Of a DNA stretch of 64,000 bases, positions 1 through 64,000 are shown piece by piece. The stretch is taken from assembly GCA_976226885.1 (NCBI GenBank), contig OZ320313.1:116064001-116128000 (forward strand). The letters are read 5' to 3'. The notes below the pieces were generated by a model that saw nothing but the letters and a program-made list of their open reading frames with translations, searched no databases and had not been told where the DNA came from. Position 1 is the first letter of the stretch. Every line of letters begins with the position of its first letter. Source of the DNA: Iphione sp. A-MEVVRFRX5 (Eukaryota). The position numbers and the translations under genes were made by a program.

Positions 1-99
1 ATATATCACTCGTAGTCCTCGTAACACTCAGGTAAATAGCGAAGGAGCCAACGACTCTTGAGTCAGCAAGGGCTGTCACCTACCTACTGTCCTCATTGC

Positions 100-2700
100 T
101 ATTTAATTAGATATACTCCTAGAATTAAGAACCTCTATTCACGGGGAGATCTCGATGTATCTGTTATACAATACTGTGAGATGTGAATAAACGCTTTCTC
201 AATTCTCTCAATTCTCAAAACCATCATCTCATCACCACAGTTTTATCATTCAAAGACCTAAATAAGTTAACTACTGTTGCTTGGTGAATCAGGCATACCA
301 TGTACATGTACGTCTATAGGGATATCGTATATACATACATTATATCGTAGATTATAATTTCTTTACACACAAATTCAAGAGGGCATCAATTTTACTGTTC
401 ACTGTGCTGCTTTTCGAAATTAGAGCTTTCTCTGTGTGCATCTAAGAGAATACTGCTGGGATATATCGTCTATCCCATTTCTTCCTCTATATTCCAAGTT
501 CATTAGCATCTACTCATTATCAGACGTGAGCTGTCTTCCTGTCATTGCACGTCAAAGAGTAGCGAGGAAGGAAAATCTTTCTGTATGAATGGTTCGGAGC
601 GACCGTGACGTTGAAATGTGTAGAAAGAGCGAGAAGCTGTAAAACCTAATGTCTAAATCGGTGAAAAGCTGAGATGGGACTGTCGTGGCGAACCGAATTT
701 CTTTGCTAAAGAACGACCCATTCATGTAGAAAAGAAAGTTACCAATGAGGTAAAAGCGGTACGCTGCTAGCTCCTAGAGTCAGCAAAACTAAATCATTGC
801 GAATGAGTGGACGATGGAGGTTATTGAGACCAATTAGGTTTCTGTGATAGTCTCCGTTCCTCGACCGTCTGTTCTTATCTCTGGAACGCAGAGGTAAGGG
901 CAGTGACTTGTGTATCATCATCCGAAGGCGAGTTTTCAAAATGTATCATTTGAGTCAGGAGCATCGAAATCCTAGATTGCCTGATATTCGAAATAGATTC
1001 CCTTATATATTCATATTAAAATTCCCGTCCACCTTCTCTCATACAACAGTGCATTTATCTTTACTTAGCTACTGAAGGACATCATGAAAATATGCAATAC
1101 TTGCACGACGTACGCACTGGGAATCCAGGGGAAGGTCAGAACCGATGGAAGTTTGCCATCATTATCAGACAACGAAGCTTGGTAAATAGGACTGTGTTTG
1201 TACATTTTTTAAGGAAACCCAATACGTGCATGGATTGAAAATTATCCGAGCCCGAGAATTGTAAAGGTACCCTGACATTGAATCGGCATTGGTCTTTTTA
1301 ATCCTCTGTCGATACCAATGATTCAGTCTGTTTTGACAAATTTCTGCTCCAGTGTTCGGTCTCACTGCGAGCGACATTCACTTGAAGGGAAGGGAAATTT
1401 ATAGGCACCATATTTCCAAGACTATCTACCAAGGCGCACATTATCACCCACATGGAACCTATAGACTAAACCAGTACTATCCCAGGGTGCAGCAGTACAT
1501 GGTATGCAACACTTCCGTTTCTAGGCTAAACAAAGGATTGTCAAGGCTGATTTTATGTATTTATAGACTGTGACAATTAAATCTTTAATCTCTATTTCAT
1601 TCATTAATTAATTAACAAAAGAGAAATATTCAAGCAGGAAATCTAAATCCTATCTTAAGATGTTTATTTTACAAGAATACTGTGCAGGTGAAGAATGAGT
1701 GATAATAGGGGAGTTAGCACATATTCCTTTAAGAATTTTAGGCTTGCTATAAAGAAACTATGAAGAGTTTAGATGTAAGCACTTGATCCAAAGGTAGTTT
1801 CACCTATTTATTTATCATACTTCTGTGATATAAAATAAAATCTTCTTCCAAGCATGTAAACCTTTCAATAAAAAGTCACAGATATACATAGAGTTTAGGT
1901 GCAACAGGAAGTACATGTAATGCATACCATGTGGAGCTCTTTACTGGTAGCAGAATTGGTTTGGCGAATAGTGTTTTCTACGGCGATGCCTTCCCGTCAT
2001 CACGCTAGCTACGGTAGTAAGAAGAACATGATAAATGCAATCAAACCTCTGGAGTCGCCGAAACTTCATTAACGATTGTTGGTGTTTCTTCACGTTTGTG
2101 TGTCTACATGCACGGTTCTCGGGAACACGAAAAAAAACAGTGACATATTTGCAATGTCCTCTAAGACGAAGTTCTCCTGTCCGAAGAATTAAAGATGGCT
2201 TTGTTACGACGAGTTCAAGGTACGTCGTCTGTAGCGCGAGAGAAACAGAATTTTATATGAGACAATATGGGCTTTACGATGGGCCCTTCTGGTGTTTTGA
2301 TCTCACATTTGGTAGAGGATCATTACCATATGTCGCCCCGCTTCTTTTAGCTTCCTCTCCTGAGCCGCCGGGGAAACAACCGGTCAATGGCTTTTTAGTG
2401 GGAGCCAATCAGTTCGCTGGTGGACGTCATTTCACATGAGCTGCTCTGTCGTGCTCGTGGCGAGCCTTTCAATGGCAGCTGTAAACGGCTGACGGCCATG
2501 CGCCCCCTGGAGCATGCCGCCTAATGAAGCAAATCAATATAATCGTTGAAATGAAGTGGCTTTATACAAAGAGCGACCACAAGTGAGGTGGTGGCCAAAA
2601 TAATAGGCATCTAGACAGCAAAGACGCAATTTGTACCTGAAAAGGCATTTTAATGAGCGGGAAACCAAATCTACTCAATGGTGCTACAATGAGAAGTTTT
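100..2700 (-). mobile_element. Heavily decayed non-LTR retrotransposon ORF2 (APE + RT remnants), CR1/L2 group
   Basis: ORF 1165-1377(-) ...QRIKKTNADSMSGYLYNS...YWVSLKNVQTQSYLP resembles the RT N-terminal block (K..A..I...L..LFNS...WK.A.V.P..KK...NYRP). Weak APE-like remnants lie at about 2000-2450. Many stops and frameshifts. Confidence 0.45.
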
Positions 2701-3129
2701 CTTAGATAAGCCGAATGAAGTATTAACTAAAGTTTCAATTCCCATACGCACGTGTACCCATATGTACGCGAAAAAAGTAGGCACTTCACAAATATTCACA
2801 TTTGCAGAAGACAGGAAAATGAAGTTTAAATACTTACGCATAGGGCTTAGTGGTAAGAAGAGAAACCCCCCCTTCAATTGAAGATTTTCCATTTCAAATG
2901 ATATGCCTCGATCAACAGCAAAATATTACCAGAATAACCTTATTTTACATGAAATTAGACGTCCTCCCGTAGGTCTTCAATCTGAATATAATGCAAGCTG
3001 AATCAGAATGTTTCCAGAGAGAGAGCCATGGTCTTCCCACAGTATAACTTCAAGGTGAATCGAGTCTGGTTAAGGACAGTTGTACACTGCGCATTTAGTA
3101 TAGTGCCGTGCATGCCTATGTAGCTTGTG

Positions 3130-3330
3130 AAAACTAATAGGCCCTCGGAGAACACCTTTGATTCCTTCACTCTACATTCCATGGGCGGGCGTCTAAAGCC
3201 AGCTTCCTCCACGGTACCAGCACTCACCTGCACACGTGGCTGGCCTACTAGTGGATGCTCCAGGCAAGGGTGGCCCGAACGTACTCATTCAGGAGGAAGC
3301 CGACAAGACACCTCAGACATCCAGGTGTGC
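3130..3330 (+). mobile_element. RTE-like LINE 3' coding fragment (decayed)
   Basis: Translation TRGWPTSGCSRQGWPERTHSG resembles the RTE C-terminal W.P..G.RSRGRP..T motif. Confidence 0.3.
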
Positions 3331-3749
3331 TTTCCCTCCTTCTCTACAGGAGGTCCCCCCACCAAGAGGCCTGTTACTCGCTCCACCATCTTCCACCACT
3401 TCGCCCCCTCTCATAATTTGAGGCCTTAACTGACAGAGAGCATAGATATAACGAGTTTAAACAAAAGAGATACATCAACGTGTAAAGTTTTCTTCCGAAG
3501 GGATCGCTTAGTCAACGCTTCCGCATGTGGGCCCCTCTTACTACCGCCTCCAAAGATACACCTATTTGGATTCAGCGGAGTATCTTGTAGGAAAGAAGGA
3601 ATCCGGCTTTATATTTCACTTAAACAAAAGGTGTTTGTGTTTAACATTATATCTCCCAGGATCTATGGATCTTATTTGCTAGAAATTTTATTTCCTTATT
3701 TTCGTGCTTTATTTACACAGTTTTATAAGTGCCTACATGTTACTGAGTT

Positions 3750-6700
3750 TTCCATTGATGTCACAGTATATGTACAATAATGCCTGTGTTCAGGCACTTA
3801 AATTACTAATATCAACTGGAAGCCTTATAGCCATAGTCACAGAGCATTGCATTTATAGATATTAGTTTGTTGTCAATCATTTGTCAGGTTTATTGCTTCC
3901 GGCCTCTAGTAAACAGTTTCCTATATTCTTGGTTTCAAAAGTATAAAATATATATGATACATGTCAAAATGCTGATTACCATATATCGTATGACTGAGAC
4001 GGCCTTTATATTTTATCATTTATCTTAGTATCAGATTCGGTTTTGTTATGGAGTGGAATGTGCTTAATGAGAAAACTCAAAGAAGAGATCACCTCCTCAA
4101 TGAGGACACTTTTTTCATAATGGTCATCTTTAAAATTCTGCGATAGGATCACTGTCCTCAATGATGCCATGAATGTGTTTTGACAGACCTTATGGTGGTC
4201 CAAGTAGAAGGACTTGTTTTGGTATCAACACTTATAAAGATGTCTGCATTTAATATTAGAGGAGAGGGTTTCCTTTAATACTAAACTGAGAGGGTATAGG
4301 TATGTCTTTTGTACAAAGTTATTACCAAGGTTTTGATATTTCGATAATATGTGTGGTTTGTTTCTGTTTCGGCTACAAAGTTTAGGAGGGGGAGTTTAAA
4401 AGACTTGGACTGCTACTGATGAATGTTACGTCAGTGAATACCTCATATTTCGAAACATGGGGAAAGGTTCTTTAGTATTAACTAGATATGAGTTATATTA
4501 TGCTTTGCTTAGAATAAGAAAGCCCAAAGTGTCTTCATTTACAGCTGTTTTAAGGGAGTTCCGCTCGGGCTTTCTTACGGTTTTAGTTAACAATCTCTGT
4601 GGGGTTGACTTTCTGATGCTTTGCAAAGAGGTGTGTACTTTTTGGAGCTGTATTTAACATTGCGTTACTGTAGTGCTGTCTTAACGCAATAAAACTTTAG
4701 GAGAATGAATCGTTTGAAATCATAAAACGTAAGCTGGCCGAGTATTCTAGCCTGGGGTACGCCCGCGTCAACTGTCTTTTTAGTAATAGACCTGATAGCT
4801 TTGTCTCTTTGGGTCTTGTGTTTAATCAGGATGTTAACCAGGACATTGTGCTTTCAAGATGGTAATTGTTTAATTTTAAAAGATGCATTTTATGATCCGT
4901 GCTGTCAAATGTTTTCCAATAATCAGTGAAGGTTGTGCCAGTCAGGCTTTGGTCATTCATCTTATCATGAATGAAATTATTCATGCGGATAATTGTCGTT
5001 AGTCGCAATTTCGTTTATTTCATATTTTAACTTTTTTTCTGATAGGTATACTGCTGGTAATTGTGCATCGGCATGCGTGTTTATTTGTCTAGGATAACTG
5101 TTCGGTGATGGATTCCCTTGTATTTGGGCGTTGTATTTCATGCTCTTATTATTCTTTCGCGGGTATTTTCCAGTTTCAACAGATTCGTTAAGAAATTGGG
5201 TAAAGACAGTAGCAAGAAAAAGCGCTCGATAGTTACTATTAACGAAGAACATATGGTTTTCAGTAATCAGGTCACTTCACTAATCCGGAATTATCCTAAT
5301 TATAGAAGGCCTACAAATATATCCAATCCAATATAATATCCCTCACTAATCCAACCTCCTCTCAATACCAGCCAAATCTGGATGATACCATTGGTGACCG
5401 GATCAGTGAGAATTCACACTATAAATATATACTTCTACAGGAATGATATGAATGAAGATACGTCCTGGATTAAAGCCACTGTCTGTATGTGCTCCTTCCG
5501 TACGTATGCTAACCTTATCATTTCATGATATCAGTGATTTTCCTTGCTGGAAGTGCTACTAGCCGTTGTTAGGACATGAGGTAGATCACGCAGTTTCGTC
5601 AGGAAAACGTCTCATCTACACAACCATGTTTGGAAACTTCAGGTTAGCAAGTCATAGACTGATTGCTCTGTAGCAATACGCCTTGCATGAATAAAAAGAC
5701 AATGGATTTCTCCTTGTTGCTGTAGGTGTATGCTAGGGAAGTCGATAATGCGATTTTGCAAACAGGACAGAAGGACGGAAAATAGTCACGTAAAATCGAG
5801 TTTGGTGGCTGTTGCTAGAGGCGCCATTCAGACTTTTGGAGATGTGTCGGTGGGTTGGCTATCACCTCTTAGTCGCCTGAAGCATACAGGGACCGGCAAA
5901 CACAGTCTTCTTCCAAGTGGCCTGTCAACACGGCATTGCCGGCAGTCGGCCAACATCTAAGGCTCGACTTATCAATGCAATCAAAGTTACATCTCTGATT
6001 CTGTGCCACGCAGGGCCTTGGAAGCACCGGAGCGGGACGAAGGGAGTGAGGCAACATAGACAGAGAGGGGTTGTTGGGCAAAGCAATAGGGCTGAAGAGC
6101 TGCGAGACGGATGGTCGGTTGGTGTGGGTACCAAGTCACTAGTTCTAGACTGTGTGAGGGGACAGGTACGTGTGGATTAGAAACCACAGTATGGTACGAT
6201 AAGACCGACTCGGCGCTTTCGGAAAAGAAAGGTTGGGCATACAAAATGATTGTCACGTCGACGATTAGGAAGTCCCTAATAATTAAAACTTTATTTTCAT
6301 CCTCAGTGAAAGAATTTCCCTCGTGGTCCCCTCCTGCCTGCAGCTAACACTAACATAAAAGGAACTGCTGAAGTTTAATTATCCAATCGGTCAAACCTAT
6401 CCCTCCAAACGTCCGCGTGCAATTTGCGGCGATACAATATCTACTTTTGAAACGAACCTCGAATGGCTCACGCCTCAAAGACTTGCTGTTCTCAGAGGGA
6501 AATCACTTGTGCTCAATAATGATCTCATTATAGCTTTCCCTTGGGGCAGCCACAATCGCCATTGGAGTAGTTCTGGCTTCCTTTAGCCGCCGTATTGGAA
6601 ACCATACAATGCCATTCCCACAACCAGGTACTGTTTCCTCTCTTGCTTATCGGCGGTTTAATGCCGTCTGGTGGCCGTAGCCCCCAAGTAGTATCCAGCC

Positions 6701-7700
6701 TAGAAGCAATGTTAGAAAGTCTGGGTTGCAGAGCAAAAGGAGAAGTCGAACATACAGGAGGACGACGAATTGGAAGAGGAGGATGAAGGAGGGCATGGCG
6801 AAGCGCGTATAGTTATTGGTGTGATATGATCCTCTTGTGTAATCAATATGCCTCCTGTGTGTGACAATAAAGCATGTTTAATGCACCAGTTGGCACCTTG
6901 GAGCGTGGCGGCGTTGTCCTGCGCTCAGACCCACGGTCAATATGGACCGGCACTGGTTCCCGCGTGACGGTGTAATGGCCTGATCACCAGATGGCATCAG
7001 TCGGCATCGAGTCAGGTCGTTTTCATACAGGCGAGGCACAATCAGTGAATGAAAACCGTCCCACCTCAGAGCAACCGTCTATGCTAACGGTAGAGAAACG
7101 CCACCTGACGACCGTCCGAAGTGTAGCATCAAGACCCTCAGTGCCTTAGAACGATGCAATTATTATCAATGCTAGAGACTTTCTAATGTCGAAGATACCT
7201 TCTTTCGGGAAATGTTTGTACCTTTCATAGGATAGGTTGTCATTATATGTATAATTCGTTCTATATGGTCGATAATTGCCATAGAGTCGATCCGGCTATA
7301 TATCTGATTACAGATCTACAGATGTCTCTCGTAAATGTTTGCTTCTAAGGTATTCATGACCTTTGAACAATATGGCCTCCTACTAGGAGCTCGAATGTCA
7401 TTCCAGTAACCCTAAAATACCTAGGACTATTCGAACATACTGGACCAGATCCATTACCCCATCCATATATATGCATCAAAGTCTCTTCTGTATTCAACGA
7501 CAGAGAATGGTCGAAACTGTTAAACTTTCATCTTTTGCCAAAATTTTCTTCAAGAAAACAGGTTTCCAAACATCACTACATGCGTTGGCAGCAATCCTTT
7601 CAGAGTCTTACGGTCTTCTTTTAATTTTCCTCAGACATCTTCTCCTGGCAGGACTCCCGGCCGTAGACAAACAAGTTGTGCAGGCGCGCCCAGTTTGAGC
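3750..7700 (-). mobile_element. Decayed, near full-length CR1/L2-group LINE (ORF1 remnant, APE, RT)
   Basis: Motifs are collinear on the minus strand. QYVRIVLGILGLLE (~7420) resembles ORF1 QYSRRNN.RI.G.PE. ENKVLIIRDF (~6280) and PTPTDHP (~6120) resemble APE GDFN and SDH. TQFLNESVETGKYP...GNPSPNSYP (4977-5252) and LTGTTFTDYWKTFDSTDHKMHLLKL...SWLTS (4826-5008) match RT. RGVPQARILG (~4760) matches GVPQGSILG. Confidence 0.75.
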
Positions 7701-8449
7701 AGTACATCTCTGCTCGTCCGATCTCTGGAACCTCATGCTGGTAGGGAATATGAGCAGCTCTAGACCAGCCTATCCCACTGCTCGACACGCGGAAGAGCAT
7801 GCGTCCTAAGTTGCGCCCCCGGCCGGGTCAGACCCGACGCGGGGGCTACCATTCCCTCACTGACTGCTCAGGCGCCGCTTGAAGCTTCCGGTTCGATGAT
7901 ACAGAACACCGAATGCCGGGTACTGCTCGATTTTTCATTTTCGCATAGGTCGTGCGTCGAGGAGATGATGAAGAGTACCCTCAGATGTCTGGTTTTAGTA
8001 AATACCGCAACTACAGAAACAGCAAAACCGCTGTGGCATGATCGTCAAGATCCGTTACCTGTCTGTCTGTGGAGGCCATGATACTAAGAACCTACGAACC
8101 AGAGAATAAGTAACATTATTGGATCATCTGTTGCAAGAAGTTAGAATATCGATCATAAGTACGCAAACTACCGCCTGCTTAGAAGTGCGTTTGTGAACAT
8201 CGTGTAGAAATAAGCCTTTATGTATATATGTGGCGAAGAAGAGAAACGAATCTTTCGACAACAAAAGAAATTGATGAAAACAGTAATAATAAACTTGAAA
8301 AAAACAGTAATAATACACTTAAACACAGAATATACGGTAGACTGAGGGTAAACGCAGGACAATCCAGGTGAGAGTATGTAGATCCTGCTATGTAGTAGTC
8401 GGATGTAAACTGCCTTGAAGATAAATTTAAACATGGACGAGGCAAGCTA

Positions 8450-8720
8450 CATAGAAGGAAACGTAGTACTGGAAAACCGCCCCATCACTCTCCGAAGTCT
8501 ACTCCAAACACGACGCCCAATTCCCTGTCTGAGGCCTCCCGCACCATTTCCTGGCCATCGACGATGGACATATTCTAACAGATTGTTTCTTCATGAGAGC
8601 AGAAGTTTGCTCAATACAGCCGGCGGTTTGATGGTTAGGCTGTCTCCACGGGAGGGGCTCTGATGAACGCCGCAGATTGAGCCCTGTTGGCCAGTATTGG
8701 GTGAGTTGCTCACGCCCCTG
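8450..8720 (+). mobile_element. RTE-like LINE 3' coding fragment (decayed)
   Basis: ITLRSLLQTRR followed by a frameshifted DDGHILTDCFF resembles RTE ..LLRQRRLRW.GHV.RM.DGRIPKD.LYG. Confidence 0.3.
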
Positions 8721-9299
8721 TTCTTTACCGAGCTCCTCTATATATCAGAGGCATGGGGCAAAGCATTCATTATAGAAACTTGCAGTCTTCAGGAAGGCCG
8801 GCAATAACATGAAGAGAGTATTGGGGCAGATGGAGGATCGTGATATCTGGTAACTCTAAGGGCACACAGAAAGCCTTGACTAATGTCACAGACCTGGGTG
8901 GATGTGGTGAAATATTGAGTACAAATAAATTTAATCCAGTTTTTTACGCTATGATAACCATTTGTGATAGTCGTCCTGGATGGAAAACATATATGAGGTT
9001 GTAATGTCAATACCAAATTTTTCAACACACGAGCTATTATACGTAAATGGGACCGGAAAGTTAGTTTGAGATGACCTTTAGAAGCTCCTGTATGACGCTT
9101 GCTCCCAACATGAGCCGCCTTTTCCTCAGAAGGTGAACCGACGTTTTACTTATGCACTGTCAGCGTAACGGAGCTTACATTAAATATAATTTACAGGCCT
9201 AGAACAAAACTAAAGAATACATTTAATTCAGTTCGTATATAAGTCTAAATGCTTTTTACTCATTCTTTTGCTTATTAGTCACACTAGGAAGCCTTTAAT

Positions 9300-11250
9300 T
9301 TTTTTCATTTTGGTTACCAGTTCTTATATGATTAGTTCCTCATCATTGATATAAGATGCATTCATTGAGAGAAGACAAAGGACTTGGGCGTAAGCACAGG
9401 GATGTGCATGTTATCGACGTTAGCCAAGAATTTCTCTAAAGTGTCTAATATGCCGAATCTGTTAATGATTCAGTTTATAGTGTGAACATTTCCATTTGCC
9501 ACATGTCATGGTATTGCCTTCTCCAGGTAGCTTGGTTAGTGTGTGTACACTGTACTATGTTCTGTTCTAATATAAAGACGTATGTCATTTGTGATAGGCT
9601 GGCATAAACATGACAGGACAACACATGCATTCTTTTTTCAGTACAGATTATACTATGCAGCAATTCAATTTTACCAGACATATTGACCAATGAACATTGA
9701 GTCTTTGTTTCTTTCCATTACCGCTCCCTTGAAACATATGAATGATATTTGTAAGCAAAATTCTGTTAGGATTTCTCCATTTTACAGCTATACTTCCTTT
9801 TATTTGAAACAAATGCTTATTGGTATAAATGTATGTACAATGGCACTTCGATGGAGGTTATCATAATGTCATGTTTTTGAGGTCAAGCTGGCACAACAAA
9901 TAGCTCTACTCAGACAGCACAGAATTGTGACAGATCCGAAAATGCGCCAAATACTGGTGTGTAGTATTAGCTTGGAAACATTCATGGCTTACGGCGTTGT
10001 CATCCTGTCGCAAGTGCTTGTCTTATCAGTGTAGAACAGCACAGCGGTTTACATAGTTCTGCAGACCAATCATATTGAGTATCGTGCCCGGGGAACGTCG
10101 AGTAGGAAAGAGGGAGGAGCAGTGAGAGGCAGCCAAGCAGACTATAGTGCGAACACTCTTGTCGACCACCAATCGCACTATATAGGTGGCTTCCTATTTA
10201 GAGACCAACTACCTCCTTTAAGAACTCCATTGATCATACCGAGTAACTCAAATACGGCTCATCTCTCACATGGCCCCGTCACTCATACGGTGTTGTTAAT
10301 GTCGCCTTTTCCTGAACCTATGATAATGTTCTGATAATGACGAATGATTCGATTCTCGGTGATTCCAAGGACCGCCTGGAAAATGAAGTCCCATTCTGAT
10401 GGAGGAAAATTGCTGTTGCAAGAAATTGCCGAGCTCTACCTGCTGCGAGTGATGGGTACGGTTCTTCGGTTGAAGGTTTTGTTTGTCTGCGGATAAACAT
10501 CGGTTTGATCGATATCATCTCCAGCTGTAAAGCGGTGTTTTCCTCATCGATGATGTGAACTGACAAGGACGGTGGCCTACTTGTCCCCACCTCCTTAATA
10601 CAGCAGATTCCGACCGAAGGCGCATACCTGTGGGCGCTATCGTTTTCTGTTTTGTACACAACACACTTATATCGGCCACTAGTGCAACCTTTAAATGTTT
10701 GATTATGTTTCCAAAGGTGCTTAAATATTTGATATATTATATGAAGCGACGATTTTGCCCATTTTCAAAGAGTGTTTTCTAACGTCACAACGTCCCCTTT
10801 ACTACAAAATAGGATATTCTCAAGTGTAAGGTTTAACTCTTTATTCTCTTTTATGCTAATGGAAAAGTCTACTCGCTTTAAAATCAATACGGCTTTGACT
10901 GACTCAGATTCCACGTCGAAAAAAAGTTTGAAATTGATTTCCATTGTGTACATTTCCTGTTCAAACCAATAGAGTTTTGCAAATGAAAACTGTCCCTCTT
11001 AAGTCGGCCAGCGCTTACATTATCAACACCTGTGAGAAAGGCCATTTCTGCACGTGTTCACCTCACTGACCCTCGAGCCAGTTATATCTGACCTGAGCTG
11101 CTTCTCAGATTGCCCGATATGAGTGCGATGCTGATGAGCCCCACTGTAGTTGGTCAGTTGGCCTGTGATGGCTCCCAGCGGTCTTGATTGCATATTAAGC
11201 GTAGATTTTCTCGTACTGAGGCCATCACAATCGCTCAATTGACTCAGGTG
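9300..11250 (-). mobile_element. Decayed LINE ORF2 fragment (linker + RT + C-terminal region)
   Basis: ORFs 10765-10953(-) and 10318-10659(-) carry linker-like and QNGTSFSRRSLES (Q.GFR..RST-like) remnants. Downstream RT C-terminal-like sequence continues to about 9300. Confidence 0.4.
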
Positions 11251-11694
11251 ACACGAATGTACTAGGACAAAGTATGTCCTGAGGCCTGGCTGCCACCTCC
11301 TTCACATAGTCACATTTGCCCCCCCCCCCCTTCTTTGCCTTGCTTGGCTCTCGCATACGGAGGTCGGGTCGCCTCTGCCTGCGCTGCATACCAAGTGACC
11401 GTTGAGCTCTTTCAGTCCGTTCGACAGTACTCGCCCTGCTTGTAGAAACGTGGCATTATGGCAAGGAGGGCCCCAGGGTGGAGCATTACCACACTCTGCC
11501 GCAAACGTTTGCTATAATTCAAGTTCATCCAGTGACTTCCGAGCTGCCGCAACCCTCTTTTACCCTAAATGCAAACATGTATATATACACTATGTACTGC
11601 GCTTCGCACTTGTACGAAGTGCCTGCCTCGTCTCTTGCGCACGTGGTGGCCGAGCTATCAGCCCTATCCATATATTTTAAGAACTGTTAAAACA

Positions 11695-12320
11695 GAAATG
11701 AAGTTTATTGCATAGTATTATTAATGGAATGATATCTTTAATGTATTGCTATGATAAGGGACTGATCTTACTGAATTATAAAGAGTTTTATCAAAGGTAC
11801 TTTTTTGCCTAAGGTCTCCTGCACCTTATAGTCATGTAAAAAAGAAATGTTTCTGCAAAATAAGAATTGATAATCCTGTCTGCAAATCTAATTTTCCATG
11901 CAATTTAAACTTTCTGTTCTTTGTATGAGTATATATATGCGACATTTTAGGTTTGCTGGTTGATAAAGTTCATTTGACCCAAGAAGTAGCATTGCAGGCT
12001 CTAGCGTGTAGTAAGATGGAGACGATTGGTTTATCCAAACCATCGGCATGTGGTCGTTTTTTTCAATGGAATTGATGGTAGTAGGCAGGTGTAAGCATTC
12101 CTCCCCATACCCTTCTACAGCGAACGTGGAATGTTCGGTTGTTTTTCACCAGACGTACTACCATCAGTAACAAATATCGTCTGCAACTGAATAACATCGC
12201 TATAAATAATTTAACAAAATGAACTTCTCCTGGTGCTAACGCGGATGCTATATTTGGTTACGTATTCTAAAAAACGAGTGTACGAAAAGAAATTTAAATT
12301 GTACTCGTTGATAACTTATA
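11695..12320 (-). mobile_element. Probable LINE 3' end/3' UTR
   Basis: AT-rich segment ending in AATAAA on the minus strand (TTTATT at ~11704-11709), with weak end-of-ORF2 resemblance near 12230. Confidence 0.3.
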
Positions 12321-12369
12321 TTTATCTGCATAAAAAATCAAATAGAACTTCGTTTTGATGAGGGAAGCT

Positions 12370-12660
12370 GGTGAATGGTAATGGTAAATGGTAAACCTTA
12401 CCTTTGATGCTTATCAGCAGCACCAGCTGCGTGAGGTAGAGACGCATCCATGGCAGCCATGCTGACCTATCCATCCCGGGAGTGACTTTCCTACGGGTTC
12501 CAGTCCTGTAAGATGGCCCGTTAGGGTTGTACCTCTCTGTCCGGCACCTCACCAAGTAGGTGCACCAGTCTTTGCAGGTTGCACAACCCGAATCGCGTAG
12601 CCGTGAAGTTTGCCAGCTTGCTGCGACTGTGAGGGGAACTAAGATGAAGGGCTGCTGTCA
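12370..12660 (-). mobile_element. RTE-like LINE 3' end with a short tandem tail
   Basis: Peptide ...YRTGTRRKVTPGMDRSAW resembles RTE G.R..GRP...A.DR..WR. It ends in a TTTACCATTTACCATTACCA tail on the minus strand (~12372-12391). Confidence 0.45.
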
Positions 12661-12799
12661 GGGGTAGCCACCGGTGTCGGCAAAGCTAATGTCCCTTTCG
12701 TTTCATTTGGTGACAACTGGCCATGAGTTGTTTTTGTTCAACAAAAAAACAGTGACGAATTTTTTTGCGCACCTCTCCAAACCCCGGCCTCTGATGCCA

Positions 12800-14700
12800 G
12801 GTTTTTATTTTAAAAATTAAGCTTAGCGGGATCAGTCTTGCAGCGAACCAGGATTCGACAAAGGTCGGGCCGCATCGCCTTCTCCGCCTGCTCCTGCGCG
12901 TCCGCCGCCGCCGCCGCCGCCTCCTGTTCCTCGGACGCGCTTTCTCTGCGGGTAGCGAGCGGCCCGACACGTCGACCAACCGTTCTGGTACGCTCCCTCC
13001 GGTGCTAGCAGCAGCGGTGGTGTCGTCGGCGGCGCTAACATTACAGAGATCTTCAGCACATTATCCCGGCGTGGAAAAAAGCATACAATTAGGACCAGAA
13101 CCAATCCTGGGGAAGTGGTAAGAAGCAGCGGTTCCGGTGCCGTACCAACAGGTTTGCGCCACTCTGGGTTTTTTTTCCGGCGGCAAAACAAGAACAATAC
13201 TAGGACAGGTATCGATAAGATGCCACCTTGCGTTTGGTCCGGCCGCGAGGGGGGTCCCAGTCGACTCGGGCTAAACACTCAGCAGCCAGCAGTGAGTAGT
13301 CATGGACTGACATTCCTGGCACTGCCACAGGCACTACTGACGAGATGCTCTCTCCCCGCCGTGGGATATAGGTGCAGGCTGTGAGTAGGTAGTAAGTCGG
13401 AGTTGCTCTCCGGCGCCCTCCTTGCGCCCCCGCTGTCTGTCCTGCCGGTGCCAGTGGTAGTGCACCACCACTGACGGCTGAAGAGGCGAATGGCGCGCGC
13501 GAGGCAGTGCGCTTTGCTCGTCGATGGGTGGAAAGCGGGAAGGCTGAAGTCGGGGTGGGATTGGGTGGGGGGTGGGGGCGGTGTTTTACCCCATCTAGCG
13601 GCTAGTCTCCTTGCGTTCCTGTCCACAATGTGCGGGTCGCTGACACTCCCTTATGAAGCTAGTAGTGTATTCTGTGTGCGTGAGTGAGTGAGTGTGACTG
13701 CAAACTCGGCTGCTGTACGAGCTTGTACTGTTAACAACGCCACAGCGTCACTAATGCAAGAACCGCCTACACTGCGAGCAGCTGGCGACAGCTGCTTCAG
13801 AGGCGCTTTCATGAAGGTGATCAGGCGACGAATGTCTCTGCTCTTTCTTACGTCTGCAAAGGGTGCCCGATAACATCCTTTCCAGCATTGCGTACACAAA
13901 GGGAAAGTAGCGTAAACTGTACCTTGTCTTGATTCATTCGCCAGTGCCGTCCATTTCTCTCAAACGTTGAAGAACTCCTGGCAAGCCATGGAAATCGTGT
14001 TGTAGATTATCCTCAAACTGATGAGATGACGCCGTGAACGGTGTCTGTCAATCTACGATGCGATGATATCGTCTGAAAAGAAATACGAACATCATGATTC
14101 TACCAGTGTCTGTTTATTTGCTGCAAGATTAAACCGGTGTAAAAAGTGGGAATGTCTGTGGCTGTAGTGGACTGGTGTAAAGTTCGAATGTTGCAATCTT
14201 CAAAATATCAGTCAACTTCTATAGTTCTTATATGAATGGCGGCACACCATTTGAATAGTTTCAGTTATTACATACACCTTTTTATAAGGGGCTCGCTTGC
14301 AACGATATTTTGCATGATGCTTTAGGTTCTTTAGACCCGAGATTTACCTCAGCTTCATTTTCCTGTCCTGATAAAGCCTGCATAAGTAGACGTTTGTAGC
14401 TTCTTTTAAGTCCGAGCACTCTATTCTTCAAAAACACCTGGATCATATTTGTAAGCTGTTATTTAGTCTCTCGTTAGTTGCTGCCTAGCAAAGGTGCAGG
14501 TTTATACTCTCCATCCATTGATAAACTCTTACCATAAAATTTACTATCACCGTCGTTCCCCCAACCTTCGGCATGTTGACGACCAGCAGTAACTGATCAG
14601 TATCGCCTCTTTGGGTAGCAGTAACAATTTTGGTTTCCTGTTAAACTAATAACACGTGTTTTCAGTTTGTTAAGCTCTGTGCCTCAAAGTCTCGATAACT
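12800..14700 (-). mobile_element. Decayed RTEX/L2-like ORF2 whose 3' half is now GC/CpG-rich
   Basis: Collinear remnants: KEPKASCKI (~14330, NPK.FWK-like), CYRAPFADVRKSRDI (13651-13899 ORF, LY..FVDFRKAFD-like), GVKH...HPDFSLP (~13560-13590, GVKQG..LSP.LF-like), LCNVSAADDTTAAASTGGSVP (~13000-13060, ILGV..ST.NAAV.GELGR.P-like). Confidence 0.4.
12902..12921. repeat. (CCG)6-7 trinucleotide repeat
   Basis: Read directly from the sequence. Confidence 0.95.
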
Positions 14701-14749
14701 GCATGGTACGTGTACTTGGGAATAAAACTATGGTCTGCCCCAGGCTTCT

Positions 14750-15750
14750 TTTTACTGATTTTATCTAGGAAATACATATCTGTCAATAGAGCTGTACATC
14801 TTACTCTTTTATCTTACATCTGCCTGAACTACTCACTCAACCTTACTCGGCACACTTTCCAGGTGAAAAGAGAGCACGATAGCAGATACTGGCCTGTCCC
14901 ATTATTTAAACAGATATATATTCACTAGAACTTACAGTCGGTATTACCTAAACCTGGAGAGGTTCGCAGGTGCTATACAAGTCTAATTCAAAGACTACGT
15001 AGAAGGAAATTCACATATATATCATCATATGAGAATTATATAGATACATGTCCTACAATAACCTGACAACTATTATTATTGTGTGCCACAGTAACATAAT
15101 ACACGTCATCGTTTCAAAACGGCACTCTGCGTCAAGGATTAACATGCAACGAATGGCATTCTTTCCTGGCCGGTCAATATCCTTTGTTCACCAACCACCC
15201 CCGAAATCCCATTTATATTCAGCTTCATATATTTATCCATATGAGATGCCTACAGTCACATCGTTCGAGTCAATGTTGGCATCAGTAAATCATTTTCACC
15301 TTAAGTGACAAGTAATAAATATATTGTATACAAGTGTAATGTGCGCATATCCATGGATAATGTGCTCATGAAGTTTTGATGGAGTTTATATACTTATCCG
15401 GTGAGCTATTCTGTATGACGTCCCTAGACACCACTATAGTGTCACAAAGTGGATCACAAATGGCCCTTGTATATTCCTTGGATAGAAGCTAATTGTTGTA
15501 AGCCCCCGATGAGTCCGTCATTGTATCTAGAAGGGCAATAAAAAAATTCGTTCAATCCAGTGATGTTGTCAATGCATGAACGGCATTAGCGACAATCAGC
15601 TATATTTTAGCTTTGCTGTTTATGTGCTTGGCTACTTTTTACTCAGAAGTGTTGTACCTATATGTGCCACCGCAACTCTAATGACGTCTCCAGTAGATAT
15701 TTTCACAGGCATACATGTAATATTATCATATGTACTGTCAAATCTTCCTT
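14750..15750 (-). mobile_element. Decayed LINE RT fragment
   Basis: Weak remnants: LCDPLCDT (~15440-15460, I..PL..LFN-like) and GFRGG (~15200). Confidence 0.3.
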
Positions 15751-15848
15751 AGGAGACCACCTTCGGCACTTGCACTGGTTGTATTCTTGTACCTATCAAC
15801 ATGGTATATATTTTTATAATTTCCATTAGTGGATTATGAACCTTTTCA

Positions 15849-16051
15849 CGATTTTGACCTGGGTGATTTCAGACCAGGTGATTTCGGACCAGACATGCCA
15901 TTTCGGACCTGTGGATTTCAGACCAGACAGACACTCACACAAACACACACAAACTCTCTGGTCGGATTTATTGCAAATGGATGGTGCCTTCTGTGGAGGA
16001 TACTCTCTCTATTTCTGTCTGTGTCTGTCCGTCTGTCTGTCTGTCTGCCTG

Positions 16052-16098
<47 letters not shown>

Positions 16099-16165
16099 CG
16101 GAAATCACTGTCATCCTGTGGTCCGAAATCACCACAGCGGTCCAAGGTCACCTGGTCTGAAATTG
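15849..16165. mobile_element. Foldback/MITE-like non-autonomous element built from a reiterated 13-mer
   Basis: Left arm has GTGATTTC(A/G)GACC-type copies at 15863, 15878, ~15899 and ~15913. Right arm has inverted GGTCCGAAATCAC-type copies at 16097, 16120, 16139 and 16154. The centre holds CA, GTCT and CT microsatellites. Confidence 0.65.
16054..16095. repeat. (TC)n microsatellite
   Basis: Read directly from the sequence. Confidence 0.97.
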
Positions 16166-16479
16166 TTTCGGTGCAACTTTGCGGACACTTGTATGAACAA
16201 TGCTGACAACTCCGGCAGTATAAACCTACCAATCTGTGGTATAAACCCACCGAATCGTGGTATAAAGGTAATTTGCAAGTTTTGCACTTGGCCAGGTACC
16301 TCTCCCTCGTGTTTTGATTGTCAAGGTCACTGGTGTATTACTACACCCGTTGAAGACAATAGTACAATGTAAGATTCTGTTTCTACTCAAAGCTGTTATA
16401 ATCAAGATCTTTCAGTGAACGTCTACTATGCATGCATGTGTTTTACAAAGGGTCATGTATATCAACAGAATTCCAATAA

Positions 16480-16800
16480 TGCTTTATTTTGTTATTTATA
16501 TATGTATTTGTTTACTGACCATCTCTTTTTACAAAGATTTTCATGGATCAAAACATGCGGTATAAGACATAATGAAAGACAAAACATTATCAGATGGACA
16601 TATATGTAATCGGATTTACATATATGAGATAGGTTTATGAAAGCATAGCATAACTGCATATTTCCAACAATGCAAGACAATAGGAGAAAGCTACCCGTTT
16701 TAACATCGAAAATCGTCGGTCAATGTACCAGTTCCATTACCTATGGTTTGCATAATGATTCGATGTCATAGAGTGGAATTGTGGGTCCTAATTTCATTAG
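16480..16800 (-). mobile_element. Probable LINE 3' end
   Basis: Minus-strand aaaacgggtagctttctcctattgtcttgcattgttggaaat resembles the terminal RSF.Y.G..LWN motif and is followed by an AT-rich UTR. Confidence 0.3.
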
Positions 16801-17419
16801 ATGAGGTTTACCTTTCTGACCGACATGAGAGGCAATATCATACATCATAGCAGTGAATTAGTGGCATCATCTGATATGATCTCCCCCCCACCCTTGCAAG
16901 TGAGGCCCGTATATTGGTGGGCGGTATAAGCTGGGCTGTCCATCCGCAGCCAGTCTCACAGAAACGACAATATTTGAGCAACCTTTTTAGTCACAGCATT
17001 CGACTTGACCCTTCCACGAGGGGGCTCGTTATGAGCGACTCCTGACATTTAGGTGAGTACCTCCTGCAGGCTAAGAATGATATTTGCCCTCGACCCCATA
17101 ACCAAACTCAGCACGAGCCCTCGTCTCACCTCTGACCCTCATCCCATTCGCTTTCACCGTGAGTTTTTTTTTCACAATTCTGTTAGTGGAGACAGAGCAA
17201 CTGGACCGACATAGCTTCAGGTCTGTCCTTCTCTTACTGATTTGTTTATAAATTCAACGATACGATGTCTAAATACATTTTCCTTTCTTCATACGTTTCT
17301 ACGCCGCGATTTGTTTATGTGTCACGTACACGCAAGAAGGGTGGCATAAATATTTTTCGTTAGTGTTTAATCAGTTCTGCTTTGTGCATCGTGCCAATGG
17401 GCTGATGGCTCGAGCGCTT

Positions 17420-17800
17420 GTACTAGGTATCATAGTCTGTCTCATCTGCTAAGAGCATGGCTCGGGGCTAGTCCAAGAGAGTAGGAGTGCCTCTACCGCC
17501 CACATGGTTATTGCTATGCGCCTCAAGCCCAGTGGGTGTCTGCCACTGTTTGCACTTCTCATCGAGATGAAACCTGGGAACGCTGAGGGTGTATGAGGGG
17601 GGAAGGCGCGCCCAACGGACCGCTTTCTGGGAATCGTCGACACCGGAGAGCCTCAGCTACATGTCTCATCCAGGGGGTCGCAAGTAAGTGGTCGGATGAA
17701 GAGTGGGAGGGCAAGTGTCGCCACGCTTACAGGAAGGGACAAGTGTCAACACAGTGACTGCTCGTCAAGGCTCAGCACGCACAGCCACGCTGAATGCGGC
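17420..17800 (-). mobile_element. RTE-like LINE 3' coding fragment (decayed)
   Basis: PWMRHVA (RWLGHV-like), TIPRKRSVGRAF and a downstream THW...IAITMWA resemble the RTE C-terminus. Confidence 0.5.
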
Positions 17801-18099
17801 CGTTATACAGTTTGTTGAACTAACAGATTAGGGGAATAAATGAATAAGGGCCACTTGATTTAATGGGCATTTGTTACACACCACGGCCAACGCAAGCTCA
17901 ATTGACGTGGATCATCTGTCGGGGGGCTTTTCCGCGTGGCTATACTTATGACGAGATTTATCAATGCATTATACAAATATATACGAGGAATGCCACGTGG
18001 CATTCTATACTACAATCAATACTGCGCTTATTCCAAGGCCCGTAATTAAAGGCCTTAAGCCTACGGGTGATAACATTCCCTCATTTTCCCACTGAACAT

Positions 18100-19800
18100 T
18101 GCAACTCTTGATATTTGTTCAACGGTAGTTAAGAATGCGTATCCAAACCAATAAAACAAGAACTCTACACAAGATCAAGCGTGGTTTTTTTGCACAAAAT
18201 TCTGTGCAGATATTTACACCCGATTACATTTCGTATTGATCCACAAACGCACAAAGTCCTGAAGTAGACATTGCAGCGGAAGTTGGAAGTTACTATATTT
18301 ACTGAAGGAAACAGATATCAGAGAATGCACTAAGGTGGCACTACCACGACCACGCATTGGAACGCTATGCACGAAACATATGTGCGGTATAAATGGTCAT
18401 GTCGATCTGGTAAAGATGTAAGAAAGTCAGACCCAATTAACCAAACGGGGCATTTCCCGAGTAAATGCTTTCCATTCCTGTAAAATTCATCAAAACAAAA
18501 GTACCCGTAGGTCCAAGGGGAAAGCATGTATTGCAGATCCGAATTTACTAGCCAGTACACAATTTTCCTTCCCTCCGTAGACAGGTGCAAGTAATCAATC
18601 TTTCAAGGTTTGATGGGATGTTCTTTTCGGAAATGGAGGACCAGCACGTAAGCCTACCGAAAACTAGGCTGTTTGTGTTCTAATTCCAGGTACGAAAGTA
18701 TGACCCCTGTGGAGGAGGGACATGTATAAAATGCTTCATTTTCAAGTGATCCCCCGCGGCAAATTAAGCATTAATTCAATTTGTCAGATAGATGTGTGCA
18801 TAGCATATAAGAGCGCCGATTGTTGCCTCGGGAGGGATGTGGGAGAGTTCTTGTTTTACCTTTTGATGCTTTAACCTTGGTGTCGGGACACCACAGACGG
18901 ATCCAAGACATTTACACAGAGCAGACACTTAACCCTCACGATGCACGACCTCAACTCCGCCGAATGAAACCGAATATTTAGGGAAAGCACTAGCCTGAAA
19001 ATTAATGGAAAATTATTTGACTTGTTTATACCTATTTAACGTAGGCTAGGTAAAGGAGACTGTAGGCAACATGTCCAAATTCAATTTTGATAACATGTAT
19101 AAATCTACATTTATTATGGGGATCCACCAGAGGACTGTTTAATAATCAATGATATACTTCCTCTGATCTCTCGAGCGGCATCTATTATCAACACTGCCGT
19201 TTCCGACCTTGATTAGTCTCGTAGTTTGCAGTGGTCGATCTTTTGGTGTGTTGAGACCTGTTTGCTACTCTTTAGAGGTAGCAAGATAGAGGATATTCAG
19301 GGACGAATAGGATGAAAGGACAGCCGTAAGATTCCGTCATAATGAATGCTATGGAGAGACTGATCAAACAGGACCTTGCGACTCTCCACTTCATCTAAAC
19401 AGCCAATTTGTTGTCAGGACAATCATCAAAACAGAGTTACAATAAATACACGTGTATAGAGCAATACAAGATTGTGAGTTACAGTTTAGCATACAGGTAA
19501 ACTAAGCTTATTCTATGGGTGGTACTCATCCACTAATGGTAATGATAGAGGCAATGGAAATGGAATAAACCTAGTTTTTTAATGTTCTAAACGTGAAGTA
19601 ATAGACCTGGAGAATTAACTATTTTGAAGAATTTCATATTCTAAGAACATGCTATATTTTGAAGCACTAAAGTGAATTCCTTGATGCCATTTTCATCCTG
19701 AAACAAAAGAGAATAGGTATTCGCCTGAGGCTCTATCCTTCCCCATCTGACTTTATTAGGTTGATGTGGTCACTCTGTAATAGTTGTGGGGTCCCATAAA
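18100..19800 (-). mobile_element. Decayed CR1/L2-group RT
   Basis: Collinear remnants: a D.SK.FD-like block (~19070-19110), VCGVP (~18890, CGVPQGS-like) and a YLG..FD..L.W / LY...I..L.Y..VW-like C-terminus (18330-18590). Confidence 0.45.
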
Positions 19801-19869
19801 CCACATAAGAACCATCATCCTTCATACACACACGTAGCAGTCACCCTCTTAGCCCTAAAAGACATTGCT

Positions 19870-20170
19870 GGCGAATGGCAGGACCGCTTCTGGCGCCTCT
19901 TAGCCCTATGATTGGCGGGCTCACGCGAGCTCTGATCACACGGCCGTATCGTCCTTCGTAGAAGCTTGTCACTGAGACCGTGAAAAAGGGCTAAGTGGAT
20001 TCACGCCAGTCAACTTTCATAGCCGCGGCCTTTGTAACGCGTGGCCTTGGGAAGCCCTGGCTGACGCTATGTGATTTGTCAACTGGTTTTCATGGCTGAA
20101 GTCCCATTGTAGGCCATGGTGGAGATGTACACATATGGCCATTGCTAGGTCCCTGTCTGTGGTATAATCT
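19870..20170 (-). mobile_element. RTE-like 3' fragment
   Basis: PGLPKATRYKG resembles GRP.LRYKD. Confidence 0.35.
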
Positions 20171-20199
20171 ATTTAGTACAATGTGTCAAAAAAATACAT

Positions 20200-23100
20200 C
20201 CATGTCAACAGGGTGTCAGCTATTCAAATGTAAAATCATCTTCCGAAAAGGATAATTCACCTCGAGAAGCCATATCAAGAATAATACTCCGTGGGTCTCT
20301 CTATATCCATATTTATAAAAACATTGTTGTAATAGTATCAATTCAGAACTATATCATAAGCGGTCACAAATTTATCTTGTACCCCAGGTTGCGGTAAGCA
20401 GTTTTCAAGCTGATAGACAATTCTCAGTATTACATGCATTCCTTTCTGTAAGATTATGTGTGTTGTGTGCAAGATACAGCTTTTGAATTATTTTCATATA
20501 TTGTATGCTCAGTGTTATCTCATTTCATAGGACTTGTGGAAGGGAAGTCAGAAATCGGGTATTTCTAATGTCAGACTGGAGACAATGGGCAGAATATAGT
20601 GAAATATCATTGTTAAATACAACGCCAATTTTCTTCGGTAGCATCTGTTCACTGCAAAGCCTGCCCGAAAGGTTAATATTTTAAGAGACGAACAAAAGCT
20701 CTCTCCTCGCTAAAATTAAGGGCAGTAGATCTTGGCAAAGCTGTCAGAACGTTACCCTGAAGAAACGCTCTCTCAAAGTGCAATATATCTCATTTAAAGG
20801 GAAACTCAACGTAGGCTTAATGGACAAGAGAGGCCAGCGGATCTTCCTTGAGGAAAGGCCGTCACTCAAGTTCCAGCGATACAAAGTAATTTTTTAAAAG
20901 TAGAATGAGGTGTTATTCTTGTTGGTTTGAGCAGTGAAGCACTGGTACTAGAGGGGAGGGCATGAGTGGGCTAACCGTGGGGCCCTACCACCTGGAAGCT
21001 CCAAGATGGTTCTCACCAGAGAATCTCCTCCCACCCGCTGGGATCAAAGCACGGGCACTACCTGCGGCCTATGTTTGCTGGGGTTCTGTGCACTATTTCA
21101 ATGAGCCGAGGGATGTTTTCTCTACCTCTACTATTATCTAACACAGCGTTTTCCATTCGCCTAGATAGATGCGGAATTCATGAGTTATCTTATAGTAAAA
21201 CATGACGAAGTAACTGTAAAGTTCTCCTTTCGAAATGGCAAATTACTTGTAAAAGTGCATTTCTACCAATTCATTATGAAAAGTTTCCTTATAGTCTATT
21301 TGAAGAATGGAATCAATCCTATTAATGTACCTCTACATATAAATCGCTTTGAGTCTCGTGGGTAAGTGGGCTTAATTACGGTGGCAAATGAACATAAAGA
21401 GCCAGGAAAAATTTTATTAGCAGTTGTGTTTACTCTAGAGTTAGCACAATTGTATATGATTGATAATTTTGCTGCAACTCGTTTATGCTGAGCAGTAGAG
21501 TCTTATCGCCTCAAGTGTCGCTTGCGTCTTATATATTTCCGTGTAGAGAGCATGGCAGGTTGTGGTATAACCGGTTTGTTATTGCACCCTGGTGTGCCGC
21601 AAGAGTAAACACTTTGCACCCATAACATTCAGGGCGTCCTGTCTGTCCGCCATTACATATGGGATAATGTTCTGCAGTTCCTGCGTCGAAGGGCGAGTGG
21701 CAATAACACCTGTGTTCCTGCCAACTTCCTAGTCAGGGCCATTAATGCGGGAATATTAATGTAACTTCTTGCTTTTGCACAATGTATTACATTCTCCAGC
21801 AAAGTGGATTCCTGCGTCGTACGTATTCCAGGAAAAGCTGGTCAAACGAAAGGTCGCTCACTGCAGCGATATGCACTAACGAATGAGGTGCCATACAATA
21901 AAAAAAATACCCAGACAGCTACATGTTCACGTCTGTTTATTTGACTATAGTTCTCACGTCCGTAATGAGTCATAACGGTATTTGTTTTGTGCGTAATGTC
22001 TTGCTGAGATACGGCGAGAGAGGCGAAGTAGATATCCAAACAAATACGTCTGTGGTTTGCGTGGAGTGGATAAATCGCTGATAGCATTTATTGTGTAATG
22101 TCCTTCCTTCATATGATATGAATATTGATGTCTGAGCCTTTCCATTAGAATTCCTCAACTGGCTAATAAGCAAAGCAATCAATCAGTATCCCTGCTAAAG
22201 AGAGTGATAAAAATCAGAAACCACAGAAATTTGTAAAAACAGAACGCTTCATTGACAGGTTTGAAATTGGCTGCTCCTTTTTTGGTACCCACTCGCTTAA
22301 CATTCCAGTACCGCGCATCACTCAGTAATCCCAGCAATTTCTAAGAAGTTTATCGATTGGGCTCGGCCCCCGCATCAATGTAGTACAACTCCTAGCATGG
22401 CGATAGCAGATAGCAAGCGATTCTGTGGCCGTGAACGGCGATACCTGCGAGAGATGAGGCTCGGTTAGGCGACGGCTTTCATGGCAGTGGTAAGGGTACA
22501 TCTCCGGTGCGGACCTGTAATCCAAGGGGCGGTAATGACAGAGCCGCCAATGGCGGGGCATTTATAATCAGGACTCCCACCATACTACCCCTCCGACGAT
22601 ACACTGGTTATCGATCATAAGATTTCCCCAATCCTCCCACAATGAACCGGACGTGAAAAGTCCTCCCACTGCTTCCCAGCTTCCTCTACACTCACGGGCT
22701 CGAACGTCGGACACTGCAGATACAAGCTCCTTCAGGTACCTCGGTCTTTCCGTTGATGAGAGCCTGTTCTCCTGTAGCAAATTGTCAGCATTATTGTTCA
22801 CAACTTTAACTCGACAGTGTATAACTTTCCATGGGGGAAGTTACTTAAATATCAGGAAATTTCTTTCCCCAATTGATTGTTCAAATTCATTTCGTTCTGG
22901 AAAGCAATCGTCCAGATTCCTTCTGAACGCCTATACACAGATGCAGAGGCCTGCAGTATGTTGTACATAATCTAATCAGATCTCCTCTGCTTCTGTCTAC
23001 TTCTCAATAGCCTTATGTGTATAGATGACAATCAACATGGTGACGGAGAGCAAACCTTAGGCTAGGCAGAGTGACAGTTCTCATATCAATGACTGGGTGG

Positions 23101-24230
23101 GTTGACTGACTACAAAATTTGTCCCCACTGACATCCTAAGCCAACATACTTCGGTAATTGGTCTATTCATGATCTTTACCTCAGTGAATACCAATCCTTC
23201 TTCTCTATCAGACAGCTCTATTAGGGTCAGTTAGAACTGTAGGTAATGCTGAGCCGCAACCGAGGTATACATGTACATGTACATGTATACTCCAACGTTT
23301 AATGGTACTGGCACATATCGCAGGTAACCTTTTTACCGGGAAGCAATGCATGTTGGAAAGTGGATTGACTATCAGCTCTTCCGTGGATAAACAGTTGAAC
23401 GGTGCCAGAAGCAGATGATGGGACGCAAACGTCTAGCCGTTGAGTGATCAACAGTAGATACCTAGACCACTACCTAAATCATACGGGAGCTGGCACCGGC
23501 CGGTGACAGGGCGACCTCCTATAGCTATAACTAGAGAAATGCTGATAAAAAAAACCACCGATGCTTGGGTGCACGGCGTCCACTAATGCCTCAAACCTTC
23601 AAAGTTACATTTTACATGACCAGGAAACAGGTCCGACAAGCGGTTACTGGTTGAAGACTTCCTACAGCACATCCGAAGGGCTGCCTGGCCAGAGTGGAGC
23701 TGTGTTGCCCATCTCGACCACCTGCCGTGAGCCCCACGGAGCTAGGCCTTGACTTGTAACATTGACGCCAGCTGGGTCGACAAGTATTAGTGCTTGCTAG
23801 AGGCGCTCCGCCAATGCTACCAGTCACCCTCGGAGGAAAACCTGTCTCGAGTGGAGGTTCGTGCCCAGCAGCAGGAGCCGCAGGAGGATGTAGGAGTGGT
23901 GGTAGACAGATTGCTGCTCTGGATCCATCGTGACTGAATGAAGGGACAGCTGATGAACCTAACTGTGACTTGTTCATTGCTGAACTGACTGTTTTATATC
24001 TCAACAAGGTTAGATCTAGTGGCCTCGGCCACGACTGATGCATTATATTTTGGAGAGATGAATGACAGCAAGTCTTTCTGGGTAGCCGTGGGCGTCGAAG
24101 ACGCCAGGATGATAACTGCCAAGACAACTGTGAATGATGTGTAGCCTCCATAAGCAAAATTTGTGAGAAAAAGTAGCGAGGACATGGCTGTGAAAGATTC
24201 AAGGCCAAGGACTGAGTTGTCCAGGGTAAC
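20200..24230 (-). mobile_element. Decayed near full-length L2/CR1-like LINE (possible ORF1 at 23600-24230, APE at 22300-22800, RT at 20200-21800)
   Basis: NNNADNLLQENRL...RYLKE...AVGGLF (APE start and GGGV-like), HYRPL (YRPP-like), ggcctttcctcaaggaagatccgctggcctctcttg (GVPQGS.LGPLL-like, ~20830-20865) and KIGVVFNNDIS (KNLGV.FD..LSF-like, ~20600-20635). Confidence 0.55.
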
Positions 24231-24607
24231 AAAGGAGTACCATCCGTTCTATTGTGGACAGGAGGGGAATTACAAGCATGAAGCGAGGGAGTGTTAATCC
24301 TTTAAGGAACTGGTCCAGAATGACTTTAAGGTAGGCCTACCCGACGGGGAATTCTCGGCGATTTTTCACCAGCCCTCAAACACCAGGTGTAATTCTGGAG
24401 TAACAACCCCAAAGAGAGATACAGGGCATTTAGTCAACTTCTTTCCTGTTGCGGATCAGCATTACTGCAGAGGACACAATGGAAGCCGTTTCCTGAAGCC
24501 CGGGCGAAATGGAATACATGTACATGTACATTGGTTAGGAAGGCGAGCTGTCATCTGTGGTAAAATGACGTATTGTATTGCATAAAATATGAAGGTGGAA
24601 AAGCATA

Positions 24608-24677
24608 CAGTGGAACCCCTCTACAAAGGACAGTTTTGGTCAGTCCTTTTGCTGTCCGTAGAAGAGAGTTTCCACTG
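24608..24677. mobile_element. 70-bp Tc1/mariner-type MITE
   Basis: TA flanks (24606-07, 24678-79). Imperfect TIRs CAGTGGAACCCCTCTACAAAGGACA / TGTCCGTAGAAGAGAGTTTCCACTG. Confidence 0.75.
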
Positions 24678-25282
24678 TATTTAGAAAATAGTCAGTAAAC
24701 ATATCTTTCTCTGCAAAGCATGTTTAATATCTGAACGCCAGATGGATGCGATGTCGAGGTAAAACATCTTGCTTTACTCCAATGACATAATCATCCACAG
24801 AAAGATGGTAGGCTAAAGGCACATAGCACGTAACCATCATTTCTCTCATCAAGATGGTACTGGACTGAAAGTAAAGGAAGGGAAAATTTTCGAACCTCCG
24901 AGAATAGGTGCAGGATACAGGCTATATGATATTACCAGATGTAGTGTGTCCCCCATGCCCGGAGGAGAGCCGCCATACAGGAATAGCCATGGCCCCGAAT
25001 AGCAACAGAGGTAGCCATAGAGGCCCTAGATAGGGCCTACCTTCGTAGCATTAAGAGTCACATACCAATTATACAAATTGATCGATTCGGCTCGGTCCTT
25101 GTTACTATGTATATAGGTTTGAATCTCAAACAAAACAGAACAAATATGTGACTCCAAGAACCCTGGCTATTATACCTATACTAAAGAAGGTCCAAGTCCT
25201 TTTCTTACAGACAGCTTTACTCTCGAAACCAATCACCGTCGCACCGCAGTGTCTCCCGCATTTCGAGGAACGAAGTAGACAG

Positions 25283-25462
25283 GTAAGTAGGCGCAAGTTC
25301 TAAAATGATTTGGAGTGATAAACATATTCTTTTTGGGATTAAAACGACCGTATTTAAACGGGGGACTCATCACTCGAAATCTAAATGCTTCGATGGCATC
25401 TATTAGCGGAAAATGGACCGGAAGCCCTCATTTCAAGTAGCTGGCGGGAAGGTGTTTCCTAG
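25283..25462 (+). other. Putative 5' UTR intron of the recombinase gene
   Basis: Perfect donor CAG|GTAAGT at 25283. Candidate acceptors are TTTCCTAG (25462) or TGCAG (25477), upstream of AAGATGG (ATG at 25486). Confidence 0.5.
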
Positions 25463-25485
25463 CAACGTGGTGTGCAGCCATCAAG

Positions 25486-27156
25486 ATGGATATTCCGCGT
25501 CGTGGCGAATTTTGTGGATTAAATGGCAGAAACGTGAGAGTAATCGACAAATTCTTTCCAGGCGGGCTAGATCAGCCGCTACTCCAAGTTGAAGATCTTT
25601 TAACTAAAGAGAAGCACAACGCCCGCCCTGATGAACTGGTGCGTGAGGCGACTGCGAATTTTGATCTCGGGCTGGATGTGATGGGAGAAATAGACGCGAA
25701 TATTTTGGAAAATACAGAAAACACTAAACCCGACGGCTCTAAGGGACGATTCTACATGCCAGACCAGAGTGAGATTGACAGTATGAAGAAAGAAGTAAAC
25801 CGAAAGGGCACTGTCGACCAGACCCGCTGGGCGGTGAAGATTTTTCGCGGTGTGTGAGATATATTGAATCTTGATGAAAATCTACTAAATTTGACTAAAT
25901 GGACTAATTTACTCTGCAGTGGTCTAAAAATACTATAATTAATGGCCCTGTCATTGTCTTTTTCAGATTGGCTGAGTTCCGTCGGGTACGATCTGGACTT
26001 CGAGGCGCTGCCCGCCGTGCAGCTCGCTGAACGTCTTGAAAAATTCTACACGACTGTACGCACAAAATCCTTCCAAATGTACTCCAAGAGCGCCTTTAAA
26101 AACATACGATGTGGACTGCAACGCCATTTGACTTCCCCGCCCCATTCACGAAATATCAACCTCCTCCAGGACAGTGACTTTCGCCAGGCCAATTTAGCTT
26201 ACAGCGGCTATATGGCGAAAATCCGTACGTCGGGTCGGGATGTGAGTGCCCACAAACCGGTGATAGAGGCCGAGGACATAGCCCTACTCTATGACAAAGT
26301 ATTCACTGATACCCCCGTGGGTCTGCAGCGCAAAGTTTTCTACGATATCCTATTCCATTTTGGACGTCGTGGTCGGGAAGGATTAAGGTACCTGAAGAGA
26401 GACTCATTTGTGTTGGCCCGCGATGCAGCGGGGCATGAATATGTCACAATGTCATTTAACGAGGCTGAGAAAACCAGAAGTGGGTTGAACAAGGATGAGG
26501 AGGACACCGAAAAAACTATGTATAGCTTACCATCTGATGCTCGGCGGTGCCCCGTGGAGTCGTTCAAAAAGTACATTTCTCTGTTGAACGAGCAATGCGA
26601 AGCATTTTTCCAGCGGCCCAGGCGCAAAGTGGATGGAGCCTCGCCCAGTTGGTATGAGAACGCCCCTCTAGGGGTAAACAGTTTATATGGCATGATGTCG
26701 GCAATGAGTAGAGAAGGGGGCCTAAGCTGTGTCTACACGAATCATTCAATCCGTCGTACCTGCGTGACGACTTTGGACAGAGCAGGGTACAGTGCCCAGA
26801 AAATCCAGTCCGTTACGGGCCACAAAAGCGCAGAATCACTGAAGCACTACCTGGGCGGACCGTCGAAGAAAGTCAAACTGTCGATGTCTAATGCTCTTAC
26901 CAATTATGGCAAGAAAGAGGAAGCCGCGACTGGATCAGCTGATTCCGTGAAAGTGGGTCAAAGTAAAATGGCGACCGCAACGGCAGTCAAGGCGGAGACC
27001 CGAGCGTACAGTTCAGATGAGGACGACCTGCAACTGACCCAGACCGTCACCACAAATGCAGCTGTGAACGTGCAAGATGAAGATTTATTCCAGTCTCTAT
27101 TTGGAGGGCAAAACACCTTAAACAACTGCACATTTAACATTACTTTCAACAAGTAA
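25486..27156 (+). CDS. Crypton-type tyrosine recombinase (DUF3504/KCTD1-KIAA1958-ZMYM-QRICH1-related YR domain), two coding exons 25486-25849 and 25967-27156, 517 aa
   Basis: ORFs 25486-25857 and 25942-27156 join through a phase-1 GT-AG intron to give ...QTRWAVKIFR-D-WL..., the usual Crypton T.WAV..F..W motif. Other Crypton motifs: YSKSAFKNIRCGLQRHL, TPVGLQRKVF, HFGRRGREGLR, CPV..FK.Y, FFQRP, WY...PLGVN, YTNHSIRRT, VTGHKS.ESLKHY. Catalytic R (26368), K (26470), H (26743), R (26752), H (26821) and Y (26848) are all present. Confidence 0.93.
25850..25966 (+). other. 117-bp phase-1 spliceosomal intron in the recombinase CDS
   Basis: G|GTGTGT donor, AT-rich body with branch-point-like CTAAT/CTAAA motifs, pyrimidine tract GTCTTTTTCAG|AT. 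Splicing restores the frame and the conserved F-R-D-W. Confidence 0.9.
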
Positions 27157-27227
27157 ACATGAGCGCTGTTTAGCTCCGTCCCGCATGGCCACCTGCGTCT
27201 AAGTGAGTGAGTTCCCGTAGTTTCACG

Positions 27228-27463
27228 CCGGAAGTGGCCGAGATCTGTTTTTTTTTTTAAATTTGAAACTAATTTTAGTTAAAAAGTGTCGCATTCAGTG
27301 CGTTTTATACTGTTTCTTATGACTTTCCTGCCAAGGTGACGTTTTTTCGTATCATACGTGCTTGCCCAATGGGGTTCTTCGACTTATTGGTTGTTGTCAA
27401 TAAAAATCCAAAATGGCGTCTTGTCGCACTTACATTATTGCGTCTTGCTTTTTCAAGGTAACT
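27228..27463 (+). promoter_or_regulatory. Promoter-like motif cluster with splice donor at the 3' end of the Crypton
   Basis: ETS-type CCGGAAGT at 27228-35, CCAAT at 27366-70, ATTGG at 27386-90, YY1-type CAAAATGGCG at 27409-18 and donor AAG|GTAACT at 27455-63. AATAAA at 27399-404 could also be the polyA signal of the recombinase mRNA. Confidence 0.4.
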
Positions 27464-27529
27464 ATTTGTATTGAATAGCATTAAATGGATGGGGAATCAT
27501 TTCAGAACCGAGTTTAACGACTTCGTGTC

Positions 27530-27619
27530 GGTACGAGTCAATGTTTCAACGCTAATGCCTCGGGCTGGGCCTATCGGCCCAGCCCTTGGCATATCGCGTT
27601 GAAACATTAGACTCGTACC
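27530..27619. repeat. 90-bp imperfect palindrome (hairpin/cruciform)
   Basis: GGTACGAGTC-AATGTTTCAACGC-..ATGCC-..GGGCTGGGCC [TATC] GGCCCAGCCC-..GGCAT-..GCGTTGAAACATT-A-GACTCGTACC. Weaker pairing extends outward (GAGTTTAACG at ~27510 / CGTTCAAACTC at ~27642). Confidence 0.95.
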
Positions 27620-27899
27620 TCCACTCCATCGCTAAACCCGACGTTCAAACTCTGAGTCTTCCACTGCTTTGATAGGCTAAATGGCTTCTCATGATGTACC
27701 ACAACACAGCCCTGGATGGTGCCAGCAAGTACCGGTATACCTGTATATACCTCTGTTGACCGAGTATGTGTTGCTGTATTTCATTTCATTAGGAGAAACT
27801 TCGCTATCAGAAGCACGCCTTTGCATCTATAATTTTCATGGTTTTTGACTTGAAATATTTTCATAAATCATATTTTCCTACGGTAGTACATAACTCAGT

Positions 27900-28600
27900 T
27901 ATCTCAATCTTGGGTGCATCTTAGAAAGTAGTCTCAGGCCTCAAAGTCTGTAAAGATGGTGAAACTTATAAGGAAGCTTCGTTATCGGAGGATTCATCAA
28001 TTTAAGTGGTATATCTCTAGACAAAATCTTACACGAGTATCAAGGTCGCACCGTAATCGACAAGCAAGCATTGACAACAAACACTGAACGGGTTAAACAC
28101 TATGACACGAGTACTGAGCAGGGAAAATTGTCCAATATTCAGGGATAAGATAACGGACTATTGGAGAGTTTTATTTCAGAAAGCCCTTGATCTCTAGCTG
28201 AAGCACGAAACCGAAAGTAACATATCATTTGTATGGAATTTATTCTATGTTGGATAGATTAATCTGAATTATGTCATATCTAGATACGATATTAATAAGA
28301 GCAAAACGAAAAACGATATGAATTCCATCTGGTCGTCAGGCAGCATATATTAGACCACGCTGTGGCAGCAAAAGCATGTAGATATGATAACAAGAATAGA
28401 AAACGTTCACGATGCAGGATAACCTAGGATCGGAAGACGATTTGATGGTCTCTAGTAAATCGGAGCCATACATTTTACCACCAGAGGAATGGTTAATACT
28501 AAGAGGTTTCTGGGAAGCACTACTGCGAGAGTAACAAAGACGCTTGGGATTTAGAAGCTACTAAATGAGTCATATCTAGGTAAAATATCTCTACAAACTA
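27900..28600 (+). mobile_element. Decayed LINE RT C-terminal fragment
   Basis: QFKWYISRQNLT (~27997-28032) resembles FKYLG..LD.NLT. Confidence 0.3.
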
Positions 28601-29533
28601 ATATAAGTGATAGAAATATAGGAGACGACCACCACCCCAGTCCAGTTAGACAAGGGGGGGGGGGCAATGCAGACCTTAAGGGAGGAGCGACCTTGGTCAA
28701 ACAAGTTTACTTTTTATGAGTAGAGTATATTCCTAGGATATCTACTTCTAAAAAATAAATCTTTTAAGCGAGAGACGTCATTGGTTAAGCTGTACTGGGG
28801 CAATGAAAAATGATAAATGGAAACCCTATATAATAATTGGAAGCAGGGTTAACGTGAACTCTCCACGCCACTGCCGTTTGCCGACTCTAGCGACTCTGAT
28901 CAGAAGACTGGGGTGACAGCTTGACCTTGGCCTAGATTCTGGACCAATCAGCATTAAGTAATATGACACCTCGACTTCCGGTTTGTACCAGAAGTCAAAC
29001 CCAAGATTTCAGAAACTCTCCTTATTTCATAGTAATTCTGAGCAGTGCAATGTCAACGTATATACTACTTATGAGCTACCAGAGTCATCAACACTGTCCC
29101 TCATGCCGTACTAGACAAATTGCACGTTGTATCATCAGCCATGTGTGTTCCAGCTGTAATCAAAGTCTCTGTGCTGCCACCAATGTGGATCACTCAATGT
29201 ACAGTGATTACCAAGTAAATATGTGCCGTGTACACCGTCTGACTGGTAGCTAAAGCTGGTATTGGGAACCTTAAGGTTGTGGCGATAAAAGCATATTTCG
29301 ATCACCACCATGATTTAAATTGAGTGCGAAACCCCTCCAGAAATCCAGTGGAAAAGCTCATAGAGGGAACCTCGACAAGTGATGTGCAAACACATTTCAA
29401 CATGCAAAACAACCCGGAACCATATGTTGGGCCACAGATAGCACTGTGGTTACTCCCTAAAGCTAAAATTACCGCGAAAGCGATCGTAAAGGATTTTCAG
29501 TAGGTTGTGTTCACAAGGCAAAAAAACTGGTTA

Positions 29534-29899
29534 GGCCAAAAAAAAAAAAAATAGGTGTGTTTCTGGTAACCCCCACCCCCTACCTAGTAAAACCTTACCC
29601 TACCTAAAAAAATTTGGCCCCATAGCATTTCCAAGGCTGAATTTCCTTAGATAAGTGTTTTCAAAGCATAATATTATGTTTTTAGTAAATTCAGTAGAAA
29701 ATAACAAAATCCATGGAAATTCAGCAAAGAACTGTAAAACTCATTCAAATTGGTGAAAATTCTTGAAATTGTCTTTATCATTATTGAAAACCACAGGAAG
29801 AAAGTTGAAAAAAATGAAAAAAAAAAAAAAGATACCACCCCCCTCCCTACCTAGGTTTTGGGCTGCCGTTACCAGAAACACACCTTTTTTCTTTTGGCC
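29534..29899. mobile_element. Kolobok-type non-autonomous TIR element (366 bp)
   Basis: TIRs GGCC(A)n-TAGGTGTGTTTCTGGTAAC / GTTACCAGAAACACACC(T)n-GGCC, flanked by degenerate TTAA (TTA|, |TTAG). Subterminal direct CCCTACCTA repeats. Confidence 0.8.
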
Positions 29900-30049
29900 T
29901 TAGTTCAAGTTCTCCTGGAACAATCTGCAGCAAAAAAGAGTACCATTGTCCCTAAACCAGGTCAAAATGGAGGTGACTTATTGCAGCCCCCATCAATGCC
30001 GGATTCTGATTGGATGTACATAACCTCTGAGGGACTGTCCCACCACTAG

Positions 30050-30900
30050 CCACAAGTTCAACCTACCAACATTAGATTCTCACAATCCTTAACTGTACTT
30101 TGCAGATACTGTGGAAGGCATGGCAGAGAATCCAGTACACTGATGAATTTTGCACAAGGGTTAAGAATGAGCTGAAAATGCCCGTCATGTCCGATGGACC
30201 TATCGCTGATAGTTGAATAAACGGGTATTGCGGACGTCAATTTTGCTAATCGTGACGTCATCATGAGAATGCACCAACCGAATTGCTTTATTTCCAGACA
30301 TTGTCTGAAAAAAAAACCGGTGCAAATATACGTAGGAATAGTATGGCTGACACTTCGGTGATAGGTCCATTGGACGTCACACGGGGGACGCTGAACAGAG
30401 CATGGCCACACTGACACCAAGTTACAGACAACCATGGTATCTTCTTGCCCTCTAACCTTCAAAAACGAGTAAAGTGCATTGCTTTCCTGTCACACAGGCT
30501 CATGGCCAGACGGCAATGAGACCCCATATCACAGCGAGCAGGCTTTTGTCTTCCCTGGCAGACTGAACCAAGTCTGGTCCACCACCCTAACCTGTGTACC
30601 TCTTAGTAAATCCCATGCAATCCCCAAGAAGGTCAGTGAATACCCGGAGGTGATATAATGATTAAGATTGTATTCGAATTTGAAATCAAGCCTGATTAGA
30701 ACATTAAGAGACCTCCTTACTTCGGCCACTTCTGGACCATCTTTTGGCCAGCTTAGCACAAAGGAACAAACGACTCATTGAAGACTCTGGAGTGGAAGCA
30801 AACTATGGAAACGCGAACCACAGTCAGCAGATAGGACTTCACCATCGATAAATTGACCATATCTCGTATTCCATTCTCTAGATGATTTGATAATGCTTCC
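30050..30900 (-). mobile_element. Decayed DIRS-like RT/RNase H fragment
   Basis: ORF 30529-30759(-) SGYSLTFLGIAWDLLRGTQVRV resembles the DIRS/Ngaro RT motif P...LTFLGI.LD....RLP. It is preceded by an L..LG...N-like segment. Confidence 0.45.
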
Positions 30901-31299
30901 ATTTTCATTTTCTCTATATTATGTTTTTAGACTCACTGTTTCCCTTATTTCTGTTTCTGTCATCATAACTAAGACTGACATCTCAATGTAGGACTTCAAG
31001 CTCAACCAACCATGTGTCTATTGAATAAATGAGCTTTCAAGCGATGTTAGACTACGCATTTCACTATGATGTGATAACTGTTTAAATATAGATGGATTAT
31101 CGCAATAACCCTAGCTCCTCTGCCATAATTAGGATGATAATCTCTTGGTGACAAACTACATATTTATTTCTTTCTCATAATATTTTGCTATAACTAGGAG
31201 AGGTAACCGTACCTGGGCTCCATTCGTGTGGACATTTGATATTCCGTGAAAAGAAGACTGACAGCTGTCCAAAAATATGATAAAAAATTGATAGTTGAT

Positions 31300-32400
31300 A
31301 ACGAGATTTATTCAAATTTTTGAAGAACAGTTCTGCGTATGATCAGACAAACAAACCAAATCAATTACATCATTGGATGGAAATTTCGAGTAATGAACTT
31401 GAACAATAGACAAAAATTAGAAGTGCGGGGGTAAAAGAACTGACAGATACAGGAACGAACCGCTGGCAGGAGCATAATTAAGCATCCTAACAGAAACAGG
31501 ACTGCTTGGAGCTTTTCCACACTGCCTCCACACCGAACGTGACAATTGATTCTTCCGCGGCCCCGATTCCTATGGTACAGTGGCTCGTCACCGCGGAGAA
31601 ACACGCCAAGGTATTCGACGTGAGTGCCGGAGTGGGTGGCCCGCGTATTTTAGGTGTATGTGCGAGCGTGTCCACGAAGGCGTTTTCTGATCCTCGCCCG
31701 TCTCGCATTAATTAGAGTCATTCCTGCGTGCATGCCTGGTGGAGAGGTTCAAGAGGAGTCCACAACATGTGCAATTCCATCATTTGCCTCGAATGATTTT
31801 TGGAGGACCAATGCACCCATAATGTTCCGACGCCGATGCCCTCACACTCCATACGCAGCAGGAAACATTACCTGTTCAGGTTCCCAGGCTGCCTCAAGTC
31901 ATTTATTCATCTCGTGAAGTTGCAAATCTAAGTTTCAAATGCGAAAATATTTCCATTGCATGACACGCCCGATGTGATTTTTGTGTCCGCCGTTGTATTA
32001 GTATGACGTGAGATGAAGTGGTACGTCCGGTCTCGGCATACCCTGCAAGTGACAGCTGGCGTGACTAGACACAGCTTGGATCTGACACTAATCCACCACA
32101 ACCATATTCCAATAATGCTCTCGGGCAAAATGAATGTCAAATATGTCGAAAGCCTCTGCCAGTTCTGGTGACGCCGCTTCCTCGGCATTCCGTGTGCGGG
32201 TGCGTGGTGTGGTGCTCGGCGACAGTGACTTTCTGGTCGTGGTGGCATTCGATCGCCTGTCTCTTCGGAACAGCTTCATTCTCAGTCGATGAGTAGCTTG
32301 TATGGTGGTAAATCATGCTATTCCTCCGTTTGCTCACGACAAAATGATGAAAGCAGTCCGTAGATTTTCCAAAATATACTCGAAGCACGTTTTGTCACTT
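31300..32400 (-). mobile_element. Decayed Helitron Rep/helicase N-terminal fragment
   Basis: Frameshifted remnants EHYWNMVVVD*CQ (HYLG.M.V.C..C-like), CNGNIFAFE (YNS.FAF-like), PALTSNTLACF (NAPT.NEVAA-like) and RINCHVRCGGSVEKL...QFFYP (RDI....G.LQ.I...Y.LLFP-like), in the expected order. Confidence 0.45.
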
Positions 32401-32898
32401 ATAGGCCCAGGGAATATATCAACCAATGACGACTAATTTTCAGGGCGGCTGAAAGGCCAACACACTACAGTATTTATCACTTTTTATTTATGAGATGACA
32501 GATGACTGCTTTACTTAAGTTGTAAGAAGATTTTGCAGATGCTCTATCCTTTTGTTAACGAGAAGGAAAGCTTAAAATCCCTTTCACACTTCCAACGACA
32601 GGATTCAAAAACACATAGAAAAAATCACAAAGCTTCGGCTCTGTGTTAAGGCTTACATAATTCAGAGCTTCCTTGCTGTCCTTTTAGTCAGTTGGGTGCA
32701 GTATGATACAGTTCCCCTGTAACAATTAGACCCTGAAACCACCAGCAACAACCACGTGACCGGGACGCGAAGGGAAGGAAGGAGCATCACGGCTGAGTTC
32801 ATAGAACGACAGCTTGCGTGGTGGTGGTGGTGGGGGGGGGGGAGGCTCAGGAGTAGGTCCCTCCAGGGTTGCCACTGACCAGTAGTGCCCTCAATATC

Positions 32899-32914
32899 CC
32901 ACTAGGGGGCACTG
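32899..32914 (+). promoter_or_regulatory. CTCF-like motif
   Basis: CCACTAGGGGGCACTG matches the bilaterian CTCF core CCA(C/G)(C/T)AG(A/G)(G/T)GGC(A/G)(C/G). Confidence 0.4.
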
Positions 32915-33099
32915 GTGGTCATCCCACGCAAGCAGTCCTTTCGACTCTGCCGAGCACGAAACCCAGCTTATTGCACTTTTCGCCTCTATTTGTCTTTGAC
33001 AGGTCAGGACCCTGCTGGTTGTCATGACCGTGAATATTAGTCCCAACTAATTTGGCTGCCTAGGGATGGCTATAAACAGCACAACATATTATGTGATAT

Positions 33100-35150
33100 A
33101 ATAATTAATATATGATCGATTCAAGAACCACTGCTCTCTTTGTGACACTCTAGCAAAACACCACACTGCGAAATATTCCATCGTTCTTGAGACATGTGGA
33201 GACATGAGTTACGCCTTTTACAACTTTATACACGTGAAAAGTAACCCTACAATTTCAAATGATGAAATAAATTTCGGTGGCCACAAGTATTTCAAATTCA
33301 GGTTTTACCTGCCGTGAATATTTATGCAGGGAAACGGAAGAAAGCGATTCCTGGACGCAGTATGGTGTGTTCCCAGGGTTACGTCAGCTGAACTTTTAGG
33401 GAAACAATCATCCAGACTTCTGCAATCAGCTGTGGCACGTCTCCTTCATAAAACATTTTCTGGGTTCATTATAAACATTTCTTAACCTTAATATGCATTT
33501 CATTCATATATGTACATGTACATGCTCCATATGGTTTTTGATAAAATTTTGAACTGCTTTGTAAAACAAGCTGGACCGGATGAATACCCCGACAGTATGA
33601 ATATATTTCCAATGCAAAACTTGGTGGACACTTTGTAGCCCGCTGGAAACCTTGCTGCTGCTTGTCATGAATATTAATAATGTGAACGAAAAAAAAGCCA
33701 TAGCAACAGCATGGTATTTTCACATGATCACGTTAGCCAGTCACGGAGGGCAACGATCATCCTGCATTTTCCCATAATATGCTCCATCTCTTGGGGTTTC
33801 TCGGCTTTCAACGAAGTTCCGTCTTAGCGTGGTCGGCTGTCGTGGTGGGCGAACATCTTTGCGGCTAAAGGCAGTCCTTCTGTTGGTGCTTCTACTCCTT
33901 ACAAGTTGTGAAGCCGCATCGATCGCATAAATACCGGTCTGCTGGGAAAGAAAGGGACCCTAGGAAGTTGTGTCAGATTAGGATACTGGACTATAGCAGC
34001 ATCATCATAACCAATACCTCAGACTGCTTGGGAAATCCTTCCAGGATTGTAAGAGTGCACTGATTCTTTGTGCAGAAAATGACCGAGCATCCTCTCAAAA
34101 AAAGATACATGTAACTACTGTCGAAACCCAATTTGCGGCCACCACCACTAACCGAACTCAAATGGTCCTAATAGGTACATTAGCTCCGCATAATACTAGG
34201 TAGACATTGCTAAATGCACTCGGTACACGCCACTGTGTAATCTTAATACATATGTAAAAATCGAACAGAAGCAAATGTTTTATGAACGAAATCCCCGGTA
34301 GTTTTACGAGAAGACATTATGAATCTAAAGCTTCAGAGATTTGATCCGAGGCGGGCATGGATGGAAAATTCCACAAAAGGGCCAAACCAGCTATATTTGC
34401 TTGAGGACACGGTGGTCAGTGATGACCAGAAGCTGAGCCGTACTGCTGAAGCAGCAAACTACAGTCGATGCCACCTAGGCAGAGGGATATAAGAGAGGAA
34501 TGAGACTGGTTCTGCCACAGGCGCCGCTGGTAGAGGGTAGGTTCATCCGAGGATTGTCTCACGGCGGCTCACCCCCTCAGAGGTACTTAATCCAAAATCA
34601 ATCCGGTCTGCTGGGACGCAGGCTCTGCTGCCAGGGATCAAGTTGGTTTGTCCGGGGGTGCGAACTTCCGGATCTCTTTGAGTGGTACTGATGTGAATCT
34701 GCATCCGAGTGTTTGTGTGCCCGTCCGTGTGTCAGTGTGAAAACACTACGGGCAACGAGATGAATAGACGGAAGCACGGGGCCACACACAAAGAGAGATT
34801 TCAATCTTTCAAATATGAACTGCTTGTACATGTGCTAAAAGGAGCAGACATTAGTGTTTCATATGTGATCTGTTTCGAAGAATTCTCCTTTTGATGCTAG
34901 GAGTTTCTATTGGGGGAAACAATCCATATTATTCCAGTATTCCGTGTTTATTAAACTTTACCTCACGAATACCACGAATGCGAGCACCGGAGGATTCAGC
35001 TAATTCAGCCCTTCTTGCAGAGTTGCCCTCCTTATTAGAGGCTCGTTCTTCTCATATATTATATAGTATTGGAACTGGGAAAATTGCCTTTGATTTTTAG
35101 TTACCCTCCAAGTTGAGTTGCCCGAAGGGTGAGTTGTTTCTGCTTGATAG
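33100..35150 (-). mobile_element. Decayed RTE-like ORF (APE to RT C-terminus)
   Basis: Collinear remnants: FPP..TPSIKRRIL / GEFFE (VYAPT...KE.FY-like, ~34860-34920), CGFT (Q.GFR-like, ~33910), VGVFIRSSLF (GV.QG..LSP.LF-like, ~33570-33595) and LKYL (~33285). Confidence 0.4.
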
Positions 35151-35504
35151 GTACCAGTGACGGCTTCAAGTAAGGATTTATAAAAAATATCTCACAAAAA
35201 CCGTCTAATAACGATATATTCTCTGGATATGTTCATTTTTTGTTTCAAACAATGTTATAATCAATGAAACAATGGTAGAGTATTCCAAATGTATGGTTGG
35301 GTTTGGTTCCATTAACGTTGTGAATGGGAAAGTGAAGTCACTGAGGCACCACAGTGGTAGTAGAAAGTAAACGTTTCCAACTGGTTGGATCTTTGTTTTT
35401 AGGCCCAGTTTCCTTGTGTACGGATTTTTTTCTGCACTGCATGTGAAGTCCGGAAAATGAGCTGTTTTCCACAAGTCCACAGACACCCGGTTTCTTTGTG
35501 TATG

Positions 35505-35509
<5 letters not shown>

Positions 35510-35565
<56 letters not shown>
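35510..35565. repeat. (GA)n microsatellite
   Basis: Read directly from the sequence. Confidence 0.97.
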
Positions 35566-35582
35566 TTTTCCATTCTCTGTGG

Positions 35583-35800
35583 ATTGTGTGGTTTTTAATG
35601 AAGGTTGAGACATATCAGTCAAAATTGTGTGGTTTTTAATGGAGGTTGAGACATATTGGTTGAAATTATGCATTTTTTTAATGGAGGTTGAGACCTATTG
35701 GTGAAAATTATGAGGCCTTTAATGGTTTTTAAAGAGGTTTTCCAAAATTGTGCGGTTTTTAATGGAGGTTGAGACTTGTCAATATTGTGCAGTTTTTATG
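35583..35800. repeat. About 41-bp minisatellite, ~5 degenerate copies
   Basis: Unit ATTGTGTGGTTTTTAATGGAGGTTGAGACATATTGGTTGAA; first two units start at 35583 and 35624. Confidence 0.9.
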
Positions 35801-35839
35801 CAATTATATGCAAATTACTGTTGTGTGATGTTGCTCATT

Positions 35840-35928
35840 GTTCTACTCAGTTTTCCTGGGAGATCTCTCTATGTTATGTAGAGTGAAGTGAAAATAAACG
35901 TCTTGTATCTTGTATCTTGTATCTTGTA
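35840..35928 (+). mobile_element. 5'-truncated LINE/SINE 3' end with (TCTTGTA)4 tail
   Basis: CTGGGAGATCTC..TATGT...GAAGTGAAAATAAAC followed by a tandem tail. The same 3' end occurs at 43288-43331. Confidence 0.75.
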
Positions 35929-36199
35929 AAAATATTTCATAACAACTAACACATGTTACATAGTTATACAATGTTTTACCTTTTTAAATGACCATTTCAG
36001 TATCCTACTGGTCCATGGATGTCCGTGGTCTGGAGGAAAAATGAACATGGTCCATTTTCGGTCTCTGGACCATGGACACAGACACATGGGACACCCTCTG
36101 TTAAAACCAGTGAGATAGTTTTGGGGGGGGGGGCCACAGACTGTGTGGCCAGGGAGAAAATCTGTACACAAGGAAACCAGGCCTTAATCCTTAGCATCT

Positions 36200-37900
36200 G
36201 CTTATATCACCTGTGAAGAAACTTTGTCAGAATAAAGAGAGGCATAAAGCTTATATTCTCTACGGTAAGATTATACTACATTTATCTCCTGAGATGTTAT
36301 TCCAGTTACAAAGTTTACAGCTTTTAGCTGAGAATGTCTCCAAGCATCATTCGGCCTTAGAGAGCTACGAGACATGTTAGACGGTCAAAATAATCTTTTT
36401 TAGGTATCAAACCTGATTACGGAGTTAAACCAGGTAAGGCGTTGTTCACTCTTTCGCAGATCTTGGCCCTGAAATTTATAGGATGTTATATGGCTGGGTT
36501 ATATTTGGCGGTGAAGGTGCAGTTATCGGTCCCTCTTTTAGCTTCACATACATGTATTGCCATTTTTGGCACTTTTACAACTCCATTTTCACAGATTAAG
36601 GCTTGAACTGGCATTTTTAGAGCTCTCTACGGGCACCTAAACTCCATATGCTGTAAACTAGAACATCACTACGTGGTGTTTTTTATAAAATAAAATTTTG
36701 AGAAAAAACTTTGAATTGGAAGAATACAAATGTACAGAGACGATACATGTTCGAGCCTAGTACAGCATTCAGTTAATGTCTGAAGTCGTATTTCGTTCTG
36801 TTTTTCCATATATGTAGCTTCTTCCATATTGATGACAGTTTTATATGTCTCTGGCTCCATCAAAACGAAATTCCTGTTACCCAACAGTATAAACCTAATT
36901 ACTCTTTTGCTGTTGCAATAGACTACAGTAAATCCCTTGTATAGGCAGGGGATAAAGTACATGCGTGCGCACGATTTGTAATCAGATTACTGTATTGAAA
37001 TTCATGCTTTAAACCACCTGATAATTTGGCGTGTTACAAATTCGTTTAATAAAGTTCCTTAATGCATACAGATCTGACTTGAAATTTGAAGAACATGACA
37101 GAAACATCATCGCTGGCAGATTAGCGTCGTAATGAGAACGTTAATATCATCATCATTCATGGGACATGCCATTCATCCTACTGCTTAGTGTCACACTACA
37201 TGCAAATGCGCTCACTTTCCTTTGGCTTTATAATATATTGCTTTCTTCCAGGCTTTAATAGAAAGCTATTAATATAAGAGGGTGTTTTTTTATAGGAACA
37301 CAAGTACGGGTTTTGAAATTTTTAAGCATATCTCGTCTGTACCCTGTTATTGTACCAGCTGTTACAAAAAACAAGTCTAAAATAGGAACATGAGCTGAAT
37401 CAAAGTCAAATTGGATTTAGGTGTCGCTCTTATGACCTCTTTTTTTGAAAAATATGTCTTTCCTAATTCGGCTGTTTTCCATGTCCGTGTTTCAAAATCT
37501 AGCACTTGTTGTACAATCTAATGGACCGTCAGCAGCTGTGCAGCGAGCAAATCACTGTCGACCTTGTGGTCGCACCCTAATTCACTGTGGACGCATTATT
37601 AAGGCAGCGGGCAGGATATTAGCTCTGCCACCACGATTGCCTTTCCATGTTGGCACCACGCCCCAAAACCGACCTCTACACCCGAAGTGTAGGTTCACCA
37701 TTTGCGTCCCTATGCTGCCGGTCCTGGGCAAGTCGCAATCCGCAACACTTGGACTGGTGGCCGGTCCTTGACACGAGCAGTGTCAAAAGGTGCGACATCA
37801 TTTCTCACTCGTGGAATATGGATGGTCTCTTCAATTGTCTATTTTAGGACAATGAAATCAGAATGTGACAACACTCGCTTCCTGAGAGGAATGCCTTGTT
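36200..37900 (-). mobile_element. Decayed RTEX-like RT and C-terminal region
   Basis: LGCDHKV (GVRQG-like, ~37545-37580), IQSFFSKFYFIKNTT (H.KFCK.IL.VK.TT-like, 36669-36720) and AYGV*VPVE (VYGELGR.P-like, ~36620-36655), in order. Confidence 0.45.
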
Positions 37901-38249
37901 TATGGTGCTAGTCTGGAGGACTTCAGCACCTCCCGGTACGAAAGTTATCTTCGAGGAAACACTTCCCGCAATACATTGAATGTTCTAAAAAACAGTCGCT
38001 AGACACTCCCTCTAACAGATCTTGTTATTCATGGTCCACCTGGGGAATTAATAATACAGTGCAGTATTTTGGAGTTAATGCATATATCAAATAGACCAAT
38101 AAATGCGATGCATTCCCTCTTTATGACGGTTCGTTGATCTTAAGGTGTTTACTCCAATTGCTTTTACCATGTACGTTCTCCCATGCTCCTGCAGAAATCA
38201 TGACATTACCACTGGCTGTATCACCCTTATGATATGAGGCACTTAATGG

Positions 38250-38950
38250 TACAAGAACAGAATTAAATGGTTGAACCAACGTTACCACCTAATGTTTGGG
38301 TTATTTTACGGGTTGGTTGAACAAATGAATGGTGTGATTTGATTATTGCATGAAGCAGTCTTTTTGCTCCTGAACAAATTGAAGACAATTGTCGGTCCTC
38401 TGCGTTTTATTATATTGGTGAATGACATACAGGAATCAATTAGTACTTATAAAGTGCTAGCATATGCTGCTGACTTGGTATTAATTTCTGAGCATGAAAG
38501 GCACGTGGAATGTATGAATGCTTTACAATCAGGGGTAAAGGAATTGAAGGAATGGTCTAGGAATAATTCTTTTTTAAACTTATCAATATAAATCAAACAA
38601 AAATCATGGAACACTCATATTACCCAGATACAGTAGAGTCTCTATTTCTGACCGCATCTATTTCCAACCATTCTTGCTATTACAACCATTTGAAATGGGA
38701 AAAAAGTCCTGATTTGTATGATTAATACTAATCTATTTACGACCAAACTTCCTATTCTGACCATTTTGGGTGGGACCCTACCACTGGTGGGAAATAGAGA
38801 CTCTACTGTATATTATCCGAGAAGAAATTGTTCTGTAGTAGCTATTGTGAGGAAGTTGATACAGTAGCCTCCTTAGGGGTAATTAGACTGGAAACTGAAA
38901 GATAAGAATAGCCTACATTCTGAGACGTTTGCTATGAAAAATAAAGTGCA
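38250..38950 (+). mobile_element. CR1/L2-group RT core fragment, interrupted by a MITE
   Basis: ORF 38346-38591 VGPLRFIILVNDIQESISTYKVLAYAADLVLIS...LQSGVKELKEWSRNN..LN is the RT LGPLLF..F.ND....YADD...W...N.L.LN block. SLGVI..WKL follows after the MITE. Confidence 0.75.
38631..38808. mobile_element. 178-bp Tc1/mariner-type MITE
   Basis: Perfect 18-bp TIRs CAGTAGAGTCTCTATTTC / GAAATAGAGACTCTACTG, with TA on both sides. Confidence 0.95.
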
Positions 38951-40149
38951 TGCACTGTGAAATACGTTTTTACAGAGTGCTGCGAATTCTGGTACAATGT
39001 GTAACCACAGTATCATACTGCAGAGTAAATAACAGACAATATATTATAAATCATGATTAATTAGTACAACAAATATAATGATTTATGATATAATCTACAC
39101 TATATTATACTGTCATAGACTATGATATGGTCTTATATATTGATACAAAATTGTATATGACTGAGAAAGCATTTCCCAGTCGACCATATGGATAAACGAA
39201 ATTGAGATAAGAATATAAATGAATTAGTTACCCGATATCAAAAGTTCGCAATCTGCAATAACATGAATGTACTTCTATTTTATGGTCACTGCCTGAGAAT
39301 ATAGGGTCTTTTGGTGAAAGGTTATCACAAAGGTAATCATTTTTATAAGGTAAGGAAATATGAATATGATTTAGGACGTCGCCGGTAACAACAATCCTGC
39401 AAGAAATTGATCATGGATGGTATCTCGATCCAAACAAATACACTGAAATTTTAAAAACATATATATCACTCTAAGAAAGCTTTATGACTGCCTGAGTAAA
39501 GGATTCATGACAAAATAGTATAAAAAAAACACAATGGTACAAAACTAACTGTATTAAGGATAGATTACTGTTCTGTGTAGCTATGTGATAGTGACATCAA
39601 AAAACAGGAAAACGAACAGGAATTGGTAATATAAAGTTAGAAATTGGTAAAAAAAAATCGTCCTAGATCAACATGATGTAAACAATATAACTAATTACTG
39701 AGATTTTGTATGGTTTGATATTTGATTGTATCATCCTATAGAAATTGTATAATTAAACAGGACTTCACCTTCACTTGTATAAATCATCAAGTGTATGACG
39801 CATAGTGGTTACACTGGTTTATTATAGCAAGAATACTTTTTCCAGTGAAATGAAACTAATAAAAACAGATAATTCACACCATAACAAATTCATGTCAAAT
39901 CAATTTCTACCATCAAACATCATCCTAAAAACATTTGGTGTGTTTACAGGTTCATTCTGACGCAGGTCAACGAAGTTATGAACGATCTACGCGTACGTGT
40001 ACACAAGTGTATAGTTTACCTTCGTTATATAAAACATAGCGTAAAAGTATTGATAGTGACACTTCATTTCAGTACCATACCATATAAGGCTAGGTTGAAG
40101 AGTCAGCAGGATATATCGTTGCGCGGAGATAAATGATTGTCAATGTATA

Positions 40150-41300
40150 TTTAGCACTCGATACTTCGACACCAAGCAAGAAAGAAAGAAATGTTTGAAA
40201 GGCTAGTTGTGCACTTTCAACGACGAGCAAAGAAATTATTATAAAATAATTAAACCAAACATAAAAGCCTGTCCATCATAGGCTATCAGTAGTTATGGGC
40301 TCCCACAACACATACAGAAAAATATGCTTTCGAGGCTTTCAGTATGAGGTGCACGCAATTGAGGCTTGAGCCGCAAGAACAGCCAATTAATAATAACATA
40401 AAAAGCGAAACAGGGTCCCATTAGTAGGACCATGAGGGATAGTTTCTGAAAGCCGTGCTGCTTTCCATGTATTTAGCTCTGGGTAATGCTTTCTGGGAGC
40501 ACTTTATTAACAGCCTGTTTTATTTCGGCTTTTCCTTACCTGGTTGAGGTTGCTGGAAAGCCCTTGTGTGTTCTACTATTTACCAGGAGATTGCTGTGGC
40601 AGAAACCTGACGCAAAATTGTCCAGCTGTATTCAATGGTATCAATTAATAGACCCGCATCAGACTGACAGTTGCATTAAAATATGCGATATATTCGGCAG
40701 TGTATGAGGGTAAATGTCGATGAATTGCATATATTTTCCAAACTGCCAATGTCCGCTTAATAGATGTACATACTTATCTTTCACGTAGTTTTTTTGTTTT
40801 TCATTAATGCCGCTTCTAAGACCTCAATAATTTATCCTCGATATTCAGGAACACATTGGGTTGAGATCGTTAATGGGTCTACTAATTTGTATGAATGAAG
40901 TGAAGCTTTACGATCGCAGTTTTATTATTAGCCAATTCTCTAGTCAAGCCATGCCCACATGTGTTGTAGTGAATACTTCATTGACCAATTGATTACTAAA
41001 AGCAACTATCTATAAACCTTTTTTGAAAGAATACAATACCCTCGGTGATATTGATCACATCGTATGACGAGGTGGCAGTTGAATAATGTAAAACAATGGC
41101 TGGTTTTCCTTTTCACTCTCTATTGAATTGATGTCATCTGTGCGTGCTAAGTCTGTGTCAAGTATGGATGCCCGCTGGCAAGAGCATTCTATTGTTGAGA
41201 GCAAGTGATATTTTGTTGCTACTGATTAAGTCATCAGAAAGAAATGAGACAAAGTAGTTGGAAATTTCAATATATGTATATGGTCACAGTCCATATTAAT
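40150..41300 (-). mobile_element. Decayed LINE RT fragment
   Basis: Minus strand IPHGPTNGTLFRFLCY (~40395-40445) resembles GVPQGTVLGPLLFL.F.N. Confidence 0.4.
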
Positions 41301-41618
41301 ATTTTTAGGAAAGACTAACAACTTGCTCTTAAGAATGAAGTGTTTCCAAATAGGAAACGCCCTCGCACTCGGCTATAAGCTATTATATGGACAAGTAAGA
41401 GTTATTGAGTTAAAACATTTCCATCAGCGGTTTTTAATTGTACGCCTGTGATTTCGACCAGCGACTAAAATATGGTTTCTTGGTACACGTATGTGCTTGT
41501 CAAAGGCGGCAGTCTGACTTTCAATTGCTCTCTGTGCTAACAACGCCCTTTCCACCCAGCCCTCCTCCTACCCTGCCTTTTACACATCTCTGCCTCCCAC
41601 CCTCTCTCTCGTTCTCTC

Positions 41619-41960
41619 TATAAAAGACCCACGGCTGCAAGAGAGTGGGCCGACACGCAGCCTGCGCCCTGGAGGCCGATTGTTTCTTTACAGTGAGTGA
41701 CCCGGCCGATCATCGTCGCGCGCTGCAGCCTTAGAGACTGAGATGCTAGGCGTAGGCAAAGGACGAGTTCTGAGGCGATTCCAATGAAGCACTGCCTTTC
41801 TGACATCAAATAGAATCTGGCGTGATTATTCGCCGGTGGCTGGTTGCATAAAAGAGCGCGGCCCTAGTTGCTTCTCACCGGCTTTTCTCCTGCCGTCCCG
41901 TGCTGTATGTGCAGCCAAGTTCCACTCCCCTGCTCTTCGAAACAGCAGAACAGTTACCAT
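41619..41960 (+). promoter_or_regulatory. Possible TATA promoter and CpG-rich first exon
   Basis: TATAAAAG at 41619-26 after a pyrimidine tract, followed by CpG-rich sequence and a donor-like CAGTGAGT (~41691-98). No ORF. Confidence 0.25.
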
Positions 41961-42539
41961 TCCCTGTGCCTAACAGGCCGATATTCTGGTTGAGACTAGA
42001 CCCCTCTACAAAGACATTGTCACTCTAAAGTTTGGGGAGCAGGTACACTGGTTGGAAATGGTGCGCCATGTTTTTTGCTATGGAATACATAAGGTCGCAA
42101 CTCCAATCGTTACTGTGTGCATGGTAGTTTACACTTAGTCCGAACTAAATGGCAAAGTTGTAAGCCCGTTTACCTCTTTACCCTTTGTGTGGTTTGGCAG
42201 GGCCTAAAGTTTAACTTCTGCCTTTCCTAAAGTACGTATATTTGTGTGTGGCCTTCATCCATATCGACGATGCCCAAGAAGCTAAAGCGTCTGTTTCTGT
42301 TATCTTGTATTAACAATGGTAGTGACAATTTCCCAACTGAAGTCTGAGACCCATGACTAATAGGGGTGTTTACAATACTTTGTACTATACATATTGTGTC
42401 ACGTTATTCCCATATAAAGCTGATCATTGAATACTCGCGGCAGAGACAGTTCAAATGAGAGATTCGGAGTCCACATAGTTCATCTGAAATCAAAATCAAC
42501 ACCCATCCACCACCACCGAGTGAGAAACCTAAACGGTTT

Positions 42540-43350
42540 ATGACGATTGTTCACCTTACTCTACATGGGACTCTACATGAGACAAGAACAGTTACAGATA
42601 ATCCAGGAAATGAGATAATAATATATTGGTTAGACAAGGGCCTGACGTGGAAGGCAAGTGTGAAAAGAACTAAACAGAGAGTGAAGCAGCGAGTGTTCAC
42701 CTTGTGCAAGGTGGTTAAGTATCTAGACATTTGCAACAGATTGACAGTGTTTAAATCCTTTATCGCTCCATTATTTGAGTGTGACATGTTTTCTAACAAC
42801 TGTTAGCAGAATTTACTAGATGAGTTGCAGATCATGTACAATGGAAGCCTTAAGCTCTGCTACCTCTCTATGGAGAGACCACAGCTTGTCTCTACTGGCA
42901 GTGAGAGGACAACTCCCACTGACAATGCTCATACACTGACTCTACCACTTAGGACTGCTAGAGAAGGCAAAGTCAAAGTGTTGCATGAGACAATTCAGGA
43001 GTATATCCTTGTCCATTGATAGGCCAACATCTACCCTGTACAAAAAGTTGTTTGCCCATCAGGGAATGTTGTACTGGAATAAAGTAGATAGCAAATGGAA
43101 GAGTGAGACCAACCTGAACAGGTTAAAGCAATTTTTGAAAATATTGACAAAATGAGCAAGAAGTGGTACATGGGATACAGAATATATTGCAGTACAAGTC
43201 TGTAGTGTTAGCCTATACCTTGAATATATCACTGTACAGGTAGATCTCGTTTTCTACCCCTATACATGTACATACGTTTCTGGTTTGCTGGGAGATCTCG
43301 CTATGTAATCATATTGAGAAGTGAAATAAACTGTCATTGTCATTGTTATA
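42540..43350 (+). mobile_element. 5'-truncated CR1/L2-group LINE 3' end
   Basis: ORF 42540-42806 WLDKGLTWKASVKRTKQRVKQRVFTLCKVVKYLD...RLTVFKSFIAPLFE matches the RT C-terminal region. YWNKVDSKW (LWN.L-like) lies at ~43075. AATAAA at 43325 is followed by a (TGTCAT)n tail. Confidence 0.8.
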
Positions 43351-45012
43351 TTCCTTTATTTTTGTTTGAACCTTTGCTTCTTCATCTAGTAGTCTTCGAT
43401 GGTTCCTAATATGGCCAGGAATGCAGTTGTTGGCGAAGGTCAGTTTTTTAATCAAGTAGGTACTATTGACATATGCGACCATTCCTCTTACGTTACACGC
43501 TCTCTGCCTACCTCCCTCTATATATATGTTAGATTGCTCGGTTCCGATGGCTATTCCTTAACAACATATACCAAGAGTTGCCGAACTGCAGATCTTGTGC
43601 CTTGTTCCAGATAACGCAGTATCCTCCTGATAACTATCTAACCACTGATGGCATGAAAGGGCCAGTGGCACCAATTTTGTCACATCTTTTTAGCTCAATG
43701 GAATTACATTGTCAGATGGACCATTATTCTGCTCACATTAGTGGCGGGATAAAACTAACATACTGTTATTATTACATTATTTGACGTGCGGTGTAGATTT
43801 CCATCATGCAACCTAATCGGCTCTATTTGATCCTCTGCTCACTTTACTTCATACACCATCTCGTTACGCGCAGATAAAAGCACAACTTTCTACGCAGTTT
43901 CTGGTCAAGGACACTTGTTTAAGTGGTGAACAAGTTAACAAGGACTTGAGTCATGTTTTCATACTATCATAAATCTTATTGTATCATATCGACCGTTAAA
44001 TTCTCCACTCCTTTCAGAAGGGACTGCCAAAAGGATGCTACGAAAGGTTCCTTTTTTGAAGCGGCAGCAATGTAATGGGCTTCCACCGATTGGTACTAGT
44101 TACGAGTGCATCTATATGTATTAGAGAATCCTTTTCGTGGTAAGCCAGCACCAGTGTAAAAAGGTATATCATCCATTCTGAGAACCAGCGGGACTCGTAC
44201 GTATTGTATCTTCTCTAAGCGGGAAACATATTTCCTGGCCTAGTTTCCCGCTGCGTTCTCTGTTACCCATCAATGGCAACTGTTTTAAAAAGTAACGAGA
44301 GCAACAGAAGAATGGGGGAGTATTTGATATTTCTATTCGTCATTGTTTCGTACAAAGTCACACTCGTCTATGACTAAATATAGCTTAATTCATCTGCCAC
44401 CATTTCACATCCATGCTGATGTATATCGGTGGCATGTTCCAAGGGGTTTACCGTGGCCCCTTTGTGATAGGATAGTCTGTAGGGCTGCATATCCTTTTGT
44501 AATGGGTATTTGGTATATCCTATTCATAAAGGCATGATTCAGGTATCCGTAAGTGCTTATTCATGTGATCTAGTGAAGGTGTCATCTAGTAGGAGCATGT
44601 TCCATGTATCCGCTTGCGGATGAGGATTACAGAAGTTACCTTACTCCTGCGGCCATCCTGCCAATACTAGTTGGCTCTGTATACATGCACTCATATGTTG
44701 TTTAAGACCAAGCATTGTCCCATCATTTGAAAGTTTCAGTGCACTCGTGTATGTATTAGGGATGCAAAGTGATATTACGTGGACTGCATCACCGGGCATT
44801 ACCATTAACTGACAGACGAGTATCTTTGCCATAAAATCACATAAATATGTCCCCAATGTGCAAATACATGTATATGCTTAATTCAGTGCATTTGGTTGCT
44901 TTTGTTCTCTCATAATCCTATATGCTATATCTCTGTGTTGAAAATTCGAACCAACACAATGTCCACCATTTTGGGTTTTTTTTTAAAAAATCGAATGAAG
45001 ACAATGACTTAT

Positions 45013-45221
45013 TACGCTACCTATATAAAACCTTGCCTGAAAGTAGTCCAGCCATGACCCAAAATCTCATATGTATGAGACTCTTTCAAAACTTCATGAT
45101 TTGTTTTCTCTCACATGCTATGTTCATCTTTTTTTAGAATAATAGATACTGCCACGTGTTTTACGATAGAAATCAGAATATAAAAGAAAACCAGCACAGA
45201 ATTCTGGGACTATTTTTTCAG
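45013..45221 (+). repeat. Dispersed repeat, copy 1 (homologous to 60473-60685, inverted)
   Basis: Both copies share TAC.CTACCTATATAAAAC.TTGCCTGAAAGTAGTCC.GCCATG and remain collinear to GGACTA.TTTTCAG. Confidence 0.85.
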
Positions 45222-46179
45222 GTGGACATAATATCACTACACCTATGACACCTATGTATGTGCAGTCAAGCATTACCAAGGGTCATAAAATGCTACAAGC
45301 AACCTGGACTTTGACCCCTCCCCCAGCCCAGTACAAGTGCTGAAGGCGCTTGTATCTATCAAATAAAAATTAATGATTTGAATGATTAGTCTAAAATCAA
45401 AACATGGTTTTTGGGACATTAAACGTATAGGAGTGTCACTGTCTGCCATATTAGAGCTACAGTTAACCAGTCTAGACACTAGTCTAATCAAAAGTCCCAG
45501 GTTTAGGTCTTAATGTACATGACTTAAAAATGCTGGATCAGTAGATTAGTAGCTAACAATTACTCTCAGCAACTAGCAACCACGTTCTCCACGTTCTCTA
45601 GTTACAGTTAACTTCCCAGTGTAATTCAAGGGTTACCTTCACATTTCCGGTAACGTGTTGAAAAATATAGGGTCAGAAGGTAAGTAGTTTTTCTTTCTTT
45701 TATTTCATTGATAATATATCGTGAAAACAATTGTAGGATTTCAAGTCTGACAAAACCACTTTCCGTTGGATCTTAGTGGTACTTCTATTGTATGACAGTG
45801 ATCCAAGGAACAAAATCGTCCGAATCTGTGGCTCGATTCAGTGCCAAGATGTTGGCAAAACAAATATTTTTAAAGGTACAACTGGCCAAAATGTATGGTC
45901 AGTTAGGGTACCATAAACACAGACGTTTGTTGTTGACTAGGGATAATTAGACTACATTTCAATGTAGGCCTACCGGACGTTAGGTGAAGGCTGAGATTTA
46001 AGGCGTACTGGCTCAAGACTAAAGGATGTGTTTGATATTTTGATATGTTCAGATTAATTGCACTGTCAGCGTAAACTTGATCAGGATTGTGTGCAGACCA
46101 GAACAATATGGGTCGAGAACAATAAATTTGATCTGACTGTAATTCAAAATTCAAAGATAAAAGCCCCCGAAGAATCGCC

Positions 46180-46760
46180 AATTTGGGATCATTATCAATT
46201 CTTTGCAACAACCGCACAGTCCTACCTTATATTAAAGCCGCTGATGAACATCAAAAGCCGTCAAGAACATTCATCAAGCCTTTAATAAGTGGGCGCACTG
46301 TACACGCGCTGGGAACGTGCCGTAGGTCGATAAAGCATGCCCATCTAATTGGGTCATCAGCTCATGCGGGTTCAGCTACCTTCAATGCACTCAGGCAGCT
46401 GCCTGAGTGGGCCAACAAAAATAACGTAAGAAAACAATGGTTACGTGGACATATTACTCCAACGTCATTGCGTTACGTGGCGTACTCGAAATGTCGGCAT
46501 GCTGGACTGTCGTATTTCTTGAGAACACGTGCTGTACATGGGGCATAATGATACAACTACCCAGCGTCCCGCGGTGGATTGGTGTTCACCGATCAATAGT
46601 GGTCATTGATTTCTCCAAGTGGCTGATTTCTGAGATGCCAGACAACGGTCACGCCTACAATCTCACAGCTACTGTCTTTTCCCATATGGCGGCCTACTGT
46701 TCCCAACCGGCGCTCAATACTCTAACCAGCATCTCGTACGAATAGTACAGCTTGATTGTA
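46180..46760 (+). mobile_element. Decayed Gypsy/Ty3-type integrase fragment
   Basis: HAHLIG..AHAGSATFNALRQLPEW...RYVAYSKCR resembles the HHCC zinc finger (H..GH.G...T...LR...WW...YV..C..C). SIVVIDFSKW resembles the core LVVVD.FSKW. Confidence 0.55.
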
Positions 46761-47989
46761 TCATTTCGATAATTATCTTCTACATTAAAGCATCTCTGAT
46801 TTAAATGTTATATAAAAAAGGAAAGTTTGAATGGCATAATCTGTGAATCATCGTGCACGTTGTTCTGAATGTCTGTAAAGTATAGGCTATAGGCCGCTTA
46901 TCTGACACGGAATGACTGAACATTGACCTGAATCGAGAAAGTCTATGCAGTAGATTGGTCTTTTGCTGGGCTCTTCTCACAGACTGACTGTTGCAGCTGT
47001 AGGTCCTCTGTTTTAAATTTGCACTTGTTTGGCACTGAAGTGCTCCATCTTAGAGATTATTTCTGACGTGAACTACAGGGAGATTCAATGCGGTGCTGCA
47101 GCACGTGCCAGATGACCAAGGAGCAGTGCATGTCACATTATTTAATGGTTTCGTTAATGTGGAGACGTACGAGGCACGTTTGACAAGATAAAGAGAGCAT
47201 GGTGCTTCTCACATACATCTCTCATGTTGTAATTCGGCATCATGTGTGTTTGAACACCGAGGCAAGATGGCTTCTGAAGATCGCAGGCAGTATTTGCACT
47301 CTCGGGTCATATCTCTAAATTGTCTCTGCAATCATCTTGAGGTCATGCTTCAGACACTAATGAGTGGTGCGGAGGTCATAATAGGCACCTGTGTCCTAGT
47401 TTATTGAAGTAAAGCTGATAAGTCTTTCCTGCGATAAATTTAGGGATGATAAGCATCTGTTCGGCTTGCCGATGCGTGTACCTAAACGCCCTCAATCCCT
47501 GACAGTATCATGAAATTATTTTCTGAGTAGAACATAATAAATAATGGTAGATATATAAAAGTAAATCCACAACCTTGATGATAGTAATAATGTGCTGGTA
47601 TACATGCATTAATTCTTATTCTACTTGGTAGCTGCCGTAAGCGCGAATACATATCCTTTGATGTGATATACACTCCGCTATAGTTGTTTTCTGATACTTA
47701 TATAAAAGCATTGCAAATATAACTGAAACTTCAGAGCACACGATGAATACACACTCATGCCGACTGATTCCGCAAAAATTAACGTCCTGCTGTTAGTAGC
47801 CTATTAGGTAATGGGAAAAAAACATTGGATATGTCTTAAACTGTTACAATTCGAAATTAATATGTACAGTGTATCTACATGTATATATTATGAATATGCA
47901 TCAGAAAATAGAAGTTGGTCTCATCTACTTTTCAGTTGGTCCGGAAATAAGATACAGTGGAACGCCACCGTATAGAGGGGTGTAGGGAC

Positions 47990-48300
47990 TGTATTAAAAT
48001 TGTCCACAAGGTGCTCGTGTCGGCTTTGTGAACTTGTGATTTGGTTCTGAGGTCAATCTCTCCACTAGCTGGTCACAGCCGCAATGTGGTCTATCCGTAA
48101 AGTGACATTCCACTATGTCTTGGATGCGAAAGCATTGAGCAACATGCGAACGTCTTGCGGAGCATGTTCTACGGCTAGCACCATGTAAGGCACTAACCGC
48201 GCGTTCTCTGTATGTGGGACAAGCGTCCGCCATAGCGTCGATGCCCGCCCGATGGAGACAGGTGTCAGACCTGCTGCTGTTGCTGCTGCTGCTGTTTCTG
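47990..48300 (+). mobile_element. RTE-like 3' fragment (decayed)
   Basis: HVLRL...MPARWRQVSD resembles GHVLRM...GRP.RW.D. Confidence 0.3.
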
Positions 48301-49099
48301 CCAATTTATGATGGTCACAAGACGTGCCGGCGATGGGCGGGGTCGTGTGCTTCGTGCCGTGACGTGTGGGGGGTGCTAATGGCATACCACCAGGCGGCGC
48401 TTGCTGTCACGCCGGCGCACCGAGGTGGCCGTCTCAAATTGAATATAACTCACACTGAATGGATCCCAACTGACCCTTCAAGACTTATCGGAAGGAACCG
48501 CATCGTCACCCTCACCCAGAGCCCGGCATGAAGCGAATGGCGAGGGAAAGAGCTGGAGCGAAAATAACCAAAGGGAGTAGAATGGTGACGAGAATACTTC
48601 AAGTGAAAATAACCAACGGGAGTAAGGGACAGGAAGACGTGTAAGCCCTTCGAAAATAGTCAGCTAGGGCTCCTAACTACCATGCGGGCAGTATATTAAA
48701 GACTGGTTTGCCACTATTGTTTCAATTATCCTGGTTTGGACTGAAAATAGGGCATTTTCTGTTACACACGCTTGTGATGTGTCGAAAACAGGACAGCAAA
48801 ATGGACAATATCAATTAGGTGTGTTTTTTTAAGAACTAGTTATCACAATTTTGTATGTAGCCCTACTACTTAGAAGTCCATTATGTACTTCACACACCCA
48901 GAGGTAATAATTTGTATGATAAGGGGCACGGGCAGCACATTAGTCCATGATCATCTCAAAATAGAAAAGGGAGTTGACACATTTTGTCATTAGGAAATGC
49001 CGCGCACTACCCCCATGGAACCAGGCAACCAGTGTATGAAGTGTTCTGTACCCATGCAGATACTGAACAATCAATATGAGAAGTAGGGAATACAATGTC

Positions 49100-49700
49100 G
49101 AAGATCAACAATGCCAACTTCAACCACCCAAATAGGTTTTACTGTTTAACCTGGAAGCCCACCAAGAGGAAGTATATATTAACGATAATTCCACTGTCCT
49201 CGTCAGGACTAGAGAATATATGGTACAAATCCTCACATTTGGGAAACTGCCAATTTCATGGGTCTGATAATGCAGATGGATTACAGTGGAAAGGTGTACA
49301 ATGACCTGCTATTATCCAACTTGCTCAGGATGCAGAGTTGCCCAGACAGACAAACAAAGCACGCTCATAAATGTAGCTGGCGAATATGTATGGTCGAGGT
49401 AAATAATGTTTTAATGGAAGGCCGCTCTTTTATACTGGATGAATGTTTAAGTACTGTTGACAATTGTTTAGTCAGTAGGGTCACTTTTCTATATGAATGG
49501 TCTGATTTTACTACCCACAAATGCAGAGATATTGTACAAGCTTGGATCAAGCCATCATCATCCTATTGTTGTCTGTGTACTTCAGTCTGTGATCAAGTCC
49601 GCGACAGAAAGATTCTCGTTATCATGATATCCAATCCAAACACGCAGTTTGCCATGTCAATAAAAGCATCCTCAAGTACATGCAGGGAGAGATGAATGAT
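49100..49700 (-). mobile_element. Decayed LINE RT N-terminal fragment
   Basis: VVKSDHSYRKVTLLTKQLSTVLK resembles KGD...NYR.ITLL....K.L. Confidence 0.3.
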
Positions 49701-50621
49701 ATAGTTGCCTGCAGCGTGAACAGAAGTAATGTTACTGTATCGTTATGACAGATAGCATATGGCATTTTCTGGCTCGTTTGTATTTGGGCGCTAATAAAGG
49801 GAAAGCGGTCATATAGGCGCTGTCACGTCACTGGACGCAGAACGGCCTAACCTTCGCCCGACCGTCTACGTGCTTTCCATTTAAGACAAACAAAACTCAA
49901 ATTCCCGGTGTTTTATGTGTCGCTGTCGTCATGGTAGTTCGTTTGTACGTGGGATGAGATCCATCATACTCCTGGAAGGGCAATTTGCACAAAGTGTGGG
50001 TGAAGTCCCCACGGCTTATGTTTGCCTTGCTGTTTTCCGTGGTAAATTGAGGTATTTTCCAGCATGAAATGAAAGCTATGAATAACGGTGGCAGCCTTAG
50101 CAGACGACTTCCCGGAATAGGGCAGTGTGCAGGATATGGATGTATTGCTAAATGGCACACTCTGGCCCTATCGCCCCCTTCCACAAGTAGCCGGTCGCCA
50201 GTCGATCAAACAGGGATTTAGACTCTCTGGGTTACTTTTTAAATCACCCCAAAGCAAGTACGGCATCAGGGACAATACAGTAGGCATAGGGTGGGGTATT
50301 CTGCCTGCTACACTGCTTGATCTATTTGCGTAGAGGGGCTCCCTGCTGTCAGAGGCACATGTGCCTAATACCGAGAAAAATAATTCATTGTGGATCAGTT
50401 CCCCACAACAGAACTTGGCACCTTTTTATTTCGCATTTCCTTTTGAAACGTGTCATTGTGTATTATTGAACAACACTCTGGCACGTACACTGTTCACTGC
50501 ACAATGCATCGCATTAGCGCAAGTAGCTTTGCCCTGAAGGTATATTTGCCTTTCTGACAGTTGAACATCGTGATGGCTTCTCAAAGCACACACTTAACGT
50601 ACAAACAGGTTAAACAAACTA

Positions 50622-50788
50622 CAGTCGAACCTCGTCAACCAGACAACTCCGATTTCCGATTTTGTCCGGATACAGGATATTCGGTTAACGAAACAGGAAA
50701 CCATTAAATAAGACAATCCGTTCCTCAAGTTGGGTCCAGTTAATGCAGTTTTCCGGATTGCGACTCTCTGGTTGGCGAGATCAGACTG
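50622..50788. mobile_element. 167-bp Tc1/mariner (pogo/Tigger-like) MITE
   Basis: TA flanks; TIRs CAGTCGAACCTCGTCAACCAG / CTGGTTGGCGAGATCAGACTG. Confidence 0.85.
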
Positions 50789-51029
50789 TACTTCATAATG
50801 TCTACAGATGAACATAATATTAATGTAAAAGTTATCTTGTCTTACCCAATTTCAGTATGCAATAATTATTTGAATTATCATTGATATCATATATATTTAT
50901 AAAGTAATGCATAAAGTCATAACAGATAAAGGTATGTTCAGGTATTACGTTTATAAATACCTATTTCCATACACTCATTAGATTACAATGGGTTTTAATT
51001 AAGCTATAACCATCAGACTTCGCCACTTC

Positions 51030-51030
<1 letters not shown>

Positions 51031-51086
<56 letters not shown>
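51031..51086. repeat. (TC)n microsatellite
   Basis: Read directly from the sequence. Confidence 0.97.
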
Positions 51087-52908
51087 GCTCGCTCTTTGTC
51101 TTCGGCAACTAAAGCCTATCTCATCTCTGAAAGGTCTACACCGTATTATCGAAAATGGTACATACTGACAGTGTTTGTTTCCTCTTCCTATCGGTCTGTC
51201 ATTAGGAGAATGTATCGTGCTGATTTGTCTCACAATAACAACCATCGGCCCCCTCACTTGGGAATGCTGTAACGAGTCTCTAATATCTCCCGTCGCCTGC
51301 GCGCAAAGCATGGCTCCCATCGCCTATTGTTTTCTCCGAGATGAGCAGCAGGTGCTCCATGGGAAATACTCTCTTCAAACATACCGAAATGCTACAGTGT
51401 AATTTGGATGCGCTCGGCGAACGTGAATATATACTTGCCATGAGAAAGCCGACTGATTCAGTATCAACAACGTTCTGCCAAAGTTATATACTCCTACCTT
51501 TTTTTTTTCTTGATTTTTGTTCATGTACGGCGCTGCGGACTTGATTCGCATGCTACATCCGTACCTCGACGTCTCCTTGTTCTTGAGAGCATGCCATATC
51601 CCCGGTCCTGACTACTTGCAAAGGACATGCAATGTGTGCTCTCCAACCGAGCATGACCCGCTTGGTGAGCAGTTATAATACCTGTTATTCGCTTGTAGCA
51701 CCGATGAATAAAACATAGACGCAGTATATTCTACCTACCAAGTCTGTAAATCATGCACGCATATATATGTGTTCTGCTGTTGACCGAGCCACAAAAGCAA
51801 AGCAACACAATACCCTCCACACTACCAAACGCTGTGCATTTCAATGCCGGGTCGAAACTTTGGTATAACATATTGAATACGATAGGCAATTCGAGTACGC
51901 AAATTAGTTTAATCCCTGAACAGGTCGATCTCTAATGATAAGACGATTAGATTAAACCCGGAACAGCCGGGGTAGGTTTCAATTATGTCCCAGGGAGAAT
52001 TTACCCATATGGGCCCAGCGCAATATCATGCGATCTCGTATATACCAGACGATTGGCAGCACTCGAAAAGTGAACCCCTGCATAACACCTTTTTTCACCT
52101 CTTCGGTCGTATATGTATACCATTTTCTTTCAGATATTACATTAACTATAACTGGGTTTCTATGTGCAGAGTATGTTGTTTATATGGTCTTAAATGATAA
52201 CTTTAGAGAACATAAAGTTAAGGAATTAGAATATTTCAAAGATATTAGTATATATTTAAATTCAACATCCTTTACCCGTTTTGTCTCTCTAACTATCTGT
52301 TTGGATTAATCTCGATAAAATCGATAAAAGGTATTTGGATAAAATCTGAAATTGGTATCTCAACATATAAGATATATGGATTTTATATTGTGTACTTTTA
52401 GTATTGTATTTTATTATTTTCCTTGTACTAAACGGAACTTCTGTCCTTTTCTTTTCTTTGTACTAAACGGATTCAGTTATATGTGAAACATATTATGGGA
52501 TTTGAAATGATAAACCTCTGTCTTCCTTGTATAGAAACAAACTGACTACTTGAAATAATTGTCAGAACATTTTTTTTCTATGCTTGTACACAATATTTGA
52601 TCAGTTATGGTCTGGTATCATTTTTGACCAGGGTAAATAAAAGTTTTAAAAATAAGGAGAGAGACCGAACGAGAGACCGTTTGATAAGTAATGAATGCCT
52701 TACTTTTTGTAAAGGTTTGAAGAACTTTTATCATGATTACTCATTCATCCCTATGAGCGACTCAGACATTGCCCAATTGAAAAATATGGCCAGCTTCCCA
52801 AACGGGCTGTTCCTTTTGCACAGCTGTCAACCGAGGAGATGCGATTCTACGGATACGTGTAATCCTTTGCCCTACGATACAATGTGCAGCTTTTCTATGT
52901 GTATACGT

Positions 52909-53131
52909 GTGTTACAGGGGGGGATCAACTATTCTGTTGAAGCGTTATTGAGTGATTTGAATTCTTGGTGAAGTGTTATGTGCCTTCCAAATTAAACGAG
53001 AAGCGTTATGAGGTATTTCCTGGTGAAGCGCTATCAAAGAATCAATTCTTGGTGAAGGGTTATATGCTCTTCCTTTAAGCGTTATGGTTGTTTTGAATAC
53101 TTGGTGAAGCATTACTGGTACCCCCTGACAC
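52909..53131. repeat. Short element with ~7 copies of a (TTCTTGGT)GAAGCGTTAT motif between G-run/C-run inverted ends
   Basis: Motif copies at about 52938, 52962, 53000, 53018, 53046, 53077 and 53098. Ends GTGTTACAGGGGGGG and CCCCCTGACAC. Confidence 0.6.
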
Positions 53132-56100
53132 CCCCTGTGTGTGTTCTGTCGCCAGTGTAGGCAAAGGCGGAACTGAGTAGGTGCATAGAACCCATCATAT
53201 GTTCCAATTTGCGTATTATACCATACTTTTCCTGGTTGAGTATGGAGTTAGCGTGTACGTAGCTGCAACATTCTAGGGCACATCAAGATGGTTAGAGAGA
53301 GAAGGGCTGTCTCAAAGCAATTTTACAAACACGCGAAACGCGCCAGGCCGCCATGATGGAATTAATACAGCTGAACATGGGAACCAGAGGTGTTAAGAGG
53401 TTGGCAACGGGTGTGCAACATGTTACTTAGAACTCTGCTGGTTGCTGCTTCTGATTACAAACGCGGTCATTAACTTGCATAAGGGCCCCTTTTCTAATAA
53501 TAACATCCGGTTCTGGTCTCATCTCATTTAGTCTCGCCTGATAAGTAAAGGCTTGCAGAGGTAGCATCGATTGTGGAATATAACATTAAGGTGACATTGC
53601 GTCATTTGTCAATAGCAAAACGTTGTCCACTTAGTTTTACAGATTTAAAGAAAGTGTTAAATGTCATTGGTTGCGTTTGTGTTGTGGACTAGAACGATAA
53701 ATGAGACATAGGTGTACCTCCGACATTCCATTGGCTAAAACAACTTCTCTATATTATGTACGTCCAGTACGTGCGCAAATCATTTCAGAACTATCTTTTT
53801 TGCGTGAAAGAAAAGGTTTCCAGTATGGGTTACAGAACGTTCTTACATTGTCAGCAATCAGTCAGTTGAGGGGGGAGGGGTAGTTTAAATCAGTTAAAAT
53901 CCTTGGACGAGCTTACACTTATTAATGTCCTCGTCAATCGGACATTATTGTGTGTAGTCGCTGGTCCTTGTATTTTAACTAATACATAGTGTGATCTGCG
54001 GCAATTTGCGTTCGCCGATATGCGCTTTGCTCGAAGACCAGATTACGTCAGCATATTTTAAAGAGAAAAAATGGCAATGATGGAACTTGAACGGTGGGAA
54101 ACGTAACAAACATAGGAAGTTATTCGCGAACAGACTGCAAGAGCACATGCTCTCCTAAGATTAAGTACAAAAAGAAATGGGAATTACTTCAAAAGATGTC
54201 CACATATTTCAAGGCTCAAAGAGGAAATCAATTTAAAGGATTATTTGAAGTCATAAACACGTGTAACTATAAATATAAATAGTGTTAGGTCGGCTTCTGA
54301 AGATTTAATCTTTATCTGAGAAACCCTTTTTTCTTCCTCGTCACATATCCATACAAAGATCCAATGATGGAGGACAAACCATGGGAAATTACGTCAGTGC
54401 GTAAAGACCCATTAAATCTAATTTAGGACATATATTGCCTTCCTATCTGAAAATTTGCGGACAATTGAAACCACCTAGCTTAACTGCTCCCTGACAACCA
54501 ACTGTTGAGGAGCTGTAGAATCCTAAAGAGATAGCTCAACCATCCTACATTATAGTGCCCACCCAATCGTGTAAGATGCTTATCAGTCTTCTATGAAAAA
54601 AGAAGATGAGTTATATGCACAGAGCAAGAGAGATAAATAGACAGACAGACAGACAGAGAGGGGGAGTTCTGAGCTTTTTTAAGTTTGTTAGCTGCACATT
54701 TTAGAAAAACACTATTCATTGGAAAATGATCACACCATCCACTTTTCTATTTGGTCCAAAGACTATCTCGTAGGTGCACATAGCTAAGCGCCGGTGTATT
54801 ACTTTAAATATTGTTTCTGATATTGATGGCTTTATCGTTGAGCGTAGATAATCGACACTGAACTAGGCTTGGCACTACATTCGGTCTTTGCTATCGTAAC
54901 CTTCAATCGACATCCGCGGCAAGTGTGCCAGAAGGTCATCTAAGAGTGCAGAATGCCTTATCAATATTCATGGTTTGTAGATTCCTGCTGCGTGACTTGT
55001 AAGCGCTTGCTAAGACACAAGGGCCCATAAACTCTTATGTAAGACATGAGCACCTCCCGGACATCACCGTGTTGTTCATCCGTGAGGCTGGGGCTTCTAC
55101 AAGAGTTGCTCCTGACACCGCTTCCCTCTCTGTTCAGATTGATCTAATCTTGTACATCATTAACACATTGACACTGCCCGCGGGATCCACTTATCTGCTT
55201 ACGTAACTTAATATACATGACTGAGTGTGTACTGCATTCTTTCGCACGCCCGGGCAGCGACGTGCCGATGGCAGGCGAGGTGACGCCAATCAGAGCATGC
55301 GGTGCCCGAAGCGCCAGTTGCCTTTTGACGCCCTCTGCCCGGCGTGCGACAAGAAGACCAAGATAATGAGTGCCTGGCTGTGGATGACCTCACCCATGCC
55401 GGGAGCTAATTAGATCGTTTGACGAGCAAATGTGAGTCGCCAGCACGCGTGAGCACCGAGCGTAATGAGACCTCGATTGATGTATGATCAGAGCGAAAAC
55501 AGCCCTCGTTCGGAGGATTAATGCAAAGAGATAAGCCAGACGCTCCACTTGAGCCTGTCGTGGTGTGGTCTCTCTATTATATTGCATTGCTGTCTCCCTT
55601 GATGGACTACAAACAAAACGAACGCAAAGGAATCGCGAGCAAGTCTGCTTCTGCTCTTAATTAACCTCATCTACAAACAATTTACACTCTCATCATGTTC
55701 GGCTCACATCTACATAATTTGAGAAACGACGATTAATTATTAGAAAATCAATTATATGCCTTTAATTGGTATGGTAAATTCCCAATCATTTGTATTTATT
55801 CAAATAACGCGTCGGTCAATATTTGGTCCATTCTCGCTGGAATCACTCTTTCTCAAATATCCCTAAGGCGGAGACAACCACAGTAGGCCAGACGGGCATC
55901 TGACATATTTGGGAGAATAACAAGTGGACTGCTATTGGGGCACACTCCTTGAGCCATTATTCTCATGACTGCAGAGTAGGTTCTAACTATACAAGCACCT
56001 TCTTACAGACAGGAGATTTTTTGTTCGTCATGGTAGGAATAGATGAGTACGATCGTTTCCTTTGTCTCTGATTTCGAGTGTCTCTAAATCGGCTAATTGT

Positions 56101-57899
56101 TTCAATCATCACTGGTGCGCTGTCTGTTAGTAGGTACCATAATAATTATTCAGTTTCCAGTGATACCTACATTGGTACGTCCGTTTTGTCATTAGGGATT
56201 TTAGAATGATCCACACTAACATTCTTTTAATTGTGATTCATTCCGCTAGGCCATATCTGAAATGAATGTTCAGAAGACACATATTATAAAGGAGATGAAT
56301 ATGGCTGGCACCAACTCTATGCTACGTTTAAGTAAATTATACCTCAAACAGTATTCCAGGCAAAGAAAGAATGCATGTTTCCGTTATCCTTTGGAATACA
56401 ACTTTATCGACTTCACATGATTTAGTTTATATGGTATCCTTATATTATACATGTAAATCTATGTTAACTTCAAAGGTGAACTGACCGACCATTCGTGTAA
56501 TCAGTAGATACGATATGGGTGAACGAATGACTGTATTGATACATGTGCGGTACCGGGATCGGTACGCAGTAATGATAAACGTGTGCGCGGAAGTGTGTTC
56601 AGGTTGGAAAGTAGGAGGACTGGACAAAATGAGATGATATGCAAGTAAAAATTAGCATATATGCAGGAATTGCTTCGCGGGCCAAGTGAGAAACGGACCA
56701 ATCACTGACTGGCAGTTTACTGTAGTGTCACAGGGGACAGATGGATCCTCAGAGCTGCTCCCTGTGGAAAAAGGCTGCTGGTCCGAATTCTCCGCTGAGG
56801 CCTATTGTTGCCTTGTCGGGCGGGGACAGCCCCGGGGGTGGGCGGTAGAGAGGGCTAGATGAAGAGAGAAATAGATAGAGAGTGCGTGCGTGGCGGAGGT
56901 ACGACCGTAGATACACTCAGCCTTTAAGACTGGCTCGTCCATCAGGGCGCCACTGGCCGTGATCGGTTGTTGAAACTACTATAGCGACCCCTACAAACCG
57001 ACAGTCTTCTGTATTCGGAGTCGTCGTTGAAGGAAACGAAGAGAGAATCTCGCTAACGCTGTAACGAATGGACAGCGCAAAAACCATAGTTAGATTTCCC
57101 TCCTCTGGGACGGACAGTTCCAAAACCACTGTCTATACTCGACAATGCTTTTGTCCAACGTGTAGAGAATAAATTCATACTCTACTGTTGATTTAAAAGT
57201 CCACATGACACCATATTACGTCTTATATCTGTGCATGGTTCTCTTTTATTGGTAGTAATTTGATGTATTGTCGAACCACCCTGTCCACTGCTGACAGGTG
57301 CTGTAAGTCTGAGACACTCTTTCAAGCTATTACACTGTGAGTGAAGTCCCCTTAGATACAGATAAGATACCCGCTACCCTATGCTTATGTTTGGTCCTAA
57401 TATTTTTGAGGATAAGGCCTCAAGATCTTCCATGTGTCTGATTTTAGTTCACATATACAGAATTTGTGCATGCAGAAAATGCAATTATATGAGAATGGCC
57501 TCAGGTTATTCAATGTGTCCAGTTCGTATGTCTGCATCCATGGGTCAGTGCTCAAACAAGAAATGTCCCTAAATTCTCCCATACCACAGAGACACGCCAG
57601 TAGCATGAAAGCGCTGCTTATTCTTAGACCCAGGCCAAGACACAGGCTAGAGAAACATAAAATTCATCTGCTTCATTTGCATATTGTAATGTGAGCTTGG
57701 TCTCCGACAAGGTAGGCAATGAGAAATGATAGCAATGATCATAAAATATGGTTCACTCGAAATGTAGAAATCTAGCCTGCTGAGATGGTGCTCTCTTGGA
57801 GTGAAATTGAGAGAATAACTGTTTATTACAGGAAAAAGTACAGTCTTATAAAAAAAATTGTACTCCTGTAGAAAGGTTACATGATACTTTGATTATGTA

Positions 57900-58480
57900 A
57901 GAATGTCGCAGAATAGCAATGCTCCAGATATATGTCTGGTTCCTGTACTAAAATAGACTCCATCTAGACATTCCATCTAGACTGTTGCTAAAAATAACCT
58001 CTGCAACCTTCTGATTGGTTGTTCCTATCGTGGCTCCTGTAAAGTTACCAGAGTAACCATGTGATCACTCTTACATAATACTTGGACATCAGATTATGCA
58101 ATAACAATCAACCCCAATGTCTATTCTTAGCCTATACTCACACCACATGGTGAGGAACCCGGCAGATGATGAGCATTAAAGACATACAATTTTCACAGAT
58201 ATGCTTTAACTTCCACAGATTTCTTCAGGTTCCACACAATTTCACAGTTATAACGCAAGGGAAAACAGAAAATACACATATACAATTACTTCAGAATTGC
58301 ACACGTGGAATAGGCCCATCTGTGAGTGTTCGGGAAGGTCTAAGAATTTCACCAACACTCCTGCATGGACCCCGTATAAATATATATTTTATTTACAAAA
58401 CTGACACATGGAATACCAACCTAAGGGTTATTGTCCATGTGTCCACTTCTATGTTGTACATCGATACATTTAAAAAGTAA
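57900..58480 (+). mobile_element. Decayed LINE RT fragment
   Basis: SVREGLRISPTLL..PRIN (in ORF 58166-58480) resembles GVRQG..LSPTLF...IN. Confidence 0.4.
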
Positions 58481-58779
58481 AAAGTCATCTCTACGAAGAT
58501 GTTACATGTATACCCATTTACATAACAGCTGACAGCGAGTGCCCTCCCATGTAAGCATGATATATTGGTCCATTCCACGGATCAATTAGAAAATCTACTC
58601 AGGTTTGTTTCTGGGATTTACGTATCTGTTTTTCCATCTGTTTTCACCCCCCCCCCCCCTCTATACGGTACAGTGACAATTTGCATCTGCCGACCACAGG
58701 CTGACTACCCACTTACCCAAAAATGTATCAGGTATGTGAAACATACGTATATATGCGTGGGCAAAGCGGCTAATTGCCT

Positions 58780-59110
58780 TCATATCGTGCTCCATTCCCA
58801 ATTCCTCCCCGTGATCCCTGGCAAGCCCCAGACCCTTAACGCAGTACTGACCGCTGACCCTCTCCGCCCACTCCCCTTTTGGTATCCTTCCACTGGAAAG
58901 AGCTGGTCTGAGTATCCCCCACCTTCATCCTACGAACTCCACCAGACGGGGCGCTTAATGGGCAGGACGGACTCAATGTCACGACATCAAAGTAGGGTTA
59001 GCCACAGCCAGCGGGAATCAGATAAATCATATTTGCTGGATCGAGAGCTGAGCTGGACCGTTGGCCAGGCGATCTACGTCCAGCTGAGGGGTCAGTCGGG
59101 AACTTAAAGA
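58780..59110 (+). mobile_element. RTE-like 3' coding fragment (decayed)
   Basis: SYELHQTGRLMGR...LLDRELSW resembles LYGEL..G.R..GRP...A.DR..W. Confidence 0.4.
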
Positions 59111-59332
59111 ACACGATGAGACAGATTTGTCACCATTTCGCACGATCGTAGCGAACAGATGGGTGTAAAAACAAAGTTTGGTGTTACTTTCCGTCCAGTG
59201 GCCGTTCTCATGCTTCTATACAATAGTTATACAAATCGAGGAGTAATGGTGAGTTACGGCAAGATCGTAATAACGCCAGGTCTGACCGCGTAACCCCTAC
59301 ATACCGATTAAGATCATAACAAAAACTGGCAT

Positions 59333-59700
59333 ATTCAATTCAATTCAATTCAATACATGTTTATTGAGCAACACTATTACTTAAACCTAAGTGTTTCCCA
59401 ATATGTGCTCAGGAGGAAAGATTGTTTTCCTGCACTGTAGCCAGGGAATAAGGAACATAAGGAATAAGGAACACAAGTTAGAAAACTTTCACTTTTGGTG
59501 AAATCTTTATGATAAAGTTTGTTTCTTAAAAGATGCAAGGATGGAACCGCAAATTTGAGCCATGTAATTACATGTGAACAGGTAAATTTCATATAATTAA
59601 TGTAATTTTATCCATATGTATTGCATAGAATGTACAGTTAAACACTTCATTATGGACATGTAGGTGAAGGGACGGTGCCAAAATTGTCCACAATGTGGCC
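59333..59700 (-). mobile_element. LINE 3' end with (TTGAA)n tail
   Basis: Minus strand ...CTCAATAAACATGTATTGAATTGAATTGAATTGAAT, preceded by an end-of-ORF2-like segment. Confidence 0.6.
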
Positions 59701-60472
59701 TTGCCGCTTTATGATTTTCTATTGTGTTAGAAAGTAATTTGATTATAGGTGCCTCTGGCCAATAGCTGATCATGTTTGCAGTGTGGTCTGTCTTTAAGGT
59801 AGCATTTGACTGTACATGTATATGTTACCATTTATAAGGACATGTAGTCGCCTCCCTCGACCCTTCTGTCCATGGTATCACACTAGTCACTTGACACCTT
59901 TCACCAAAACCCTGTCCACTTTGACTCACCTAAAGCTGGCTCAATACGACTTCTAGCCTGAAACAGTTTGAAACAGGCTGTTTTTGTCATCATGCGGAAT
60001 AAAATTTGTTCACTATTACATTATTATTCCTTGATACGAGATACTCTTGGTCACCACTCCATGGCAAAACAATGACTGAGAAGGAAGCATTTTCTCCCTA
60101 GGAAAATGAATACCTAAATGTTGAATCCCTGCAATACATGACAGTGAGATGTCATGTGACAGCTCCGCAAGTAATACCTGAATATCGATTGATGGAGGCT
60201 ATGTTCTATGTCCTAGAAAGCTGCTTCTATGTATGCATAATGTTTTAATCCAGAACAAGCGCCTTCAGCGTACATCTCTCTTTGTTGTTTCCTAGAGGTG
60301 AGACTATTAGATGTGTCATCCAGTGGAAATACTGTGTGTGTGCCAATGGCAGTATGTACTTTGACCCTTACAGAGGCATGGGGAAAGCATTTTACAACCC
60401 TCAGTTCTGCTTGACTGGACACAGCTGACCAATAGCCCTCGTGTAGTGATACTGTGTGTGTATCAGTGCAAA

Positions 60473-60685
60473 CTGAAAAGTAGTCCAAACTGACAATTTT
60501 TTCTGTATTTTCTTTTGTTTTGTTTTTCATGAGAGAAAACATATACCATTGTATGTTATTTGGAAAAATATCAACATAAACATGTGAAAGTAAGCAAACT
60601 ATCACACTTTGAACAGATCTCACATCTATGAGACCTCTTCCCATGGCCGGACTACTTTCAGGCAACGTTTTATATAGGTAGTGTA
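60473..60685 (-). repeat. Dispersed repeat, copy 2 (homologous to 45013-45221)
   Basis: See copy 1. Both ORF-track translations contain PESSPAM. Confidence 0.85.
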
Positions 60686-61249
60686 AAAATCGATAAAATC
60701 TTGAGACATGATGTCAGGCGCTGATTGTGTGGATTACTTGTTTTTATCAATCAAAAAGAAGTCGAGATACTATGTACGCATTATTAAGAGTCATGAAGCA
60801 AGGGATATATTTTTCCTTCAATGTCATTTTAAAATTGCATATCAACACATAACGATCACCTTCAATGAGGCTGTCTTTCTGGTGTCAGGGGGACAATAAA
60901 AATTTTACACTTTTCACCTATTGGTTGGCCCAGAACGGATATATATATATTGTTCAGGGTAAAGAGATGTCACCAGATGATGTGGCCGTCTGCTCCATGA
61001 GAGAAACAGGTTTACATGTATATATTTGGAGGCTGCATTTCCTGAATTTGGTAGGATAACGCTGGTAGTTGCCCGGATATCTCATGGAATAATGTCTTTC
61101 TTAAACCTTACACTGACTTCATTGATTCCACGAATGAGAAAGACAATTGGTCGATCTGCCTCGAAAGTGATTCTTTAGTGTTCTCAATTTCTCTACTTCC
61201 ATAATACTACATGTACCGGACAAATGACGAATAGTCTCGAAATAACCTT

Positions 61250-62450
61250 TGCTTCCTTGCATCTTTCATTTCTCTCGCAACGTTTGCACCCGTGGACGGC
61301 CTGCTGGCAACCGCCGGGATCACATTCTTTTTTAGCGATTGGTATTTTCCATTTTCGATATAACTACGAAATCTTCAGATACTCCCCTCTACTGCAGGTG
61401 TATCATACCCACTCTGAGCCAGAGAAATCCCACACAGTCGTACTTATGCATAATACCTGAGATATCTGTCCGGGGGGGATATAAGCGCATCTGGTCAGAT
61501 GTAACTGAGAATTTTAAAAATATAGACACCATCAAGGTATCTGTGACTTCACAGATCTATGAAGACATACAGAAAATGGCTTCTTGAGGAATGGTAGATG
61601 GCGTCGGGGGTGACTATGCGACTATAATGGCTTCGCTAGGACCGAACCCTGTGATCCCAATGGCAACATTCTTCCACTTCACATTGAGTTGTTTGTAACA
61701 ACGCTCCCCAGTCACACGTACCAACAATGCTTTTAAAAGAAACCAAATCAAACAGAGTGAAGAGAAAACAGACACCTAGCAGACCAAATACTATTATAGT
61801 AATTCATATTGCATCGTATCGATCCCTAGTAGCAATATGCGGCCTTCGCAGCGCAGGCCCGCGAAACCTATTAATATTCCATATATGTTGTATGTTTAAG
61901 CTCGGGAAAATAGTCACGTTACTAGACGTGCATTTATTCATCGACGGAGTCCGATTCCCTTTCCTGGGAATCCTACCATCCCTTCTCTGAATAGGCCAGT
62001 ATGTAAAAAAGAAACCCATTCCTACACTTCCATGAAATTGTCCTTGTGTTAGATGTAGTCGCACAGCCGGCAGACTGGGGTTTCTTGCCAACAATGCAAT
62101 TGGCCGCATCTTCCGGCGACTAGAGGCAAAGGCAATGTCGGTAGAGAAGGATTAGAGACGGGTTGACGGTGATCTTATTACCAAATATTCCTCGACTCGC
62201 TGCTTTTCCTGAATGCATTGCCCACAGGTCGATAATTAGGGAAATAGGGAGCAGGCTTATAGCCTTTGTGGAGGGACTAAAGTAAGAGAAAGAACGAAGA
62301 TCTAATGAACAGTGCAGGCATTTGCTCTGAGGGGCACGCCGGTCAGATGGAAGCTGGTTTGGGGGTTGACTGTGAGGTCTCTTGACGTCCAGCTTACTTG
62401 TCTTCACTTTCCCTGACGATTGTGATATCATCTGTAGGTATCTACCGATT
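61250..62450 (-). mobile_element. Decayed CR1/L2-group RT sequence (possibly two fragments)
   Basis: Minus strand gggatcacagggttcggtcctagcg gives GSQGSVLA (GVPQGSVLG-like) at ~61637-61661. SDRRAPQ (SYLSDR.Q-like) lies at ~62340 and SMNKC (N..KC-like) at ~61930. Confidence 0.45.
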
Positions 62451-63069
62451 TGATCTGTTGCTTGGCATTCTCATAACACTCTTCAGTTTAACAGGCCATT
62501 CTCTGGAAGTACTTAGATTTGTGTTCCTTTAAGAGAAAGGTAGATGGGCAAGAGGAGAATCTGCACATGTACACGGCTAAGAGGGTGTATTATGTTACGA
62601 AACGTATTGATCTGCTCCCATAATGTAGGTATTGTGCCTGGTACATATCCGGCGAGTTGCAACTTCACCTGCAACTTAATGCTTGCGCGGGCTGCAACTG
62701 ATGGTGTTACATGGCGCGTTTAATGGGACGATATAATCTCATGACTCAGCTAAGGTCAGGAAGACGAGGTTTTGACCTGCAGGCATGGTTGATGTATGAT
62801 GCTTGGTGGGTGGTTCAGCTTAGTGCAGAATGTAAAGTGTCAACTTTCGTGGAGTTATTTTGTTAAATGTGTACTCTGTACATGTGTCCCCCGTAATTTC
62901 ATCCGTACATATGACCTTTTACAATGTAATCAGTATGGCTTGTTATTTTATTTTTGATAGGCGTGTATCTACACAAATGTTCTTGTCTTACCTGTTTAGC
63001 ATGATCTTTTAAATATGATGCGAATGTGCTCTGACACTGTAGTAAGGTTATTATTCTGAAGAGTCATCT

Positions 63070-64000
63070 CAAGTTCAAGTTCAAGTTTTTTATTGAGCAA
63101 AGCAGTAATCCCTATGGATGATATTCGTACAAGGCTCATTTGGTGAAATCAAACAATTACAGATTTATTTGACACAAAGTCCATTTAATGTAATAGATTA
63201 AGTCGTGGTATAGTCTAAGACATAGATGTGGCAGAATAACTAGGACAGAGTCCTATGCAGTATCCGTCAGGTCAAATATTAGCAAGTCCACACAAGTTAC
63301 AACATTAGGTCGTTTTTAGGATGTGTTTGCTCCTTCGTAGGTATGCCTTCAACCGCGGTCTTGGGTATCCTCATACCCTGGATGGGAGACAGTTCCAAGC
63401 TCTGCCTCCTATATAGTAGCAGCTCATACGGTATTTGGCCCCATTTACCCGACTTTTTATCGGGAACCTGGGGCCAGCACTTTCCCTAGTCACGCGCCCT
63501 GTCAGTGGCTGGGCACCCTGCAGCATCAATAGTCCCTGCATAGAAAGTATTAAAAAATAATACATGTGCTCATTCACAGTCATGATACCCATGTTATTCA
63601 TATACTCAAGGACATCTGCTGATGATACTGGCTTATCCAGTATACATCTCTGGACCCTTTCACAAGGCAATTACTGAGCTTCTGCATCAGGGCTTTAGAG
63701 CAACACACCTTAAAATGCTAACCCTATGTCCAGCTGTGAAAGGAAAAATGCATTAAACAACATCAACCGAGTTTTCTCATTTAACTACCATTTCACTCTC
63801 CTGAGTAGATACATGACGGAGTTCATTTTTCATAACTTGTACTCAACAGCCAGATCAAACTGCAGACAATCATCCAGTAGGAAGCTGAGGAAATTGAAGT
63901 TCCTAACCTTCTCGAGTGGCATGCCACCCAAGTTAAGATCCAAGTCAAACACGTTTGCCCGCCCAAGACACATGTATTTACTCTTACTGCGGTTTAAAAC
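63070..64000 (-). mobile_element. CR1/L2-group LINE 3' portion (best-preserved LINE here) with (CTTGAA)3 tail; continues beyond the window
   Basis: LNRSKSKYMCLG...PLEKVRNFNFLSFLLDDCLQF...KMNSVMYLLRRVK..LNEKTRLMLFNAF, then SCYYIGGRAWNCLPSRV, AATAAA and a tandem tail at 63070-63087. Confidence 0.9.

Follow-up and report, generated by a model that had tools for sequence, protein, structure and literature searches.

Two open reading frames (ORFs) lie close together on the plus strand of the 64-kb stretch of DNA analysed here (the window), at 25486-25857 and 25942-27156 in the ORF listing. Joining coding exon 1 (25486-25849, +; amino acids 1-121 and the first base of codon 122) to coding exon 2 (25967-27156, +), which carries the tyrosine-recombinase core according to Pfam, AlphaFold2 and Foldseek, gave an open coding sequence of 1554 nt in spliced translation, encoding 517 amino acids and ending at the stop codon 27154-27156 (+). 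The GT-AG intron between them (25850-25966, +; 117 nt, phase 1) has the donor GCG/GTGTGTGA and the acceptor TTTTTCAG/AT, and were the intron retained, a TGA in frame beyond the donor would terminate the protein. When 80 related loci were compared, the main tblastn HSP began exactly at amino acid 122 in 24 and crossed the junction uninterrupted in 13 that have no intron, while the exon-1 ends of loci L001, L002 and L008 matched as far as amino acid 121. The conserved N-terminal domain begins in exon 1 (residues ~82-121), and residues 82-124 aligned without gaps to homologues P0064, P0076 and P0067 across the exon junction. From these sequence comparisons we conclude that the two-exon gene is real, with its predicted splice at 25849/25967; the open joined frame gives in silico support to the junction proposed in the first-pass annotation. 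An AATAAA at 27399-27404 (+), ~245 nt 3' of the stop codon, is likely the polyadenylation signal. The exon-2 ORF, at 404 amino acids, is the longest in the window, where only four other ORFs reach at least 150 amino acids (the longest 206), in keeping with the earlier claim that this is the sole uninterrupted coding sequence in the 64 kb.

Exon 2 matched the Pfam families DUF3504 (PF12012; 9.4e-14, 52.2 bits with the cut-off at 29.7) and Phage_integrase (1.4e-07), and a Pfam search with the whole 517-aa protein returned these two only, with no GCR1_C and no extra domain of host type. The full catalytic set is present: R256 (codon 26368-26370), K290 (26470-26472), H381 (26743-26745), R384 (26752-26754), H407 (26821-26823) and Y416 (26848-26850), all on the plus strand. 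They include the tetrad R-H-R-Y, with K and H/W besides, that defines the tyrosine recombinase of a Crypton. Alignment verified both the six catalytic residues and the tyrosine encoded at 26848 that had been read from the sequence at first. The hexad RKHRHY is kept in 100 of 114 homologues, and each catalytic residue is conserved in 109-119 of 120. The AlphaFold2 model (pLDDT 83.2, pTM 0.72) had as its best Foldseek matches Cre, XerA, the Tn1549 Int, XerH, IntI (2a3v) and QRICH1 (9hjt), with Cre first, and on the strength of this model we are confident that the recombinase has a Cre-like fold. QRICH1 (9hjt) was also among the profile matches, and the XerA profile alignment takes in the HxxR, H and Y residues. 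Cre shares the catalytic hexad, but it and the other structural matches are only 13-17% identical to the protein. The C-terminal tail (27079-27153, +) carries a motif common to the homologues, F-x-G-x-x-F-x-G ... T-x-N in the alignment consensus, in a part of the model where pLDDT is low.

Public protein collections hold no protein more than 50% identical to the 517-aa recombinase. Homologue alignments cover 99-100% of its length, and the nearest proteins are unnamed sequences from invertebrates or metagenomes. By sequence comparison, this is a new family, without a representative in public protein collections, although the kind of transposon is already known. At the nucleotide level the element showed no similarity to the L001 and L002 loci, because these relatives are too distant.

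Several of the related families are multi-copy. Family A comprises five loci with a 4.06-kb unit, its copies 97-99.5% identical and sharply ended; copies of family B are 98% identical, and loci L085 and L086 sit in different flanks. Since copies 97-99.5% identical are found at different loci, the clade includes clearly mobile families. The relatives carry an inverted copy of their own 5' end, which matches at 12 of 12 positions in family A and 11 of 12 in family B, is exact over 13 nt in family C, and is exact over 12-15 nt in seven further metagenome families (nine loci: L035, L044, L059, L079/80, L081 and L085/86/89). This copy always adjoins the inner edge of a palindrome with which the element ends, and in families A, B and L085/L086 the palindrome stops 0-6 nt from the copy boundary. 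Palindromes were found 3' of the gene in 19 of 32 loci, against 8 of 36 for the 5' side. The end architecture recurs in more than 10 families with a protein identity of only 30-50%; L001, which at 50% identity is the closest relative, has no palindrome within 4 kb downstream.

The same layout surrounds the gene described here. A 5'-terminal motif, GTTCTAAAATGATT (25297-25310, +), is similar to the 5' ends found in families B (GTTCTACCATGG) and C (ATTCTAACATGAC). Thirteen of its 14 positions match the reverse complement of 27495-27508, and this internal inverted copy (+) overlaps the inner edge of an imperfect palindrome of 142 nt at the 3' terminus (27505-27646). The palindrome, recognised from inverted repeats I1, I3 and I5 and from DNA folding (-52.6 and -57 kcal/mol, z-scores -12.0 and -11.5), is centred on GGGCTGGGCC-TATC-GGCCCAGCCC. 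GTTC at 25297-25300 (+) is a candidate 4-bp direct repeat or crossover site; in the single copy compared it recurs at 27643-27646, where the palindrome ends, and the element boundary is ambiguous within these four nucleotides on either side. Short direct repeats are a described signature of Cryptons (PMC13465315, PMC9977147); in the CryptonA group they would be ~4-6 bp long and equal to the target. In a constrained control, the score of the 13/14 inverted match was attained by 23 of 2000 shuffles and by none of 103 other element windows; a first, unconstrained search had been borderline (score 23, shuffle 95th percentile 22). Our search for inverted and direct repeats found nothing else that links the two ends besides this 14-nt subterminal inverted copy. 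The direct repeat TATACCT (25172 and 27736) was rejected as marking the ends, being a chance-level 7-mer that misfits the architecture of the relatives. At the 5' side lies a weak subterminal hairpin (25307-25381, +; inverted repeat I6, DNA fold z-score -2.6) with a TATA-like TATTTAAA inside it (25351-25358, +), a region that is possibly the element's own promoter.

Because this layout is that of the relatives, the likely ends shift to 25297 and 27646, by analogy with those families and by the 13/14 match, for which chance is put at ~1%; they would enclose a complete Crypton element of ~2,350 bp on the plus strand. The ends given in the first-pass annotation, 25205 and 27680, are by the relatives' architecture probably ~92 and ~34 nt too wide. 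An element of that greater width, in which 25211-25282 (72 nt) would be a non-coding first exon, spliced from a donor near 27457 over a circle or tandem junction and driven by a promoter at the 3' end, would account for a consensus acceptor at 25210/25211, the donor CAG/GTAAGT at 25282/25283 and AAG/GTAACT near 27457. It would also fit the CpG-rich block, which spans roughly the 25297-27646 interval but starts near 25200, ~90 nt upstream of the proposed 5' terminus. However, the copy boundaries of families A, B and L085/L086 fall at the motif that recurs in inverted form beside the palindrome, and that motif starts at 25297 here, so that 25211-25282 falls outside the element; we regard the wider limits as improbable. 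Another long palindrome is present in the window at 24605-24680. The 3' palindrome might itself be foreign to transposition, either a separate foldback or MITE insertion or a transcription-termination hairpin, given its position 3' of the AATAAA and the frequency of long palindromes in repeat-rich genomes, with the one at 24605-24680 as a local instance. Such an origin is highly improbable, as the palindrome forms the exact 3' boundary in multi-copy relatives and is adjoined by the inverted 5'-end copy in more than 10 families.

The gene content within these ends is that of a Crypton. No other ORF of at least 150 amino acids lies within 25297-27646, and no ORF or domain for a reverse transcriptase, RNase H or another transposition gene was found in or beside the element; the pairing of reverse transcriptase and RNase H with the recombinase that marks DIRS and Ngaro elements is thus missing. 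CryptonA recombinases match DUF3504, and those of DIRS and Ngaro do not (Kojima and Jurka, PMC3212892). The earlier identification of a Crypton-type tyrosine-recombinase element holds, since the DUF3504 match, the catalytic residues and the fold agree, and we provisionally assign it to the CryptonA type from the DUF3504 match and the gene content, set beside published descriptions of CryptonA. Like the CryptonA elements of animals (Crypton-1_NV, Crypton-1_SP and CryptonA-1_OL; PMC3212892), it has a lone tyrosine-recombinase gene matching DUF3504, is small, comes from a marine invertebrate host, and is without reverse transcriptase, GCR1_C or long terminal repeats. It differs from them in that its protein is at most 50% identical to anything found, and in its ends. 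Kojima and Jurka (2011, PMC3212892) reported that animal Cryptons are without any sort of terminal repeat, whereas this element and its relatives have a long 3'-terminal palindrome with the inverted 5'-end copy adjoining it.

A recently domesticated recombinase that kept catalysis had been offered at first as an alternative. The KCTD1, KIAA1958, ZMYM2/3/4, QRICH1 and WOC proteins have the same fold and belong to the same Pfam family, some homologues of the protein carry database names like 'KIAA1958-like', one copy is visible in the window, and the intron position is common to distant relatives. However, the known domesticated DUF3504 genes no longer have either the catalytic tyrosine or the second arginine and are fused into proteins that are far longer (PMC3212892), whereas the recombinase here is standalone and keeps all six residues, these two included. 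It is 517 amino acids long with no further Pfam domain, sits within transposon-type ends, and has 50% as its best identity, with no orthologue-like match above that, where a host gene would have conserved orthologues. Since transposon-type ends enclose the gene, host-type domains are absent and no relative exceeds 50%, we consider domestication very unlikely.

The copy also appears young. The element has a CpG observed/expected of 1.05, compared with ~0.5-0.8 nearby, in line with the plentiful CpG reported at first. Undepleted CpG and a full-length protein both count toward youth, as far as sequence can indicate age, although the high CpG could instead come from a lack of methylation. The surroundings had been described as a field of dead transposons, an impression that our searches did not bear out: none of 14 other long ORFs of the window gave a Pfam match above threshold, the window is nearly without internal repeats (251 bases), and Rfam matched nothing in the whole window. 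Neither runs of N nor contigs resembling human DNA turned up in the analysis. Self-comparison revealed neither a second copy or fragment of the element nor a repeated flank that would give an empty site within the 64 kb.

Taken together, we favour, at a probability of about 70%, a complete, autonomous DNA transposon of the CryptonA type, ~2.35 kb long (25297-27646, +), inserted fairly recently at GTTC. Of the earlier wording, a recent or active autonomous copy, it is the autonomous and recently inserted copy that we retain as the best reading, given an intact gene, a complete catalytic site and the presence of cis features known from demonstrably multi-copy relatives. The locus might instead hold an intact but immobile solitary copy, young yet silenced, promoterless or partnerless, and so a relic and not a live transposon. 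Consistent with such a relic are the lack of a second copy in the 64-kb window and of a relative more than 50% identical, the one mismatch in 14 positions between the terminal motif and its inverted copy, and the very low copy numbers of Cryptons in most hosts (Kojima and Jurka, PMC3212892). Against it stand an intact ORF and catalytic hexad, equally intact end features (terminal motif, inverted copy and palindrome), undepleted CpG, and related families that have clearly been mobile in recent time; immobility is on balance unlikely, if a serious contender.

An autonomous CryptonA of this kind would be of practical interest. To our knowledge, no other class of eukaryotic DNA transposons is as poorly understood as the Cryptons: their transposition has been seen in Chlamydomonas only, movement has yet to be demonstrated for any of them in animals, and the sites at which they recombine are undefined. 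With its complete catalytic site and its candidate ends (the 5' motif and its inverted copy, the palindrome at the terminus and the GTTC crossover), this intact copy could serve directly in assays of excision, circles and integration, and it is also a candidate compact eukaryotic site-specific recombinase. Because the end architecture recurs in more than 10 families, the question of where the recombinase cuts becomes testable.

For the mechanism, we propose that exchange between the short GTTC repeats, carried out by the recombinase, would release the element in circular form. Its 3' end would there join its 5' end, with a predicted joint of ...CCCGACGTTC joined to TAAAATGATT, and the palindrome would thereby be extended across the joint, mirroring the internal copy; in a model of the joined ends, the stem gains 8 bp. 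The circle joint would serve as the recombination site, and the circle would re-integrate at a short matching target, as in Goodwin's model, which has been seen operating for CryptonF-1_cRei in Chlamydomonas (PMC9977147). CryptonF-1_cRei, the first Crypton observed transposing (Lopez-Cortegano et al. 2023, PMC9977147), likewise has a short terminal sequence that equals its target (CACCG / CAYCG there, the candidate GTTC here) and fits Goodwin's model of site-specific recombination, as the candidate GTTC would. It differs in belonging to group F, with other domains, and in its demonstrated activity, and that paper describes no palindrome for it.

Other tyrosine-recombinase systems offer partial parallels to these ends. 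DIRS1-type retrotransposons have inverted terminal repeats and an internal complementary region. As proposed for the present element, they have an internal sequence that complements the termini once joined, and their tyrosine recombinase works on a circular form; unlike them, the element here has no reverse transcriptase, RNase H or methyltransferase, its recombinase matches DUF3504 where theirs do not, and its internal copy flanks a palindrome at the extreme 3' end. Cre-type core sites are ~34 bp long with a 6-8-bp spacer, in contrast to a 140-200-nt palindrome. Integron integrases and XerCD act on folded DNA (attC and the CTX-phage site, respectively), and the candidate site here is likewise a hairpin-forming palindrome, with IntI (2a3v) among the structural matches; that the present recombinase acts on folded DNA is speculation by analogy. 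Our more specific and tentative proposal, which we hold possible without favouring it, is that the recombination site of this widespread animal Crypton clade is not a short linear motif but the circle joint within a ~170-nt imperfect palindrome, mirrored by the internal inverted copy, with the recombinase working on a hairpin, extruded or folded, or else flipping the palindrome through two inverted sites. A palindrome-embedded joint, if true, would represent an undescribed mechanism of eukaryotic transposition, in contradiction to the published view of animal Cryptons as lacking terminal repeat structure. In family B, the orientation of the palindrome is flipped between two versions of one locus, L007 and L009, and this flip would be a trace of such a mechanism.

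An ORF scan of the window identified two plus-strand reading frames, at 25486-25857 and 25942-27156; the second (404 aa) is the longest in the window, where only four others reach at least 150 aa. Joining 25849 to 25967 in a spliced translation gave a single open frame of 1554 nt (517 aa), with removal of a 117-nt phase 1 intron bounded by a GT donor and a pyrimidine-rich AG acceptor. Because an in-frame TGA lies right behind the donor, the full-length protein requires removal of this intron, and with it removed the coding sequence is intact in two exons, as the first-pass annotation had proposed. Comparative evidence supports the predicted 25849/25967 splice. Residues 82-124 aligned across the junction without gaps to three homologous proteins, and the tblastn match continued across the junction position in 13 related loci, indicating that the intron is absent from them. 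The match began precisely at residue 122 in 24 of 80 related loci, and three loci (L001, L002, and L008) carry a distinct upstream exon with an alignment reaching residue 121. Judging from these alignments and from the breakpoints at residues 121/122, the intron position is old and common to part of the clade. Between a TATA-like box and the ATG that opens the main frame (25486) lies an upstream ORF of 15 codons (25394-25441).

Exon 2 matched the Pfam families DUF3504 (9.4e-14) and Phage_integrase (1.4e-07); as Kojima and Jurka showed, DUF3504 corresponds to the animal Crypton recombinase, and recombinases of DIRS or Ngaro elements give no match to it (PMC3212892). We found 157 matches among 5.8 billion proteins, with a top identity of 47-50% and named matches from bivalves, corals, echinoderms, and one salamander. 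An exhaustive phmmer search of 1.84 billion cluster representatives returned 6,803 relatives at E ≤1e-3 and 535 at ≤1e-30, none of them above ~50% identity. AlphaFold2, run on an alignment of 57 sequences, produced a confident model (pLDDT 83.2, pTM 0.72, core >90) with Cre, XerA, Tn1549 integrase, XerH, integron integrase, and the DUF3504 protein QRICH1 as its top solved-structure matches. Profile alignment placed H381-x-x-R384, H407, and Y416 on the catalytic residues of XerA; the remaining two catalytic residues are R256, within an invariant RRGRE motif, and K290. Each of these six positions was conserved in 109-119 of 120 homologues, and 100 of the 114 homologues covering all six columns read R-K-H-R-H-Y. 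All six catalytic residues reported earlier are thus present, with the tyrosine codon at 26848 as stated. The C-terminal tail (aa 493-517; 27079-27153) carries a motif common to most homologues, F-x-G-x-x-F-x-G ... T-x-N, in a region of predicted disorder. One homologous protein, P0076 from the salamander Pleurodeles waltl (670 aa), combines a KRAB domain (PF01352) with a Crypton-type recombinase 37% identical to the 517-aa protein, and may have been domesticated separately, in the role of a KRAB repressor.

In every feature tested the element behaved as a CryptonA, in agreement with its original description as a Crypton, and it is a new family within this known type. It did not have the properties of DIRS/Ngaro elements, nor those of domesticated DUF3504 genes, which argues against the recent domestication that had been offered as an alternative.

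No second copy of the element was found within the 64-kb window, and its ends were therefore defined through related families. In family A (the cluster of protein P0004, 16 members, 44% identity to the 517-aa protein), five loci fetched from one assembly shared a 4.06-kb unit, 97-99.5% identical and sharply bounded, between flanks that are unrelated; family B (P0005, 47-48% identity) comprised three loci ~98% identical. In both families the 3' terminus is a long imperfect palindrome (~180 nt in A, ~105 nt in B) extending to 0-6 nt from the copy boundary, and the 12 nt that open the 5' end recur, inverted, right against its inner edge (12/12 in A, 11/12 in B). Family C (locus L010, 44% identity) has a 172-nt palindrome and a 13-nt exact inverted match ~200 nt upstream of exon 1. 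Among 80 further loci fetched from metagenomes, a palindrome of at least 50 nt lay downstream of the gene in 19 of the 32 with at least 1 kb of downstream sequence, and upstream in only 8 of 36. Exact inverted matches of 12-15 nt adjoined the palindrome in seven more families (nine loci: L035, L044, L059, L079/80, L081, and L085/86/89). Two of these loci, L085 and L086, are insertions of one family whose similarity breaks off precisely at the 5' motif on one side and the palindrome's outer end on the other. The fetched stretch of L001, the closest relative by identity, contained no palindrome.

The element shows the same layout. A repeat search and DNA folding revealed an imperfect palindrome of 142 nt at 27505-27646 (-52.6 and -57 kcal/mol for the two strands; z-scores -12.0 and -11.5). 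A 14-nt stretch entering its left arm, 27495-27508, corresponds to 25297-25310 in inverted orientation at all but one position (13 of 14). Of 2000 shuffles, 23 scored as high, as did none of 103 other element windows. The 5' motif, GTTCTAAAATGATT, is similar to GTTCTACCATGG of family B and ATTCTAACATGAC of family C. GTTC occurs at 25297-25300 and again as the palindrome's final four bases (27643-27646); a circle crossing over with its target would be expected to leave a short repeat of this kind (PMC13465315; PMC9977147). Reading the palindrome, the inverted 5' copy, and GTTC at both sides as in the relatives, we place the element, from its one copy, at 25297-27646 (~2.35 kb), with a probability of about 0.8; the interval first assigned to it, 25205-27680, was probably too wide. 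Both the recombinase gene, whose active site is complete, and the cis features of the element are intact; cis features of this kind delimit relatives that have amplified recently. Kojima and Jurka reported animal Cryptons to be devoid of terminal repeats (PMC3212892), whereas this element, like a number of relatives, carries a terminal palindrome with an inverted 5' copy. The 2026 Glomhopper paper makes no mention of palindromes or hairpins (PMC13465315), and a 3' palindrome abutted by an inverted 5' copy was not described in the Crypton papers compared, these two included.

We propose that the gene would be expressed as its own transcription unit, from the TATA-like sequence (25351-25358) to AATAAA (27399-27404), and that the element would excise as a circle through exchange at the short repeat. 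The circle joint would lie within a lengthened palindrome, mirroring the internal copy, and the circle would re-integrate at a short matching target. In line with this model, joining the proposed ends in silico lengthened the hairpin stem by 8 bp. The palindrome may provide a substrate in cruciform or folded-strand form, a pair of inverted sites, or an internal complement of the DIRS kind.

The plentiful CpG noted earlier was borne out: observed/expected was 1.05 across 25205-27680 and, in 300-nt windows, 0.8-1.3 from ~25200 to ~27700 versus ~0.5-0.8 on both sides. Unlike sequence farther out, the right flank (27800-28500) is likewise CpG-rich (~1.0-1.2), and the Crypton may be nested in another young or unmethylated element of ~1 kb. 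On the left, a CpG-rich 72-nt segment (25211-25282) with one open frame ends 14 nt upstream of the proposed 5' end, flanked by a consensus acceptor (ttttcttacag|) and donor (CAG|GTAAGT). This segment may belong, as an exon, to a host gene or another element, the Crypton having inserted 14 nt into the next intron; or it may be part of the Crypton itself, as the first-pass annotation assumed.

Several observations concern the ends of relatives. Two versions of one family B locus, L007 and L009, are 99.2% identical across 6 kb, right flank included, yet carry the terminal palindrome (L007:6716-6820 and L009:6717-6821) in opposite orientations: the L007 palindrome matches L009 at 103 of 105 positions as reverse complement and at 92 of 105 in direct orientation. 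This would fit a flip-flop as in hairpin-ended replicons, or an inversion between arms. Two metagenome contigs start inside long palindromes (L023:1-264 and L083:1-184; arms ~90% identical) that lie upstream of the recombinase gene; they may have been assembled across a tandem or circle joint, or may represent lineages in which the 5' end bears a palindrome. Finally, the ends of L085, L086, L035, L044, and L081 show that in several metagenome families the right flank begins with AA and inferred targets resemble AATTAA or AGTTAA, which hints at a preference of these families for AT-rich, partly palindromic targets.
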